Assembly: GCA_002269645.1 (NCBI GenBank) | Contig: NIVC01002235.1 | Location: forward strand, 124,001-188,000 | Source: Macrostomum lignano | Taxonomy: Eukaryota | DNA: 64,000 nucleotides | Direction of reading: 5' to 3' | Part shown: piece after piece, positions 1 through 64,000 of the stretch | Layout: each line of letters starts with the position of its first letter | How positions within the stretch are numbered: the stretch's first letter is position 1 | Notes under the pieces: model-generated | Told to the model about the DNA's origin: nothing | The model's input: only the letters and a program-made list of their open reading frames with translations | The model's database searches: none | Position numbers and translations under genes: made by a program

Positions 1-419
1 GCGCAGATTGTCAAAGTCGCAGCTTTCTGCAGCCTTGTACAGCTGGCTGACCCATGCGTCGATGCTCTGGCCTGGTTGCTGCGTGCAGTTTCGGAAATAC
101 AACTCGTATTTTGAGAACGACACGCACCTGCGGCCTGTAAAGTGGTCCTTGAAAGCCTTGATGAGTTCTTCGACGGTGTTTCCGCTGTTGGTCAGCTGCT
201 TGTATAGCTCAGCCAGCTCCCTCCCGCCTGTGTAGAACAGGACTTGTCTCTGCTGGGCTGGATCCTTGACTCCGGAAGCGTGGATGAAACACACCGCGAC
301 GACCAATCTTCCCACCTTGATGACAGGGCGTGTGCTTCTTGGTTGACGTTGAGTTTCTTTGGTGGAGGCAGTTGCAGTTGAACGACCGTGCCTGTCTGGC
401 CACTGTTTTCAATAGACAT
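1..419 (-). mobile_element. Ty3/gypsy-type gag N-terminus, frameshifted, runs off the window
   Basis: ATG at 419 gives MSIE...PPPKKLNVNQEAHALSSRWEDW. After a frameshift near 300 it continues CFIHASGVKDPAQQRQVLFYTGGRELAELYKQL...LIKAFKDHF...FRNCTQQPGQSIDAWVSQLYKAAESCDFDNLR, the usual gypsy capsid pattern. Confidence 0.75.
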
Positions 420-648
420 AGCTTAGCTTGCGAAACCAGTGAGTGATTGACGCGAGAGCCAGAAGCTTAGCTGAACCAAACGCATACGGCCCCGACTTAA
501 GCATGGGGTACGATTATACGAGCTACGAGCTATATTTGAGCTCAAAGCTCTGTAATTGATTGCTCTAGAGTCAGTGTACATCTACGACGCAATGTTACAC
601 AGGAGTTAAAATCAAGGTGCCGAGAAAGAGGGGGTGTGGAGTACAACA

Positions 649-3250
649 CTCAGTTGCTGGGCCAGCATCCCAGATCCTCAGTTGCTGGGCCAGCATCCCA
701 GATCCTCAGTTGCTGGGCCAGCATTCCAGATCCACAGTTGCTGGGCTAGCCTCCCAGAGGGTCAGTTGCTGGGCCAGCCTCCCAGAGGGTCAGTTGGTGG
801 GCCAGCCTCCCAGATCCTCAGTTGCTGGGCCAGCCTCCCAGAGTGTCAGTTGCTGGGCCAGCATCCCAGAGGGTCAGTTGCTGGGCCAGCCTCCCAGATC
901 CTCAGTTGCTGGGCCAGCCTCCCAGATCCTCAGTTGCTGGGCCAGGCTCCTAGATCCTCAGTTGCTGGGCTAGCCTCCCAGAGTGTCAGTTGCTGGGCCA
1001 GCCTCCCAGATCCTCAGTTGCTGGGCCAGCCTCCCAGAGTGTCAGTTGCTGGGCCAGCTTCCCAGATCCTCAGTTGCTGGGCCAGCCTCCCAGAGTGTCA
1101 GTTGCTGGGACAGCATCCCAGAGGGTCAGTTGCTGGGCCAGCCTCCCAGATCCTCAGTTGCTGGGCCAGCCTCACAGAGTGTCAGTTGCTGGGCCAGCCT
1201 CCCAGAGTGTCAGTTGCTGGGCCAGCCTCCCAGATCCTCAGTTGCTGGGCCAGCCTCACAGATCCTCAGTTGCTGGGCCAGCCTCCCAGATCCTCAGTTG
1301 CTTGGCTAGCCTCCCAGATCCTCAGTTGGTGGGCCAGCCTCCCAGAGTGTCAGTTGCTGGGCCAGCATCCCAGAGGGTCAGTTGCTGGGCCAGCCTCCCA
1401 GATCCTCAGTTGCTGGGCCAGCCTCCCAGATCCCCAGTTGCTGGGCCAGCCTTTTAGATCCTCAGTTGCTGGGCCAGCCTCCCAGATCCTCAGTTGCTGG
1501 GCCAGCCTCCCAGATCCTCAGTTGCTGGGCCAGCCTCTTAGATCCTCGGTTGCTGGGCCAGCCTCCCAGAGGGTCAGTTGCTGGACAAGCCTCCCAGATC
1601 CTCAGTTGCTGGTCCAACCTCCCAGATGCTCAGTTGCTAGGCCAGCCTCCCAGAGGGTCAGTTGCTGGGCCAGCCTCCCAGAGGGTCAGCTGCTGGACAA
1701 GCCTCCCAGATCCTCAGTTGCTGGGCCAGCCTCACAGAGTGTCAGTTGCTGGGCCAGCCTCCCAGATCCTCAGTTGCTGGGCCAGCCTCCCAGATCCTCA
1801 GTTGCTGGGCCAGCCTCCCAGAGGGTCAGTTGCTGGACAAGCCTCCCAGATCCTCAGTTGCTGGGCCAGCCTCACAGAGTGTCAGTTGCTGGGCCAGCCT
1901 CCCAGATCCTCAGTTGCTGGGCCAGCCTCCCAGATCCTCAGTTGCTGGGCCAGCCTCCCAGAGGGTCAGTTGCTGGACAAGCCTCCCAGATCCTCAGTTG
2001 CTGGCCCAGCCTCACAGAGTGTCAGTTGCTGGGCCAGCCTCCCAGATCCTCAGTTGCTGGGCCAGCCTCACAGATCCTCAGTTGCTGGGCCAGCCTCCCA
2101 GATCCTCAGTTGCTTGGCTAGCCTCCCAGATCCTCAGTTGCTGGGCCAGCCTCCTAGATCCTCAGTTGCTGGGCTAGCCTCCCAGAGTGTCAGTTGGTGG
2201 GCCAGCCTCCCAGAGTGTCAGTTGCTGGGCCAGCCTCCCAGATCCTCAGTTGCTGGGCCAGCCTCCCAGATCCTCAGTTGCTGGGCCAGCATCCCAGATC
2301 CACAGTTTCTGCGCCAGCCTCCCAGATCCTCAGTTGCTGGGCCAGCCTCCCAGATCCTCAGTTGCTGGGCCAGCCTCCTAGATCCTCAGTTGCTGGGCCA
2401 GCCTCCCAGATCCTCAGTTGCTGGGCCAGCCTCCCAGATCCACAGTTTCTGCGCCAGCCTCCCAGATCCTCAGTTGCTGGACAAGCCTCCCAGATCCTCA
2501 GTTGCTGGGCCAGCTTCCCAGATCCTCAGTTGCTGGGCCAGCATCCCAGATCCACAGTTTCTGCGCCAGCCTCCCAGATCCTCAGTTGCTGGGCCAGCCT
2601 CCCAGATCCTCAGTTGCTGGGCCAGCCTCCCAGATCCTCAGTTGCTGGGCCAGCCTCCCAGATCCTCAGTTGCTGGGCCAGCATCCCAGATCCACAGTTT
2701 CTGCGCCAGCCTCCCAGATCCTCAGTTGCTGGGCCAGCCTCCCAGAGGGTCAGTTGCTGGACAAGCCTCCCAGATCCTCAGTTGCTGGGCCAGCCTCACA
2801 GAGTGTCAGTTGCTGGGCCAGCCTCCCAGATCCTCAGTTGCTGGGCCAGCCTCCCAGATCCTCAGTTGCTGGGCCAGCCTCCCAGATCCTCAGTTGCTGG
2901 GCCAGCTTCCCAGATCCTCAGTTGCTGGGCCAACATCCCAGATCCACAGTTTCTGCGCCAGCCTCCCAGATCCTCAGTTGCTGGGCCAGCCTCCCAGATC
3001 CTCAGTTGCTGGGCCAGCCTCCCAGAGGGTCAGTTGCTGGACAAGCCTCCCAGATCCTCAGTTGCTGGGCCAGCCTCACAGAGTGTCAGTTGCTGGGCCA
3101 GCCTCCCAGATCCTCAGTTGCTGGGCCAGCCTCCCAGATCCTCAGTTGCTGGGCCAGCCTCCCAGAGTGTCAGTTGGTGGGCCAGCCTCCCAGATCCTCA
3201 GTTGCTGGGCCAGCCTCCCAGATCCTCAGTTGCTGGGCCAGCCCCAGATC
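649..3250. repeat. 28-bp minisatellite (CAGTTGCTGGGCCAGCCTCCCAGATCCT)n
   Basis: Contiguous tandem units with point variants and no spacers. Confidence 0.97.
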
Positions 3251-3592
3251 CCAGATTTGAAAAATTAAGTAAGCCATCATCGGAAAACACTTTTCAGAAT
3301 GCTGGCTAATAGGTCTGATAAAATATTATTCCGTTGGATATTGTGTAAGAATATTCTTTATATAGAAACAGATGGGCAGAAAAAATCGGGTAAAATTATT
3401 ATTATCAGATAGGCTTTCATCTTGCACAGAGAAAAATATAGTTGTTGAATAACATAAAATATCCATGGCACAGGGGTCCCATGAGCCTACAGTCGGATTA
3501 ATATAGTTGATATGATTATAAATGTTAAAAGTGCTCCATGCATAGCCTAGCAAGATTTGGCGATGTCATCTCGAAGAGCTCTTTATTCTCTC

Positions 3593-6500
3593 TCAACGGT
3601 TCGATCGCTTTGAGGCGGCGGAACCGCTGCCTCGGCCGCTGGCAGACTCCAGCTGGTGCTCCGACTCGGCCGCCGCTGCCGCCGGGGGCGTCTCCTCCTC
3701 TCCGGCGCCGCCCCAGCGCTCCAATTCCTGACGAACCATGCGCTCCATCTTCTCCCGTTTCTCAGCCTCGCTGTCGCCCTCGCACTCGCCGATGGAGTCC
3801 AGCAGGCGACTCATCGTCTCGCGACGCTTCAGCTTGGCGCGCTCCATGCTCTCGAGTTTCAGCAGGACAGAGTCGATTCGATTCACGATGCCGCCGATGC
3901 TGTGCTCCATGCGGTCCACCCGGCGGGACAGCGTCGTGAACTCGTCGACGGAGACGCCGCTGCCGCCGCCGCCGCCGCTGTTGCTGCCGCTGGTGTTCGG
4001 TCGGCCGCCTCTGGTGGCGCTGCGCATCGAGCCGCGTAGGCTGACAGCGCCGTCTCTGTCGTCGCCTGCCAGTTCGTCGTTGTCGGCGTCTCCGTCGTCG
4101 GCGCCGACGCCGGCGCTGCCCTGGCGCTGCTGCTCCGCGCGCTCACTTTCGATTTGACTGTTCAGGGCGGCCTGAGGGGTGCGGGCATGCGTGGTGGGGA
4201 GGATTTCTTGATGGTTTTTTTGCCATGTATCCTTCTTTGACCTCTAATTGTTCTGTAATAGCGCGATTCCTAATTCACCGCTTCTTGATTCACCGATTCC
4301 TGATTCAAGGATTCTTGATTCACCGATTCCTGATTCACTGATTTCTGATTCACCGATTCCTGATTCACTGATTTCTGATTCACCGATTTCTGATTCAAGG
4401 ATTCTTGATTCACCGATTCCTGATTCACAGATTCCTGATTCACCGATTCCTGATTCTCCGATTTCTGATTCACCGATTCCTGATTCACAGATTTCTGATT
4501 CACCGATTTCTGATTCACCGATTCCTGATTCACAGATTCCTAATTCACCGATTCCTGATTCACCGATTTCTGATTCACCGATTCCTGATTCACAGATTCC
4601 TGATTCACTGATTTCTGATTCACCGATTCCTGATTCACAGATTCCTGATTCACCGATTCCTGATTCACCGATTTCTGATTCACCGATTCCTGATTCACAG
4701 ATTTCTGATTCACCGATTCCTGATTCACAGATTCCTGATTCACGGATTCCTGATTCACAGATTCCTGATTCACAGATTCCTGATTCACAGATTCCTGATT
4801 CACAGATTCCTGATTCACAGATTCCTGATTCACTGATTTCTTATTCACCGACCCCTGATTCACTAATCCCTGATTCACCGATTTTAAATTTGCCCATTTC
4901 GCTGCCTCACCTTTTGTCCCTCGAGCTCCCACTGCATCTTGCGCTGCTCGTCTTCGTCCAGCACCCTATCGCCGTCCATGTCGTACCGGGCAAACAGGGC
5001 CTCAATTTCGCCGTCAGCGTAGCCTCGCCTTCAATTGTGATTGGCGGTTCGGAGGCCAAAAGTAAACGCACAATTTTTTGAGGCAAGCGATGTTTGTAAG
5101 AAGAGTGTCAGCTAGGGGTTAGTTGCTTAGAAAGACGTTTTCATCAAGATACTCGTATTATTTTTGAGAACACCGTAGATGATATTGTCAGTAGAGGATG
5201 TTGTCAGTAGGGGATATTGTCAGTAGGGGATATTGTCAGTAGGGGATGTTGTCAGTAGAGAATATTGTCAGTAGGGGATATTGTCAGTAGGGGATATTGT
5301 CAGTAGGGGATATTGTCAGTAGGGGATATTGTCAGTAGTAGGGGATGTTGTCCGTAGAGGATGTTGTCAGTAGGGGATATTGTCAGTAGGGGATATTGTC
5401 AGTAGGGGATGTTGTCAGTAGGGGATGTTGTCAGTAGGGGATATTGTCAGTAGGGGATATTGTCAGTAGGGGATATTGTCAGTAGAGAATATTGTCAGTA
5501 GGGGATATTGTCAGTAGGGGATATTGTCAGTAGGGGATATTGTCAGTAGGGGATATTGTCAGTAGGGGATGTTGTCAGTAGGGGATGTTGTCCGTAGAGG
5601 ATGTTGTCAGTAGGGGATATTGTCAGTAGGGGATATTGTCCGTAGAGGATGTTGTCAGTAGGGGTTATTGTCAGTAGGGGAATATTGTCAGTAGGGGATA
5701 TTGTCAGTAGGGGATATTGTCAGTAGGGGATATTGTCAGTAGGGGATATTGTCAGTAGGTATTAGTGTCGGGAAATATGCTGTCAGATTGGCCAGCAGGT
5801 CCCCAACTGGCTCAAACTCACATCTTCAATTCGGTTCGCCACTCCTCAAAGTCCAGCTGCCTGTCGTTGTTCATGTCAGCAGATTGCATCGCCCGTTGAA
5901 TGTCGACGATTTTGTCGCGTCGCAGGTGCAGCTTGTCGAGTACACGGCCGGCTCGCTAGGAAAGAGAAGGGGCGGTTTGAATCAGGAATTAATAAAATAT
6001 TCGTATAGCCGACTTAAGCTGAATCTAAATTCCCTGAAATTAATTATGTATTCTCTCCATTGCTTGAGTTTGGCGTTGCTATGGCGACGAGCAAAGTGTT
6101 GCGACACAACATCTAAAACTGGGCTGAACATCTTGTACTATAGAAGCTTAAAGAGCGCACGTGATGCGCTATGTGTTTAATTTTTAATAACATTAAATGC
6201 GAGAGTTCTATTGAAAAGAATGTTAAAATTGATTTCAAGGATGAGTTCTCACAGACCTACATTGAAGCACACCTTGTGCTCCAGTTTGGCACCTCATGGT
6301 TCTCTTTTGGCGCATCTCACAGGTCCGTTTTGGCACACCTTACAGATCCATTTGGGCACATCTTACAGATCCATTTGGACACATCTTACGGATCCATTTG
6401 GGCACACCTTACAGTTCCATTTGGGCACACCTTACAGATCCATTTGGGCACATCTTACAGATCCATTTGGACACATCTTACGGATCCATTTGGGCACACC

Positions 6501-9500
6501 TTACAGTTCCATTTGGGCACACCTTACAGATCCATTTGGGCACATCTTACGGATCCATTTGGGCACACCTTACAGATCCATTTGGGCACATCTTACAGAT
6601 CCATTTGGGCACATCTTACGGATCCATTTGGGCACACCTCACAGATCCATTTGGGCACACCTCACAGATCCATTTGGCACAGCAATTTGTCAAGGTTGCA
6701 GTGTTCCTTAATGTGCACGAATCACTGAATATTAACGATTATAGTATAGTCAATTTTAACTGTCTTCTTTCCAGACAATTTTGAATCTTTTGGCGAAAAC
6801 GCGATCAAAATTGGTCAAGAATTGCAATCTCTAGAGCGTTATGGACAAACATACAAACCTTAGAGATTTAGTATATTTGGATTGGATAAAACCCTACCTG
6901 CTTAAAATAGTCGGTCATCTCGAAGTCGTTCGGTTGATTAGCCAGGTTGCTCTTCACCTCGCTGTACGTGTCGTTAATGATCGCCAGGAACATGTTGATC
7001 AGCACGAAAAACACGAAGAACACGTACAGGATGAAGTAGATTGGGCCCAGCACTCGGTGCGCGTTCTGCAGACTGGCGAAGTCAAAATCGCCCAGAATGA
7101 TGCGGAACAGCGTGAAAATGGCCTGCTGAAATTCTCTGAAGTCTTCAACTTTGGTGCCAAAGATCAGGTAGCCCAGCTGGGCGAAGGCGAAGAATACAAT
7201 GAAGAACATCACGGCGAAGCCCAGTAAGTCTTTAGCGCAGGCGCCCAGAGTTGAACTCAACTGCGTCATGGTCTTATTAAAGCTGATGTACTTGAAGATC
7301 TTCACCCAGGCGAAGAACACCGTGATAGCGATGGCCTGGTTAAACTGTTCCTGCCAAAAGCTGAGGAAGTCGAAGTCCGGATATTGAGTCTCGTCCTCCA
7401 GTAGTCTGGTGAGCTTGTTCCCAACGCTGATGGTTCGGTAGATATTGAAGGCGGCGCAGACCAGGGCAATTACAATCACGACAATGTCAAGCCAGTTCCA
7501 GAACGAGCTGAAATAAGCCAGCTTGTGCCGCTTGATCTCGATGATCTCTTCCACAATGTAGTAGCAGATGAACAGCATGAAGATGCACTCGCAGGCCAGT
7601 ACGAAATAGTCGATAGGTTCAACGTAGCGCAGAAGCTTTACAGTGCGAAACTCCCAAGAGGTGAAGCCGCCGCCAGTTGCCGGGAATTCAGCTATCAATT
7701 TGATCACGCAGAACAGGTTAATGTTAGCGTTGTACACTGTGAAGTCAATGAACACAGCCCTGGTAGCTCTGTCAATCCATAGGCCATGGAAGAGTTCATC
7801 AATTTTAGCAGTGGATTCTTCGCGGCTCCGGCCCAGATCGATGTAATATCCGCCGCCGTTGTACGTGGCGAGCTTGCCGGAGTAGCCGCGACCGTCTAGC
7901 TGTTGTTCGGTGCTGTAATTCCAAGCCGTCGAGTTCATGTAGCCGAACGGTTCGCGGCTCTCGGCGCTGCGGCTGTACATGGCGTAGCAGGCGCGGATGT
8001 TGGCGCGAAAATCTGTCGCGATCGAGCAGCTGTCGTTGCGGACTCGAACCTGGCGGACAGATTGCCATTTTTTGGGCAGCGTTAATAACTATCTATAATG
8101 TTTCTAATTTGTAATTTATAAAATGAGAATAATTTATTACGCCTGGCCTAATTTGACCAGATGTGCAACCGACAGCTCAGCCGCAGCTATTGCGTGGCGC
8201 ATCTGAAGGCTGCGTACGGCTGTTCAGTCCAAGGACTGGGGAGTCGCCACACGCAGCCTCAATTACCCCAGCTAATGCTGGCACCCATTTTACAGCTGGG
8301 TGAACTGAAGCAATGCAGAGTTCAGTGTCTTGCTCAAGGACACGAATTGTTCCGAGTGGGTCGAGACTCGAACTCCCGACCTTTCAGTAGTGAGTCCGAC
8401 ATCCGAACCACTAGGCTACATCCCTTACAACACAACCCTTTTAGCACACGTCCGCGCATAAATAAGGAAACTTGCTGCTCTGTTTTTAACTTATTTTATT
8501 GTTTTCCTTACTGATTTCACCAAAACCTAAGCGTCCACCATGAATAGGACTGTCAAGGGGGGCATGGCGTAGCCCAGTGGTCAAGCACGGCGCTCTGATG
8601 AGCCAGCGGCCCAGGCGTGATTCCAAGTGCAGTCACATTGACTTGGGGCTAAACTGGAATCTCGGCTTGGCTCTGCTCGTGCAATTAACGTCCTTGAGGG
8701 CCAACCCCCAAGGCACAGTGAAGTGTACATGCCTAACGATAAATAAAGTTAGGGCCGCTGTACACTCCTGTGTGTGTGTCTGTGGGTATGACTGCGTACG
8801 TATCCGCGGCAGTAATGCCTCTCGCTGGTTGTGAGACAATGTCGCTTAAAGTGCGCCAGGGTGCATTCCCGTTTGATCCATTGCCTCTCAGCAACTCCCG
8901 CTTAACCCTGTCATCTCTCAAAATTCCACATTGATTGATCAATCAAAATCAACAGCCAATTACCTGTCGCATCCTTGGCACGCCGAGCAGTTTGTTCTCA
9001 TAGTAGATGAAATTTCGCTCTCTCGGATCGGTCACATTGGCATTGTTATACCAGGTGTCCCAGTACAGGCCGGAGATCAGGGGGCCTTGGGCGAACTGAG
9101 GGTTTAATCGGGAAAAATATCATGCCTTGGGTATTTTTCATTTTTATTACTGTCATAGCGGTGTGCCAGGAAGCCGATCGCTCACCCCCCACCAGTCCGC
9201 GAAGTTCTTCACCGACGTAAAAGTGGCACCGCTGGCGGTTGGCGTGGTCAGGAACAGCGAGTTCATCACGAACGTGTAATAGTACATTGTTGACGAGGTC
9301 ATGCCGAAGGTCACTGGAATTATAAGTAGTTAATTTTACTTACTGAATTTTCCCTTGTTACACACTAAAAATGACTGTCACTGATTTGACTGTCACTGAT
9401 TTGACTGTCACTGATTTGACTGTCACTGATTTGACTGTCACTGATTTGACTGTCACTGATTGGACTGTCACTGATTTGACTGTCACTGATTTGACTGTCA

Positions 9501-12446
9501 CTGATTTGACTGTCACTGATTTGACTGTCACTGTTTTGACTATCCCTGACTGTCACTGTTTTGACTATCACTGTTTTGACTGTCACTGTTTTGACTATCA
9601 CTGTTTTGACTGTCACTGTTTTGACTATCACTGTTTTAACTGTCACTGATTTGACTGTCACTGTTATGACTGTCACTGTTTTGACTGTCACTGTTTTGAC
9701 TATCACTGTTTTGACTGTCACTGTTTTGACTGTCACTGATTTGACTGTCACTGTTTTGACTGTCACTGCTTGACTGTCACTGCTTGACTGTCACTGCTTG
9801 ACTGTCACTGCTTGACTGTCACTGCTTGACTGTCACTGCTTGACTGTCACTGCTTGACTGTCACTGCTTGACTGTCACTATTTTGGCTGCCATGGATCAA
9901 TCTCTGGCCCCAACCTAAACTTCAATCAGGCCCCAACCCTAATTACCCTAACCCTAAACTTACTGTGCTCTATGCAGTGCCCCATACAATTTGAATTTAT
10001 AAGTACGTAAATTCGATAATAAGTCAGTGAAAGTGACGTACAGATCATTAGCACTATCAGGAACAGGCAGTACACGATGAGCTCTCTCAGGGTGGTCTTG
10101 ATGTACAGCTCTCGGTTCTCGCGAGTATCCATGGTGTAATTGGTGCGCCACACAACTGCATTTTGTGAAATGGTGATTTTGTGAGCATCGTACAGGAAGT
10201 GTGATTTTCACAGGAAAGCAGAGGTGTAAAATTAAACTACACGTTTATAATAGCCGTGATTTAAATAAAAGAAACAAATAAAGTTGTTTAAATTTAGGCA
10301 TTATTACGAATGCAGATGACCACCAAGAATAGGCAGTACATGACCAGCTCGCGCAGAGTGGTCTTGATTTTCAACTCAGCGTTCTGCGACACATCCTCCG
10401 TGTCCTTTGTCATCCAGACGGCTGAGTGAGTCGATTTTAGATAAATGATATAGTCTTGGTTACCAGGAGCCTAGCCAGGGGAGTGGCTAGATGGGGTCGC
10501 CACCCTCACACCCCCTGACCCCCCTGTTCAAAGTTTTAACAGTTTTCCAACAGCTCCTTTGGCGCCATCGGTGCCCGTTTGGTGTCGGTGTGCCGTTTGA
10601 TGTCGGTGTGCCGTTTCATGTCGGTGTGCCGTTTGATGTCGTTGTTCCATTTGGTGTCGGTGTGCCGTTTCATGTCGGTGTGCCATTTGATGTCGTTGTT
10701 CCATTTGGTGTCGGTGTGCCGCTTCATGTCGGTGTGCCGTTTGATGTCGGTGTGCCGTTTATTGTCGGTGTGCCGTTTATTGTCGGTGTGCCGTTTCATG
10801 TCGGTGTCCCGTTTCATATCGGTGTCCCGTTTCATGTCGGTATCCCGTTTGATTTCGGTGTGCCATTTAGTGTCAGTGTGCCTTTTGGTGTCGGTGTGCC
10901 GTTTGGTGTCGGTGTGCCGTTTGGTGTCGGTGTGCCGTTTGGTGTCGGTGTGCCGTTTGGTGTCGGTGTGCCGTTTGGTGTCGGTGTGCCGTTTGGTGTC
11001 GGTGTGCCGTTTGGTGTCGGTGTGCCGTTTGGTGTCGGTGTGCCGTTTATTGTCGGTGTGCCATTTAGTGTCAGTATCTGTCCATCTGGGTCCTTTGAAA
11101 CTTTACAATAATATAGCGATCCAGTCTGCTCAAGGTTTGGATCTCTTCTCAAATCTTTTTCTTCTCTCCTCTTGTCTCCACTCTTCTCCTTTATTCCCTT
11201 TCCTCTCATCTTTTCTCCAATCTCTCTTCTCTCCCCTCTCCCCTTCTATGGCCCAGAGTCATGCGTTCATCGGTTCTCCCGGGCAAATGGGGGCAAATGG
11301 GGGCAAATGGGGGCGTCGAGTGTACAAGCCGTTGAAAAAAACTTACCGCGCACGCCTCTCTTAAACTTTCCCCAGCATCCGGTAGCCTCATCATCGGTGC
11401 CATTATTAGCCGGCATGATGGCCGCCTGGCTGCCAAAGTTCGACGAGTTCTCCAGCTGGTCGGCTGTGGCAGAAGTTGTCGGATTGTCGGCGTTGGCTTC
11501 CCAGGCCTGAATGGAACGATGAGGATTAGGGTAGAAAGTTAGCCTGAAATCGTGTTAGTTGAATGTAGGGCGCAGTTTCTGCGAAAGCAACTCCCTCTTG
11601 AGCCGTGTCTTTAACCCTAGCTCTCCCCTTGATTCTTAGCATCTCAGTATGAAGGGATTGTAGCCTGTTGGTTAGAGCGCAGGACTCACGACTTGAAGGT
11701 CGGGGGTTCGATTCTCGACTCAATCGGAACAATTTGTGTCTTTGAGCAAGACACTTAACTCTGCATTGCTTCAGTTCACCCAGATGTAAAATGGGTGCCA
11801 GCATTGGCTGGGGTAATTGAGGGTGTGTGTGGCGACCCCCCCCAGTCCTTGGACTGAACAGCCGTACGCAGCCTTCAGGTGCGCCGCGCAATAGCTGCGG
11901 CTGAGCTGTCGGTTGCACATCTGGCCATTAGTCGTAGTCGTCATGTCGCACAGTCGGCGATAGGCATTACTGCCCATTCCGCCGACTCCCCTGAGCAGGC
12001 ACACACTCACACAGGAGTGTACAGCGGCCCTAACTTTATTTATCGTTAGGCATGTACACTTCACTGTGCCTTGGGGGTTGGCCCTCAGTGGTGTTAATTG
12101 CACGAGCAGAGCCAAGCTGAGATTCCAATTTAGACCCAAATTGATGTGACTGCACTTGGAATCGATCCTGGGCCGCTGGCACATCGATCAGAGCGCCGCG
12201 ATGGACCACTGGTGGGTTACGGCCCTACCGTCTTAGCTCCTTTGTACGGAACTATACAGTGGTCATGACGGTTCTCACCTGACTGCCGCCAAGTTGACCA
12301 CGCGACTGGGCCGACCCAGCCCTTACAACGTCGTCGTCGTGGACGGTGCGACGCGATTTGGCGCTTGACGCCTGCGGCTGCGTCTGCTGCTGCTCGGCTC
12401 CGCTAGCAGATTTTCGACTCCTAGCGCTGGCTGGTCTCGACGCCAT
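3593..12446 (-). CDS. PKD2: Polycystin-2 (TRPP/PKD2 family) cation channel, about 894 aa
   Basis: Exons 12446-12279, 11506-11347, [10421-10308 or 10155-10042], 9313-9186, 9095-8964, 8049-6898, 5955-5822, 5028-4911, 4171-3593. All GT-AG and phase-consistent; total 2685 nt with one alternative exon. Motifs: [29 protein letters not shown], pore [33 protein letters not shown], two EF-hands, coiled coil [29 protein letters not shown]2 versus PKD2L orthology cannot be settled by eye. Confidence 0.93.
4262..4882. repeat. 15-bp minisatellite (GATTCCTGATTCACC)n in a PKD2 intron
   Basis: Tandem units visible directly. Confidence 0.95.
5180..5760. repeat. 16-bp minisatellite (GATATTGTCAGTAGGG)n
   Basis: Tandem units visible directly. 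Confidence 0.95.
6325..6680. repeat. 23-bp minisatellite (CACACCTTACAGATCCATTTGGG)n
   Basis: Tandem units visible directly. Confidence 0.93.
8160..8420 (-). mobile_element. tRNA-derived SINE family A with CORE/Meta-like central domain
   Basis: Reverse complement of the 11655-11935 copy. A/B-box head followed by GTGTCCTTGAGCAAGACACTGAACTCTGCATTGCTTCAGTTCACCCAGCTGTAAAATGGG. Confidence 0.8.
8566..8875 (+). mobile_element. tRNA-derived SINE family B
   Basis: A-box-like GTAGCCCAGTGGTCAAGC and degenerate B box; homologous copies at 11945-12215, 19180-19490 and a split copy at 40180/45704. Confidence 0.75.
9371..9880. repeat. 15/14-bp minisatellite (TGACTGTCACTGATT / TGACTGTCACTGCT)n
   Basis: Tandem units visible directly. 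Confidence 0.95.
10042..10155 (-). CDS. PKD2: PKD2 alternative exon 3B (114 nt)
   Basis: tgcag|TTGTG...GATCT|gtacgt; encodes [38 protein letters not shown]; phase 1 to phase 1. Confidence 0.88.
10308..10421 (-). CDS. PKD2: PKD2 alternative exon 3A (114 nt)
   Basis: ctcactcag|CCGTC...ATTC|gtaat; encodes [38 protein letters not shown]; phase 1 to phase 1. Confidence 0.85.
10565..11075. repeat. 18-bp minisatellite (GGTGTCGGTGTGCCGTTT)n
   Basis: Tandem units visible directly. Confidence 0.95.
11655..11935 (+). mobile_element. tRNA-derived SINE family A, near full length
   Basis: TAGCCTGTTGGTTAGAGCG (A box) ... GGTTCGATTCTC (B box), then TGTGTCTTTGAGCAAGACACTTAACTCTGCATTGCTTCAGTTCACCCAGATGTAAAATGGG, which resembles the CORE/Meta SINE domain. 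Confidence 0.82.
11945..12215 (-). mobile_element. SINE family B copy
   Basis: Reverse complement of 8566-8875. Confidence 0.75.
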
Positions 12447-13067
12447 GGGCAGTTTTGTGCTGTTTTCTCTCGTTGTTTCGCGAATGAATTGTCTGGAAGG
12501 TAAAGCGTTATAGAGCGGTCACTCTGTCAAATTGTTCAATGGACGTACGGAATTCGTTACACGTAGCTGAAAAAACGCGCAAATGACATATGTGCGAATT
12601 TCAAGGGCTTCAGGGCGAGCGACCGCGTTCACCTCCTCCTGGACTCCCTGGAGAGGGACTCCGGAGCTGCCCACGGTCGCCCAGGGTTAGCGGAGTTATC
12701 TTGACGCCCGGGAGCCCCTTGCAGCTAAGTCAAGTGTGCCAATGAAATGGCTCTATGCTGTCTATGGCCTTGCTTTGTTTATGTAAATAATAAACGCTGT
12801 TTAATTCACATTCTGTGGTTAGAATGTCCGAGGCTGCGTTTAATGGTCTCGAGGCGAGCGTAGCGAGAATAGACTTACCAAAGCAGTTTACCTCTCGAAG
12901 CTGTCTTCCTCAGTTTCTCGCTCGATGCGTCAGCTCGTTTCCCTATCGCTCTCCCATTAAATCCCCTTCGCTGGGATGGAATCTGAGGGGAGGCGGGGAG
13001 GCTGTGGGCGCTTCATCCCTCTCCGCCGTCTGTTTGTTGTGAGAAAATAATAAAAATTTGTGATTCG

Positions 13068-13082
13068 GTTGCTAGGAGCAAC
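13068..13082. promoter_or_regulatory. Candidate RFX X-box (GTTGCTAGGAGCAAC) upstream of PKD2
   Basis: Fits RYYNYY-N3-RRNRAC with near-palindromic GTTGCT/AGCAAC halves, about 620 bp upstream of the PKD2 ATG. Confidence 0.45.
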
Positions 13083-13644
13083 AAAAATTGCAGCTTAGAT
13101 ACAGTAGAAGTAAGCGAGATGAAGCTTTATCCTCACAACAATTGAGGAGGTAGGTGAGCAGTCTCTCAATTCTCCAAAATCCACCCCAATCTAACAAAGT
13201 GAAGCCCGTAGGCACTAAAAGGATTTTCCTCCGCATTAAATTTTCAACAGAGCGTCACTGCTCTCCGGGCGCCATTACCAGCTAGCTATCTCTGGGACTG
13301 CGCAAAACGAGAGAGAAAGAGCGAGATAAAAAAATACTCCCCGAGAAATTGATTCCATTCAGTGTCTGTCGGCCCATTGTATTTTGTCTGGCAGTGTGGC
13401 AGGCGAAATGCAGCTTTTTATTTCTGCATCAGACACGTTTCGTTGCAATGTAATTTTTCTGATTAAAGTGGCTGATGAAGATGATTGATGCTGAGTCTTG
13501 CTGCTCGGGATTTGATTAAAAATCATCTGCATATCTTCGCTGAGCAAATCGACAAATTTCATTCAAATAGAGAGCTATAAATAACTATGCATGAATGAAG
13601 ATTTTTTATTTAATAAATCATATTATTACTCCCTTGATAATTTT

Positions 13645-14910
13645 CTGTCCTGTCAGTTCCTGTCAGTTCCTATCAGTTCCTATCAGTTCCTGTCAGTTCT
13701 TATCAGTTCCTGTCAGTTCTTATCAGTTCCTGTCAGTTCCTATCAGTTCCTATCAGTTCCTATCAGTTCCTGTCAGTTTCTATCAGTTCCTGTCAGTTTC
13801 TATCAGTTCCTGTCAGTTCCTATCAGTTTCTATCAGTTCCTGTCAGTTCCTATCAGTTCCTGTCAGTTCCTATCAGTTCCTATCAGTTCCTGTCAGTTTC
13901 TATCAGTTCCTGTCAGTTTCTATCAGTTCCTGTCAGTTCCTATCAGTTTCTATCAGTTCCTGTCAGTTCCTATCAGTTCCCGTCAGTTCCTATCAGTTCC
14001 TATCAGTTCCTGTCAGTTTCTGTCAGTTCCTATCAGTTCCTATCAGTTCCTGTCAGTTCCTATCAGTTCCTATCAGTTCCTGTCAGTTCCTATCAGTTCC
14101 CGTCAGTTCCTGTCAGTTCCTATCAGTTCCTGTCAGTTCCTATCAGTTCCCGTCAGTTTCTATCAGTTCCCGTCAGTTCCCGTCAGTTCCTATCAGTTCC
14201 TATCAGTTCCTATCAGTTCCTATCAGTTCCTGTCAGTTCCTATCAGTTCCCGTCAGTTCCTATCAGTTCCTATCAGTTCCTGTCAGTTCCTATCAGTTCC
14301 CGTCAGTTCCTATCAGTTCCTATCAGTTCCTGTCAGTTCCTATCAGTTTCTATCAGTTCCTGTCAGTTCCTATCAGTTCCTGTCAGTTCCTATCAGTTCC
14401 TATCAGTTCCTGTCAGTTTCTATCAGTTCCTGTCAGTTTCTATCAGTTCCTGTCAGTTCCTATCAGTTTCTATCAGTTCCTGTCAGTTCCTATCAGTTCC
14501 CGTCAGTTCCTATCAGTTCCTATCAGTTCCTGTCAGTTTCTGTCAGTTCCTATCAGTTCCTATCAGTTCCTGTCAGTTCCTATCAGTTCCTATCAGTTCC
14601 TGTCAGTTCCTATCAGTTCCCGTCAGTTCCTGTCAGTTCCTATCAGTTCCTGTCAGTTCCTATCAGTTCCCGTCAGTTCCTATCAGTTCCCGTCAGTTCC
14701 CGTCAGTTCCTATCAGTTCCTATCAGTTCCTATCAGTTCCTATCAGTTCCTGTCAGTTCCTATCAGTTCCCGTCAGTTCCTATCAGTTCCTATCAGTTCC
14801 TGTCAGTTCCTATCAGTTCCCGTCAGTTCCTATCAGTTCCTATCAGTTCCTATCAGTTCCTATCAGTTCCTGTCAGTTTCTGTCAGTTCCTATCAGTTCC
14901 TGTCAGTTCA
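13645..14910. repeat. 10-bp minisatellite (TCAGTTCCTR)n
   Basis: Tandem units visible directly. Confidence 0.97.
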
Positions 14911-15417
14911 TGTGAGTTCCTTTCTGTTCTCAAACGATTTCTAGAAACAGTCTTTTTACATTTCGGTTTGTTATAGTTGTCGATTATTTAATGTCATTTG
15001 TTAATCTAATAAATGCACTGTTGGCAAATACTAAATAAATAATTTTAAACCACAGTTGAGCACTATGCTGCACTATTATCTTATGCCCTAATGTTCTTAA
15101 TATAAAAATCACATTAGAATGCTTGATACGATCTCCAAGCAGTCTGAGAATCCGTAAGATAAAGAAGTTCGAAGTTCACTTCGTGCACACAGCACGCCAA
15201 GTTGTTGTACACAGCTTGTCTGTTGGCACTTTTGAGTTGACCTCAGTAGAACTGCTTTAAATAGCGTTGAAATTAACCCTGTGCTTTAACAAAACAACTT
15301 TCTCTTTGCAAGCTCAACTGCAGTGCTGTTGTTATCTTTGCCTAAAAGCAAGGTCAGTCAAACGTTTGTCTGATTATTTACGTTTTATTTTATTGCTGTT
15401 TTATTGCTGGTAGATGT

Positions 15418-16487
15418 TTAAACAGGTGTCGGGATCCTTAAACAGGTGCCAGGATGCTTAACCAGGTGTCAGGATGCTTAAACAGGTGTCAGGATGCTTA
15501 AACAGGTGTCAGGATGCTTAAACAGGTGTCAGGATGCTTAAATAGGTGTCAGGATGCTTAAACAGGTGTCAGGATCCTTAAACAGGTGTCAGGATGCTTA
15601 AACAGGTGTCAGGATGGTTAAACGAGTGTCAGGATGCTTAAACAGGTGTCAGGATGCTTAAACAGGTGTCAGGATCCTTAAACAGGTGTCAGGATGCTTA
15701 AACAGGTGTCATTAGGATCCTTAAACAGGTGTCAGGATGCTTAAACAGGTGTCTAGATGCTTAAACAGGTGTCAGGATGTTTAAACAGGTGTCAGGATGC
15801 TCAAAACAGGTGTCAGGATGCTTAACCAGGTGTCAGAATGCTTAAACAGGTGTCAGGATGCTTAAACAGGTGTCAGAATGGTTAAACAGGTGTCAGGATG
15901 CTTAAACAGGTGTCAGGATGCTTAAACAGGTGTCAGGATGGTTAAACGGGTGTCAGGATGCTTAAACAGGTGTCAGGATGCTTAAACAGGTGTCAGGATG
16001 CTTAAACAGGTGTCAGGATGCTTAAACAGGTGTCAGGATGGTTAAACGGGTGTCAGGATGCTGTAAACAGGTGTCAGGATGCTTAAACAGGTGTCAGGAT
16101 GGTTAAACGGGTGTCAGGATGCTGTAAACAGGTGTCAGGATGCTTAAACAGGTGTCAGGATGCTTAAACAAGTGTCAGGATGCTTAAACAGGTGTCATTA
16201 GGATCCTTAAACAGGTGTCAGGATGCTTAAACAGGTGTCAGGATGGTTAAACGGGTGTCAGGATGCTTAAACAGGTGTCAGGATGCTTAAACAGGTGTCA
16301 GGATGGTTAAACGGGTGTCAGGATGCCTAAACAGGTGTCAGGATGCTTAAACAGGTGTCAGGATCCTTAAACAGGTGTCAGGATGCTTAAACAGGTGTCA
16401 GGATGCTTAAACAGGTGTCAGGATGCTTAAACATGTGTCAGGACGCTTAAACAGGTGTCAGGACGCTTAAACAGGTGTCAGGACGCT
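15418..16487. repeat. 20-bp minisatellite (AAACAGGTGTCAGGATGCTT)n
   Basis: Tandem units ending about 90 bp upstream of the SLC7 ATG. Confidence 0.97.
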
Positions 16488-16577
16488 TGCCCAGAAGGTT
16501 GTGTGACCTCCGTTACGTTTAACTTAGCATCAGTAAAAATTATTACAATACTCAACTCGCCAGCTCAGACCGTCAGC

Positions 16578-19500
16578 ATGGCACTAGTCTACCAGATCAA
16601 GCTCCTAGCCAACATGCTGTCGCGAAAGAAGACTCTAGACGAAGCACACATGGAAGAGACTCAACTAAATCGCTGCCTAACAACTCTCGACCTCACCGCA
16701 CTGGGCGTCGGCTCGACCCTGGGCGCCGGTGTCTACGTGATCGCCGGCGAGGTCGCCCAGAAAGCCACCGGCCCAGCTGTGGTCGCGTCGTTCTTCATCG
16801 CGGCGTCTGCGTCAATCTTGGCTGGCCTGTGCTACGCAGAATTCGGCGCCAGAGTGCCCAAGTCGGGCTCCGCTTACGTCTACAGCTACGTGTCAGTTGG
16901 AGAACTGATGGCCTTCGTCATCGGCTGGAATCTCATCCTCGAGTACGTGATTGGAACCGCAAGCGTTGCTCGGGCTTGGTCGCAGAACTTTGACAGCCTA
17001 GTTGGTGGCAAGATTATTGACTTCTTCAAGGACTACATGAGCATATCGCTTCCTGGACTGGCCGATTATCCTGACCTGTTCGCACTGGGCATGGTGCTGC
17101 TTCTAACGGCTATCATTGCTATCGGGGTCAAGGAGTCCGCCTGGGTGACAAACATCTTCACTTTCATCAACCTGATTGTACTGGCTGTTGTGTTCGTTGC
17201 GGGATGCTTCTTGTCCAGCTTTGCTAACTGGAGCATCCGACCGGACTTGAACGGCACGGTTGTGTACCACAATGTCACGTACTCGGCCGATCAAGTTGGC
17301 GATGGCGGCTTTCTGCCGTTCGGTCTGCAGGGTGTTGTCTCCGGCGCTGGGACCTGCTTCTACGCGTTTGTGGGATTCGATGCGATTGCCACGACTGGAG
17401 AAGAGGTTCGTTAGTGAGTTCATTGAGTTGTTTTAATGAATGTTACATAGCTATGTACGCTAGCACACGATAGATCACACAGGGTGGACAGAAGCTTTGA
17501 CTTTCTCATTGTCAGACAGGCATGTACACGCTCTGTGCATTGAGAGTTTAACCTCATTGTTGAGAATCGTTAAAGCTTTGCGGGCGCCCCTGTCTCTTGG
17601 TTGGCGCCCCTGTCTCTTGGTGGGCGCCCCTGTCTCTTGGTGGGCGCCCCTGTCTCTTGGTGGGCGCCCCTGTCTCTTGGTGGGCGCCCCTGTCTCTTGG
17701 TGGGCGCCCCTGTCTCTTGGTGGGCGCCCCTGTCTCTTGGTGGGCGCCCCTGTCTCTTGGTTGGCGCCCCTGTCTCTTGGTTGGCGCCCCTGTCTCTTGT
17801 TTGGCGTCCCTGTCTCTTGGTTGGCACCCCTGTCTCTTGGTTGGCGCCCTTGTCTCTTGTTGGGCGCCCCTGTCTCTTGGTTGGCGCCCCTGTCTCTTGG
17901 TTGGCACCCCTACTCCTGCGTCCTAGGCCTAGGCCGGTTGAAAGTTGGGATCCTGCCATTTGTTGAGTACCATCTGTCCATTAGTTTTTGAGCAAAACTT
18001 TTGTAGAGACGATTGGGGCTCCTCTGCGTACGCCACTGTAACAATAGCTAGATGCAAAAAATCAAGAACTAAATTTTAAGTACTCTACTAAAATGTTAGT
18101 AGTAGAATACCAATATTGTTTTAAAATCAGCTCTTGATTAATCTATTTATAGGTGAAAAATCCTCAACGAGCTATCCCAATCAGCATCATTTTGAGTCTG
18201 TCAATTTGCTTCGTAGCCTACTGCGGCGTCAGTTCCGTTCTCACCTTGATGCAGCCGTACTTCGCTCTGGACCCGTTGGCGCCCCTGCCTCAAGCGTTCG
18301 CCGCTCACGGTTGGCTTGTTGCCAACTATTTCATCGCTGTTGGCGCCATCTGCGCCCTGTCCACTAGCCTGCTGGGAGCCATGTTCCCCTGCCCCGAGTG
18401 GTCTACGCCATGGCTAGCGATGGGTTGATCTTTCGCTTTCTATCTCGGGTTCATCCGCGTCTCGCTACTCCATTAATTGCCACCGTCCTGACGGGAGTCA
18501 TGGCCGGCGTCATGGCATGCATGTTCGAGCTGAAAGCACTGGTTGACATGATGTCTATCGGTACACTACTAGCTTACACTCTTGTAGCCCTGTCTGTGCT
18601 CATACTTCGCGGTAGTTGCGACGTTTTCAACAATCGAGCAGTGTCTGCTCCGAGTGAGACCCCTAGTGGAGAGCAGCAGGTTCTGGAAGAGCCCGTTGTT
18701 GCAGCGACAAGCTCAATGAAAACTGTACTGGTCGACGTTGAGGAAACCGACTTTGTTGAGCTCATTGAGTCTACCAGAGCAGATAAATTTACGCTTAAAT
18801 CCTATCTGAGCTGCTCATTCCGTAGAGGTGGCTACTCTGAGCCGAACAATCTGACTGAACAGGTCACTCGAGTCAACTCCGGCTTATTTATGATCTCAGC
18901 AGGTGTGTTGGCATTCGTACTTGAGCGGATGCCTAACCAACTGGGAGCTGGCAGGCCAGAAGCAGTGATCCCGGCATCCATTGCCTGCCTACTGTGTCTG
19001 TTAGCCATGATCAGTTTGGCCATGCAGCCGCAGAGTCGAAAACCAGTGGCTTTTAAGGTAATGCTATTTCATATGTCTTAAAGTGGTAAAGAAATTTATA
19101 AAGGGTTGACCTGATGCTCACAAATGCTATTCCTGTGTCGCTTTGTAGACCCTTTGTAAACCGCGGCCTTTTTAGAGGCAGGGGCCTGTGTGCACCCTGG
19201 CGCACTTTAAACGACATTGTCGCACAACCGGCGTGAGGCATTGCTGCCCATTCCGCCGACTCCCCTGAGCAGGCACACAAGCGCGCTGATACGTACGCAG
19301 TCATACGCACAGGCACACACTCACACAGGAGTGTACAGCGGCCCTAACTTTATTTATCGTTAGGCATGTACACTTCACTGTGCCTTGGGGGTTGGCCGTC
19401 ATAAGAGCGTTAATTGCACGAGCAGAGCCAAGCCGAGATTAGCTAGCCCCAAATTAATCTGACAGCACATGGAATCGAGCCTGGGCTGCTGGCTACAGCC

Positions 19501-19982
19501 CCTACGGAACCTTTGACCACGTACATTTTGCAGACGTGAATGAAGAAAATTAAAAAGGTTGAAATTAACTTTAAAACGTATCGTAACAATCAGGATGTTA
19601 CAAATCAATTCTAAGGTTATTTTCGTACGACAGATGCACGTTCCTGTAATCCTGTCATCGACATCGAACTAAAACCAACACTGATTGTCCTTATTTACCT
19701 TGGCTCTCACAGGTTCCCTGGGTGCCGTACCTTCCGTGTCTGTCTATCCTGGCCAATCTCTACCTGATGACCGCCCTATCAAGCAGTACATGGATTCGAT
19801 TTATAGTCTGGAGCGCTATCGGATTCCTTATTTACTTTGGCTACGGCCTGTTGCACAGCAACGAGCACGCGGTTCAGACTCGGCCGGTGCTGCTGCTAGC
19901 GGCAGAGCAACAAAACCGGACATTGGTAGCCAACGGTGTTGGTGGCCGCGATAATCAGCAAATAAATAATTTGCACTTTTAA
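16578..19982 (+). CDS. Cationic amino acid transporter (SLC7A1-3/CAT-like), about 667 aa, one 1-nt frameshift
   Basis: Exons 16578-17405, 18153-19057, 19713-19982. Motifs: [64 protein letters not shown]|[21 protein letters not shown]|VPWVPYLP. One C is missing in a C-run near 18390 ([17 protein letters not shown]); adding one base makes the total 2004 nt, divisible by 3. Confidence 0.9.
17580..17912. repeat. 20-bp minisatellite (GGGCGCCCCTGTCTCTTGGT)n in SLC7 intron 1
   Basis: Tandem units visible directly. Confidence 0.95.
19180..19490 (-). mobile_element. SINE family B copy in SLC7 intron 2
   Basis: Homologous to 8566-8875 in reverse orientation. Confidence 0.75.
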
Positions 19983-20279
19983 ATATGAGTGCCCGACAAT
20001 TTACTACCAACAAAAGGACCGTCGCAAGCTAGTCAGACATTTAAACTTCATCTTGTGACTATAGTCAGAGTTTTGACTTTTAATGCGGAAATACACTCGT
20101 ACTAACGTCTACCGTAAATGAATATCATAACAAGGTTAGTTAAATATTTTGACGCTCCAGATTTTAATTGTCAATTTCCAATTCTCGGCTAAAGAGTGTA
20201 TGGATTAATTCTTTAAATTTTTTTATTTAAGATTGAGTTTATTTTTACTATTTATCTGGTACGTCGCTTCTGCCGGAAT

Positions 20280-21700
20280 TTTTTCGTAAACGACACTCAG
20301 GAGCTCTACATGTAAAATGCTTGATTTAATTGTACATAAAAATATAGGCACCCAGACCGATACCTATAGTATGCTTACCCAACCTGATTTTGTATGCTCC
20401 GGTTTTAAAACCGTCTTAAGCCTCCTTACCTGCATCACGTACATACTGTACATTGAGTTAGATTTTATTAGTTCATCAAATGTACCGGAAAAGGCCTATA
20501 ATTAAAAAGGAAACTTTATAAGTCGAACCCATCAGATCCATCATCTTGTACGTGGCCATGTGGGTGCACTCGACCGACCAGCAGCCATTGCTATCGTCAG
20601 CTGCAGTTTCTGTGACGTCCAGCTTCCAGTGTTTGAAGCTCATCTCGGCGTCGTCATCGCATACAGACACAAAGTACATCGTGTACTTTTTAGTCTGGCC
20701 CGAAGATTGTACGCCAACAGTGGCCAAGTTGCATCTGGGCGCAAACATGTCCCAGATCATGTGATCGTGCGCTTTCTGCCGGGTCAAGGGCGTGGACTGC
20801 TTCAAGTGCCAAACTCGAACGTAGCCGTCGTCATGTCCGGTAACAACGAACCGACCGCCCAGGCTGGCAAAGTACAGGGTGTCCATATCGTCCAGCTTAC
20901 CCATGGCTTTGTTGGCAAATTCTTGGTCGAATAGTACGCGTTCTTTGACGCGCATCCGAAGATTCCAGACGGTCAGGCAGGAGATACTGAGCAAACGGCC
21001 GGTTTTTGGGCCCACCTTTTGATTGTTCAATTTTAGTCTTACTAAACCCGGCCTTTTGCCACTGTTTAGAACGTAGCTTCATTTTCACTTGATATTCCCC
21101 GTCTAATTTACAGAATCGATTCACAAAGTCATTCCTAGTCCAGGTTACAGGGATTAGTCCTAGTCCAAGTCAAAAGAATTTCTAATCTAAGCTTCATAAG
21201 CATTCCTAGTCCATGTCATTAATATCAGTCCTGGTACAGATCACAGGATCAATACTGGTCCAGGCCAGATTATACCAGGCCAGACAACTTGTAGTCTCGA
21301 GGTCATTAGTTTATTTGACAAAAAAAGATTAGTGCCTACCGAATATGCAAAGGTAATTAACCCACCTTAGCTTCTGCAAGCGTCACCAACAGTTCTTCAT
21401 CGTCTGTGGCAAATGCGTCATAAAGCGACAGATCAATTCTGGTGACGTCTTTTAAGTCGAAAACTTTTTCCGTCGTGTTTTCACTGTCGTCCTCGTCTCG
21501 TCACACCTGGTAGCACACGAAATTATTGTTATTATCTTCGTCGCACATGATTACGTAACGACCCCCGGGTGTGACAATCATCTCGGAGATGACTTGATTT
21601 GGTTGAGAGCCAAACACATCCGGTAGGGCAATGCAGGCTTTTCCCGTCACTGCGTCGTGCTGTTTCAAACTGCGCTGCGACCGACTGATTTAGACGATTT
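20280..21700 (-). pseudogene. WD40-repeat gene fragment, probably incomplete or disrupted
   Basis: Exon about 20990-20510 has FVVTGHDDGYVRVWHL, KAHDHMIWDM and FKHWKLD. Upstream segment 21700-21366 (SEMIVTPGGRYVIM...LAEAK|gtggg) has in-frame stops. Splice phases not resolved. Confidence 0.55.
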
Positions 21701-21949
21701 CTAGGAAATTTAAAAATACGAACGTATTCTTAAGCAGACTAGCGGAGCCAAATGGCTTGCACTATTCTGTTGACATTGATGACTATAAAATGCGAATCAG
21801 GCTTCAAAACATTTTGCTAAAAGTTAACAATTAATATCTTCCAAACTTGGAGATCTACAAACTGCATTGGCTTCTGGGAGCCTAAATGGTCAAAAAGAAG
21901 GGGCGAAAACGTCCGGCTGATCCACCTACCGAGTTTGCTCATTTGCCGC

Positions 21950-22680
21950 CATCAATGCTTCGCCTCCCTCTGTAAGAAAAACTGCACATAGGCTTGTTTC
22001 AGCTGAATCGCAGGCAACTGCTGATGATAATCGAGAGCTCGAACTGTTCAGGAAGACGGATTCCATTCCTGCTGAGCTTCCAATTTTGTGTCAAGAGGCG
22101 CTTAAGAAGTTCAATGGCAGCAAGGATTTATTCAGTAGAAGAACCGAGTCGAGGTCGAGTTCAGTGTCAAGATCCGATCCGACTTTTACGCATCTTCCAG
22201 CAGGAATGGGTTCACTGTGGACGTATCTGATCTGCTTGGATTCGGCCGTCAACTTCAGAGCTGGTCTGCTCTCGACAACACTTTATAGCACCACCAGTAA
22301 AACTGCTAAAGACGTCTGCGACAAATTTTTCTAACAAAGTGAGTTGCCTTGCTGATGACGTAGAAGATTCTGGTCTTCGGAGAACGCTGCTTTTCTTGGC
22401 TGAACAGCTGCTGCTCTGTCTGACTTTGCCGCATGCACGTCCTTACTCGGCACTCACTACTATGCTATGTCTGACCTTCATGCTTAGAAGCAAAGCTTCC
22501 TACGCAACTTTGCGAGAAATTCTTTGCCTGCCACATCCAAAGTCAAAGACTCCTCAGAAACAGTTGGGTTGTTTTACCCACGTTGCATCTCAGAGTGAAG
22601 CAGAGCGTACTGCTTCTCATGTATTTGCATCACTGCCTCGCACTGGCGTTTGATGAAATGCACATTAAGCCATCTATTCT
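21950..22680 (+). mobile_element. Degenerate P-element/THAP9-like transposase remnant
   Basis: RPYSALTTMLCLTFMLRSKASYATLREILCLPHPKS and, in another frame, CLALAFDEMHIKP resemble the P-transposase N-terminal (YS...L...S..AY..LR..L.LP) and DEM-x-IK motifs; frameshifts and stops present. Confidence 0.7.
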
Positions 22681-23173
22681 TTTGTTTCCTCGTTCGTTAA
22701 TGCGTCCGTCGTTAGATTTATTGGCATATCCTTGGATTTTTTGCTTACTATTTAAGCTGATAAAATACATGCGTTCGTCTTACCTTAAATCAGCCAGCCC
22801 CCACATTTCTTACTCACTAAAGCCGAGTTTCCAGTCCCATCTTTCTATGGTAAACTTCTATCGCAGAAGTCGCTGTTATTGCAGTCCAGATTTCCTTGAA
22901 ATTGGTTTGAATTTCCAACTGCTTCAGCGACAGCGAGAACTCTCTCTAGTGCGCAGGAACAAGTGGGACGACATGCTGAGCACTAGGCTGAGTACAGTGG
23001 ATTTTCTGTTATCAAGGAAACTCAGAAATTTCTACGTGGTCCAATCAGATGCATCTGACTATATGCATCTACGCACGTCAAATACACATTAGATAGCTAT
23101 ACATACATATGCATAAATTCTACTAGATTCCAATCCCCACTCAGACTATAGTCAACAACTCAGCAAAACAATC

Positions 23174-24856
23174 ATGTACAATTTCGTAGCTTTGCTGACT
23201 CTGTGCTTAGCCACGGCTGCTTCTGCTGTTCAACTGCACGAAGTCGACAGCCAAAGCTGGTCAGGCGATAAAGTGCGCGAGTTCCGCCTATCTTTCATCA
23301 ACCAAGCCAACGATTTGCTGGAGTGCGCCGTTTTTGCAGCCAAGTACCTGCTTAGTGATCAGCTTCTGGTCTTCATCAAAGGCGATGGAGCAGTGAAGTC
23401 TCAGTGCTTTTTAGGTGAGGAAAACATGAATGTTTTACTGCCGGTCTATTTTTTTAGATTCAAGCAAAACTTTCCCGACACCTTTTTTTCCAGCGACGAA
23501 AACTCGTTGCCTCAGACTCCCGCGGAGCAGCCCTGCGACTTCATCATCAATAAAAGTAGGTGACCAACTTCTAGCGATTTGAAATGATTTCGCAACAACT
23601 TCGGTGGTATCAGCGAACACATGTCGAATATATATTTCAGGTTTTCGTGACATCACTGCCAACTTGTTGGACAACAATTCAGCACCGAGTCGACAACACG
23701 ATCGATTTCCATCGCAACTGGGCAGATTATGCTGCTGGATTTGGCCAGGAGCCGAGCCGAAACTTCTGGATTGGTGCGTACCTGTGCGTAGCAAGGACCC
23801 TTAGAAGTTACCGTTTCATTAAGTCGTAATATTACCGTTCAGTGGACAACTTGTGCAACTGTTTGACTGGGGGTTAAACTAAAACTATTTTAAATTATGT
23901 ACTGTTTGTTCTTTAAACAGTTTTTTTTGCAGAATGCATTGCATCAAAGAGGTGTTATCTCTGAAAATCTTTGTTCGAGAAAAGTCAGACTAAAATTGCG
24001 TCTAGAATGATACTCTCATGCAGGACTCGGCCATAGATCTTATATAGAGAATAGAAGACGGGAAAGGTGAGATGACAAACATGGAGGTGGGATGAGAGAA
24101 GAGATAAGAGAGCAAATGGGAGAGAAGAGGTTAGAGAGCTGAGATAAGACACAAACCATAAGCGGGCCGGATTGCTATTGTGAAATTTCAAAGGACCCGA
24201 GGGCCGGATGGAGAGGCTTCGCGGGCCGCATATGGCTCGCGGGCTGGAGTTTTCCGACCCCTGCTCAAAGGAGACAGGAGGAGCGGTAACCGGCCTAGCT
24301 TCTATTCTGTGCGTTTGACAGCCTCTTGCAGAATTTTTTCTTGAATTTAAGTCGACAATAATTATAAGATTGAACATATTGTCGGCCTTTCGGAATTCAA
24401 CAAATAGGACTAATTATACCTTTCAATACAGGCCTTCGAACTCTTCACTGGCTGACCTCGCCAACTGCTCGAACTCTTCGCGTGAGCATGAAAAAGTGGG
24501 ACGACACTGAGCACTGGGCTGAGTACAGCAGCTTCTCTGTTGCCAACGAGGCTGAGAAATTTCGTTTAAGTTTTATCGGATTTTCGAGCTCATCAAGCCA
24601 GGTTGGAGACTCGATGGCGTATCACAATGGTATGTACTTTAGCACCTATAACTCGGACAACGATCTTTCGCCAAGCAATTGCGCTGCATTTTATAAAGGA
24701 GGTTGGTGGTACAAAGTATGTCATCATACTAATCCAAACGGCTTATACTATAATCTTCCTGAGGCCGAAAATGTTCCAAGTGCTACTGGTATCAGTTGGC
24801 TCTTTGAATTTCAACACAAATATTCAATGAAGGAGTTTGAAATGCTAATCTGCTAA
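23174..24856 (+). CDS. Secreted fibrinogen-related domain protein (FReP), about 298 aa
   Basis: Exons 23174-23414, 23458-23555, 23641-23773, 24432-24856; phase-consistent, 897 nt. Signal-peptide-like MYNFVALLTLCLATAASA. FReD motifs WTTIQHRVDNTIDFHRNWADYAAGFG, NFWIG|LRTLHWLT, GDSMAYHNGMYFSTYNSDND, NCAAFYKGGWWYKVCHHTNPNG. Confidence 0.9.
24060..24265 (+). mobile_element. Right end of a hAT-like non-autonomous element
   Basis: Ends TTCCGACCCCTG (reverse complement CAGGGGTCGGAA); shares AGAGCTGAG...CACAAA and TTTCAAAGGACCCGAG.GCCGGAT with 49735-49835. Confidence 0.55.
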
Positions 24857-25914
24857 AGCTTCACTTTATTGTAAAGCTTATAAATTTACAAATATATACC
24901 TGTTGAACAGACTAGGTAAGAACTTTTTATGAATGGAACTCTGCACTGTCTTGCAATACCGATCTTATTGACTCAGTTTTAATACTACACTGACTTTTTT
25001 GAGACCCAATTTAAATGTATAACCAGATTTTAGCTCACATATGAATTGCATAGAAAACTGACTTAATTATGGCGCACCTTTTATGTTCTACCCAATGACG
25101 CTGACTCTACTTTGTTTGTTTAGAAGTGCAAGACCTTGCTATAATGAGTCTTGTAAGGAAACTATATTACTCGTATGTAAAAACCTATTTTATTTAAAAT
25201 AATACAACTAATTTTTATCAACGTTCAAACTTAGCAAGCGATTTCTAAGAACTAGAAAATCAATAAAAAGAAAATATTTGGATTTTTCGGTTCAATCATT
25301 TTCGGAATTTTTTGCAGCAAGATAAAATTGCAGCCATAGAGAGGGTTTACTCTTGTCATAAACCGAGCTTGCTTCTGGGCACGTGAGTGGAATGAGAGGC
25401 AGAAATGAAATGAAATGGTACCAGTATGCGACTTTTAGTCTGAACCTGTGACAGGCAGGCTGATAGCTGCATGGTCATCACTTTATCCCACCCCAAATGA
25501 TTGCTGTCGCATCGACTGAATCTATCAATTTGGGAAGCTTTCCAGCTCCCGCTGTTGCATGGACAGCTCTATTATTCATGAAGAATGTGGAATTGCAGTT
25601 GGGAAGCTATAAAAATGAAATAATAGAGGCGACTGTTGAGAACGATGCCTTTTAGTTTAGTCAGTTTAGTCCATTTTGTTGGACTAAAATTTTTGTTTCT
25701 ACATAGAAGAGCATAACTCATAAAGCACACAAAATTCAAGTATATGATAGAACTATCTGTTGTGCAGCCATCCAAAGTTGACGGGCTCTGATAATTTTTA
25801 GATATTCAATTGTAGCTTACGATTAATAAGGACCAAAAAGGCTTGGAATTTTTACTGTTACTGTATTCTACAAGTCTTCTTAAGTTTATCTAACTGTAGG
25901 TAACTCTAGAGGGG

Positions 25915-26020
25915 GTTGTAGCCTAATGTGTGTGGCGACCCCCCAGTCTTTGGACTGAACAGCCGTACGCAAGCTTCAAGATGCGCCGCGCAATAGCTGC
26001 GGCTGGGCTGTCGGTTGCAT
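25915..26020 (+). mobile_element. SINE family A, 3' fragment
   Basis: GTGTGTGGCGACCCCCAGTCTTTGGACTGAACAGCCGTACGC...CAATAGCTGCGGCTG matches 11825-11920. Confidence 0.75.
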
Positions 26021-27859
26021 ATCTGCCTATTATAGGGCAGGTGTAATCAAATATTGTTATAAGAATGTAACTCGTATCGTTTTCAAATACTCGTAAGTAT
26101 AACAAGACGTACATGTAGCCAGCTAAACCCCGTACAGCAATCTAACGGGTGTCAAAATGTTGCGCGGGAAAGTGAAGTACTTATGGTTGTCTCGGGGTTG
26201 TCTCGAGGTGGCCTGGTAGGTCTTTGAATCCCACCGCTGCCACCAATGTTGTACCTGTGCTTCTCCTGCTGTCTAGCACAGTGATTTGGGCTCTCCGTCT
26301 TCTCAACCGGAAGCTTTCTAATATTAGCTCTTAGTAGCGTAGGTAGTGCTGCCACCAGTTCCTTCAGGTCTCGGCCTTCAGTGAGGTGAGCTTCCCGTCG
26401 GAACGAAATAAACAAGTCAACGAACTCAGCACAGCGTGCAGATTTGCAGATTAATGAACAAGGCGTCCTGGTCAGCAGATCCCGCCGGGCTCAGGGGCTG
26501 GGAAGGCAGTGTTAGTCTCCCTTAGGCTTAGGCGTCTAAGTTTAGTCAGGCCAATGGGCAAAACTGAACGGAGTCTGGAAAACTAGACTAAAGAAGAACA
26601 ACAAGAAGACAATAAGAAGACTAATTCGACAACTACGAGTAGGAGACTAAGAAGACAAATTCTTGACTGAACCAAGGGTGAGGGGCACGTATTTATAGGC
26701 AGGAAATCCCCGCTGCACCAGTGTGCGCCGGACCTCCTGACTCTGTTCTATTTTAGAACTGACGTCACTCTCTGCCTTAGAGAAGGCAGGCTCTGCGGGT
26801 AAAGTGCACAGAGTGCATGGCTCATAATCTATTTTTAGAAACATGAGTCACCTATTACCTTAGAGAAGGCAAGGGCCCCGAAGCACGTGATTCCTCCTGT
26901 AAACACGGGCCAACGAATGCAGTAAACATGTTTACTGCACTTTAGGACTTCGCGAAAACAAGACTTGTCAGGTGACTTGCTCACATGACAAGGAAAACAG
27001 GCCGCCAGCGTGACCTCAGGACAGAAACGAACCGCAGAGCAGGCCACAGCAGAGAAGCTCGTGGCTGCAAGCAAGAGCGCAAAGAAGAGGGGGGCGCCAG
27101 AGAACAGGCAGCAAAAAGGGAGGGAGGCTGCCCAGCGGCAGACAGCAACCCAGGGCGAGGGCGAGGGCGAAGGAAGCTGCTGACAATAGTGCGACGCCGA
27201 ACACCAAACTAGCAGATCACTACAAAAGTAATATCGTAGCTAGGTCGCTTAACCTCATAAATCCCGAAATTTCGATACGTCAAAGACAACATAATTCACA
27301 AGCTCGAAATCTTATAAACTTGAAGGTTAAAAGTCTCGAAGTTGCCTCTCCAATTTTGCTTAAAAATCATCGAAATCGATTAAAGAGCTTGCGGAAGCGA
27401 CTATTATAGTAAGACTCTTGGACGATGTGAACTTTAAGCTTGAAAAATGGGAAGATGGTTGCGGGACTGTCAAATGCAATATGATGCGAAACATTCGGGA
27501 AACCCCGCTATTGTAGATAGCCATGTAGCTACTAGCTAGTATACATTGTTACTTTTGTGTATTGTGCCAAAATTGTGTCAATTTTGGACATGAAACAAAG
27601 CGAACTCTGGAATTTATTTGTACAAGTCCATTAAAAGCTTCGTCCGTGTTAAAGATAAACGAAAGAAAAATAGATTTGGCATATGCTATTGAAATTTATT
27701 TTTTACGCACATAAACAACAATTTCATCTGAGAAGTAAATATATGTAAATCTAAGCTGAATCTCTGATTTACAGTGTTACTTTTAAAAAAATATTTCACG
27801 ATGTGAATTACTACGGTAGCTAAAATCAATATAATACCCGGTTGAAAATAAATCAGGAT

Positions 27860-28535
27860 TGGCCCACTAAAATTGGCCCACTGATCGGCCACTTCGTGTC
27901 CCAAAAGCCCACTGAAAAAGCCCGCTTATTTTTACAAATCATGCTCGGCCCACTGCTCGGCCCACTGCTAGGCGCCCACTGCTCGGCCCACTGACGGCCC
28001 ACTGAAATGAAGCCCACTGATCGGCCCACTGACGGCCCACTGAAATGAAGCCCACTGATCGGCCCACTGACGGCCCACTGAAATGAAGCCCACTGATCGG
28101 CCCACTGACGGCCCACTGAAATGAAGCGCACTGATCGGCCCACTGCTCGGCCCACTGACGGCCCACTGAAATGAAGCCCACTGATCGGCCCACTGCTCGG
28201 CCCACTGACGGCCCACTGAAATGAAGCCCACTGATCGGCCCACTGCTCGGCCCACTGACGGCCCACTGAAATGAAGCCACTGATCAGCCCACTGCTCGTC
28301 CCACTGATCGGCCCACTGAAATGAAGCCCACTGATCGGCCCACTGAAATGAAGCGCACTGATCGGCCCACTGCTCGGCCCACTGACGGCCCACTGAAATG
28401 AAGCCACTGATCAGCCCACTGCTCGGCCCACTGCTCGGCCCACTGAAATGAAGCCCACTGATCGGCCCACTGAAATGAAGCCCACTGATCGGCCCACTGA
28501 AATGAAGCGCACTGATCGGCCCACTGACGGCCCAC
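27860..28535. repeat. GCCCACTG-based array (candidate left subterminal repeats)
   Basis: Units such as GGCCCACTGATC, GGCCCACTGCTC and GCCCACTGAAATGAA; inverted CAGTGGGC copies at 31255-31385. Confidence 0.9.
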
Positions 28536-28739
28536 TATACAACAATTTACAATGTGAAGTGTTACATATTGTTACAATGTAACAACGTGCACTCATTTGT
28601 GTCCAGTCTCAAATATAAAATTGTAACCCCTGACTGATGGGCATTTTGTTTGACTATATTTATATACGCCTTAGACGTTGGACGTCTTAGGCACGAAGTC
28701 GAAAATTTGAACTTTAAAACTTAAAAACTTTAAAATGAG

Positions 28740-30233
28740 TCACAGGTCATCATCTGACGAATCGTTACTGTCGCCGTCGACTCCGTCGCCACCGCCGCCG
28801 CTACCGCCGCCGCCGCCGCCACCGCCGCCGCTTGCAGTTGGAAGCAGTGCTGTCGACGGATCTGAGCAAGTTGGCTCGCTCGCCTTTTTTGAGCTGCGGT
28901 TCCGGCGGGTTCTGGCAGTGCGGCGGAAGACTCTGCCTAATTCGGCATCCTGTATGACGCATCTGTCGGCCTCTTCAAGTTTGCTGACGAGGTACGCCTT
29001 TATGGCCGCCTTTTTCGAGCTGTCTGGCTCAATCCGGTTGGCAGACTTGGCAGTATTGGTCTGACGACCAGCCCAGGATGCGGTCTTGAAGTCCGCATCG
29101 GAACAGACAGCCGATATAACGAGCCGAATGGCTCGCCTGCGACTCTTCTGATTCCTTGGTGCTTGCCTCAGTCCTTTCGTGGCAGCATCCAACTCGGGCA
29201 GGTCGGACCGGCGAACCAGTATTGTAGGAAATTCAGCCATCAGTGGTACACGACGGTCGCTGGACGAGGCACATGCTGAGGTGATCGACGACGAAAAAGT
29301 ACTAATAGCTAAGGCTATAGACTGATTGAGAAAATCACCGCCAATACGCGCCGACCCTGAGCTGATTTGCTCACGCGCCGATCCTGAGCCGCCTGTCCGC
29401 CTCATCGCGGCGTCCAGGTCCAGGCGTCCAGGCGTCCAGACATTCGGCGTCCAGGTTTCAGCAACGCGAACGCGTCTGCAGGTAGGCGTCTGCAGGCTCC
29501 GACCCAAGTGACGCCGCCGATTTTAACAGGTTGTTGTGCGACGCTCACTAAACAGTTGGATGTACGCAGCTAAGGAGTCGTGAGTCAATGCAGAGCCCGC
29601 AAACACTGCAGCCCCATTCCTCCCTCCTGGCTGCATGGCGACCTCAGCAGCACCAGCATCATCATCAGCATCATCGTCATCACAGCCACATGGATCTAGA
29701 TCTTCGGCAGACATAGGTGCACCGCCCCAATAGTCGTCATCCTGGGCAAGGTCGCCATCTGGATCAACAACAATGTGCTGTACATCTTCATCATCGGAGT
29801 AGTTCGAGCCAACAGGCTCAATTGTCTTCTGCATCGTGACACCGCCAGTCTCACTGGGCGCTCGTGCATTGCTGCCCGTAGCTAAATTGCCACTGTCTTC
29901 GTCGGGATCAACGACAATAGGCTGCTCATCAGATCCAGCAGGCTCCACCGCCCCCGACTACATGTGGACACTGCAGGTCGTGTCGGCGGCACTGCTGCCG
30001 TTAGCCGCACTGCTACCTGACGCCAGCGGCTTGGTCGTACCAGCAGGCTCCACCGCACGCGCATAAGCTTGACGACCGTTACCAGTAGCAGCAGGTGGTA
30101 ACTGAAGTGTGTTCGCCAATGATTTGCGTACTCGACTAAAGCCACGAGCGATGGACCGTGACTTTTTGTCCAGTTCTCGGAGTTGTTCGAGCGACTTTAA
30201 ATGAAAATTAGGGTTAAGAATCCGTTGGAGCAT
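28740..30233 (-). pseudogene. Interrupted ORF with a BEN-like domain near its C-terminus, possibly transposon-borne
   Basis: ORFs 30233-29958 and 29948-29523 are in one frame separated by a TAG. The 29507-28740 ORF contains RRAIRLVISAVCSDADFKTASWAGRQ...EPDSSKKAAIKAYLVSKL...FRRTARTRRNR, resembling a BEN-domain pattern. Confidence 0.45.
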
Positions 30234-30453
30234 GCAATGCGTACAATACAGGTCTAAATGAAGACAGGGTTTTAGAACCTGCAGAACTATCTATAATACT
30301 GTAGAATGAACTGGACAGACAGATATACGTGGACACGCACCTCAAGATACATCCAGACAAAAGTAGACAGACGGACCGACAGAACTAGATGCACATCAAG
30401 ATATAGGGAAGGATAGGTAGATAGGTGGACAGATGGATAATAGACAGATGATG

Positions 30454-31041
<588 letters not shown>

Positions 31042-32254
31042 ATTCTGATTCTGATTGGCATAAACCAGTCACTGTTTACTTATAAAATGTAGAAAGTGGT
31101 CTGAACATGACCACTGGTGTGTGCCGCATAACATGTGCCGCTGAGAAGCACAGTACGCTATTCTAGCAAACCTTGCTGATAGTTAAAGTTACAGACTAGG
31201 GCTGGGCCTTGTCTTGTGCAAGCAGTATCAAATAAAGTGTCATTCAGTGACGGCCTTCAATTCAGTGGGCCATGCACCAGTGGGCTGACCAGAGGGCTTC
31301 AGTTCAGTGGTCCGTCAATGGGCCACATCAGGCCACCTGTGGGCTGATCAGTGGGCCTCTGAGAGGGCCGCACTTTGGCCGCAGTGCCAGAAAATTCTTT
31401 GGCGAAATCTTTGCAATTTATTGTCTTAACACAAGTTTGGAAGAAACGAAAAACAGATGAATAAAAATGTAGATAAATGTTTTCAAAAATTGGCAGCGTG
31501 GGAGGAATGTATAAATATATTTTTGGCTATGATTTTTAGAGAATCAAAAAGGCCACCATAGTCGATCGCGAACACCATGCAATTTTGATAGATTAGTCAT
31601 ATATAATATTTTAGAACATGCAACGTGCCATTTTAATTCAGCGAGTTAATGAAAAAAAGTTGATCAAAAATTTCCGATGCTTAACGCATGAAATTTGGTA
31701 TTGGAAGGATTCGAAAAAATGAAAGTAACAATGCTTTCATTAATTTGAAGAAAAGTGAAAAAAATTACTTAGATTTCAAACCTCAAGAAACGTAAAACTT
31801 GCTGAAAAAATATTGTTTGCTTTGGACGTTAGCTTTGTTTAATATGATCTGTGTAGGGCCTAGATTGATTTCATAATAAAGACACGACTCCCTATACGTC
31901 ACGAATCTATATTCACCTAACTGATCACATTCATCTAACTATGAATTATATACATCCTACATGTTCATCATTCAAACTTACTCCTAGCTACATATAACAT
32001 CAAGCCAGAGGTCATCCACTGGTAGCATCTTAGAAACCACTTGGCTTAAGTAAACTTAAAATCAGACAAATAAACTCTCTTCTTTGGGGAATAGGTCATC
32101 ATGTTACTAACAGTAGCTTATTCAAAAAATTACGAGCTCGTAGTAAAGTTTGATACTTTCAGAAGCAATTCTTTAAAAATTTCCATCTTACCATGCTGGA
32201 TATTGTACTTTAGTAAAGTTTCTGCGAGTGTACATATTTGATGCGTTCAAAAAA

Positions 32255-35200
32255 TCAAAACTTTGGAAAGAAGAGCAGCTTTCGTAGTGTAGACTTATAG
32301 CACGGTATCTGCCAGTTATCAGTCTCATTAAAAACATCTGATGTCACCTTGGGCAGTAAATGTGTGAACTCTACTGGCGAATCCGGACTGTCATCGCTGT
32401 AAGCCTCAAGAACTGAGTCTTTGAACTTTTGAATGAACACGGTACCTGTGTTGCGATTACGATCTGACATGTCACACTCAACGACGCTGTAGATATAAAG
32501 CGAGTCCTCATTCTTACAGGAATTTCCAAGACCGTGGCAAACTGGGAGTGTTATCTCCCGTGGGACGTGACGACAGGCCTGTGTAATGAAAATCTTCGGT
32601 TTTCCTTCCAGCCATTTGTGAATTTGAATGCGCCCGAAAAGTTTGTCTAATTTGACTTCAGCTCCGTCTGACGAGTACACGGAGCCTAGGAAACCATGCG
32701 ACATGATGCACAGCAAGAACGCAGTGCAATTTTTGTACTCGTCCTCCGTGAATAATATTCTCAGCTCTCTGACCTCATCGAAAAAGGCTCTGCCCACGTC
32801 TCGTAACAGATGATACTTAAAACCCAGCTTTTGCAGACTCAGGGGCAAGCAGTCGAGCTCATCGTCTCTCTCAGCCCCGACGCGTGTTTGAAGTCGTGCA
32901 GGATCGTTAAATATGATATTGTTGATCACAATGGCCAATCGATCATCTGAGTTGCCAACGTCGTATCGTTGCCTTTGAGTAGCTGTCGCCCCACCAGAAG
33001 ATGCTGAGCCACCCGCAGTTCCCTGCGCAGATCCGCCAGCAGAACCTCCAGCTGAGGCGCCAACACCACCTGCTGAGTTGTCCGGGTCCTCTGGATTTTC
33101 ATGATCCAAATAGACTTGGCCTTGATTGGTTTGATTCGTCAGTTGTCTAATGCTGAAAGTTTTTAAATCGTCGTAAATGTACATTCAAAAAAACTTTATT
33201 TTTGGCAAGTCTTATTTAAGCATCACAAAACTCACCACTCTCGAATAAAAGCTGCACACTCCCAATGCTTGCCCAGCTCCGCCCACTGCAGGCTTGTTCT
33301 CTTGTACTCTCCAACAACTTCCCAATATTGTAGGCTATCGATGCGCTCACTCAGAACCTTCAAAACCTCCTGACAGCCCTGTCGAGCGGCCCAAATAACT
33401 GGTGTATTACCAAATCGATCAGCAGGTCTGATGCTGGATCCGGAGTCAAGCAATATTTTCACCACTTTAGCGAAGTTATTTTTCGCTGCATGCGTCAAAG
33501 CGGTGTAGCCAAGCCGATCCTGTAAAAATTGTTGTGTCTCCAGCTTGTTTGCGTATTTTAAGTGTGTAATTGCAATTTTCTCGTGAACTCACCTCGAGAT
33601 TGAGATCTGCATCCATCTGTAGCAGCTCTGAAACTACTTCATCATGGCCAGAGTGAGCTGCGAGCATCAAAGGCGTCTGTCGCATGTTATCGGGCCTGTT
33701 CGTCTCAATCTGCAGTACGTTTTCGTCCAGAATTCGCCGAAACACTTTCACCGGTTGCAGGTGGCCGAGAAAGCTCGCCCAACTCAGGGCGGATCTGCCT
33801 GATACGTCGCAAATCGAGACGACTGCTGGGGCCTTTTCTAATAGCTTCTCGACTATGTCGCTTCTGTTCTTCTTGGCAGCAATTACCAGCAGCGTCTCCT
33901 TAAATGGCGGCAGCTGAATACTTAAGTCCGATGAGCTGTGAACGTGACGATTAAGATCTTCATCACTCCAATCTTGTGGTCTCCTGTAAAATGAACAAAT
34001 GATGCTACAGAGATAATTGTAAAATGTACCTTTGATCCGTGTTATTTTCATTGAAAAAAATACTTTAGTCACTAACCTTCTTGCAGGTTTCGTCGTGTAC
34101 TCATTCAGTACAAGGTTCTTTAGCTTATTTCTCAAACGTTCAACATTATCCCAGTCTCTTGTGTCGAATGCCAGACGATTTTCGGTTAGTATAGTTTCCA
34201 TTTTGGCTAGACAGAACTGTACTTGCTTCTTAGAGCTGCTGTAATGAGCGATGGTCATGTGCTCTTCAAAGTCAGGGTACTCCTGTAATTGCGAAAACCA
34301 GGCATCAATTTCGCTGTTTGTAACTCCTAACAGCTCGGCTCTCAGGCTCCACGCGAGGCAGCAGAAGTTCACGTACAGATGAGGGCTTCCCGTCCGAGAT
34401 TTTCGAATAACAAGCAGGTTTCTGGTAAATTCTGGCAGGCATGAGAAATCCGCAACTTCTGAAGGACAGGGAAGACAGAATCGCCATGCCCAATCAGTGT
34501 CCTGAAACACTTGATGCATCTTTTCAATTTGATCTGGCTTCCAGCTTCGCATCACTGTGTGGTTGTCGAGTCCTTTCAGCACTTCTTTTGCGGCTTCTAA
34601 GTCTTCAACTTTATGTAGCAGAAGAATCTTCAAACAAGCTACTGAAGTCTTGCACCAAGTCAGGTTCTCTAGAGGCTTTAAGAGTGCCATGGCATCATCA
34701 GCCTTGTCCGAAAACTGTTCAAAGTAGCTACGAACCACATCGTACAGCTTTCCGAATGTAGAGACGCTGATATCTGGGTTTCCTTCAGTCTGCAACGGGT
34801 TCAAGGCTTGCAGTGGAACCATTGTAAATGGATGAAAATAGAAATTTTCATTCTGCAGCGGCTTCAGCTGGTGCTGCAGCCTTTTTACGACAGCTTCAGC
34901 TACGTTAGTTGTGCAAAGTCGCATGAGCTGGTCTCGAACTCTCGATTTCGTTTGCTGAAAGTCGCCACCAACACCAGCATTGGTGAAGTACAGAGGGCTG
35001 TCCGGGAGAAAAAAACTCGGCATACATATGTCCGGATCGGGATTGGAGTCGATGAACTCGAGTAGTTTGTCGAGCGACTCGTTTAAAAGCCAAATTAAGT
35101 TGTCTGGCCTCCAAATTTGTTCATCAAAACCGTGCTTATGAAGTAAGTAAAGCAGCAATGTCTTGGCGTGGTACGTCTTGAGACCCGCTGTAGCGACTTG

Positions 35201-35905
35201 ACCAGATACAAATATTTTGAGTACGAACTTCATGAGGATGTAAAGTTGACCTTGACAATCAGTTAAACTCCTCATGATGGCTTTTTCCAGAAAGCTGAAA
35301 CTAACCCGAAGTTCGTGGTCAGCAGTGGGTCTGGCTGTTCGAACCAGATGCAAAGGCGATACGTTTGCTTCAAAGCAGCCACGAATAACTGTCTGCTCAG
35401 CAATCGAGTTGGAGCAGCATGGATTGGCAAAGCAGAAGCTCTCAGCCGGCTTGGAGCCGCATTCTGCAGCAGTCATAGCTGGTTCACTTCCTGGAAGAGT
35501 TTTAAAATACGCAGCGCGTCACTACATGTAGTTAGTAAAATAAAATATAAAAATTAATTTAAGTCAGAGTCTCTCCTTCTCTGTGGCCTTACCAATGGTA
35601 GCATCCACTTGGACATAACCTTGTTTAACTTCAAATCTGGTTTTCTTCACCGCTTTGCAGCTGCATCCATTGAGTAAATGCATTGGCTCTCGAGGCCCGA
35701 CAAGACATGTCCAATTCATGTCACAATCATCCGACGCTTGGCCATTTAGCTGGGTCAGACTGGAACCCCATCCCTCAGCGAAGCTTCCTACCAAGTGAAT
35801 GTATTCATTGTTCTCGTGAATTTGCCTGACGATATCCTCCATCGAGTCCGCCATTTTTTGCTGCAGTTTAGCTCTCTGCCAAGTGAATCCAGCTTCTTTC
35901 AGCAT
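32255..35905 (-). CDS. Mab-21/cGAS-like domain + ankyrin repeats + caspase fusion protein, 1099 aa
   Basis: Exons 35905-35593, 35490-34077, 33983-33593, 33519-33236, 33152-32255; GT-AG, phases 1/2/0/2, total 3300 nt. Mab-21: LVGSFAEGWG..DDCDMN, LRVSFSFLEKAIMRSL, LYILMKFVLK, GLKTYHAKTLLLYLL, CMPSFFLPD. About six ANK repeats (GRSALSWA, QTPLMLAA, GYTALTHAA, GNTPVIWAA). Caspase: LAIVINN, TRVGAERD, LCIMSHGFLG, KPKIFITQACRH, SDRNRNTGTVFIQ. Confidence 0.85.
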
Positions 35906-36304
35906 CTTGTGAAGAGCAATGCTTTTTTAGGCGTCAGCTTCCATTCTAAAATTGAGGAATTTTTCATTCAACAAATGGACAACTATAAGGAATCTGTTAG
36001 TTACAAATAAATTAAGGGAAGCAAGCTGTGCAGTTAGGACAGATTGGGACGCAGCATTGACTTAAGTATCTATTCTGAAGCTCTGAAAATTGGAAATGCT
36101 TCTAGTAAATTTGAATAGCAGAACAGTCCTATCTAGAAAATTTTAGGATCTTAATTTGGCCCCCATATATAAATGTTAGCTATCTAGTGTACCGATCAAT
36201 TTGTGCTCGTACCTACCTATATGGCTCACTATATTAAGCCAAGCACTTACATGCATTGTTGCAGATAATAAAAATCGACTACACCTACCCTAATAGGGCA
36301 TAAA

Positions 36305-36545
36305 TGCAGCCCAGCTCAGCCGCAGCTATTGCGCGGCGCACCTGAAGGCCGTGTACCGCTGTTCAGTCCAAGGACTGGGGGTTGTCGCCACACACACCCT
36401 CAATTACCCCAGCTGACGCCTAGTGGTTAGAGCGACTAACTCACGACTGAAAGGTCGGAGGTTCGATTCTCAACCCATTCGGAACATTTTGTGTCCCTCA
36501 GCAAGACACTTAACTCTTGCATTTCTTCAGTCCACCCAGCTGTAA
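36305..36545. mobile_element. SINE family A copy with inverted 5' half
   Basis: 36305-36415 is the 3' half on the minus strand; 36416-36545 is the tRNA head plus central domain on the plus strand. Confidence 0.7.
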
Positions 36546-36734
36546 AAGATATTGAAGAACAATAAACATACTTTTACCACACTTACGGCTGCTCCAACGA
36601 GAAGTAGGATGTATGCAAGACTCTGTACTTGAAGTATTCGCTGAAATATAGCATAGCTCACGGTTAAAACGCAAAGTTTTTGGAATTCTAAAATGTAACG
36701 ATACTGGTAATTCACCAACGCAAGTCCAATGCAA

Positions 36735-37700
36735 TTACCCGTCAAACAGTCGCACGATTTGATAATGTCCGAGTTTCTCGGCCAACTGTATACTGGTGAG
36801 ACCATCCTTGTCTTTGTGCAGTGCATTCGCACCGTGGTCAAGCAGCACTTTTGCCGCTCTAACCTGGCCTGTCATGCAAGCCCGAGTGAGAGCCGTTCTG
36901 CCATCATCATCTGTGACGCTGTCAAGGGAGACTTCTATTTCCAGTAGGTGTTGGATTAGTCTGTGCTGACCAGCATCTGCAGCAAGCATCAGCAAGTCGC
37001 CCAGCGGTGCTCTGTCCTCATTTTCTTCTAAAACCTTTTGCAGCAGAGCTTTCGACGTTTCTATGAGGCCGCCTGATACGCAGCGAGCCAAAATCTTCCA
37101 GGCGTCCGATGACGATTCAATAACGTCCAATTTACCTTGCAGAGTTGCTTTTATCGCTGATTTACCGCCAATAATAAGTCTTTTCTCTCCTAGTAGCAAG
37201 TTGAGATCAATGCGGAACTTTTTAAATTTTTCGATCTCAACAGGTGCTGCTTGAAGCTTATTATCTGATGGATTGTAAAAACTGCATTTTAGCACTGGAA
37301 AATGTTTTTTTGATGCAAAACCAGACAAATTTCTCAAATCCAAATTCACATTTTTATCGCTGAAGACGTCAAATTCGGTTAGGTTTGTCATGCGACTGCT
37401 GGGAAAAAACATTTGATTCTTATCGATTATTGACTCGCCTAACCAGTCAATAATTCTTAACTTCTCAATAAAGAGAAATTTGGCGTCAAATATATCCCGC
37501 CAAGTTCGGTAAAATACTCGTAGGAAGTCGGCAAAATTCGGTGGCAGATTCAGTAAAACGAAATCTTTTCTTTTTTTATCCTTTTGAGACTCGATGCAAT
37601 ACTTGTTACGTGTTTTAGTCTCATGCCGAAACACTTCTGTCTGCAAATCTTGGAATTTCCGGCGATCGAATTCTTGATTTGAAACGTTTTCAAAGCTCAT
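36735..37700 (-). CDS. Ankyrin-repeat ORF with an uncharacterised N-terminal region; possible 5' exon of the Mab-21-caspase gene
   Basis: ATG at 37700 (MSFENVSNQEF). Three C-terminal ANK repeats (DLLMLAADAGQ, GRTALTRACMTG, GLTSIQLAEKLGH). Donor GG|gtaatt at 36739/36738 matches the phase of acceptor ttttag|A at 35945. Confidence 0.75.
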   Translation of the reverse strand: MSFENVSNQEFDRRKFQDLQTEVFRHETKTRNKYCIESQKDKKRKDFVLLNLPPNFADFLRVFYRTWRDIFDAKFLFIEKLRIIDWLGESIIDKNQMFFPSSRMTNLTEFDVFSDKNVNLDLRNLSGFASKKHFPVLKCSFYNPSDNKLQAAPVEIEKFKKFRIDLNLLLGEKRLIIGGKSAIKATLQGKLDVIESSSDAWKILARCVSGGLIETSKALLQKVLEENEDRAPLGDLLMLAADAGQHRLIQHLLEIEVSLDSVTDDDGRTALTRACMTGQVRAAKVLLDHGANALHKDKDGLTSIQLAEKLGHYQIVRLFDG

Positions 37701-37989
37701 AATGTAGCTAACTGCACATATAAAAGCAAAGTATGATTTCAACGGACGATGGAGGCAGCCGTATCTCCCTAAAAGCAGAAATAATGGGTGTCGCTTTACA
37801 TCGGTTGATTTTTTGAGTCAAAATTTAATGTACGAGCAACCGTTTTGTGTTCCTATTTGGTTTTCTTCATTCAAATAGCTGGAAGGCATGGCTAAAGTAA
37901 AGAATCTCGCAGAGAGGACCATACGCTAAAATTAGTCTTGGTGGACAAAGAGAGGATTAGGAAATACATATATAGATTTTCACGACATG

Positions 37990-38420
37990 ACTAGCGAACG
38001 GTTTGAAAGTCTGACGGACGTTGAAGTAGATGCCGCCTTGATTCAAAGTACTCTTCCGCCAAACACAATAAGAAAGTGTGAGTGGATGATCGCTACATTT
38101 CGTGAATGGCATCAGTTCAAGAAGAACCAGTGGGCTACATAAGTGGACCATCTTTAATGGTATTAAAGGAGATGGAGGAATTCACGAAGAACTATTTTAA
38201 CTACTTGTTGAAGATGTTTATTCTAGAGGTGAGAACGAAACGGATTGAAAGATATTCGGCCGGCACATTAAAGGACTTTTTTTCAATGCTCCAATATCAC
38301 ATGCGAAACGTGGTCGGCCAACAATGGTGCTTATGGACTGATGTCGAGTTCACCGAAAGCAGGAAGGCTTTAGACTCAGCAATAAAATTCGCAGAAGGTT
38401 ACGACGGAGTCAGTGGCTGA
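37990..38420 (+). mobile_element. Crypton-type (ZMYM/KCTD1/QRICH1 DUF3504-related) N-terminal remnant
   Basis: LPPNTIRKCEWMIATFREW, then after a frame break NYFNYLLKMFILEVRTKRIERYSAGTLKDFFSMLQYHMR...FTESRKALDSAIK, matching the P.NT..W....F..W / L..F..EVR....Y...TL / F...R..LD pattern. Catalytic region absent. Confidence 0.7.
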
Positions 38421-38807
38421 AACTAGGGTGCAGCGAGATGCGGATATTCCTACTAGAAAGAAGATGCGGATTGATGTCAACGGTGAGACCAACAGTGTAG
38501 TTATTAGTTTCGAGTAATTATCCTATAATAACATATAATATCATTCTTCAAATCAATAGTAACTTAACATTAACTTGTTATTAACAAATTCACGTAATTT
38601 TTTTGTTACTTTTCCTTGTTCAATCTGTGTAATTTGCAGTAATTTTCGATTTTGTTTATAATTAAATATAAAGTTTTATTTCCCCCCCCCCGGCGAGCGG
38701 GAAATAAACGAAATTGATATAGCAAAAAGGAAACAATGCCTGGTCGTTTTAGTTTTAGTCTATGGTGAATATGAACTCTGATGGACTCTTTCAAGCCAAA
38801 GAGTTCT

Positions 38808-38976
38808 ATAATTAGCAACCTGGAGTGGAAACGAGTTTTTCACTTTTACCTCATGAGGCCAGACTAGCATAGATAGAGCCAGACAGAGCCATAGACATTC
38901 AGTGCTGGCTCCTTATCTTAACAATTTGCGTGGCCTCATGAGGTAAAACTCGTTTCCACTCCACCTTGCTAATTAT
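38808..38976. mobile_element. About 170-bp MITE-like foldback
   Basis: ATAATTAGCAACCTGGAGTGGAAACGAGTTTT...TACCTCATGAGGCCA at the left end is the inverted counterpart of TGGCCTCATGAGGTAAAACTCGTTTCCACTCCACCTTGCTAATTAT at the right end. Confidence 0.7.
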
Positions 38977-40179
38977 CCAACTCCTTGTTTCAAGCGCACC
39001 AAATTCATGGACGAAATAAAAACCAAATAGGAAGCAAAAAGTAACTATCTACCTTTTCGACGATTTGACCTTTCACGATAGTTCCCCTAGCTCCTTATAA
39101 ATGTAGGTAAGGCTTTGCAAAATACAAACTGATTGTACGGGGCTATTTAAAAAGAGTAGCCTTAAATACTCACAAAGTTTAGGAAAGGTTCATTTGCTTC
39201 ATGACTTGCACTGTAAACAATTTTTCGTACAATTTACCCTGTGTCACTCACAGTGGCCCTTTAATATAATAATAAGTATGATGAAATTCATGATTTTTAC
39301 TCACCAAAAAGTGTGGAAGATGACAAGCTCAGGTGAGTGGCTGCATACAAGAGACTGATAATGTGCTTTTGCTTTTTCTGTTCCCTGCTTGCTTTTCCGA
39401 ACTGTTTTTATGACAGAATATTTCCGGCCCTTACGCACGTACATTTATCTCGGTTTTGAAAAACTGACGAAGTGCAGTTGCGTACAGCTGTGCTACTACA
39501 CTCGTATTTAAACTAGTTGCTTTACGGCTAGCAGGCATTGCAGACAATAAAAAGGGACTGTCGAAATAGCTTAGATAGACCTCGTACTCATGAAATTTTT
39601 GGTGCGCTAGAAACACAGCAAGAGAGAAAAAGAGGCAGAGAGAGTGAAAAATACATGTACACACAATGACAGAGAGGCAATAATGCAGCTCATTTACCGG
39701 TTTTATTCTCTGGAATGTACTGGCAAAACCCTGAGATACGAGTAAAAATAACAATTCGTGAGAAAAATTGGACTCTTCAGTCTTGAGGCGGAAAGCCTTT
39801 GAAGTTTAATCGATGTAATGGCAGTTTTCGTGGCGTGATAAACGTCGCCAACCCCCCCCCCTGGCTTAGCGAGCCGGCTAGCTTGGCGCATACACCCATC
39901 TCAGCTAGACAGAGGTTGGGGGGTTTCCAGTGCGGCTGCACTGGTGCTTGCCAGTCGCGTACATACTGGCCGCCACAGTCTTCACTTTTAAAAAATTTAT
40001 ATTACAATCTAAATTTTAACTAAAAATTGACAAAATTGCGTTTCATACTACTCAAACAACGTTTCTTCAGTAGTGCTATTTAAACATTAATTAAATTGAA
40101 ACATTCAAAAATGAAGTATTTTTTTCGAAGCTGATGGACCTTGAAGTTAAAAAGATCATACACATATTTTTTTAGTTGG

Positions 40180-40318
40180 AGGCAGGGGGTTGTGTGCACT
40201 CTGGCGCACTTTAAGCGACATTGTCGCACAACCGGCGAGAGGCATTACTGCCTGCCAATTCCGCCGAGCAGCCACACAAGCGCGCGGATACGTACGCAGT
40301 CATACGCACAGGCACACA
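40180..40318 (-). mobile_element. SINE family B, 3' half (split copy)
   Basis: Ends GCACAGGCACACA; the intact copy near 19310 continues CTCACACAGGAGTG, found here at 45704. Confidence 0.75.
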
Positions 40319-43300
40319 TTGGGGTGCTTTCACAAGGTTGAAATTTCACAACGTCGAGAAGCAAATTATTGCACAAGGTCGAAATTTCACAACGTCGAAA
40401 ACTCGAAAATCAGCCACTTTCATAAGGTCAAAATTTCATAACATCGAAACTCAAATAGCTATTAAAACAAAAATATATAATAATTGATGGGTTCGGCCTT
40501 TTTAAGCCTATAGCTTCGGGTCTCAGAATTCAGAAATGAATCACTTACAACAACAACAACAGAGTACGCTGTCAGTTCGCAAAAGCAGCGTCAGATGGCG
40601 CGCTTCGAAGCTTGGGCGCGAACAAAGGCCGCACCGCCGGCAGAGTCCGGGGCGCCGGCGTCAGCCAGCAGACAGTCGACGTAGCGCCGAGTCCTCGCCT
40701 GTCCCCGCCGGTAGGGTGCCTGCAACGTAAGTAGCAGCACCTCCTGCACCGGCTCCGGACAGTAGGCCTCGGCGCGGATGACGTGGCCTGCCAGCTGGAG
40801 TCGCCGACGGCGCAGCAGATCGCTAGGACGGGCCAGGCCGGCGCGATGATAGAGCGCCGTGTTGGTGACTCGCTCGTTGCCGATCTTGAAGGCGGCGCGC
40901 AGCAGGCCAGCGTGCGCCGCGTCGACTTGAGCCTCGAGCGAGTCTGTCAGCGTCCAGGTCTCGGCGTTGTATAACAGGACGGTCTCGATCACCGCCTGGA
41001 ACAGCGCCGCTCTCTGGCGGTCCGGTAGGGCCTCGGACTGCAGGACTGACCTTATAGAACGAAAGGCAGCCCAGGCAAGTCCTCGGCGACGCCGCAGATC
41101 CTCGCGGACGTCGGGAACCAGACCGCCGAGGTAGACGAACTGCTGACATCTTGGAAGCTCACTCGCCTGTCCGTCAGCGCCTCGGCAGAAGATTGCAGCC
41201 TCGGTGTCGTCCGGCACGCATAGCACGACGGTCTTCTGCGTGTTGACCACCAGGCCGACGCTCGCCGCAACGGCAACCAGCCTATCCAGCTGTCGATGGG
41301 CGCCCTCGACGGTCGAGGACAGCAGGGCGAGGTCATCGGCGTAGCCAAGCAAGCTGAGCCGTCTCTCCGGTTGGCGTCGACCCACGCGTCGCCGCAGCAG
41401 GAAGCCGTCGTCATTGGAAGGCAGAGCAGTCCGTAGCACCCAGTCAAGCACCAGAATAAATAGGAACGGCGCTAGCGTATCTCCCTGGAGCACCCCGGAG
41501 GATGTCTCGAAGAAATCCGATAGGCCGTCCGGTGTTGAGACAGCAGCCGTCGTGCCGTGGTACAGCGCCATGACAGCAGAAATCAGCAGCTCTGGCACGT
41601 TGTACGCACGGAGCACCTCTGGGAGCGCGTCCCTCACGACCGAGTCGAAGGCCTTCCTGAAATCGACGAAGATCAGGATCACGGTCAACTGGCGGATGCG
41701 CGCCTCCTCGATGACTCGCCGAAGAGCCAGGATCTGCGTCACTGTGCCGCGATGGGGCCGGAATCCGTTCTGCTCAGGCCGCAGGTACGGGTCCAGCACA
41801 GGCTGTAACCGCGATAGCAGCATGCGGTTGAACAGCTTCGCGGCGCAGGACTGTAGGCAGATGCCTCGATGCTCCTCGAGCTTGGTGGTGGCCGGCTTCT
41901 TTGGAATGGCGACGATGTGCGCCGCGGTCCATTCGTTTGGCGCCACCTCACCGGAAAGCACGCGGTTCATCACCCTGGCGACCTCAGTGGCCACGTAGTG
42001 GATCCGCAGCGCCTCGGTGGGCACCTCGTCCGGACCAAGCGCTTTGCCGCCCGGCGACTGCCGAGCGAACTTCACAACGTTGGCTGTGCTGACTGGGGCA
42101 ACATTGAAGCTCTCCTCTGCCGGCAACGGCGAGTCGAACGCCGTCGCGAGCGAAACTGGCGAGGTCGGCAACGTGGCGCTGCCCGCCGAGCTGCTGCTGC
42201 GCTGGCCCAATTGGATCTTCCGGGTGGCGCCGGGGACCATGAGGCTCACCAGCACCGAGCCCCAGCCGTACCAGAGGGCACGCTTCGGGTCGGGACGCTG
42301 AACTGCCGCACTCTCAAGGCCACATGGCGGAGAGGGCTGCTGGCGAGGCTAGCGCTCGACCTCAGCTGTGATGTCATCGCACTACAGGAGGTGTCTATCA
42401 GAGCCGACCCCGGACTTCACTGTGAGGACCTGGGCGCCGGTTGGACACTCTGGTACACCTCAGCGGATGAGCGAGGCCGTGGAGGAGTTGGAGCGCTGAT
42501 CGGACCGAGGCTGCAGCAGAGCTGTCGCTGCGTCTCCCTGTCTTCTCGGCTGCTTCGGGTCGACGTCCGACTTCGCGGCCGGAACGCCCGCCTGTTCTGC
42601 GCGTACGCGCCGCCTGCTACCCGCTCCGATGAGGCTCAGGCCTTCTTCGAGCAACTCTCGGTGCGGGTGGAGGAGATGGCGCAACGTGACACAGTGGTCA
42701 TTCTCGGAGACCTGAACGCAGTTCTGCGTAGGTCCGAGCGATCGCTGTTCGTGACAGCGCGCGAGAACGGCAACACCGGAGCGCTAGAGGACTTCCTGGA
42801 GAGACAGGATATGGTGTCGGCCAACACCAGATTCCGCCAAGTCACCGGGCAGGCTCGCGACCTTCGTGGGCTGCAAGCGGAGGCGGCGGAACGCGCGCGG
42901 CCGGAACGCTACGCGGAGGCTGGCACAGCTCGACCACGTGCTTGTGCGCTTTCGTGAGCGCCGCCGCGTCACCAACTGCCGCATCATTACGCCGCTGGCT
43001 CTGCGGTCCGACCATCGGCTGCTCATCTGCGACCTTCGGCTTCGGGACCCGCTCTACCGTCCGCCAAAGCGGCCACCGCGGCGCTACTACCGCGCGCTCA
43101 GGGACGCCGAGACGCGACGTCGCTTTGCCGGTGCCTTTGTCACTGCGCTGGGCGACAAGCGTGGAGGAGCCGAGTACGCGGAGGTGAGCGCTGCAGTTCG
43201 AGCCGCTGCGGAGCATGCAGTCCCGCTGATGCGACCGGCCCAGCGCGGGCAGCCGGTCTGGCAGGACGACCCCGCGATCGACGAAGCGAGGGAAGATCTG

Positions 43301-45702
43301 GAGAGGCTCCGTCTGAGTGGGCGGCAAACTCGCGAGGCGGAGGAGGCTCCGGCGGCTGTCTACCTGCAGCGGCAGCAGTCTGCTGTCGATGACGCCATCC
43401 AAGCCGTCTCTGCCGCAGGGCCCGATGCCAGAGGGCGCGTGGCCTGGTCCGTCATCAACACTCTGACGGGGCGAAAGCGGAGCATCGCGGCGCAAGCGGC
43501 GCATGGCAGGCGACACTCCGGATGAGCGCAGGAACGAGCTGCGCGAGTTCTTCGCCGCCATTGTCAACGCGCCGCCCCCTCCGCTTCCAGAAAATCTGAG
43601 GTTGCCGCCGGAGAATCACTTAGAACTCTGGCCTCTCACTCCTGTCAGATGGTCAGCCCCATGGTAGCTAGATTGTGGGCGAGCAGCAAGGTCCTATAGC
43701 TAGGAGAAGACAGCGAGAGACAAGCAGGGAGAATTTGAAAGGTAGAGATTAGCTAATCCGCAGTTTAATAACCCGCTGCCACCAGTCCGTGCGCCCCGGC
43801 TCACCAAACCGGAGCTATCGAAATCGGACTTCCGACTAAAGGGCACTGCACTTTCCTGCCATCTAGTGTCTTTTAGCTGTCTAAATCTCGAAGTCATAGC
43901 CGAATAGAAGGGACGCTGCTGGGACTAAGATCGCATTGGCCATGCAGGGACAGAGAGGACTTTTGCAGGGGGTTCTTGCGCTGGCGAGCCTTCATACACT
44001 ACTAAATGTCTATTTGATTACCAAATTCCAAAGTTCATGTATAAGTACACGTAACTGCACGCTTTTGGCACTAAATGTGTTAACACGTCGACAGATAGCG
44101 ATGATGTAGATGTATTGTTACTTTTGGAGACCTTCAGACTAATATTTATCTCGTTTTAGCCGCTTAGCTGCCTGAGACCGCGCGAAAGCGCCAGTCTGGC
44201 ACTTAATTCGCATGCTTATCATGATTTCTGAGATCGACTGATTGACTGAGAACTGCGCCGCTTCGGGTCCATTGTGACCTCTGCCCCTAGATCTAGCCAC
44301 TCATCTCAGCTGGCATTGCGAAGAAAGAAAGAAAACGCTAAGTCTTTAATTTCCAGATTTAACTTTCTCACTTAATCCGCAATCCTTGACACTTTAGATT
44401 GGGTTAGAGCGAATGGCTACTTTTAATATTAACTGACAATTCTGCCTTGAGATTGGCACACAAAAGCAAGTAAGCAAAAGTGCAAATCCTATCGGAAGGG
44501 GTCAGACAAAGGGCGCACCCAGTTAAGCAGGTCAAGAAAGCCTCTCACCAAACCAATCAGAGGACCTATCTGCCGGTAGCCAAGGAATCCACAGAGACCG
44601 AAGCGCTCAGACGGGATGCTGCTGCCGATCTTAACTGATGCGTGACGCCGTTGCTCTTCTCTCGCCGGTGGTTGATGCTGCTCTTAGCTCACGGCCGGGA
44701 AGTACTGACGATGCCTTTCAGGGGGGTCTTGGCTGTTGTAGCCGAAGTTGCCGGGGGAGAAAGGACCAGACGTCGAAGACGCTGCAGAAGCCGAAGGGGA
44801 TCAGGTCGGCAGGTCTGGCCAAGGCCAAGGCAAGGAAAACGACCGGTTTCTCGAGCGCGGTTCGAGTTGCCGCCTTTTATAGCTCTCACGCGGCCGATTT
44901 GTTATAACGCACGCCGAATTTTCCGATTGGCTGAGAGCTTTTGTTAAAATAGGCGCCGAATTTTCTGATTGGCAGTCAAGTCGACTCTGATTGGCTGAGC
45001 TCAAGACCCCAAAACCCACCCCACCAGGTGGCCTTCAGACCCCAGGGAAGATGACAGGTGCGGTCATAAATCATGCGCAAAACATAATAAAAGCCACTTG
45101 TCTAGACACACTGGCGCCAAAAGTGACTGCAAAACGCCCATAAATTAAAGGAGAAAGTAACAGAGCGAGTGGGGAGAAAGCTAGAAAGACCTCTTTGACC
45201 CAGACAGGCTGGAGCCAAAAGTGACAGCTAGACCGCCATAAATCACTGAAAACAGTGAAAAAGCCGCAAATCTGGGGGTCAGAATGGGGTTGAAACCATT
45301 CCTCCCAGACTTAGTGTCGCCCATCTAGACTGCTAGAGGTCAATCCGTCTCAAACCCAGACAGTCTGACCTTCAAAGATGCGTAAACAATCCGAAATTAG
45401 AATCCTAAGAGAAGTACATTGAGTATTTATCATAATTAATAGTGATAGCATAAATTAGTGTAGAACTTAGCCTGGATAAGAGAATGGAGAGAGATTCCTA
45501 AGCTAGCCTACTGACAGTAGGGGAAAAGCGCATCGAAGCGAAATGTGCGGTTTTAAGATTGAAAAAAGATGCGTCTTCATCAATATAAACATTGACACAA
45601 TGAAAACTTTAGTTTTCTACATTGTGAAATTTCCACCTTGTGAAAGTGGCTGCTATTCGAGTTTTCGATGTTATGAAATTTCGACCTTGTGAAACCCCCC
45701 CC
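40319..45702. mobile_element. TIR-bounded DNA element hosting the RTE insertion
   Basis: Left end GGGGTGCTTTCACAAGGTTGAAATTTCACAACGTCGA; reverse complement of right end GGGGGTTTCACAAGGTCGAAATTTCATAACATCGA; both ends carry repeated TTTCACAAGGTNGAAATTTCA units. Superfamily not determined. Confidence 0.65.
40547..43612 (-). mobile_element. RTE-clade non-LTR retrotransposon with 5' inversion and 9-bp TSD
   Basis: RT on minus 40591-about 42131 (KALGPD, YLRPEQNGFR, FVDFRKAFDSV, GVLQGDTLAP, LGYADDLALL). APE endonuclease on plus about 42131-43612 (VGTLNCRTL, DVIALQEV, ILGDLNA, LDHVLV, SDHRLL) with frameshifts. (GTT)n 3' tail. GAATCACTT at 40538-40546 and 43613-43621. Confidence 0.92.
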
Positions 45703-45703
45703 C

Positions 45704-45850
45704 ACACACTCACACAGGAGTGTACAGCGGCTCTAATTTAAGAGACTTTGAACCTCAAAGCCGTTAATTGCACGAGCAGAGCCAAGCCGAGATCCCAATT
45801 CAGTCCCAAATTAATGTGACTGCACTTGGAATCGAGCCTGGACCACTGGG
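45704..45850 (-). mobile_element. SINE family B, 5' half (split copy)
   Basis: ACACACTCACACAGGAGTGTACAGCGG...GCACTTGGAATCGAGCCTGG, homologous to 12000-12175. Confidence 0.75.
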
Positions 45851-46224
45851 CTCTTTGTCAGAGAAAGAAATGAAGGATCAGTTAGCACTTCCCTGTGCAG
45901 GACTGCAGGGGGTTGCCAGTTGTTTCTTCACTGTCCATGCTTTCAATATTGAAGCAGCAACATCCTGCAGCAACTGTTGTCTGTTGTTCGGTCTGCGCAT
46001 AGCCGTCAAAACTGACTGACAGCTCTTTGGCAGCGGTCAGTCTGAATCGGACAGTAGATATGGAACCGCAATTTTTTGTATGGAGATATTCAGTATGCCC
46101 ACGAAGCTGCTCCCTTTGCATGAAACTATTACTAAAAATTAAAAAAAACGATGAAAGTCTCTGGAAAAGGCTAAAGTTTACATGAGGCTTAAAAATTTCA
46201 AACGTCCAAATATAATAGAGGTTG

Positions 46225-46850
46225 AGCACCTAATAGAGACTGAGAGACTAATAGAGATTGAGAGCCTATTAGAGATTGAGAGACTAATAGAAATTGAGAG
46301 CCTAGTGGAAATTGAGAGCCCAATAGAGATTGAGAGACTAATAGAGATTGAGCGCCTAATGAAAATTGAGAGCCTAATAGAGATTGAGCGCCTAATGAAA
46401 ATTGAGAGCCTAATAGAGATTGAGAGAGCCTAATAGAGATAGAGCGCCTAATAGAGGCTAATAGCCTAATAGAGATTGAGCGCCTAATAGAGGCTAATAG
46501 CCTAATAGAGATTGAGCGCCAAAAAGAGATTGAGAGACTAATAGAAATTGAGAGCCTAATAGAGATGGAGCGCCTAATAGAGATTGAGCGCCTAATAGAG
46601 ATTGAGCGCCTAATAAAGATTGAGCGCCTAATAGAGATTGAGAGAGCCTAATAGAGATAGAGCGCCTAATAGAGGCTAATAGCCTAATAGAGATTGAGCG
46701 CCTAATAGAGACTAATAGCCTAATAGAGAGTGAGCGCCTAATAGAGATTGAGCGCCGAATGGAGATTGAGCGCCTAATAAAGATTAAGCGCCTAATAGAG
46801 ATTGAGCGCCTAATAGAGGTTGGGCGCCTAATAGAGATTGAGCGCCTAAT
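46225..46850. repeat. 18-bp minisatellite (GAGATTGAGCGCCTAATA)n
   Basis: Tandem degenerate units. Confidence 0.92.
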
Positions 46851-48125
46851 ATAGAGTTAAAGCTCCAAATTTAGTGTTTAGTGCTCGTTACAGTGTCCAC
46901 TGTACATGTACCAAACCCATATGTCCATATTAACCTAAACAGACTTTGCTGACTCGGCTCTGTGACTATACGAGTAAAAGGAAACTTTAAATCAAAAGTG
47001 GAACATTGTGCATGTAGGGTGCGGTAAGAATGTTACGCTTGCGGTGGTGCAGTAATCCAATTGTCTCATATGACAATAGGTTGTTCATAATTTACCATCT
47101 AAAACATGTGTATGCAAATAGTAAGCAGACAAGAATACACCTGTCTGCCTGACTCCATCGCGTGGGAAAATATTGTGAATAGAGAAAAGAAAACTATGTG
47201 AAAATGCATGTTGAAAAGCTTCGAATGTCATGAAAAGCTGCGGCTGGATGGCAGCACATTCTATAGGCAATAAATAAACTCTTATAACTTTTGTATTGTG
47301 CTTTATATTTTGTATTCTCCCCCCCATGTGTCACACTTACCCAAACCCGCAGGTTTATACAGGCCGTTGTATTTCTTCACCTAAGCAATGGCACACTCCA
47401 TTTTGCAATCGCAATGCGTCATACAATTTACAGTTTTCATTTTCAATTGTGACCTTCGAGACCTCAGCTCTAGAAAATGCTAACACCTGTAGTGACTGGC
47501 TTTTATACCTATTTTTGCCTCAACTACTGAAGCCCTTTAAGTGTTAAATTAGTGACAAAATATCTTCCTCGTGGTATTTTTCATTCTCTCTCGCTTCGCT
47601 TCAAATTTGCATTCAAATTTGCACAGAATTCAATACAGCCGCTCCGCATAATGAACCGAACAATCTTCGCAGATAGTAAAACTCGAATATTCTATAAGAT
47701 GATCATAAAAAGCTACTTTATTATATCTGGCCTTATTTTGGCTTTTTTACGACTGTTGAACTCTCGCGAACTACTTGGGTCTGCTCAACTATTTTGAAGG
47801 TGTGAAAATACTGCTGCACACTGGGGCCTCGCTGCTTCACTATTCTAAGTTGCATTTCATTGAATTAAAAAGCTGCAAATAAAGATAGAAGATGGCGATA
47901 CGATGCCCCCCCCCCCTCTACAAAAGATGTCGAGTCAGGGCAGTTCACCCATTGGCTGAGCCTTCCATTGGCGGGGATCCGGCCCGCGCCGCTGCCCTCA
48001 TCCCCCGTCTCAGCCTCCTCCCCAACACCTTCTCTATTCATCCATGGTCCGCGCATCTGTATAAATCAAGCCCAATAAACTCCCACTTGTCTAACGTAAA
48101 GAATTCTGAAGGTTCAGCTTAACAA

Positions 48126-51100
48126 ATGGACATCGCCAAGATTCTGGACCTGTCATCTCAAGCGGCGCCATCAGGAGATACGGCAGAGGTCCCGTCAGCT
48201 GGAACTGACAGTCCCGAAGATGCTTCGGTATTAGAAGTTTCAACTACAACTGCAGCAACAGCAGCAGCGGTAGCAGCCGAGCCCGGAGACTCGGGAAAAT
48301 TGCAGCAACTGCAGTGTAGGAATGATCTTAGGTAAGAACAACTTCGGAATTCCCTGCAATTCATACCTCAAGCACCACATAGAGAATGACTGCGGACCAG
48401 AGGAGGAGATTAAGGAGATGGAGTAGAGGAGAGAGAGACAGAGAGAGAAAAGAAAGCTAGGAGAAAGGCGAATGAATATCAGAGACGAGAGGAGACAAGA
48501 GGAGACGAGAGGAGACGAGAGATGAAATATGAAATGAGGGAGGAGAGAAGCGAGAGGGAGAGGAGAGAGGAGAGAGGAGAGAGGAGAGAGGAGAGAGGAG
48601 AGAGGAGAGAAGGGAGAGGGAGAGGAGAGAGGAGAGAAGCGAGAGGGAGAGGAGAGAGGAGAGAGGAGAGAGGAGAGAGGAGAGAGGAGAGAAGGGAGAG
48701 GGAGAGGAGAGAGGAGAGAGGAGAGAAGGGAGAGGGAGAGGAGAGAGGAGAGAGGAGAGAAGGGAGAGGGAGAGGAGAGAGGAGAGAGGAGAGAAGGGAG
48801 AAGGAGAGGAGAGAGGAGAGAGGAGAGAGGAGAGAAGGGAGAAGGCGAGAGGAGAGAGGAGAGAGGAGAGAAGGGAGAAGGCGAGAGGAGAGAGGAGAGA
48901 GGAGAGAAGGGAGAAGGCGAGAGGAGAGAGGAGAGAGGAGAGAAGGGAGAAGGTGAGAGGAGAGAGGAGAGAGGAGAGAAGGGAGAGGGGAGAGGAGAGA
49001 GGAGAGATGGGAGAGGGGAGAGGAGAGAGGGGAGAAGGAGAGGAGAGAGGAGAGAGGAGAGAAGGGAGAAGGCGAGAGGAGAGAGGAGAGATGGGAGAGG
49101 GGAGAGGAGAGAGGAGAGATGGGAGAGGGGAGAGGAGAGAGGGGAGAAGGAGAGGAGAGAGGAGAGAGGAGAGAAGGGAGAAGGCGAGAGGAGAGAGGAG
49201 AGAGGAGAGAAGGGAGAAGGCGAGAGGAGAGAGGAGAGAGGAGAGAAGGGAGAAGGTGAGAGGGGAGAGGAGAGAGGAGAGATGGGAGAGGGGAGAGGAG
49301 AGAGGAGAGATGGGAGAGGGGAGAGGAGAGAGGGGAGAAGGAGAGGAGAGAGGAGAGAGGAGAGAAGGGAGAAGGAGAGGAGAGAGGAGAGAGGAGAGAG
49401 GAGAGAAGGGAGAAGGCGAGAGGAGAGAGGAGAGAGGAGAGAAGGGAGAAGGTGAGAGGGGAGAGGAGTGAGGAGAGATGGGAGAGGGGAGAGGAGAGAG
49501 GAGAGATGGGAGAGGGGAGAGGAGAGAGGGGAAAGGCGAGAGGGGAGAGGAGAGAGGAGAGAGGGGAAAAGCGAGAGGAGAGAGGGGAGAGGAGAGAGGG
49601 GAAATGCGAGAGGAGAGAGGGGAGAGGAGAGAGGAGAAAGGCGAGAGGAGAGAGGGGAGAGGAGAGAGGAGACGCGGAGAGAGATGGTAAAAAGAAGAAG
49701 AAAGAAAAGAGAAGAGAGAGGCGATCAGATCGAAGAGAGCTGAGAAGAGCCACAAACAAACATTGAGCGGACTGGATTGTTGCTGAGCAGTTTCAAAGGA
49801 CCCGAGAGCCGGATAGAGAGGCTTCGCGGGTCGGAGTTTGACAATCCATTTTCAGAACTCAATTCCTTCTACACAACTTCTATTCAATGTCTGAATTGCT
49901 CTCTCGGAGTCTCTCGCTTTGTAGAATTCTAAAAGAATTTTTAGCTAATTCGAATACGCTCGTAATTGTTCAGAAGTTCTACGCTTCTAATTGGAGTAAT
50001 GTCTTTACCGAAGAAATTGACGCTCAAGTTTGCTGTCAGTCTGCAGAAACTCAACCCCAATCCCAATATTCTTTTTAAAAAGTAAATTCTTCTTATCCTT
50101 GCAATGACACTTGCAAGAAAACTGTATATTAATTGGCAAAGTTGTGGAGCTGGCGTGGGCTGAATTGATGGAAGCTGGACAAAGTCTGCAGAACGAGTTA
50201 AAAGAATTCTACATCATGAGGGCAAATACATCATTAAATTTCTTGAGCCGGGCTGCGCGCAACTCAAGTGGCTCTCGATGCATGGGGGTGGCTGTTGGTT
50301 TTGAAAGTGTAGTGAGAGTCTTACAGCTGTGTACTGACTTTTCCACGAACGCCTTGCAATTTTTTCTCACGCGATGATATCCCAATAATCCCCACCTTTA
50401 GCAGCAGTCATCAACAGGTGGATGGGAGGTCCGTCTTGGAGAGTTGAGCAGGGTTGAGTTTGCAGATGGAGACTTCGGGGATGTGGAGAGCGAGCTCCCC
50501 AGCTCAATGCAACTTTGTCTCAACGGGTTGCCCTCTGAATACACAAAAACAGGCCATGAGGCAAGACGCATCTGCCATTGGGTTTCACAAGCCCTACTCG
50601 AGCTGCAGCACTCCATTCTGCTCAAATGCAAGCATTCCTAGATAATAGGCAATTGTTACCCTCTATAAGGCTCAATATGGAATCTTGCGCTTCTTAAGTT
50701 TTTTAGCAAACACCCATGCACCAACCCTTTAACAAGCAGCGCAAACATCTCTGAGAATCCTCACTGCTATCGGATCTGATAGACACATAAAAGCCTCTAC
50801 TCAAGACTGCAACTGCAAGCCGCGGCATCACTGAGCTGCGCATGCAGTGCGTATTGAGCGAAACTGACAATTATGGAGGATTTTGAGTTTTTTTCTGCAT
50901 CGTGTGCAGCTTTCTCTCAGTGCACTTCTCAATGAGGATCGAGTGCATTGGTATAATAGATGATTGATCAGCTAATGACGATATAATTGCTCTTGCTCAA
51001 GGAGGCTCAACATCTTCTTCACGTTTGACTCGAATTGTTGTCAATCTTCACTTTTTGACCCGAGGCTCAGCAATATAACTCTGATGATGGATGATGAGAA

Positions 51101-54100
51101 TTGAAGAGCAGGTGCTCAGAGCGAAGACAGACTTGTTTACAGTAGCTCTGAAGATATGCACTCAATGCCTATTGGAGATGAGTAGATGGGGCACCTGACC
51201 CCCTAGAATTGAGACGCGGAGGATAACGCCTCCTTCAAAAAGCGCTCAGCTGCAGTGGGGAAGTTCCAGTCAAAATTTCATTTGTTTAAAGCTTTTAAAA
51301 ACCACATGCAGTCCGAGGAGCCTCTCTATCAGGCCCTCGGGTCCTTTAAAACTTCACAATAGCAATCCGCCCCTACTCAGCTCCGCCCCTACTTGTGTCT
51401 CTACTCAGCTCTCTTCTCTTTTCTCGCCTCTTCAATCCCTTCTCTCTCCGATCTCCTCTCCTCTCGTCTCTCGTCTCTCCTCTCCAGTTTCGCCTATCCT
51501 CTCTCCTCTCATCTCTCCTCTCCAGTTTCGCCTATCCTCTCTCCTCTCTCCTCTGTCCTCTCCTCTCTAGTTTCGCCTATCCTCTCTCCTCTCATCTCTC
51601 CTCTCCAGTTTCGCCTATCCTCTCTCCTCTCTCCTCTGTCCTCTCCTCTCCAGTTTCGCCTATCCTCTCTCCTCTCATCTCTCCTCTCCAGTTTCGCCTA
51701 TCCTCTCTCCTCTCTCCTCTCTCCTCTCTCCTCTCTCCTCTCTCCTCTCTCCTCTCTCCTTTCTCCTTTCTCCTCTCTCCTCTCTCCTCTCTCCTTTCTC
51801 CTCTCTCCTCTCTCCTCTCTCCTCTCTCCCCTCTTCTCTCTCCCCTCTCCTCTCTCCCCTCTTTCGTATCCTCTCTCCTCTCTCCTCTCTCCTCTCTCCT
51901 CTCTCCTCTCTCCTCTCTCCCCTCTTTCGTATCCTCTCTCCTCTCTCCTCTCTCCCCTCTTTCGTATCCTCTCTCCTCTCTCCTCTCTCCCCTCTTTCGT
52001 ATCCTCTCTCCTCTCTCCTCTCTTATCTCTCCTCTCTCCTCTCTCCTCTGTCCTCTCTCCTCTCTCCCCTCTCCTCTCTCCTCTCTCGTCTCTCCCCTAC
52101 TTCGTATCCTCTCTCTTCTCTTCTCTTTTATCCACTCGCCTCTCCTTTCTCCTATCTCTCTTCTCTCTTCCCTTCTTCCCTCTCGCTCTTCTCTCCCTTC
52201 GGGCCCGCAGTGATGTGCTAGATTCTTTATCCGGCCTTTGAGGTAAAGATTTTGCCGACCCCTGCTGTTACTCAAATAAAAATATCAAAGAAACTTCTCT
52301 GTAAAAATGAACTTTTTTGTATTTTTGCATCTTTCAGCGACTTAACGGGCTCATTGACTCGAGCCCGCTCGGATCTCGAAGTCGCAGTCAGGCACTGCGA
52401 GGAACAAAGTCGACGAGTAGATCGGTACGGTCGCGAGCTCGAATCTCTGCAACAGGAGCGCCTGGCCCAGGTGGAGCAGCTCCGACAGTTGCACGTGGAA
52501 ATTTCCAGCGTAAGCAATGACTCTATTTGTACTAGTAAGCAGCACTTCGCTTGAAACTCGTACAAATATGCTTCTCTGTCTTTGGGGAAATTTTTCACAG
52601 GTCAATATATATTTAAATTTGATATAATCGCCCACAAAGTCACAGAATCGCTCACAGAAACCCCATACAACATAGAATCACCCACAGAACCATAGAATTG
52701 CCCACAGAACTATAAATTCGCCCACAGAACCATAGAATCACCTACAGAACCATAGAATCACCACAAAACCATAGAATCACCCACAGAACCATAGAATCAC
52801 CGACAGAACCATAGAATCACCCACAGAACGATAGAATTGCCCACAGAACCATAGAATCGCCCACAGAACCATAGAATTGCCCACAGAACTATAAATTCGC
52901 CCACAGAACCATAGAATCACCCACAGAACCATAGAATCACCACAAAACCATAGAATCACCCACAGAACGATAGAATTGCCCACAGAACCATAGAATCACC
53001 CACAGAACGATAGAATCACCCACAGAACCATAGAATCGTCCACAGAACCATAGAATCACCCACAAAACCATAGAATCACCCACAGAACAATAGAATCACC
53101 CACAGAACCATAGAACCACCCACAGAACGATAGAATCGCCTACAGAACCATAGAATCGTCCACAGAACGATAGAATCGCCCACAGAACCATAGAATCGTC
53201 CACAGAACAATAGAATCACCCACAGAACCATAGAATCGCCCACAGAACCATAGAATCGCCCACAGAACCATAGAATCGCCCACAGAACGATAGAATCACC
53301 CACAGAACCATAGAATCGCCCACAGAACCATAGAATCGCCCACAGAACAATAGAATCGCCCCTAAAGCTCCATATCGGATAACCAAAACAATTATCATGG
53401 TCACGTAGAATCATTGCTTCCGTTTCAGCGAGCGGTTGACATTTCAATTATAATTCTACAATTATATTGGAGACTTGCTTCGTTGCTAAAACACATTCAC
53501 TTCCATATAGCCTGCATATGAAGATTACGTAATCCATTAGCACTTGGTGCTGCTTGAAGTTCCATGTTCAATCTTTTTAAGCACCCATCTAGCGATACAG
53601 ATCTATCTCTTATTCTGCATCTTCCCTTGACATATTTCGTGCTGGTCAGTAAGGGCTATCATGTCTAGAAATTTGAAGATTTTTTCAAAGCATTAACATT
53701 TTTGTTGTCTTCTTTTGCAACATGTCAATCGGAAGATATGTTAGTGTTTGTCAGTAGAAACAAAAAACATTTGCTGTTTCTGCAAAAAGGAGAAGAGAGA
53801 TCAGATACAGAAATCTCCAGTGCCCCAAAGTATTTGACCCCTGAACTGAACTGATGGGAGCTGTGTGCATGGAATATCTCACAAGCCCAAAACTTCATAT
53901 AGGCTTTGTACGGAATTTCCCATTGTCAAAAAACTCTTGCTAACTAATTCCGCTAGCTTAACAACTTAAACTAATTTGACAATGTGAAATTTCGAGCTTG
54001 TGAAGAATCGAGCTTGTGAAGGATCAAGCTTGTGAAGAATCGAGTCTGTGAAGAATCGAGTCTGTGAAGAATCGAGTGTGTGAGGAATCGAGTGTGTGAA

Positions 54101-57100
54101 GAATCGAGTGTGTGAAGAATCGAGTGTGTGAAGAATCGAGCTTGTGAAGAATCGAGTCTGTGAAGAATCGAGCTTGTGAAGAATCGAGTCTGTGAAGAAT
54201 CGAGTTTGTGAAGAATCGAGTTTGTGAAGAATCGAGTTTGTGAAGAATCGAGTGTGTGAAGAATCGAGTTTGTGAAGAATCGAGTGTGTGAAGAATCGAG
54301 CTTGTGAAGGATCGAGTCTGTGAAGAATCGAGCTTGTGAAGAATCGAGTCTGTGACGAATCGAGCTTGTGAAGAATCGAGTTTGTGAAGAATCGAGTTTG
54401 TGAAGAATCGAGTGTGTGAAGAATCGAGTTTGTGAAGAATCGAGCTTGTGAAGAATCGAGCTTGTGAAGAATCGAGTCTGTGAAGAATCGAGCTTGTGAA
54501 GAATCGAGTCTGTGAAGAATCGAGTTTGTGAAGAATCGAGTTTGTGAAGAATCGAGTCTGTGAAGAATCGAGTTTGTGAAGAATCGAGCTTCGAACTTTT
54601 CTGTCTTCCTCTGAAAACAAGATCTTTCAAGATGGCTTGGAAGAATGAAAGAAGGGTCGCACGGTTCCGAAGCCATTTGAACTGAGAGGCAGAAAATTAA
54701 GGAAGCGATTTAAAAGATAAGAAGATATACATGTGTCTAACAAAAATGACGACTTTATTAAAACGCTAATAATTGTATTGTTCCAATTATTTTATACACT
54801 TTAAGACCCGGAAAATCTAGTCAATAACTCTATTAGCAATAGTTTGCATTCGATTTCTGCCGATCAATATCGATAGCTGATATTGCTAAGAGTAAGGATT
54901 GCTGGGAGTTCACACCACCTGCTGTGTTTGCCCAATTAGTGTCAATAACCAATCAGAGATGCTAAGAGTTTGCACAGTTCAGTTCAGTAAGAAGTGTCTA
55001 CACTGTGTAGTTGTGTCAGTCATTTTTCTCTCACCACGCTGTTCCTCATTTCTCCAGTTCCCCTCCAGCTCCCCTTTCTCCAGATCTTCATCTCATTATT
55101 TAATAGTGAAATTTTTGCTAGCAATTTCTAGCTATAGTTTTTAACGATCTGTTTAAACAGGTCAACTTTGACAGTGAGCAAGTATTGTTTCAAGAGCTCA
55201 ACTCACTCAGGTCCATATTGTAGACAGAACGAGGAGTGGGAGAAAAGAGGGGAGAGGTCCAGAATCTCTTCTTCATCATCGTTTCAGACTCCTATTATAC
55301 GGTAAATCCCATTAGAAAGCTGAATCGTTTAATCAGGTTGAGAGAAGGCTTGAGTCGGCGGTATAAGCTTGGTTTACGCTGTGTCAACACGTTCTGGGGA
55401 GTTCCGAAGAGAGTCAGTCAGTCTCAAGTCTGAAAGGGTTTTTGAAGCGATATTGAGAAAGTGACTGATGATCTCCAGTCTTTGAGTTCTGTATAAGCAA
55501 TAGAAACCCCCCTTGAAGCTCGCTTTACACACATATTAGTGCCTGAGTGCAGGGATTGGCATCTTCAGTTTCATTCTTGACCCACTGCGATCGAGGCCCT
55601 ATACGTATATGCGCATGGAGGTCTTTAGGAAAAATATAGCAAACAGACCAGCAACTTGGCTTTTATACTTGGCGGTGCCTGACCGTTGAAATTGGGAGGC
55701 GGCGGGCCCGAGAAAGTATGGAGAAAAGCTGGACAAACAAGGCAATCCGAGAGTTCTAAGCCAGCCGACGGTTCCCCGAAAATCCCCAAAAAACAAAGGT
55801 GTTTCGGTTTGGGGGAGGACTGCAATAATAAACACCTATAAGACAGGGATGCAGGCTTGAGGATCAAATTGTTTGCACACTCCTGCGCAGTGTGGGTGTC
55901 CGGCTAAACCTTATCGAATAGATTTTTTTCTCTTGGCAAAAAATGGCTAATTTTTTTTCTTGTGCGGAAAATAGCGGAGAATGCCGAGAGCCGCGTGAAT
56001 AGGAGATGTCAGCTGTCTGTCACGATCGCTGGCCAAATGTAAAAAAGAAGAATTCGATTCCCAAAGTCTGGCAAACTTGCAATGCGGTCTTTGAATTCCT
56101 CAGCAACTTAGGTGGCCGGTTTTCCGTCTGCTGGTCTGAGGAATGCTGCAAGAGGGTTGGACAACTCTCGATGGTTTTCTAAAATTGTGCATAATATGCA
56201 TCTATTGTTTGTTTATATTGTTTTGATAACTACGAGTATTGAATTACATGTATATAGGATGTTAAAACAGGCTGAAGACAGAAAGAGTATTGAGTGAGAT
56301 ATGGAGAGACTACTGAGTGAGATACGGAGTGCTGAGTGAGATATGGAGAGAGTGCTGAGTGAGATATGTAGAGAGTGCTGAGTGAGATATGGAGAGAGCA
56401 TTGAGTGAGATGGAGAGAGTGCTGAGTGAGATATGGAGAGAGCATTGAGTGAGATGGAGAGAGTGCTGAGTGAGATATGGAGAGAGCGTTGAGTGAGATA
56501 TGGAGAAGATATGGAGAGAGTGTTGAGTGAGATAGAGAGATTAGTAAGTCATAATTCGTTATCCGTTGATATTACGCAATGTAATTTTAACAAGCCGTGT
56601 CCTGTCCCCACAGCTGGAATCCAACTTGAAGCGCTCCGAAAGCGAACAGTCCGCGAGTTGCAACGCCTCCGCTGCCTGTTGGACACCTACGGCCTGTTGC
56701 TAGGTCAGGTGAATCGACTGCGAATGAAATGCGGCCTCGAGCCTCTGCAGGACTTTCGGAACACTGGCGGACTCAATGTCGAGTGAGTTGATGCATGCCA
56801 CACCATGGGATTATCTGGAGCCCCCTAGGGGGGTTTGATTGCTAGTCTAATTGACTAAAATATTGAAATTCAAGTAGGAACCGGTTTAAATGCAGCAATA
56901 AAGTTTGAGTTCGATTTCAGTTAAGAAGTTTTTTACGAGCCGTAGCATTAAATTAATTTTTTATTAAGCTATTTTCTTTATTATATGCAAAAAGTGCAAC
57001 CAAAGACAGTAACGGAAGCAAGCAAAGTTCCTAATGTACTTTTATATGTGAAGTCTTATAGCTCGAAACGTGGATATTTTTCGACCGAGTAAAAATCCCC

Positions 57101-58109
57101 AGTCAAATCTTTTCGAAATCCGTTTAGACAAAAAGCCGTATCTTGAGCAATTCCGCTTCTCAATGATGTATTTTTAAGCTGTATTTTTAGCATAACTACG
57201 AATACTGTAGCTTCAAAAGTTCAGGGCTTACTTTGCAGAATAAAATTCCTGTCTCTCAAACATAATTCAAAGTACATGTAGTGGCAAGTCTTTAAAAATA
57301 TTCCCGTACATTGACACGTGTTGTGCGAGCTTGCGAGCAGTGGAGTTGGTTATTATGTCATGATTTCAAAAAAAGTACTCCTCCGGTTTTAACCACCCCT
57401 AATCCCGAATTGCATCCAGCATCGCGAACAAATGCGGTCAGATCCCGATGGGCAACAATGGGTCAGCCGCGGCCGCGGCAGCCGCTTTGGACTTCATGAG
57501 CCGGCACCTGCTGGGTTTCGGTACGCCGTTCCTGCCGAATTTTGGCGGCGTCGGCGGCGGCGGTGGTGGCGGAGCATTCCTGCCGTCGCCTCCCGGATCT
57601 GCCGTCTATCATCATCTCCAGCATCAGCACCAGCAGCATCATCAGCATCAGCATAATCAGCAGCAGCAACAGTCGCTGCCACCGCCTCCACCGCCGATGT
57701 CCGCGGCAGCAGCAGCCGCTGCCGCCGCTGTAGCAGCCGCCGCCGCAGCCGCCGTCAGCTCTTCGTCGAGCAGCCTGTGCGGCCGGCTCTACCCTCCTCC
57801 TCACCCGCACTCCCTGACCCGAGGCCGGGCAGCTCAAACGCCGCCCTGCACCAGCCGGCAGCTCTGTCAACAACTTCCTCGTCCTGCCCATCGGCTGGCG
57901 TCTCCATGCAGCAGCCGATGCCGCAAGTCTGTGCCACGGCCACGGCCGCCGCCGCCTTTCGACAGCAACCGCCGCCGATGAAAGCTTGCACCTCCTGCCA
58001 CCAGCAGATTCACCGGAATGCGCCAATCTGCCCGCTCTGCAAAGCCAAGAGCCGGTCTAAGAATCCCAAGAAGCAGAAGCGAAAGATTGACGGCTCGCTG
58101 ATTGGTTGA
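48126..58109 (+). CDS. ZC4H2: Zinc finger C4H2-type containing protein, two apparent frameshifts
   Basis: Exons 48126-48331, 52338-52509, 56614-56782, 57420-58109. Coiled coil [37 protein letters not shown] and C-terminal [39 protein letters not shown], essentially the conserved ZC4H2 tail. Exon 3 lacks one base near 56650; a second shift lies near 57780. Confidence 0.92.
48400..49835 (+). mobile_element. hAT-like non-autonomous element with an internal GAGAG-rich array
   Basis: GA array at 48480-49700 followed by the right-end sequence shared with 24130-24265. Confidence 0.6.
51390..52264 (-). mobile_element. Second hAT-like GA-array element in inverted orientation
   Basis: Minus strand begins CAGGGGTCGGCAAAATC at 52264, then CACTGCGGGCCCG, a GA array (CTCTC on plus, 51405-52195) and AGAGCTGAGTAGAGACACAAG. 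Confidence 0.65.
52655..53362. repeat. 20-bp minisatellite (CACAGAACCATAGAATCACC)n
   Basis: Tandem units visible directly. Confidence 0.95.
53985..54592. repeat. 16-bp minisatellite (TGTGAAGAATCGAGTT)n
   Basis: Tandem units visible directly. Confidence 0.95.
56290..56540. repeat. About 23-bp minisatellite (ATATGGAGAGAGTGCTGAGTGAG)n
   Basis: Degenerate tandem units. Confidence 0.88.
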
Positions 58110-59279
58110 GAGACTCTCAGTATCTCCCTGACCGAAAATTGACATGCAGATCGAGCGTTTCACTTTTGCATGCAATCGGGGACTATAAAACTAACTAATA
58201 ATATGGTTCGTTTAGCGATCGATATCTATAACAAACATGAAAGTCAAGCGTTGCCTTCAAACTACAGTTTAAAATGCGAGTTGTTGTTAGCTGTGTAGAT
58301 TGGCAAGCTATATTAAATTTTTGTTTGCGTACAAACTTGTTTGACTACATATTGTATGTCTATATTATTTGCCACTTTTTTTATCTTGTATGTAATTCAT
58401 TTCTCTGTGTACTTATTAAATTCTGATTTCGTTAAATGTCCTAGCTATAAACAGCCTGTCAGTTTTATTTGCGTCTGTTTTATCGCACTCGACGCACCCT
58501 TATTATTTTACCCCCGCACCAAATTAAACAACATCACTGTCAATTTTTTAATTTATGCAACTTTCCTTTCTTCAGACCTCAATATTCATTCATGACAAAA
58601 TCAACTTCTATATACTGATGCTGAAATTCTTCTGGGCCATCTGTTTCAAATCTACTAGCTGTAATAGTAAAAATATAACAAAAATCAACCGTTATCAACT
58701 CTTTGTGAGTCGTGCACAAAGTGTACGCATTTAAATCTTTTGGTTACTCATTTGAGTCGCCAGACTATAGAACCAGGACAGAATTAAGGGGTTCCAAACT
58801 TTTAATAGGCAATTAAAAATAGTACAATATACTTTTGGTTAACTTCATGGCATTGTATCATACCTCACTAGCTGTGTGAATAATTTAAATGTAAAAAATC
58901 TTCTGATGTGCTGTGCGTTGCTTAGGACCTTACGTATACAGTACAGGTACTTACACCGCGCCCGCGTGTTCTCATCAAAATGTACGCCATGCTACACAGG
59001 GACGTCGCCAAGGGGGACGGGGCCGGGATATTCCCCACTAAAAGTTGTGGGAGGGGACCAAAAACCAGTGTATACCGGTAACACTACATGCACAATGGTC
59101 CTTGGAGGGGACATGCCAAATGCTTTATAGTCCCAAGAAATTTGCTTCAGGAATTTGAATTTGAAGTGTCTGAGTGTCTGTAGAACCAATGCAAGACTAA
59201 AATACTAACAGTGTACACAACATGCATGTACATTTTGAGTATACATTTTGAGTGTGTACACTGTTAGTACTTTTGTCTT

Positions 59280-61150
59280 GCATTGGGTCTTACAGCCATG
59301 ACAGCAACCAGGCCAGTGCTGCCAGGGACGAGCTGCAGCGCATCCACGCCCAGCGGACTGAAGCCTTCATCGAAGAGGCTGTGGGCGAAATCCAACTCGC
59401 TTGCCACTGACAACTGCCGCCATAGTTCTGCCATAGGACGGCCATCAACCAGCTGACTGGCAGGAAGCCCAAGCCCAACACCATCGTCGGCGCTGATTCC
59501 ACCGAGCACCACAAGGCCCTGCTGGCCACTCACTACTGCGAGGTGCTCAACGCGCCCGTTATAGCTGCGCCTCTTCTGCCAATCCCAGACTCTTCGCTCC
59601 AGCCCAGCCAGGCGCCTTCAACACCGGCCCCATCACTTCGGGCGAGGTTGGCCGAGCACTGAAGATCATGCGAGCTGACGCCGCCGCTGGGGTGGACGCC
59701 ATCCCTCCCAGGGTCCTGAAGCTGTCCGAGCTCACCCCAATCATTACCAGCCTGCTGAAAAAGCACTGCAGCCTTGAAGGCAACGAGACCGCTTCAGCTC
59801 CTCAGCAATGTGCACCTCCAAGATTGTCTTCATCCTGAAGAAAGGCGCCTCCACCAGCCTGGACAACCAGCGGGCATCGCTCTGGAATGCACAAAGCCGA
59901 AGCTGCACTGAACACAATTCTGCTCAACTGCCTCCTAGCCGGCCTCAACCCACTGCTGCTGAGCCTCCTAGCCCGGCCTCAACCCACTGCTGCTGAGCCT
60001 CCAAAGTGGCTTCCGTCCGGGCAGGTCCACCACCGAGCAGGTTGCCACCATCCGCTCTGTCATCGAGGCCTGCAAGACGGCCGCCAGCGCTCCGTGTCAA
60101 TCATCTTCGTCGACTTTCGTAAGGCGATTGACTCGGTGTCCAGGCCTGCGATCGCGTGGCTTTTATCTCACTATGGTGTACCTGCTGCGCTGGTGATCAC
60201 TGTGATGGACCTCTACCGCGACTCCAGGGCTTTTGTAATCTCGCGCGATGACCCCACAGAAGAGTTCGGCACCAGCTCAGGCGTACTTCAGGGTGACACA
60301 CTGGCTCCTCTGCTCTTTCTCGTGGTTGTGGATTACGTGCTCCGTCGGTCCCTCTGCGAGGACGACAGCTACTTTGCTGGTCTCACGCCGAAGCTCCAGA
60401 CACCCTGCTGTTTCGCTTCCCGCTCTCGCATATGCTGAGGATATCGCGCTGCTTTGCCGCGAACCTGCTGCAGCCCAGTGCGCTCTCACAAGGCTCTGCG
60501 ACGAGGGTGCCCGCGTTGGGCTGCTGGTGAACGCTCGCAAGACGGAGGCGCTGCACGTGGGCACGAATACCACCCCAGCCCAATGGAGACCGCATCGCGG
60601 TGCACGAGGACTTCCGGAACCTCGGTGCCCTTATTATGAACCCCGATGCGATTGTCTCCGACAAGGAGCAACCAGGCCTGGCGCGCCGCGCACCTGCAAA
60701 GGAACGTCTTCAATTCAGCTGCCACAGACGACCTGAAGGTGCGTCTGTTCCGCGTGGCCGTCGAGCCGATCCTCCTGTACGGCATGGAGGCTGTGCCGCT
60801 GACCAAGACGCGAGAGCGAGCCCTGGACGCGCTTTACCGATCGCTGCTGCGCTACGCACTGGGCGTGCGCTACCCGGAGCGCCCGCCTATCAGCGCTACC
60901 CTCCGCTGGCGCCGTCAGATGCTGCTGGGCCACCACTGCCTACGAACCCTGGGCCCGTAGGTGCGCCCGTCCTTCAGGCTCTGCTGCAACGGTCAACCGA
61001 GCAACTGCGCCGCGGCCCGGCCCACACTGCCACTCTGACGGACTGCCTCATTGCTGACTTGCAGGCGCTTGCACTGACCCCTCAGGCAGCTGCCTGCTCC
61101 TCCTGCCTGTTCTGCGAGCGCTTACGCGCTAGGGGTCTACTGTGTGCGCC
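59280..61150 (+). mobile_element. Decayed, 5'-truncated RTE-clade retrotransposon
   Basis: Fragmented RT motifs across frames: AAGVDAIPPRVLK, IIFVDFRKAIDSVSR, GVLQGDTLAPLLFLVVVDYVLR, LAYAEDIALL, GLLVNARKTE, KVRLFRVAVEPILLYGME. Confidence 0.88.
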
Positions 61151-64000
61151 CTAAAAATGTATATGATGCATGCATATGCTACCGGTTGTATTACTAGGTA
61201 CTATATTTTTAGTACACCTGCTGTACATGTATGCAAATATTTCAACGGTGCTAATACTAGTAGTATAATAATGATATGTTATCCATTCCATGAAATGCTG
61301 GGGCACCATATGCAGATGAAATCGCTATAGGGATGCAGAATTAGTTGTTACATGTAAACCTGTCGTGCCGCGAAGGGAGCTACATGTACGTAACAGTAAT
61401 AGTGTAGGTTGCGGGCCGACAAACCAAATTTGTTTTTAGACTGTTCATTTGGTTTACATGTACGTTTAATATGTTAATAACGGCACTTTACATGTATGTA
61501 ATTGAATAAAAATTCAACGAGGTCCACTCGATCAGGACTGTGTAACAAGAAATCATTCATATATTAGATCCTCAATTAAAGAGCGCGCCCGTGCACTGGT
61601 AGTATTTTCATCGAAATTTCCCAACAGAATACACACAAGAGTATTTATTCTATTTCGGAATCTACGCAGGTGTATTTTTTGCACAATGGTAGAATGGGTA
61701 AAAAAATCACAGGGTTTGGCATGTTGTTTCATTGTATACTAGGCCCACACAGGGAGCGATTCAAAAGCAATAAAATTTTCAAAAATTTTTATGTTCCATA
61801 TACAATAATGTAATACACTAACTGTATTTAGTAAAAAAGTTTGCTATCTTAAAATTTTACCATATATTTGTTTAAATGGTCAACGTATAAATCGCATCAA
61901 TATGACGTTGAATAAGCAGGTCCTCAATCTGCTTAGTACTCAACTGCTTCAGTAGTTAGTGTCAGACTGGATCATCAGGACACATATGGGCGATATGGCT
62001 TATGTCGTATGACGTTAAACATATGTTAATTTTTCATTGACATTAGAAGGCCTATAATTTTTATAAAATATTATGTATTACCTACCTAATTTATATTTAA
62101 TTTAGATCTATATTCCTGAAAGCATTGGTAGGCCCATTAAAGTGCTATCCTAGGCTTAATTTTTGTTGAGTAGGGGCCTAAATTAAATTAAGAGTACATA
62201 GCAATGGCCTAGGCAAATTTAACAATGAGCAGAACTCAAAAAAGTTAAGCATTGGCAATATTTGTGAGAGCTAAAATTGCAGCTAGTATTGTATAAAATA
62301 TCAATAACCCAAAGGCCAAAGCTAGGCCTAATGTCATAGGCTTAACCCATAGGCCTATATGGCCTTATGATAAGGCCATGGCCATCTATAATATTCCCTT
62401 TTAGATTTGAAACAAAATAGTACAAATGAGATTGAGAATTTATAGGCCTAGTAGGTGGTGCTGTGATGGTCTAGCCTAGCTTTTTATGTTAAGAAGTAAA
62501 GACAAAGTAGTAATTATTAAAGTAGTAGGCCTAATAAATAGGCTATTAATTAATTTGTTATAATTAGACCTAGACATTTCATATTTATACAATTATATAG
62601 GCCTATTAAAAAGTTTTGGCAATAATATGCTGTGTGCACTTATACTATAGGCTAGTAGGCCTAGCTAGGATCAAATTGTTTGTGGTTAGTTTGCTAGGAT
62701 ATATTACTTTGTCTATTGTCAGTTAATTTGCTAGCAGATAAAATGAGTTTTTAGTGGTGGGTATGTTTATTGTTTGTTTAGTATAATTATGAGGTAGGGG
62801 TTAAGAAAGAAAATAAAAAAAATTTGGATTTGGATTTTCCTTGTAACTGATTGGCATTGAGTTTGCACAAATGAATACAGAAATGGTGCAGACGAATCAC
62901 AACAAATTGCTTTCTCCTGTTTTATTTCAACAGCCGGGGTCCTCAAATTCTGGGGGGAGGGTAGTCGTAATCATAGCGGAGCAGTCTTGTAGTGGCACGG
63001 TCATTCAAACAATAATACACTAGAGATTTTGGCGTCATAAAATTAATGTGTTAATTTGCTGAGCTGGTTACTTTTGGTAGGGTAGTTGCTGCCACCACTA
63101 TAATTTAAATATTTTGGAACAAATTAAGTCTTAGAGCTTTCTTTGAGATGAGAACTTTGGTTTTTTTATGCCCCATAGGCAAATGACTCAAGCAATACTA
63201 TGGCTTATGTCAACAGATAAATGTGGTGTTTATGTTTATTAAGTTTCATTTATTATTTAGCAGGCTTAATAAAAAAGTTACTAATGCTATTTATAATTAG
63301 GACAATTACTGAGCTTTGCATTTAATTTATTATGACGACAATGATTGTGGGCGCCAGTGCGCAAAACGAGTTAAGAAAGTAAAATTGAACTAAACTTGGC
63401 AAAAGAAAACTGAAGTGAAGGAGGAGAAGAAATGCATGAACCTAAGGTGGCACGTCATAGGCTGTATAAATATTAATGGGGAGGCCACAGTCAATGAGTG
63501 GGCTGCCACTGGTTGCACTGGTGGACCAAAATCCTAGACGTGGACACAACAGATGGAACAGCTTTAATGACATGCAAATTGAGAAAATAAAACAAAAAAT
63601 TTAAGCAAAATTCCAGCAGGGGAAAACTGTTTTTTTCATAGAATGGGATGACAAAACACTTGCTAGATCTCTAATCAAAGGAACATGAGAAAAAATGATT
63701 AGCAAACAGACAAGAAAAAATTAACTCTTTTGTGAGCAGTTTGAAAGGCTATTAAAAAATAAAACAGTTAATTAAAATTCAGACCAGTTGCACCCAACTG
63801 CCACAATTATATGACATAAATACTATATATTGTATGATTAGTTAATTAATTCAGGTATAATTTAGCCATCAATATTCAAAGCAAAAAACAAATTATTATA
63901 GTTTATTTATACACTGCATAATATAATTTAAAGAGATGACACTATGTAATTTAGCTTTCATTTTTAACTGTGATTTTAATCTTTGATTTTTATATTTTAA

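Follow-up and report, generated by a model that had tools for sequence, protein, structure and literature searches.

The minus strand of the window (the whole 64,000-nucleotide stretch of Macrostomum lignano DNA analyzed here) carries a gene whose predicted product joins, in a single chain, a cGAS/Mab21-like domain with a degenerate nucleotidyltransferase (NTase) site, a helical domain, ankyrin (ANK) repeats, and a caspase. We think it rather probable that this is a long-prodomain caspase, in which the pseudo-cGLR, helical, and ANK regions together would form a prodomain for activation by proximity. The parts of the gene, all on the minus strand, are as follows.

35593..35945: exon 1 (annotated CDS from the ATG at 35905; acceptor AG at 35947-35946), encoding the spine helix, G40-S41, and the beta-strand D62-M-N64; the N64 codon at 35714-35716 replaces cGAS D227
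34077..35490: exon 2, encoding the remainder of the cGAS/Mab21-like domain, to aa 335 (34799), and a family-specific helical/beta domain (aa 336-575)
35438-35440: codon for S122 in exon 2, which replaces cGAS D319
33984..34076: intron 2, 93 nt, in frame and stop-free
33593..33983: exon 3, linker and ANK repeats 1-3; the model of P0019 is likewise continuous from the helical domain into these repeats
33236..33519: exon 4, ANK repeats 4-6
32945..33152: linker part of exon 5, Gly/Ser/Ala-rich and acidic, aa 801-870, pI 4.4
32255..32944: caspase part of exon 5, Peptidase_C14 p20/p10, aa 871-1099, and stop codon
32882-32884, 32696-32698, 32573-32575, 32459-32461: caspase key codons R891, H953, C994, and R1032, respectively

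The five coding segments (35905-35593, 35490-34077, 33983-33593, 33519-33236, and 33152-32255) have GT..AG at each splice and join in phase over 3300 nt into a product of 1099 aa plus stop, as a sequence-only reading of this DNA had proposed. The product is residue-for-residue identical to PAA59752.1 (UniProt A0A267EG68; P0033; BOX15_Mlig012150g1), whose annotated gene span on NIVC01002235.1 coincides with the 32255-35905 given in that reading, and the reverse complement of locus L004 is identical to window positions 22255-45905. PAA59752.1 is already public in GenBank and UniProt as an unnamed hypothetical protein. The GenBank annotation of the M. lignano assembly has RNA-seq and transcript assemblies as its only source (PMC5730564).

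The N-terminal half contains a complete bilobal cGAS/Mab21 fold. Its first ~340 aa were aligned to human cGAS by hhalign with a probability of 99.96% and an E-value of 3.8e-38 (283 columns, family positions 1-321 on human cGAS residues 164-522), and a PDB search with the family profile recovered cGAS (E = 4.6e-4), Sp-cGLR1 (8gjy; 3.3e-3), and MAB21L1 (0.063). A single-sequence PDB search with aa 1-586 gave no relevant match. When AlphaFold was supplied with a 13-sequence alignment, the NTase core had a pLDDT of <50 and the Foldseek matches were weak (E of 0.02 or worse). A more diverse 23-sequence alignment fixed the core and yielded a model of the cGAS-like domain with a pLDDT of 86.3 and a pTM of 0.88, for which Foldseek ranks 1-46 were all cGAS chains (best E = 1.9e-9; TM 0.50-0.58, about 0.55 over about 350 columns); MAB21L1 and MiD51 were also among the structural matches. 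Profile-profile alignment and the two structure-based methods therefore agree on the Mab-21/cGLR fold first read from the letters, and structure prediction, one of the checks suggested with that reading, came out in its favor. Pfam, applied to the protein itself, gave a split result. The Ank and Peptidase_C14 families were assigned, whereas Mab-21_C (PF20266) reached 21.9 bits at aa 204-269 of the 1099-aa protein, under its cutoff of 24.1, and PF03281 had no match in that protein; the paralog PAA93319.1 (P0037) lies above the PF20266 cutoff at 24.7 bits. It is the profile and structure comparisons that put the window protein in the Mab-21 superfamily. Apart from TPR-like noise, neither Pfam families nor PDB folds gave a match to the helical domain (aa 336-586).

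We mapped the active site onto human cGAS with hhalign, using a human sequence verified against PDB 5v8o, and found that G40S41 corresponds to G212S213, D62 to E225, N64 to D227, and S122 to D319. Two published criteria for cGLRs are predicted structural homology to cGAS/CD-NTase and the active-site motif h[QT]GS X8-20 [DE]h[DE]h X50-90 h[DE]h (Li et al. 2023, PMC9980059). The window protein has the former and departs from the latter, reading V-G40-S41, 20 residues, D62-M-N64-W, and S122 in the third position. The full GS|DxD|D set is present in 71 of the 90 family domains; all of the caspase-fused proteins have DxN, and none has the third Asp, the third position being Ser or Thr. Since Asn64 and Ser122 occupy the D227 and D319 positions, the domain is probably not a synthase and probably makes no nucleotide messenger. 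A view of the domain as a cGLR enzyme is thus not supported; the idea in the sequence-only reading that no diffusible nucleotide is made fits the degenerate site. Nucleic-acid sensing by the domain is doubtful given its pI of 6.1, since the median for the family is 8.3 and human cGAS has 9.1.

Downstream, Pfam placed Ank/Ank_2 at about aa 597-800 (E = 6e-27) and Peptidase_C14 (PF00656; MEROPS C14A) at aa 872-1094, where the match extends over positions 2-232 of the 233-position profile (E = 2.7e-25; 89.9 bits, cutoff 21.4), and the sequence-only reading was correct in its count of about six ANK repeats followed by a Gly/Ser/Ala linker. The best PDB match of the caspase domain was caspase-3 (E = 1.1e-14). 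In this alignment R891 is equivalent to R64, H953 (in SHG) to H121, Q992-A-C994 (in QACRH) to QAC163, with Q992 at Q161, and R1032 to R207, so the catalytic His and Cys and the Arg and Gln residues of the Asp pocket are kept as originally described, the Cys codon being that of C994. The same five residues, H953, C994, R891, Q992, and R1032, are also kept in PAA93319.1 and in the stand-alone ANK-caspase P0030. The pentapeptide is QACRH, not QACxG, and no obvious Asp cleavage site was seen in the intersubunit linker. With dyad and Asp pocket intact, the caspase looks catalytically competent, judging from these residues.

The fusion recurs elsewhere in the genome. PAA93319.1 (2111 aa, 33.6% identity, E = 2e-160) is colinear with the window protein over aa 2-1098. 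Its domains come in the same order, its introns fall at the same three positions (that of intron 2 among them; locus L003), and it has the same dead site. This recurrence in a 34%-identity paralog, together with the transcript-derived annotation, upholds the claim that Mab21/cGAS-like domain, ANK repeats, linker, and caspase form a single polypeptide. The ANK-to-caspase intron lies at the same position, in phase 2, in PAA93319.1 and in P0030 (L001), which consists of ANK repeats and caspase only. No cGLR-like coding sequence was present in the 10 kb upstream of P0030; P0030 is not simply a truncated model of a fusion. By sequence, the N-terminal half of the window protein derives from the large M. 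lignano family of ANK-fused cGLRs, most members of which stop just past the helical domain, at roughly the position of the exon 2 end. The window protein and PAA93319.1 did not form an exclusive clade when the cGLR-like domain was analyzed by neighbor joining, and a single origin of the fusion is accordingly not supported by the tree. A word-indexed homolog search with the caspase domain, run with the single sequence and with a 3-sequence profile, returned only P0030 and distant proteins of the caspase-9 type.

A third fusion, PAA80948.1 (1444 aa), lies on a different contig (NIVC01000557.1) and is 97% identical to the window copy. Two further features lie upstream of the annotated gene, again on the minus strand.

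36739..37700: ancestral upstream exon, ~320 aa; ORF open from the ATG at 37700
35927..35929: in-frame TAA separating the upstream exon from the 1099-aa ORF; TCA (Ser) in the sister copy

The upstream exon encodes a fast-evolving N-terminal region and then ANK repeats at aa 237-318 (Pfam Ank_2, E = 2e-14). Its donor, GG|GTAATT at 36739/36738, is in phase 2 and splices to 35945, and it matches N-terminal parts of P0001, P0019, and P0174, which run on into the cGLR-like exon. The 1099-aa ORF is, on this sequence comparison, the 3' portion of a longer ancestral gene. Aligned at the nucleotide level with the sister locus (L002), the window reads GCC TAA AAA where the sister reads GTT TCA AAA, and the window ATG at 35905 is CTG in the sister; a C-to-A change has made a stop 24 nt (8 codons) ahead of a newly arisen ATG. 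Because PAA80948.1 has Ser where the window copy has TAA, an N-terminal ankyrin region of ~345 aa has been lost. The window copy is a recent duplicate that at best encodes the 1099-aa form without this region. It may be non-functional, with the 1444-aa protein as the intact form. The long upstream ORF could keep the 1099-aa ORF from being translated or could lead to decay of the mRNA, and the RNA-seq support for the window copy may consist of multi-mapping reads from its near-identical sister.

Whether the window copy is a working gene and whether the fused protein exists at all can be weighed on this evidence. There is a tangible, if minority, chance that the window copy is a dying duplicate, effectively a pseudogene, with function residing in PAA80948.1 and PAA93319.1. 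The nonsense change at 35927-35929 falls in sequence that codes in the sister, the DV1 line assembly contains large duplications whose copies are at least 95% identical (PMC5730564), and the window copy has the derived residue at 8, the sister at 4, of the 12 polarizable amino acid differences counted by eye in aa 1-416. Decay is harder to reconcile with the downstream 1099 codons, which contain no stop or frameshift, and with the pattern of change in them: 24.5 synonymous and 29.5 non-synonymous changes (29 residues) separate the two copies, giving an omega of 0.34 over the whole 1099-aa ORF (binomial p = 2e-4), and the caspase part alone has an omega (dN/dS) of 0.21. Translation could also have been rescued, by the new ATG 8 codons past the stop, by the AG at 35923-35922, a possible in-frame alternative acceptor that would skip the stop, or by SL trans-splicing, which is common in M. 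lignano. A more radical explanation, that neighboring ANK-cGLR and ANK-caspase genes were merged by annotation or assembly and no fused protein is made, seems to us highly improbable. It could account for family members ending after the helical domain, for the existence of a stand-alone ANK-caspase, and for the TGA that directly follows the exon 4 donor if that intron stays unspliced; moreover, polycistronic precursors make up ~7% of the transcript units of M. lignano (PMC5730564). Such a merger is opposed, however, by the stop-free passage from the helical domain to the ANK repeats, owed to intron 2 being in frame and open: ORF 33476-35476 reads through it, so that exons 2 and 3 form a single ORF whether spliced or unspliced. 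Nor would a chimera be expected to have intron 3 splitting an ANK repeat (the Ank_2 stretch at 670-737 crosses the exon 3/4 junction at aa 706/707). The annotation pipeline TBONE cuts polycistronic units at trans-splice sites (PMC5730564), and three separately annotated genes, one of them at only 34% identity, have this join and its introns in common.

Long-prodomain caspases are activated by proximity-induced dimerization, and Mab21-fold proteins that are inactive, MAB21L1 and MiD51 among them, serve as scaffolds or adaptors. In the reading we favor, the C-terminal half is a flatworm-type ANK caspase (about six ANK repeats, a flexible linker, and p20/p10). The NTase site has decayed in the caspase-fused members, where GS and the first of the acidic residues persist. 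Binding and oligomerization would then fall to the pseudo-cGLR, helical, and ANK regions, and a ligand or partner engaged by them would bring two caspase domains together for induced-proximity activation, by analogy with the DED and CARD prodomains of caspase-8 and caspase-9. Sensing and proteolysis would be combined in one chain. That ligand-driven clustering turns on the caspase is conjecture. Of the self-contained sensor-to-protease switch of the sequence-only reading, the one-chain architecture and the caspase residues are supported and a competent cGLR is not.

Taken literally, that switch would be a working cGAS-like receptor that clusters on dsRNA or dsDNA and thereby activates the attached caspase, which we regard as decidedly improbable. 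The complete fold, the retained GS loop and first acidic residue, and the known oligomerization of cGAS on DNA would all suit such a receptor, as would close paralogs with an intact motif that Li et al. 2023 treated as cGLRs (PMC9980059). It is difficult to square with Asn64 and Ser122, with the departure from the published motif, with a pI well under the 9.1 of human cGAS, and with the domain, in which we identified no Zn-thumb or other nucleic-acid-binding feature. The dead domain might instead be a receptor or partner of the ~70 intact ANK-cGLR paralogs, binding their nucleotide product or hetero-oligomerizing with them, with the fusion as the protease effector arm. We consider this quite unlikely, as the metal ligands are gone from the nucleotide pocket, even though the same genome holds a large expansion of intact-motif paralogs, loss of catalysis strictly accompanies caspase fusion, and nucleotide-binding pseudo-enzymes of the NTase fold are known (MiD51 with ADP and MAB21L1 with CTP, from PDB titles). 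A broader version, in which the fusions are the effector arm of the ANK-cGLR family and the prodomain recognizes a pathogen ligand, a paralog-made nucleotide, or the paralogs themselves to switch the caspase on directly, is still unlikely.

Both halves of the prodomain caspase that we propose are of known kinds, ANK-cGLRs and flatworm ANK-caspases. The latter are a flatworm-specific lineage, thought to be initiator-like and first noted in Schistosoma by Lee et al. 2014 (cited in PMC11463336); their p20/p10 caspase is immediately preceded by ANK repeats, and their clade is sister to the DED caspases (Krasovec et al. 2024, PMC11463336). The window protein shares this order (ANK at about 597-800, linker, caspase at 871-1099), the likeness being one of domain order; it differs in that its prodomain adds the cGAS/Mab21 fold and helical domain, and its host is a free-living macrostomid, whereas PMC11463336 has ANK caspases in parasitic flatworms only. 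Annelid caspases with TIR, Z-binding, ROC, or kinase prodomains similarly have an immune-type or signaling domain in place of DED or CARD, but a Mab21/cGAS-like prodomain is absent from that set (PMC11463336). With the ANK-appended animal cGLRs (Li et al. 2023, PMC9980059) the window protein shares the bilobal cGAS fold and differs in its degenerate motif and attached caspase. That study has PAA86972.1, PAA45980.1, and other M. lignano ANK-cGLR paralogs in its data set and screen, and it describes ANK, TPR, death-domain, and multi-cGLR fusions (PMC9980059). Neither "CASc" nor "caspase" appears among the listed rows of its fused-domain table (alphabetical, into "Mab-21 superfamily"), and PAA59752.1, PAA80948.1, and PAA93319.1 were not found among the listed rows of its supplementary tables; on these rows, the three fusion accessions are likely absent from the data set. 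MAB21L1/2 and MiD49/MiD51 likewise retain a cGAS-like fold that lacks the full catalytic triad and serves as scaffold or adaptor; these have no protease fusion and function in development or mitochondrial fission. A conceptual likeness exists to prokaryotic CBASS, type III CRISPR, and Thoeris systems with caspase-like, CHAT, or Lon proteases (Kaur et al. 2020, PMC7159879), which pair an NTase-family sensor with a caspase-fold protease; theirs is an active NTase with a diffusible nucleotide and a separate protease, and here a dead NTase is covalently fused. We saw no evidence for common descent of the NTase-protease coupling of M. lignano and that of the prokaryotic modules.

For the triple fusion no description was found in the searchable literature, in which we looked for cGLR/Mab21-caspase fusions and for mentions of cGLR or STING in connection with Macrostomum, in keeping with the earlier impression that the architecture was undescribed. 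Should the fusion prove inactive, or the copy prove to be in decay, this would be a lineage-specific curiosity of a highly duplicated genome. A fused protein that is made and active would represent a new prodomain class for initiator-type caspases and the first case found of a cGAS-fold domain covalently wired to an animal death protease, and the cGLR scaffold would be reusable as a non-enzymatic sensor or adaptor. The effector-arm reading, if true, would amount to a single-chain animal pathway from pattern recognition to cell death, one that goes around STING and is analogous in function to the nucleotide-signal/protease defenses of bacteria. Judged by domain order, ANK-caspases are not restricted to parasitic flatworms. 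[quoted passage not shown] Because M. lignano is amenable to transgenesis and RNAi, a fusion that is made and active would offer a tractable way into the function of its ~70-member ANK-cGLR expansion.

Five exons on the minus strand, with canonical splice sites, had been joined in phase by the sequence-only reading into a 1099-aa protein, and this model held. In reverse complement, the genomic locus of PAA59752.1 (BOX15_Mlig012150g1; UniProt A0A267EG68; assembly Mlig_3_7, contig NIVC01002235.1) is identical to window positions 22255-45905, and the joined exons, 3300 nt encoding 1099 aa plus a stop, give a product identical to that protein over all 1099 residues. UniProt titles it "Caspase family p20 domain-containing protein."

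35905-35593, minus strand: exon 1 of the 1099-aa model, GT..AG bounded
35490-34077, minus strand: exon 2, GT..AG bounded
33983-33593, minus strand: exon 3, GT..AG bounded
33519-33236, minus strand: exon 4, GT..AG bounded
33152-32255, minus strand: exon 5, GT..AG bounded

The GenBank annotation of Mlig_3_7 has RNA-seq and transcript assemblies as its sole sources (StringTie/TACO plus a de novo transcriptome, with trans-splice and poly(A) sites as cut points and TransDecoder ORFs; PMC5730564), and the splice model of the sequence-only reading thus coincides with a transcript-derived one. RNA-seq reads mapped at this locus could derive from the 97%-identical sister copy.

Four independent lines indicate that the single-polypeptide fusion of cGAS-like receptor (cGLR)-like, ankyrin (ANK) and caspase sequence is real. 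Intron 2 (34076-33984, 93 nt) keeps the frame and contains no stop codon, so that a single uninterrupted ORF (33476-35476) runs from the cGLR-like/helical part into the first ankyrin repeats. Intron 3 splits an ankyrin repeat: its junction, at aa 706/707, falls inside the Pfam Ank_2 stretch 670-737. Between the last ankyrin repeat and the caspase exon, the phase-2 intron occupies the same residue position in P0030 (locus L001), a stand-alone ANK-caspase, and in the paralog P0037 (PAA93319.1, 2111 aa; locus L003), with which the remaining two introns are also shared. Finally, P0037 is colinear with window protein aa 2-1098 (33.6% identity, E 2e-160) and its domains follow one another in the same way: ANK, Mab-21_C (24.7 bits, which exceeds the cutoff), ANK, Peptidase_C14.

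Single-sequence evidence for the cGAS-like half is weak: Pfam Mab-21_C scored 21.9 bits, short of the 24.1 cutoff, and searches with the window protein gave no PF03281 or PDB match for this half. The family context settles the assignment. Residues 1-586 fall within a large family (87 representatives of 50% identity clusters at E <= 1e-30; 10/10 checked by name were from M. lignano), whose profile matched no PDB entries other than cGAS, a coral cGLR and MAB21L1. The predicted Mab-21 assignment, which fell below the Pfam cutoff, was recovered by profile-profile comparison with a cGAS/cGLR alignment (probability 99.96%, E 3.8e-38, both lobes covered). Structure prediction likewise returned a cGAS fold: with a more diverse alignment, the AlphaFold model of this half reached pLDDT 86.3 and pTM 0.88, and Foldseek ranks 1-46 were all cGAS chains (best E 1.9e-9, TM about 0.55). 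PAA86972.1, PAA45980.1 and other family members are among the cGLRs catalogued and biochemically screened by Li et al. 2023 (PMC9980059), who already noted ANK-fused cGLRs. After the cGAS fold comes a family-specific helical/beta domain (aa 336-586; 34077-34798, 33953-33983) with a conserved DWAWRFCLPC motif and no Pfam or PDB match. In some WormBase/UniProt M. lignano models (P0075, P0096, P0028), Delta/EGF, homeodomain or Ig domains are attached to a cGLR-family fragment; such architectures are probably artefacts of chimeric gene prediction.

The proposed cGAS-like fold is present and complete, but it is probably not that of a competent cGLR. In the hhalign register, for which the human cGAS reference sequence was verified against PDB 5v8o, G40-S41 corresponds to cGAS G212-S213 and D62 to E225, while N64 and S122 replace D227 and D319. 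GS|DxD|D is kept in 71/90 family domains; every caspase-fused protein (the window and sister copies, P0001, which is a truncated model of a further copy, and the distant P0037) has DxN and no third Asp. The window protein therefore lacks the active-site motif that comes first in the published definition of cGLRs (Li et al. 2023, PMC9980059). Judging from these residues, it most probably does not synthesize nucleotides. The slightly acidic pI of its cGAS-like domain (6.1, vs. a family median of 8.3, 9.1 in human cGAS and 8.0 in P0037) hints against nucleic-acid binding.

Ahead of the caspase, as anticipated, come about six ankyrin repeats (aa ~597-800) and a linker rich in Gly/Ser/Ala (aa 801-870), which is acidic (pI 4.4). 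Peptidase_C14 was assigned at aa 872-1094 (E 2.7e-25, 89.9 bits vs. a cutoff of 21.4), and the closest solved structure was caspase-3 (E 1.1e-14). Alignment with the latter bore out the expected catalytic His/Cys and Asp-pocket Arg/Gln: R891, H953, Q992-A-C994 and R1032 match R64, H121, Q161-A-C163 and R207 and are invariant across the three M. lignano paralogs. From the residues kept, the caspase is apparently competent. Its QACRH pentapeptide and short intersubunit linker, with no obvious Asp cleavage site, are compatible with activation through dimerization rather than cleavage. Ankyrin-prodomain caspases form a flatworm-specific group, sister to DED caspases, recorded in parasitic species only (PMC11463336). 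In contrast to that stated confinement, P0030 (BOX15_Mlig004809g2; L001 9136-11659, NIVC01000713.1) is a stand-alone ANK-caspase gene of the free-living M. lignano, with no cGLR-like sequence within 10 kb upstream.

The sister copy (PAA80948.1, NIVC01000557.1, 1444 aa) has 97% DNA identity to the window copy. Over the 1099 shared codons we counted 24.5 synonymous and 29.5 non-synonymous changes (omega 0.34; binomial p = 2e-4 against neutrality), and for the caspase domain alone omega was 0.21 (p = 6e-4). Although the change counts are small, these ratios show purifying selection on one or both of the copy lineages.

The window copy itself may be non-functional. P0001, P0019 and P0174, models of close copies, begin about 345 aa further upstream, where the window holds a further exon.

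37700-36739, minus strand: upstream exon, open, carrying ANK repeats; its donor joins to 35945

Codon 35927-35929 is TAA in the window copy vs. TCA in the sister copy, and eight codons on, CTG has become ATG at 35905; the annotated 1099-aa ORF is consequently the longest of its transcript, which probably also carries a 327-codon upstream ORF. The protein could conceivably be made by reinitiation, through SL trans-splicing at the existing acceptor, or by use of an in-frame alternative acceptor. The AG at 35923-35922 could be the latter (GG|C ATT GCT), keeping frame and bypassing the TAA; it is an AAG acceptor, and the gene's others are CAG except TAG at 35947-35946. The upstream exon aligns with the sister locus (L002 6001-6942) over nt 358-963 only (88% identity, 25 gaps), its N-terminal ~120 aa being strongly diverged between copies otherwise 97% identical, which points to a 5' end that evolves very fast or has been rearranged.

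The surroundings include a long array of perfect 12-nt tandem repeats some 1.2 kb beyond the gene's stop, with 220-260-aa "ACLP" and "GRQA" ORFs on both strands. Retroelement remains lie roughly 3 kb further upstream than the upstream exon.

30287-31092: 12-nt tandem repeat
40591-42957: retroelement remains, with a reverse-transcriptase ORF (minus strand; RVT_1, E 8e-29) and an Exo_endo_phos ORF (plus strand)
6868-7980, minus strand: polycystin-type cation channel exon (PKD_channel, E 3e-77)
16455-17414, plus strand: amino-acid permease exon (E 4e-23)

The gene thus encodes a single, transcript-annotated and selectively maintained chain running from a complete degenerate cGAS fold through a helical domain, ankyrin repeats and linker to an apparently competent caspase. 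We infer that the N-terminal modules would act as a binding and oligomerization prodomain, activating the caspase through induced proximity. Since nucleotidyltransferase catalysis is lost strictly alongside caspase fusion, a covalently attached protease may have replaced a diffusible nucleotide as the output. The prodomain might recognize a pathogen ligand, nucleotides made by the paralogs, or the paralog proteins. Dead Mab21 folds serve as scaffolds in MAB21L1 and MiD51. Annelids have caspases with odd sensor prodomains (PMC11463336).

Each half matches a described kind, one the ANK-cGLRs and the other the ANK-caspases. As for their union, literature searches found no description of a Mab21/cGAS-fold-caspase fusion, in keeping with the earlier expectation, though the proteins are already public as hypothetical proteins; "CASc" and "caspase" are absent from the portion consulted of the table in which Li et al. 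2023 (PMC9980059) list fused domains, and the parts consulted of the caspase survey of Krasovec et al. 2024 (PMC11463336) report no such fusion. So far confined to a single species, whose genome is highly duplicated, the fusion, its function being a prediction, is noteworthy for the evolution of cGLRs and of cell death, and it is directly testable, M. lignano being a tractable model.

What the first reader, a model, noticed from the sequence alone, without database searches (positions are those of the whole stretch)
35711..35793. The cGAS-like active site looks degenerate while the caspase dyad is intact
Seen: GSFAEGWGSSLTQLNGQASDDCDMNW. Established: Pol-beta-type NTases use G-S followed by [DE]-h-[DE] to bind catalytic metals. 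Inference: aligned without gaps to the family pattern as I recall it (..D-S-D-I-D..), this reads C-D-M-N, a D-to-N change, and the third acidic position near KPAESFCFANPCCS also seems weak. That would make the domain a sensor-only pseudoenzyme that signals directly to the caspase rather than via a second messenger. Caveat: D-C-D-M offers an alternative intact register.
Basis: partly seen in the sequence, partly recalled or inferred. Interest (0 to 1): 0.7.

Follow-up and report, generated by a model that had tools for sequence, protein, structure and literature searches.

The report
Dead cGAS-like domain fused to caspase
A flatworm (Macrostomum lignano) gene joins a cGAS-like sensor domain, which has lost two of its three catalytic metal-binding residues, to an apparently working caspase, so detection may trigger the protease directly rather than through a nucleotide messenger.

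Summary
The peptide GSFAEGWGSSLTQLNGQASDDCDMNW is encoded on the minus strand at 35788-35711. It lies in a five-exon, 1099-aa gene identical to the public Macrostomum lignano protein PAA59752.1.

The protein reads: cGAS/Mab21-fold domain, helical region, ankyrin repeats, Gly/Ser linker, caspase.

Across 110 non-identical paralogous domains the motif is x-S-D-[IVLM]-D. Positions 62 and 64 are Asp in 96% and 93%; position 60 varies. Profile alignment to human cGAS pairs D62 with E225, N64 with D227 and S122 with D319. A confident AlphaFold model (pLDDT 88) matches cGAS and places these residues at the start of the expected strands.

Of 36 family-conserved positions, this protein differs at four, three of them inside the S-D-I-D motif. 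The caspase His/Cys dyad and Asp-pocket residues are intact.

A second caspase-fused paralogue (PAA93319.1) also carries Asn at position 64 and has lost the third acid. Among 41 family members scanned, only these two have a caspase.

Direct signalling from a pseudoenzyme sensor to the caspase is plausible but untested. In this copy a TAA also cuts off the N-terminal ankyrin module.

The parts
35711..35788 (-). G40-S41 ... D62-M63-N64-W65: the nucleotidyltransferase GS loop and metal-binding strand. N64 (35716-35714, AAT) replaces the family-invariant Asp.
   Evidence: coordinates; family conservation; hhalign: G40 S41 = cGAS G212 S213, D62 = E225, N64 = D227; strand 63-68 in the model.
35438..35443 (-). 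E121-S122. S122 occupies the third catalytic acid position (cGAS D319).
   Evidence: profile alignments to pig and human cGAS; Asp in 71 of 87 aligned paralogues; strand 121-130.
34814..35905 (-). cGAS/Mab21-fold domain, residues 1-330: exon 1 (35905-35593), a 102-nt intron, and the first part of exon 2.
   Evidence: AF2 pLDDT 88, pTM 0.90; the top 46 Foldseek PDB hits are all cGAS (E 3e-9, TM 0.51-0.60); profile against PDB cGAS, E 2e-8. Pfam Mab-21_C is borderline.
33941..34813 (-). Family-specific helical region, residues about 331-590, with no Pfam match. It contains an in-frame 93-nt intron (34076-33984).
   Evidence: conserved in the paralogues; the splice model equals PAA59752.1.
33236..33983 (-). 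C-terminal ankyrin repeats: exons 3 and 4 (33983-33593 and 33519-33236).
   Evidence: Pfam Ank_2, E 6e-27; the ankyrin-caspase junction is conserved in paralogue P0029.
32255..33152 (-). Exon 5: Gly/Ser-rich linker and caspase domain (residues 872-1094). H953 is at 32698-32696 and C994 at 32575-32573. The stop codon is at 32257-32255.
   Evidence: Pfam Peptidase_C14, 89.9 bits against a cutoff of 21.4; alignment to caspase-3 structures, E 1e-14.
35927..35929 (-). In-frame TAA in the exon that begins at 35945. The 97% identical paralogue has TCA (Ser) here. It separates the upstream N-terminal and ankyrin exons from the 1099-aa ORF.
36587..37742 (-). Upstream exons: an ORF ending at the donor at 36739 (N-terminal region plus ankyrin repeats) and a micro-exon at 36640-36587. 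In paralogue PAA80948.1 these form part of the same 1444-aa protein.

Best explanation
The window carries Macrostomum lignano gene BOX15_Mlig012150g1. It belongs to a large, lineage-specific family of ankyrin-bearing cGAS-like (cGLR/Mab21-fold) proteins.

In this member and its near-identical copies the fold is kept. However, two of the three metal-binding carboxylates are replaced: N64 for the cGAS D227 equivalent and S122 for the D319 equivalent. The adjacent family-invariant Ser61 is also replaced. The domain is therefore most likely a pseudoenzyme that cannot make a nucleotide second messenger.

It is joined in one polypeptide, through a helical region, ankyrin repeats and a flexible Gly/Ser linker, to a caspase domain. 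That caspase has an intact His-Cys dyad and an intact Asp-specific S1 pocket.

The most likely mechanism is as follows. The dead cGAS-like module, with its ankyrin and helical regions, still acts as a ligand- or partner-binding module. On activation it oligomerises, as cGAS does on DNA. This brings the fused caspase domains together and activates them by induced proximity, without CARD or DED adaptors and without a cyclic nucleotide and STING step.

Shown here: the architecture, the fold, the substitutions and their register, the family conservation and the intact caspase residues. Inferred: loss of catalysis, ligand sensing, oligomerisation and caspase activation.
For: - **Gene model.** Five exons, all GT..AG and in phase. 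The product is identical to the public transcript-based protein PAA59752.1. That annotation derives from RNA-seq assemblies (PMC5730564).
- **Same architecture elsewhere.** It recurs at two other loci: PAA80948.1 (1444 aa, 97% identical, locus L002) and PAA93319.1 (2111 aa).
- **Fold.** AF2 pLDDT 88 and pTM 0.90. The top 46 Foldseek hits are all cGAS. Profile searches hit cGAS and cGLR1 structures.
- **Register.** hhalign pairs G40 S41 with G212 S213, D62 with E225, N64 with D227 and S122 with D319. The cGAS sequence used was verified identical to PDB 5V8O.
- **Family conservation.** Position 62 is Asp in 106 of 110 domains, position 64 in 102 of 110, and position 122 in 71 of 87. Position 60 is variable.
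- **Where the changes fall.** Only 4 of 36 conserved positions are changed, and 3 of them lie in the SDID motif.
- **Second caspase-fused paralogue.** It also has D64N, S61N and H97R, and its third acid is Thr. Only these two of 41 scanned family members carry a caspase.
- **Caspase.** The catalytic and S1 residues are conserved.
- **Selection.** Overall dN/dS between the two copies is 0.34.
- **Precedent.** The cGLR active-site motif is required for product synthesis (PMC9980059).
Against: - There are no biochemical, ligand or expression data.
- The N-terminal part of the hhalign alignment has low posterior confidence. It appears only with relaxed or global settings. HMMER local alignments never reach the GS and DxD region.
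The protein keeps three acids next to the site (D59, D60, D62) plus E121, which could in principle substitute.
- Within the NTase domain the two copies differ by only 1 synonymous and 6 non-synonymous changes. Constraint on that domain is therefore not demonstrated.
- The window copy has an upstream in-frame stop and may be a decaying duplicate.
- The two caspase-fused lineages may share a single ancestral loss, because the tree is unresolved. In that case the correlation between caspase fusion and site loss rests on one event.
Confidence: 0.55

Rival explanations
1. The domain is still an active nucleotidyltransferase. Neighbouring acids (D59 or D60 with D62, and E121) take over metal binding in a shifted register, and the caspase is regulated by, or in parallel with, a nucleotide product.
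For: The local sequence DDCD keeps three acids, one more than the paralogue consensus AADSD, and E121 lies immediately before S122. Position 60 is acidic in 96 of 110 paralogues.
Against: Position 60 is non-acidic in 14 paralogues that keep S-D-h-D, whereas positions 62 and 64 are near-invariant. hhalign and the model's strand boundaries place D62 and N64 at the cGAS E225 and D227 positions. E121 is one residue out of phase on a beta strand, so its side chain would point away. The other caspase-fused paralogue has no acid at or next to the third position (QQTT).
Confidence: 0.1
2. This is a decaying, non-functional duplicate. The active-site changes and the upstream stop codon are steps in pseudogenisation within a highly redundant, hidden-polyploid genome.
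For: There is an in-frame TAA at 35929-35927 where the paralogue has Ser. The assembly has extensive duplicated blocks at 95% identity or more (PMC5730564). In the NTase domain the count is 6 non-synonymous to 1 synonymous change.
Against: The 1099-aa ORF and all four introns are intact. Overall dN/dS is 0.34, with 0.21 in the caspase and 0.26 in the helical region. The same active-site state occurs in three copies, two of them without the stop in their models (P0175, P0001), and in the distant paralogue P0038. 32 of 36 conserved fold positions are retained.
Confidence: 0.15
3. The dead NTase pocket has become a binding site, for an NTP or for a nucleotide signal made by the catalytically intact paralogues. 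The protein is then a receptor and effector downstream of other cGLRs rather than a primary sensor.
For: Dozens of paralogues with complete motifs coexist in the genome, and five were selected as candidate cGLR enzymes (PMC9980059 Table S3). From my own knowledge, other Mab21-fold proteins without detected catalysis bind nucleotides (MAB21L1 with CTP, see PDB 5EOM; MiD51 with ADP).
Against: No evidence here bears on ligand binding. No paralogue has been shown to be active.
Confidence: 0.15
4. The fusion is an annotation artefact: the Mab21-ankyrin part and the ankyrin-caspase part are separate genes.
For: WormBase-type models of the near-identical copies stop before the caspase (P0019 ends after exon 3; P0001 stops earlier and is frame-shifted). 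A stand-alone ankyrin-caspase gene exists (P0029), with no Mab21 domain within 10 kb upstream.
Against: Exons 3 and 4 split one ankyrin repeat in phase across a 73-nt GT..AG intron. Transcript-based GenBank models at three loci join the parts.
Confidence: 0.05

Closest known systems
Animal cGAS-like receptors (cGLRs), in particular the ankyrin-bearing M. lignano family sampled by Li et al. 2023 (PMC9980059, Table S3 nos. 89-93, e.g. PAA68676.1)
   Same: Same protein family: 41-49% identity to the closest intact paralogues. Same cGAS fold with an NTase core plus a C-terminal helix bundle. N-terminal ankyrin repeats are present in full-length copies.
   Different: It fails the defining active-site motif (D-M-N-W in place of [DE]h[DE]h, and E-S-F in place of h[DE]h). 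It also carries a C-terminal caspase. That paper lists ankyrin, TPR, death-domain and multi-cGLR fusions, and its held supplements contain no caspase.
[quoted passage not shown]
   Same: A caspase domain preceded directly by ankyrin repeats, in a flatworm. The paralogue P0029 is a plain ankyrin-caspase.
   Different: Here the pro-domain also contains a cGAS-like domain and a helical region. That paper describes ANK caspases as specific to parasitic flatworms and reports only a kinase-like pro-domain caspase for M. lignano, with no mention of Mab21. Placement within their clade was not tested.
Mab21-fold proteins without demonstrated catalysis (MAB21L1/L2; MiD49/MiD51; the latter two from my own knowledge)
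   Same: The cGAS/Mab21 fold is retained while nucleotidyltransferase activity is absent or undetected, and the domain serves as a scaffold or binding module. MAB21L1 appears among the structural hits.
   Different: These are different subfamilies. None is fused to a protease or to an immune-type effector.
Induced-proximity caspase platforms (apoptosome, inflammasomes, DISC), and bacterial nucleotide-activated caspase-like proteases such as SAVED-CHAT (my own knowledge)
   Same: The logic is the same: a sensor module controls a caspase-fold protease.
   Different: In those systems sensor and protease are separate proteins, linked by CARD, DED or PYD adaptors or by a diffusible nucleotide. Here they are one chain, with no death-fold domain and probably no nucleotide signal.

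Membership tests
cGLR (criteria of Li et al. 2023, PMC9980059) | Active-site motif h[QT]GS [X8-20] [DE]h[DE]h [X50-90] h[DE]h | tested here: not met
   The window has L-V-G-S, then X20, then D-M-N-W, then X55, then E-S-F. N64 and S122 replace the second and third acids. Intact paralogues read M-T-G-S ... D-I-D-W ... Q-D-T.
cGLR (criteria of Li et al. 2023) | Homology across both the NTase core and the C-terminal helix bundle | tested here: met
   hhalign and hmmsearch align residues about 98-309 to cGAS (E 1e-5 to 2e-8). The N-terminal core aligns in extended mode. Identity to catalogued M. lignano cGLRs is 41-49%.
cGLR (criteria of Li et al. 2023) | AlphaFold-predicted structural homology to cGAS or CD-NTases | tested here: met
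   Model pLDDT 88.1 and pTM 0.90. Foldseek PDB top hits are cGAS, with E 3e-9, probability 1.00 and TM 0.51-0.60 over about 350 columns.
cGLR | Ligand-dependent synthesis of a nucleotide second messenger | not testable with these tools
   This needs recombinant protein and TLC or LC-MS assays.
Mab-21 (Pfam PF03281 / PF20266) | Score above the Pfam gathering threshold | tested here: inconclusive
   PF20266 Mab-21_C scores 24.7 bits on exon 2 alone (cutoff 24.1) but 21.9 bits on the full protein. PF03281 was not detected.
Caspase (Peptidase C14A) | Pfam domain, His-Cys catalytic dyad and Arg/Gln/Arg S1 pocket | tested here: met
   PF00656 scores 89.9 bits against a cutoff of 21.4. H953, C994, R891, Q992 and R1032 align to caspase-3 H121, C163, R64, Q161 and R207.
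Caspase (Peptidase C14A) | Proteolytic activity after Asp | not testable with these tools
   This needs an enzyme assay.
Platyhelminth ANK caspases (PMC11463336) | Ankyrin repeats as the pro-domain immediately N-terminal to the caspase | tested here: met
   Ankyrin repeats span residues about 600-800, a linker follows, and the caspase spans 872-1094.
Platyhelminth ANK caspases (PMC11463336) | Phylogenetic placement in the monophyletic ANK-caspase clade | not tested

The most novel reading that the evidence does not exclude
A cGLR-derived pattern-recognition module has given up nucleotide signalling and become the built-in activation platform of a caspase. The result is a single-chain, adaptor-free, STING-independent 'cGLR-caspase' sensor-executioner. 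It may have evolved by joining a member of the flatworm ankyrin-cGLR family to a flatworm ankyrin-caspase. Loss of the NTase active site would then follow from, or be a precondition for, direct coupling.
Probability: 0.35. Interest if true: 0.8.

Novelty: new variant of a known kind. Interest (0 to 1): 0.6.

Why it matters
cGLRs are understood as enzymes that pass on detection through diffusible nucleotides. Caspases are understood to be recruited through death-fold adaptors. A natural protein that hard-wires a catalytically dead cGAS-fold domain to a live caspase would show a third wiring scheme for animal innate immunity or cell death.

It would also give a simple, testable model for how the cGAS fold transmits ligand binding by oligomerisation alone. 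And it would tie two flatworm-specific oddities together: the expanded ankyrin-cGLR family and the ankyrin caspases.

M. lignano has transgenesis and RNAi, so the idea can be tested directly.

Tried and rejected
- **Single-sequence search of residues 1-313 against PDB.** Only spurious sigma-factor hits.
- **Pfam.** It does not see the N-terminal Mab-21 NTase domain. Only Mab-21_C is found, at borderline score.
- **HMMER profile searches against PDB.** They align only from about residue 78 or later, so they settle the third acid but not the GS and DxD register. hhalign in default local mode behaves the same way. The register needed relaxed (mact 0.05) and global hhalign runs, where confidence is low.
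- **First AlphaFold run with 16 close paralogues.** Unusable: pLDDT 52 overall and below 50 in the core. A 34-sequence alignment fixed this.
- **Homologue search with ankyrin, linker and caspase together.** No hits, probably because low-complexity and ankyrin words swamped it.
- **Alternative D60-C-D62 register.** Considered and rejected.
- **V100-D101 ('VQVDAT') as the third acid.** Rejected, because that position is variable in paralogues.
- **Mab21 domain upstream of the ankyrin-caspase P0029.** None found within 10 kb, by tblastn or by HMM on six-frame ORFs.
- **Bootstrapped NJ tree.** It could not resolve whether the caspase-fused lineages are sisters (window clade with P0038 in 9 of 200 replicates). 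A first attempt timed out.
- **dN/dS for the NTase domain alone.** Uninformative, with only 7 differences.
- **Literature searches for a cGLR or Mab21-caspase fusion.** Nothing found.
- **ARAGORN.** No tRNA in the window.

Full report
**What is at the coordinates**

The minus strand of 35711-35788 encodes GSFAEGWGSSLTQLNGQASDDCDMNW. The window is eukaryotic.

I assembled a five-exon model on the minus strand:
- 35905-35593
- 35490-34077
- 33983-33593
- 33519-33236
- 33152-32255

All introns are GT..AG, 73-102 nt long, and in phase. The model gives 1099 aa.

A protein returned later from the public collection (P0032) is identical over all 1099 residues. It is PAA59752.1, also BOX15_Mlig012150g1 and UniProt A0A267EG68, from Macrostomum lignano. 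The GenBank annotation of that assembly derives from genome-guided RNA-seq transcript assemblies (PMC5730564). The exon joins are therefore transcript-based, not only my inference.

**Architecture**

Pfam finds ankyrin repeats (about 600-800), a caspase domain (872-1094; 89.9 bits against a cutoff of 21.4) and a borderline Mab-21_C match (204-269). Residues about 331-590 form a family-specific helical region with no Pfam match. A Gly/Ser-rich linker precedes the caspase.

**Is the N-terminal domain cGAS-like?**

A single-sequence search against PDB failed. A profile of paralogues hits cGAS, cGLR1, MB21D2 and MAB21L1 structures, with E down to 2e-8.

AlphaFold with 16 close paralogues was poor (pLDDT 52). 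With a 34-sequence alignment that includes diverse family members it gave pLDDT 88.1 and pTM 0.90. Foldseek against PDB returned cGAS for the top 46 hits (E 3e-9, probability 1.00, TM 0.51-0.60, about 350 aligned columns), followed by MAB21L1. The fold assignment is solid.

**The family**

The domain belongs to a very large expansion.
- 79 representative clusters score E<1e-30.
- Every cluster I looked up is from M. lignano.
- Most members carry N-terminal ankyrin repeats (38 of 41 scanned).
- Li et al. 2023 already treated this family as cGLRs. Their Table S3 lists five M. lignano members cloned for their enzyme screen, including PAA68676.1 (my P0006) and PAA45980.1 (P0183) (PMC9980059).
- Their cGLR definition requires the motif h[QT]GS [X8-20] [DE]h[DE]h [X50-90] h[DE]h, and they show that the motif is needed for product synthesis.

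**Which residues are catalytic, and what does the window protein have?**

*Family conservation.* I examined 110 non-identical domains aligned to a family HMM.

| Position | Family state | Window residue |
|---|---|---|
| 61 | Ser in 102 | Cys |
| 62 | Asp in 106 | Asp |
| 63 | Ile, Val, Met or Leu in all | Met |
| 64 | Asp in 102, Asn in 7, Lys in 1 | Asn |
| 60 | Asp 67, Glu 29, other 14 (G, N, R, Q, A, S, K) | Asp |

The conserved dyad is therefore D62 and D64, embedded in S-D-h-D-h. This matches the [DE]h[DE]h rule. D60-S-D62 does not match it, because Ser is not hydrophobic.

hhalign of the 34-sequence family profile against it, in both relaxed-local and global modes, gives these pairings, with a 9-residue insertion in the GS loop:
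- G40 S41 with G212 S213
- D62 with E225
- M63 with F226
- N64 with D227

Posterior confidence in this N-terminal stretch is low. Both modes agree, and they agree with the conservation pattern.

*Structure model.* The confident model has strand 36-39, a short helix 41-44 and strand 63-68. D62 sits just before the strand and N64 is its second residue. This is the arrangement I recall for E225 and D227 in cGAS.

*Third acid.* HMMER and hhalign align the family's R-P-A-Q-D-T-C-H-A-I to cGAS I-S-V-D-I-T-L-A-L, with good confidence. The family Asp falls on D319. The window reads K-P-A-E-S-F-C-F-A, so S122 sits at that position and E121 lies one residue earlier. This position is Asp in 71 of 87 aligned paralogues. 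In the model it is the second residue of strand 121-130.

*Conclusion.* One acid is retained (D62) and two are lost (D64N and D122S).

**Is this decay or specific loss?**

Of 36 positions conserved at 85% or more across the family, the window protein differs at four: S61C, I63M, D64N and H97Y. Three of the four lie inside the catalytic motif, and the other 32 are kept. This is the pattern expected when the fold is maintained and catalysis is abandoned.

The same state (DDCD[MI]NW and KPAESF) occurs in at least three copies: the window, PAA80948.1 (P0175, 97.4% identical) and A0A1I8-type model P0001 (92%).

Codon comparison of the window gene with the P0175 locus (L002) gives dN/dS 0.34 overall, 0.21 in the caspase and 0.26 in the helical region. 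The NTase domain has only 1 synonymous and 6 non-synonymous differences, which is too few to judge.

**A second caspase-fused paralogue**

PAA93319.1 (P0038, 2111 aa) has the same order of domains: ankyrin, Mab21, helical region, ankyrin, caspase. It reads D-N-D-I-N-W, with Q-Q-T-T at the third site. So it too has Asn at position 64 and no third acid. It also shares changes at S61 and H97.

Among 41 representative family members scanned with Pfam, only the window protein and P0038 have a caspase.

Other members with degenerate sites and no recognised caspase also exist: P0064/P0074, P0082, P0088, P0110, P0116 and P0048.

A bootstrapped NJ tree, built without the motif columns, places the window clade, P0038 and P0064 in a well-supported group with the 'TGS' paralogues (185-200 of 200 replicates). 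It does not resolve whether the caspase-fused lineages are sisters (9 of 200 for window with P0038; 34 of 200 with P0064 added). One shared loss and two parallel losses both remain possible. The association between caspase fusion and site loss is therefore suggestive, not statistical.

**The caspase**

Alignment to caspase-3 structures (E 1e-14) and to the paralogous caspases shows the following conserved residues:
- H953 in S-H-G
- C994 in Q-A-C-R-H
- R891, Q992 and R1032, equivalent to caspase-3 R64, Q161 and R207

The intersubunit linker contains K-N-E-D|S, a plausible processing site (my inference). No CARD or DED domain is present.

A separate M. lignano gene (P0029, 38% identical) is a plain ankyrin-caspase with the same junction. 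It has no Mab21 domain within 10 kb upstream. [quoted passage not shown] That study attributes them to parasitic species and does not mention a Mab21 domain (PMC11463336).

The simplest history is a fusion between an ankyrin-cGLR family member and an ankyrin-caspase.

**How it most likely works**

Established background, from my own knowledge:
- cGAS dimerises and oligomerises on its ligand.
- Initiator caspases are activated by induced proximity.
- Mutating the cGAS metal-binding acids abolishes synthesis.

Inference: the dead cGAS-like module, together with its ankyrin and helical regions, still recognises something and oligomerises. This brings the fused caspases together and activates them, with no nucleotide messenger and no adaptor.

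I put about 0.8 on 'not a working NTase' and about 0.55 on the whole mechanism.

Rival explanations:
- residual activity through D59, D60 or E121;
- a decaying duplicate;
- a nucleotide-binding receptor downstream of the intact paralogues;
- an annotation artefact.

**A complication in this copy**

In PAA80948.1 the protein is 1444 aa. It has an N-terminal region plus ankyrin repeats, joined through a micro-exon and the peptide MEADVSKSIALHKLL.

The window has the same exons in phase: the exon ending at 36739, the micro-exon at 36640-36587, and the exon starting at 35945. However, the Ser codon is TAA (35929-35927), and seven codons later CTG has become the annotated ATG (35905).

This copy therefore encodes the Mab21-ankyrin-caspase part without the N-terminal module, if it is translated at all. 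Spliced-leader trans-splicing is common in this species and could supply a 5' end at that acceptor, but I have no evidence for it.

**Novelty**

Already known:
- the gene, which is in public databases as an uncharacterised 'caspase family p20 domain-containing protein';
- the family, published as cGLRs;
- ankyrin caspases;
- Mab21-fold pseudoenzymes.

I found no description of a cGLR or Mab21-caspase fusion, nor of the coincidence between that fusion and loss of the NTase active site.

I rate it a new variant of a known kind, of moderate to high interest, and readily testable.

Noticed in passing
window 35927-35929 (-), with 35903-35905 (-): An in-frame TAA sits where the 97% identical paralogue (L002) has TCA (Ser). 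The annotated start ATG is CTG (Leu) in that paralogue. The gene is split here into an upstream ORF of about 390 aa (N-terminal region plus ankyrin) and the 1099-aa ORF. The acceptor at 35946/35945 could serve as a spliced-leader trans-splice site, since trans-splicing is common in M. lignano.
   Followed up: partly
window 36739-37742 (-) compared with L002 / P0175 residues 87-314: The N-terminal region is only about 74% identical between the two copies, with indels, while the rest is about 97%. dS is also uneven between domains (0.005 in the NTase, 0.06-0.08 in the helical region and caspase). This suggests a mosaic history or gene conversion.
   Followed up: partly
window about 36440-36500, inside the intron 35946-36586: A tRNA-like stretch with D-arm and T-arm-like motifs, probably a tRNA-derived SINE fragment. 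ARAGORN does not call a tRNA anywhere in the window.
   Followed up: partly
window residues H76, C81, C83, H97 (Y in the window; codon 35617-35615), C129, C130: A set of family-conserved His and Cys residues in the NTase core looks like a possible metal (Zn) site. H97 is replaced in both caspase-fused lineages (Y in the window, R in P0038). Its role is unknown.
   Followed up: no
window 649-3251, 13648-14929, 15413-16488, 30454-31042, 48536-49683, 51409-52126 and others: The window is dense in minisatellite and simple-repeat arrays (25 TRF rows with score of 200 or more, e.g. a 28-mer repeated 93 times, (GGCA) x147, and GA-rich tracts that explain the extreme GC and AT skew at 48-52 kb).
   Followed up: no
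L001 9178-11659 (M. lignano NIVC01000713.1): P0029 is a stand-alone ankyrin-caspase, 38% identical in the caspase domain, with no Mab21-like domain in the 10 kb upstream. This is an ANK caspase in a free-living flatworm, although the published survey attributes that type to parasitic species.
   Followed up: partly
family members P0064/P0074, P0082 cluster, P0088, P0110, P0116, P0048/P0118: Several other M. lignano paralogues also have degenerate NTase motifs (GSGID, DSNVN, DSDIN, RTDIN, DVEVK; third acid H, S or R) but no recognised caspase. Loss of catalysis has therefore happened repeatedly, or their gene models are truncated.
   Followed up: no
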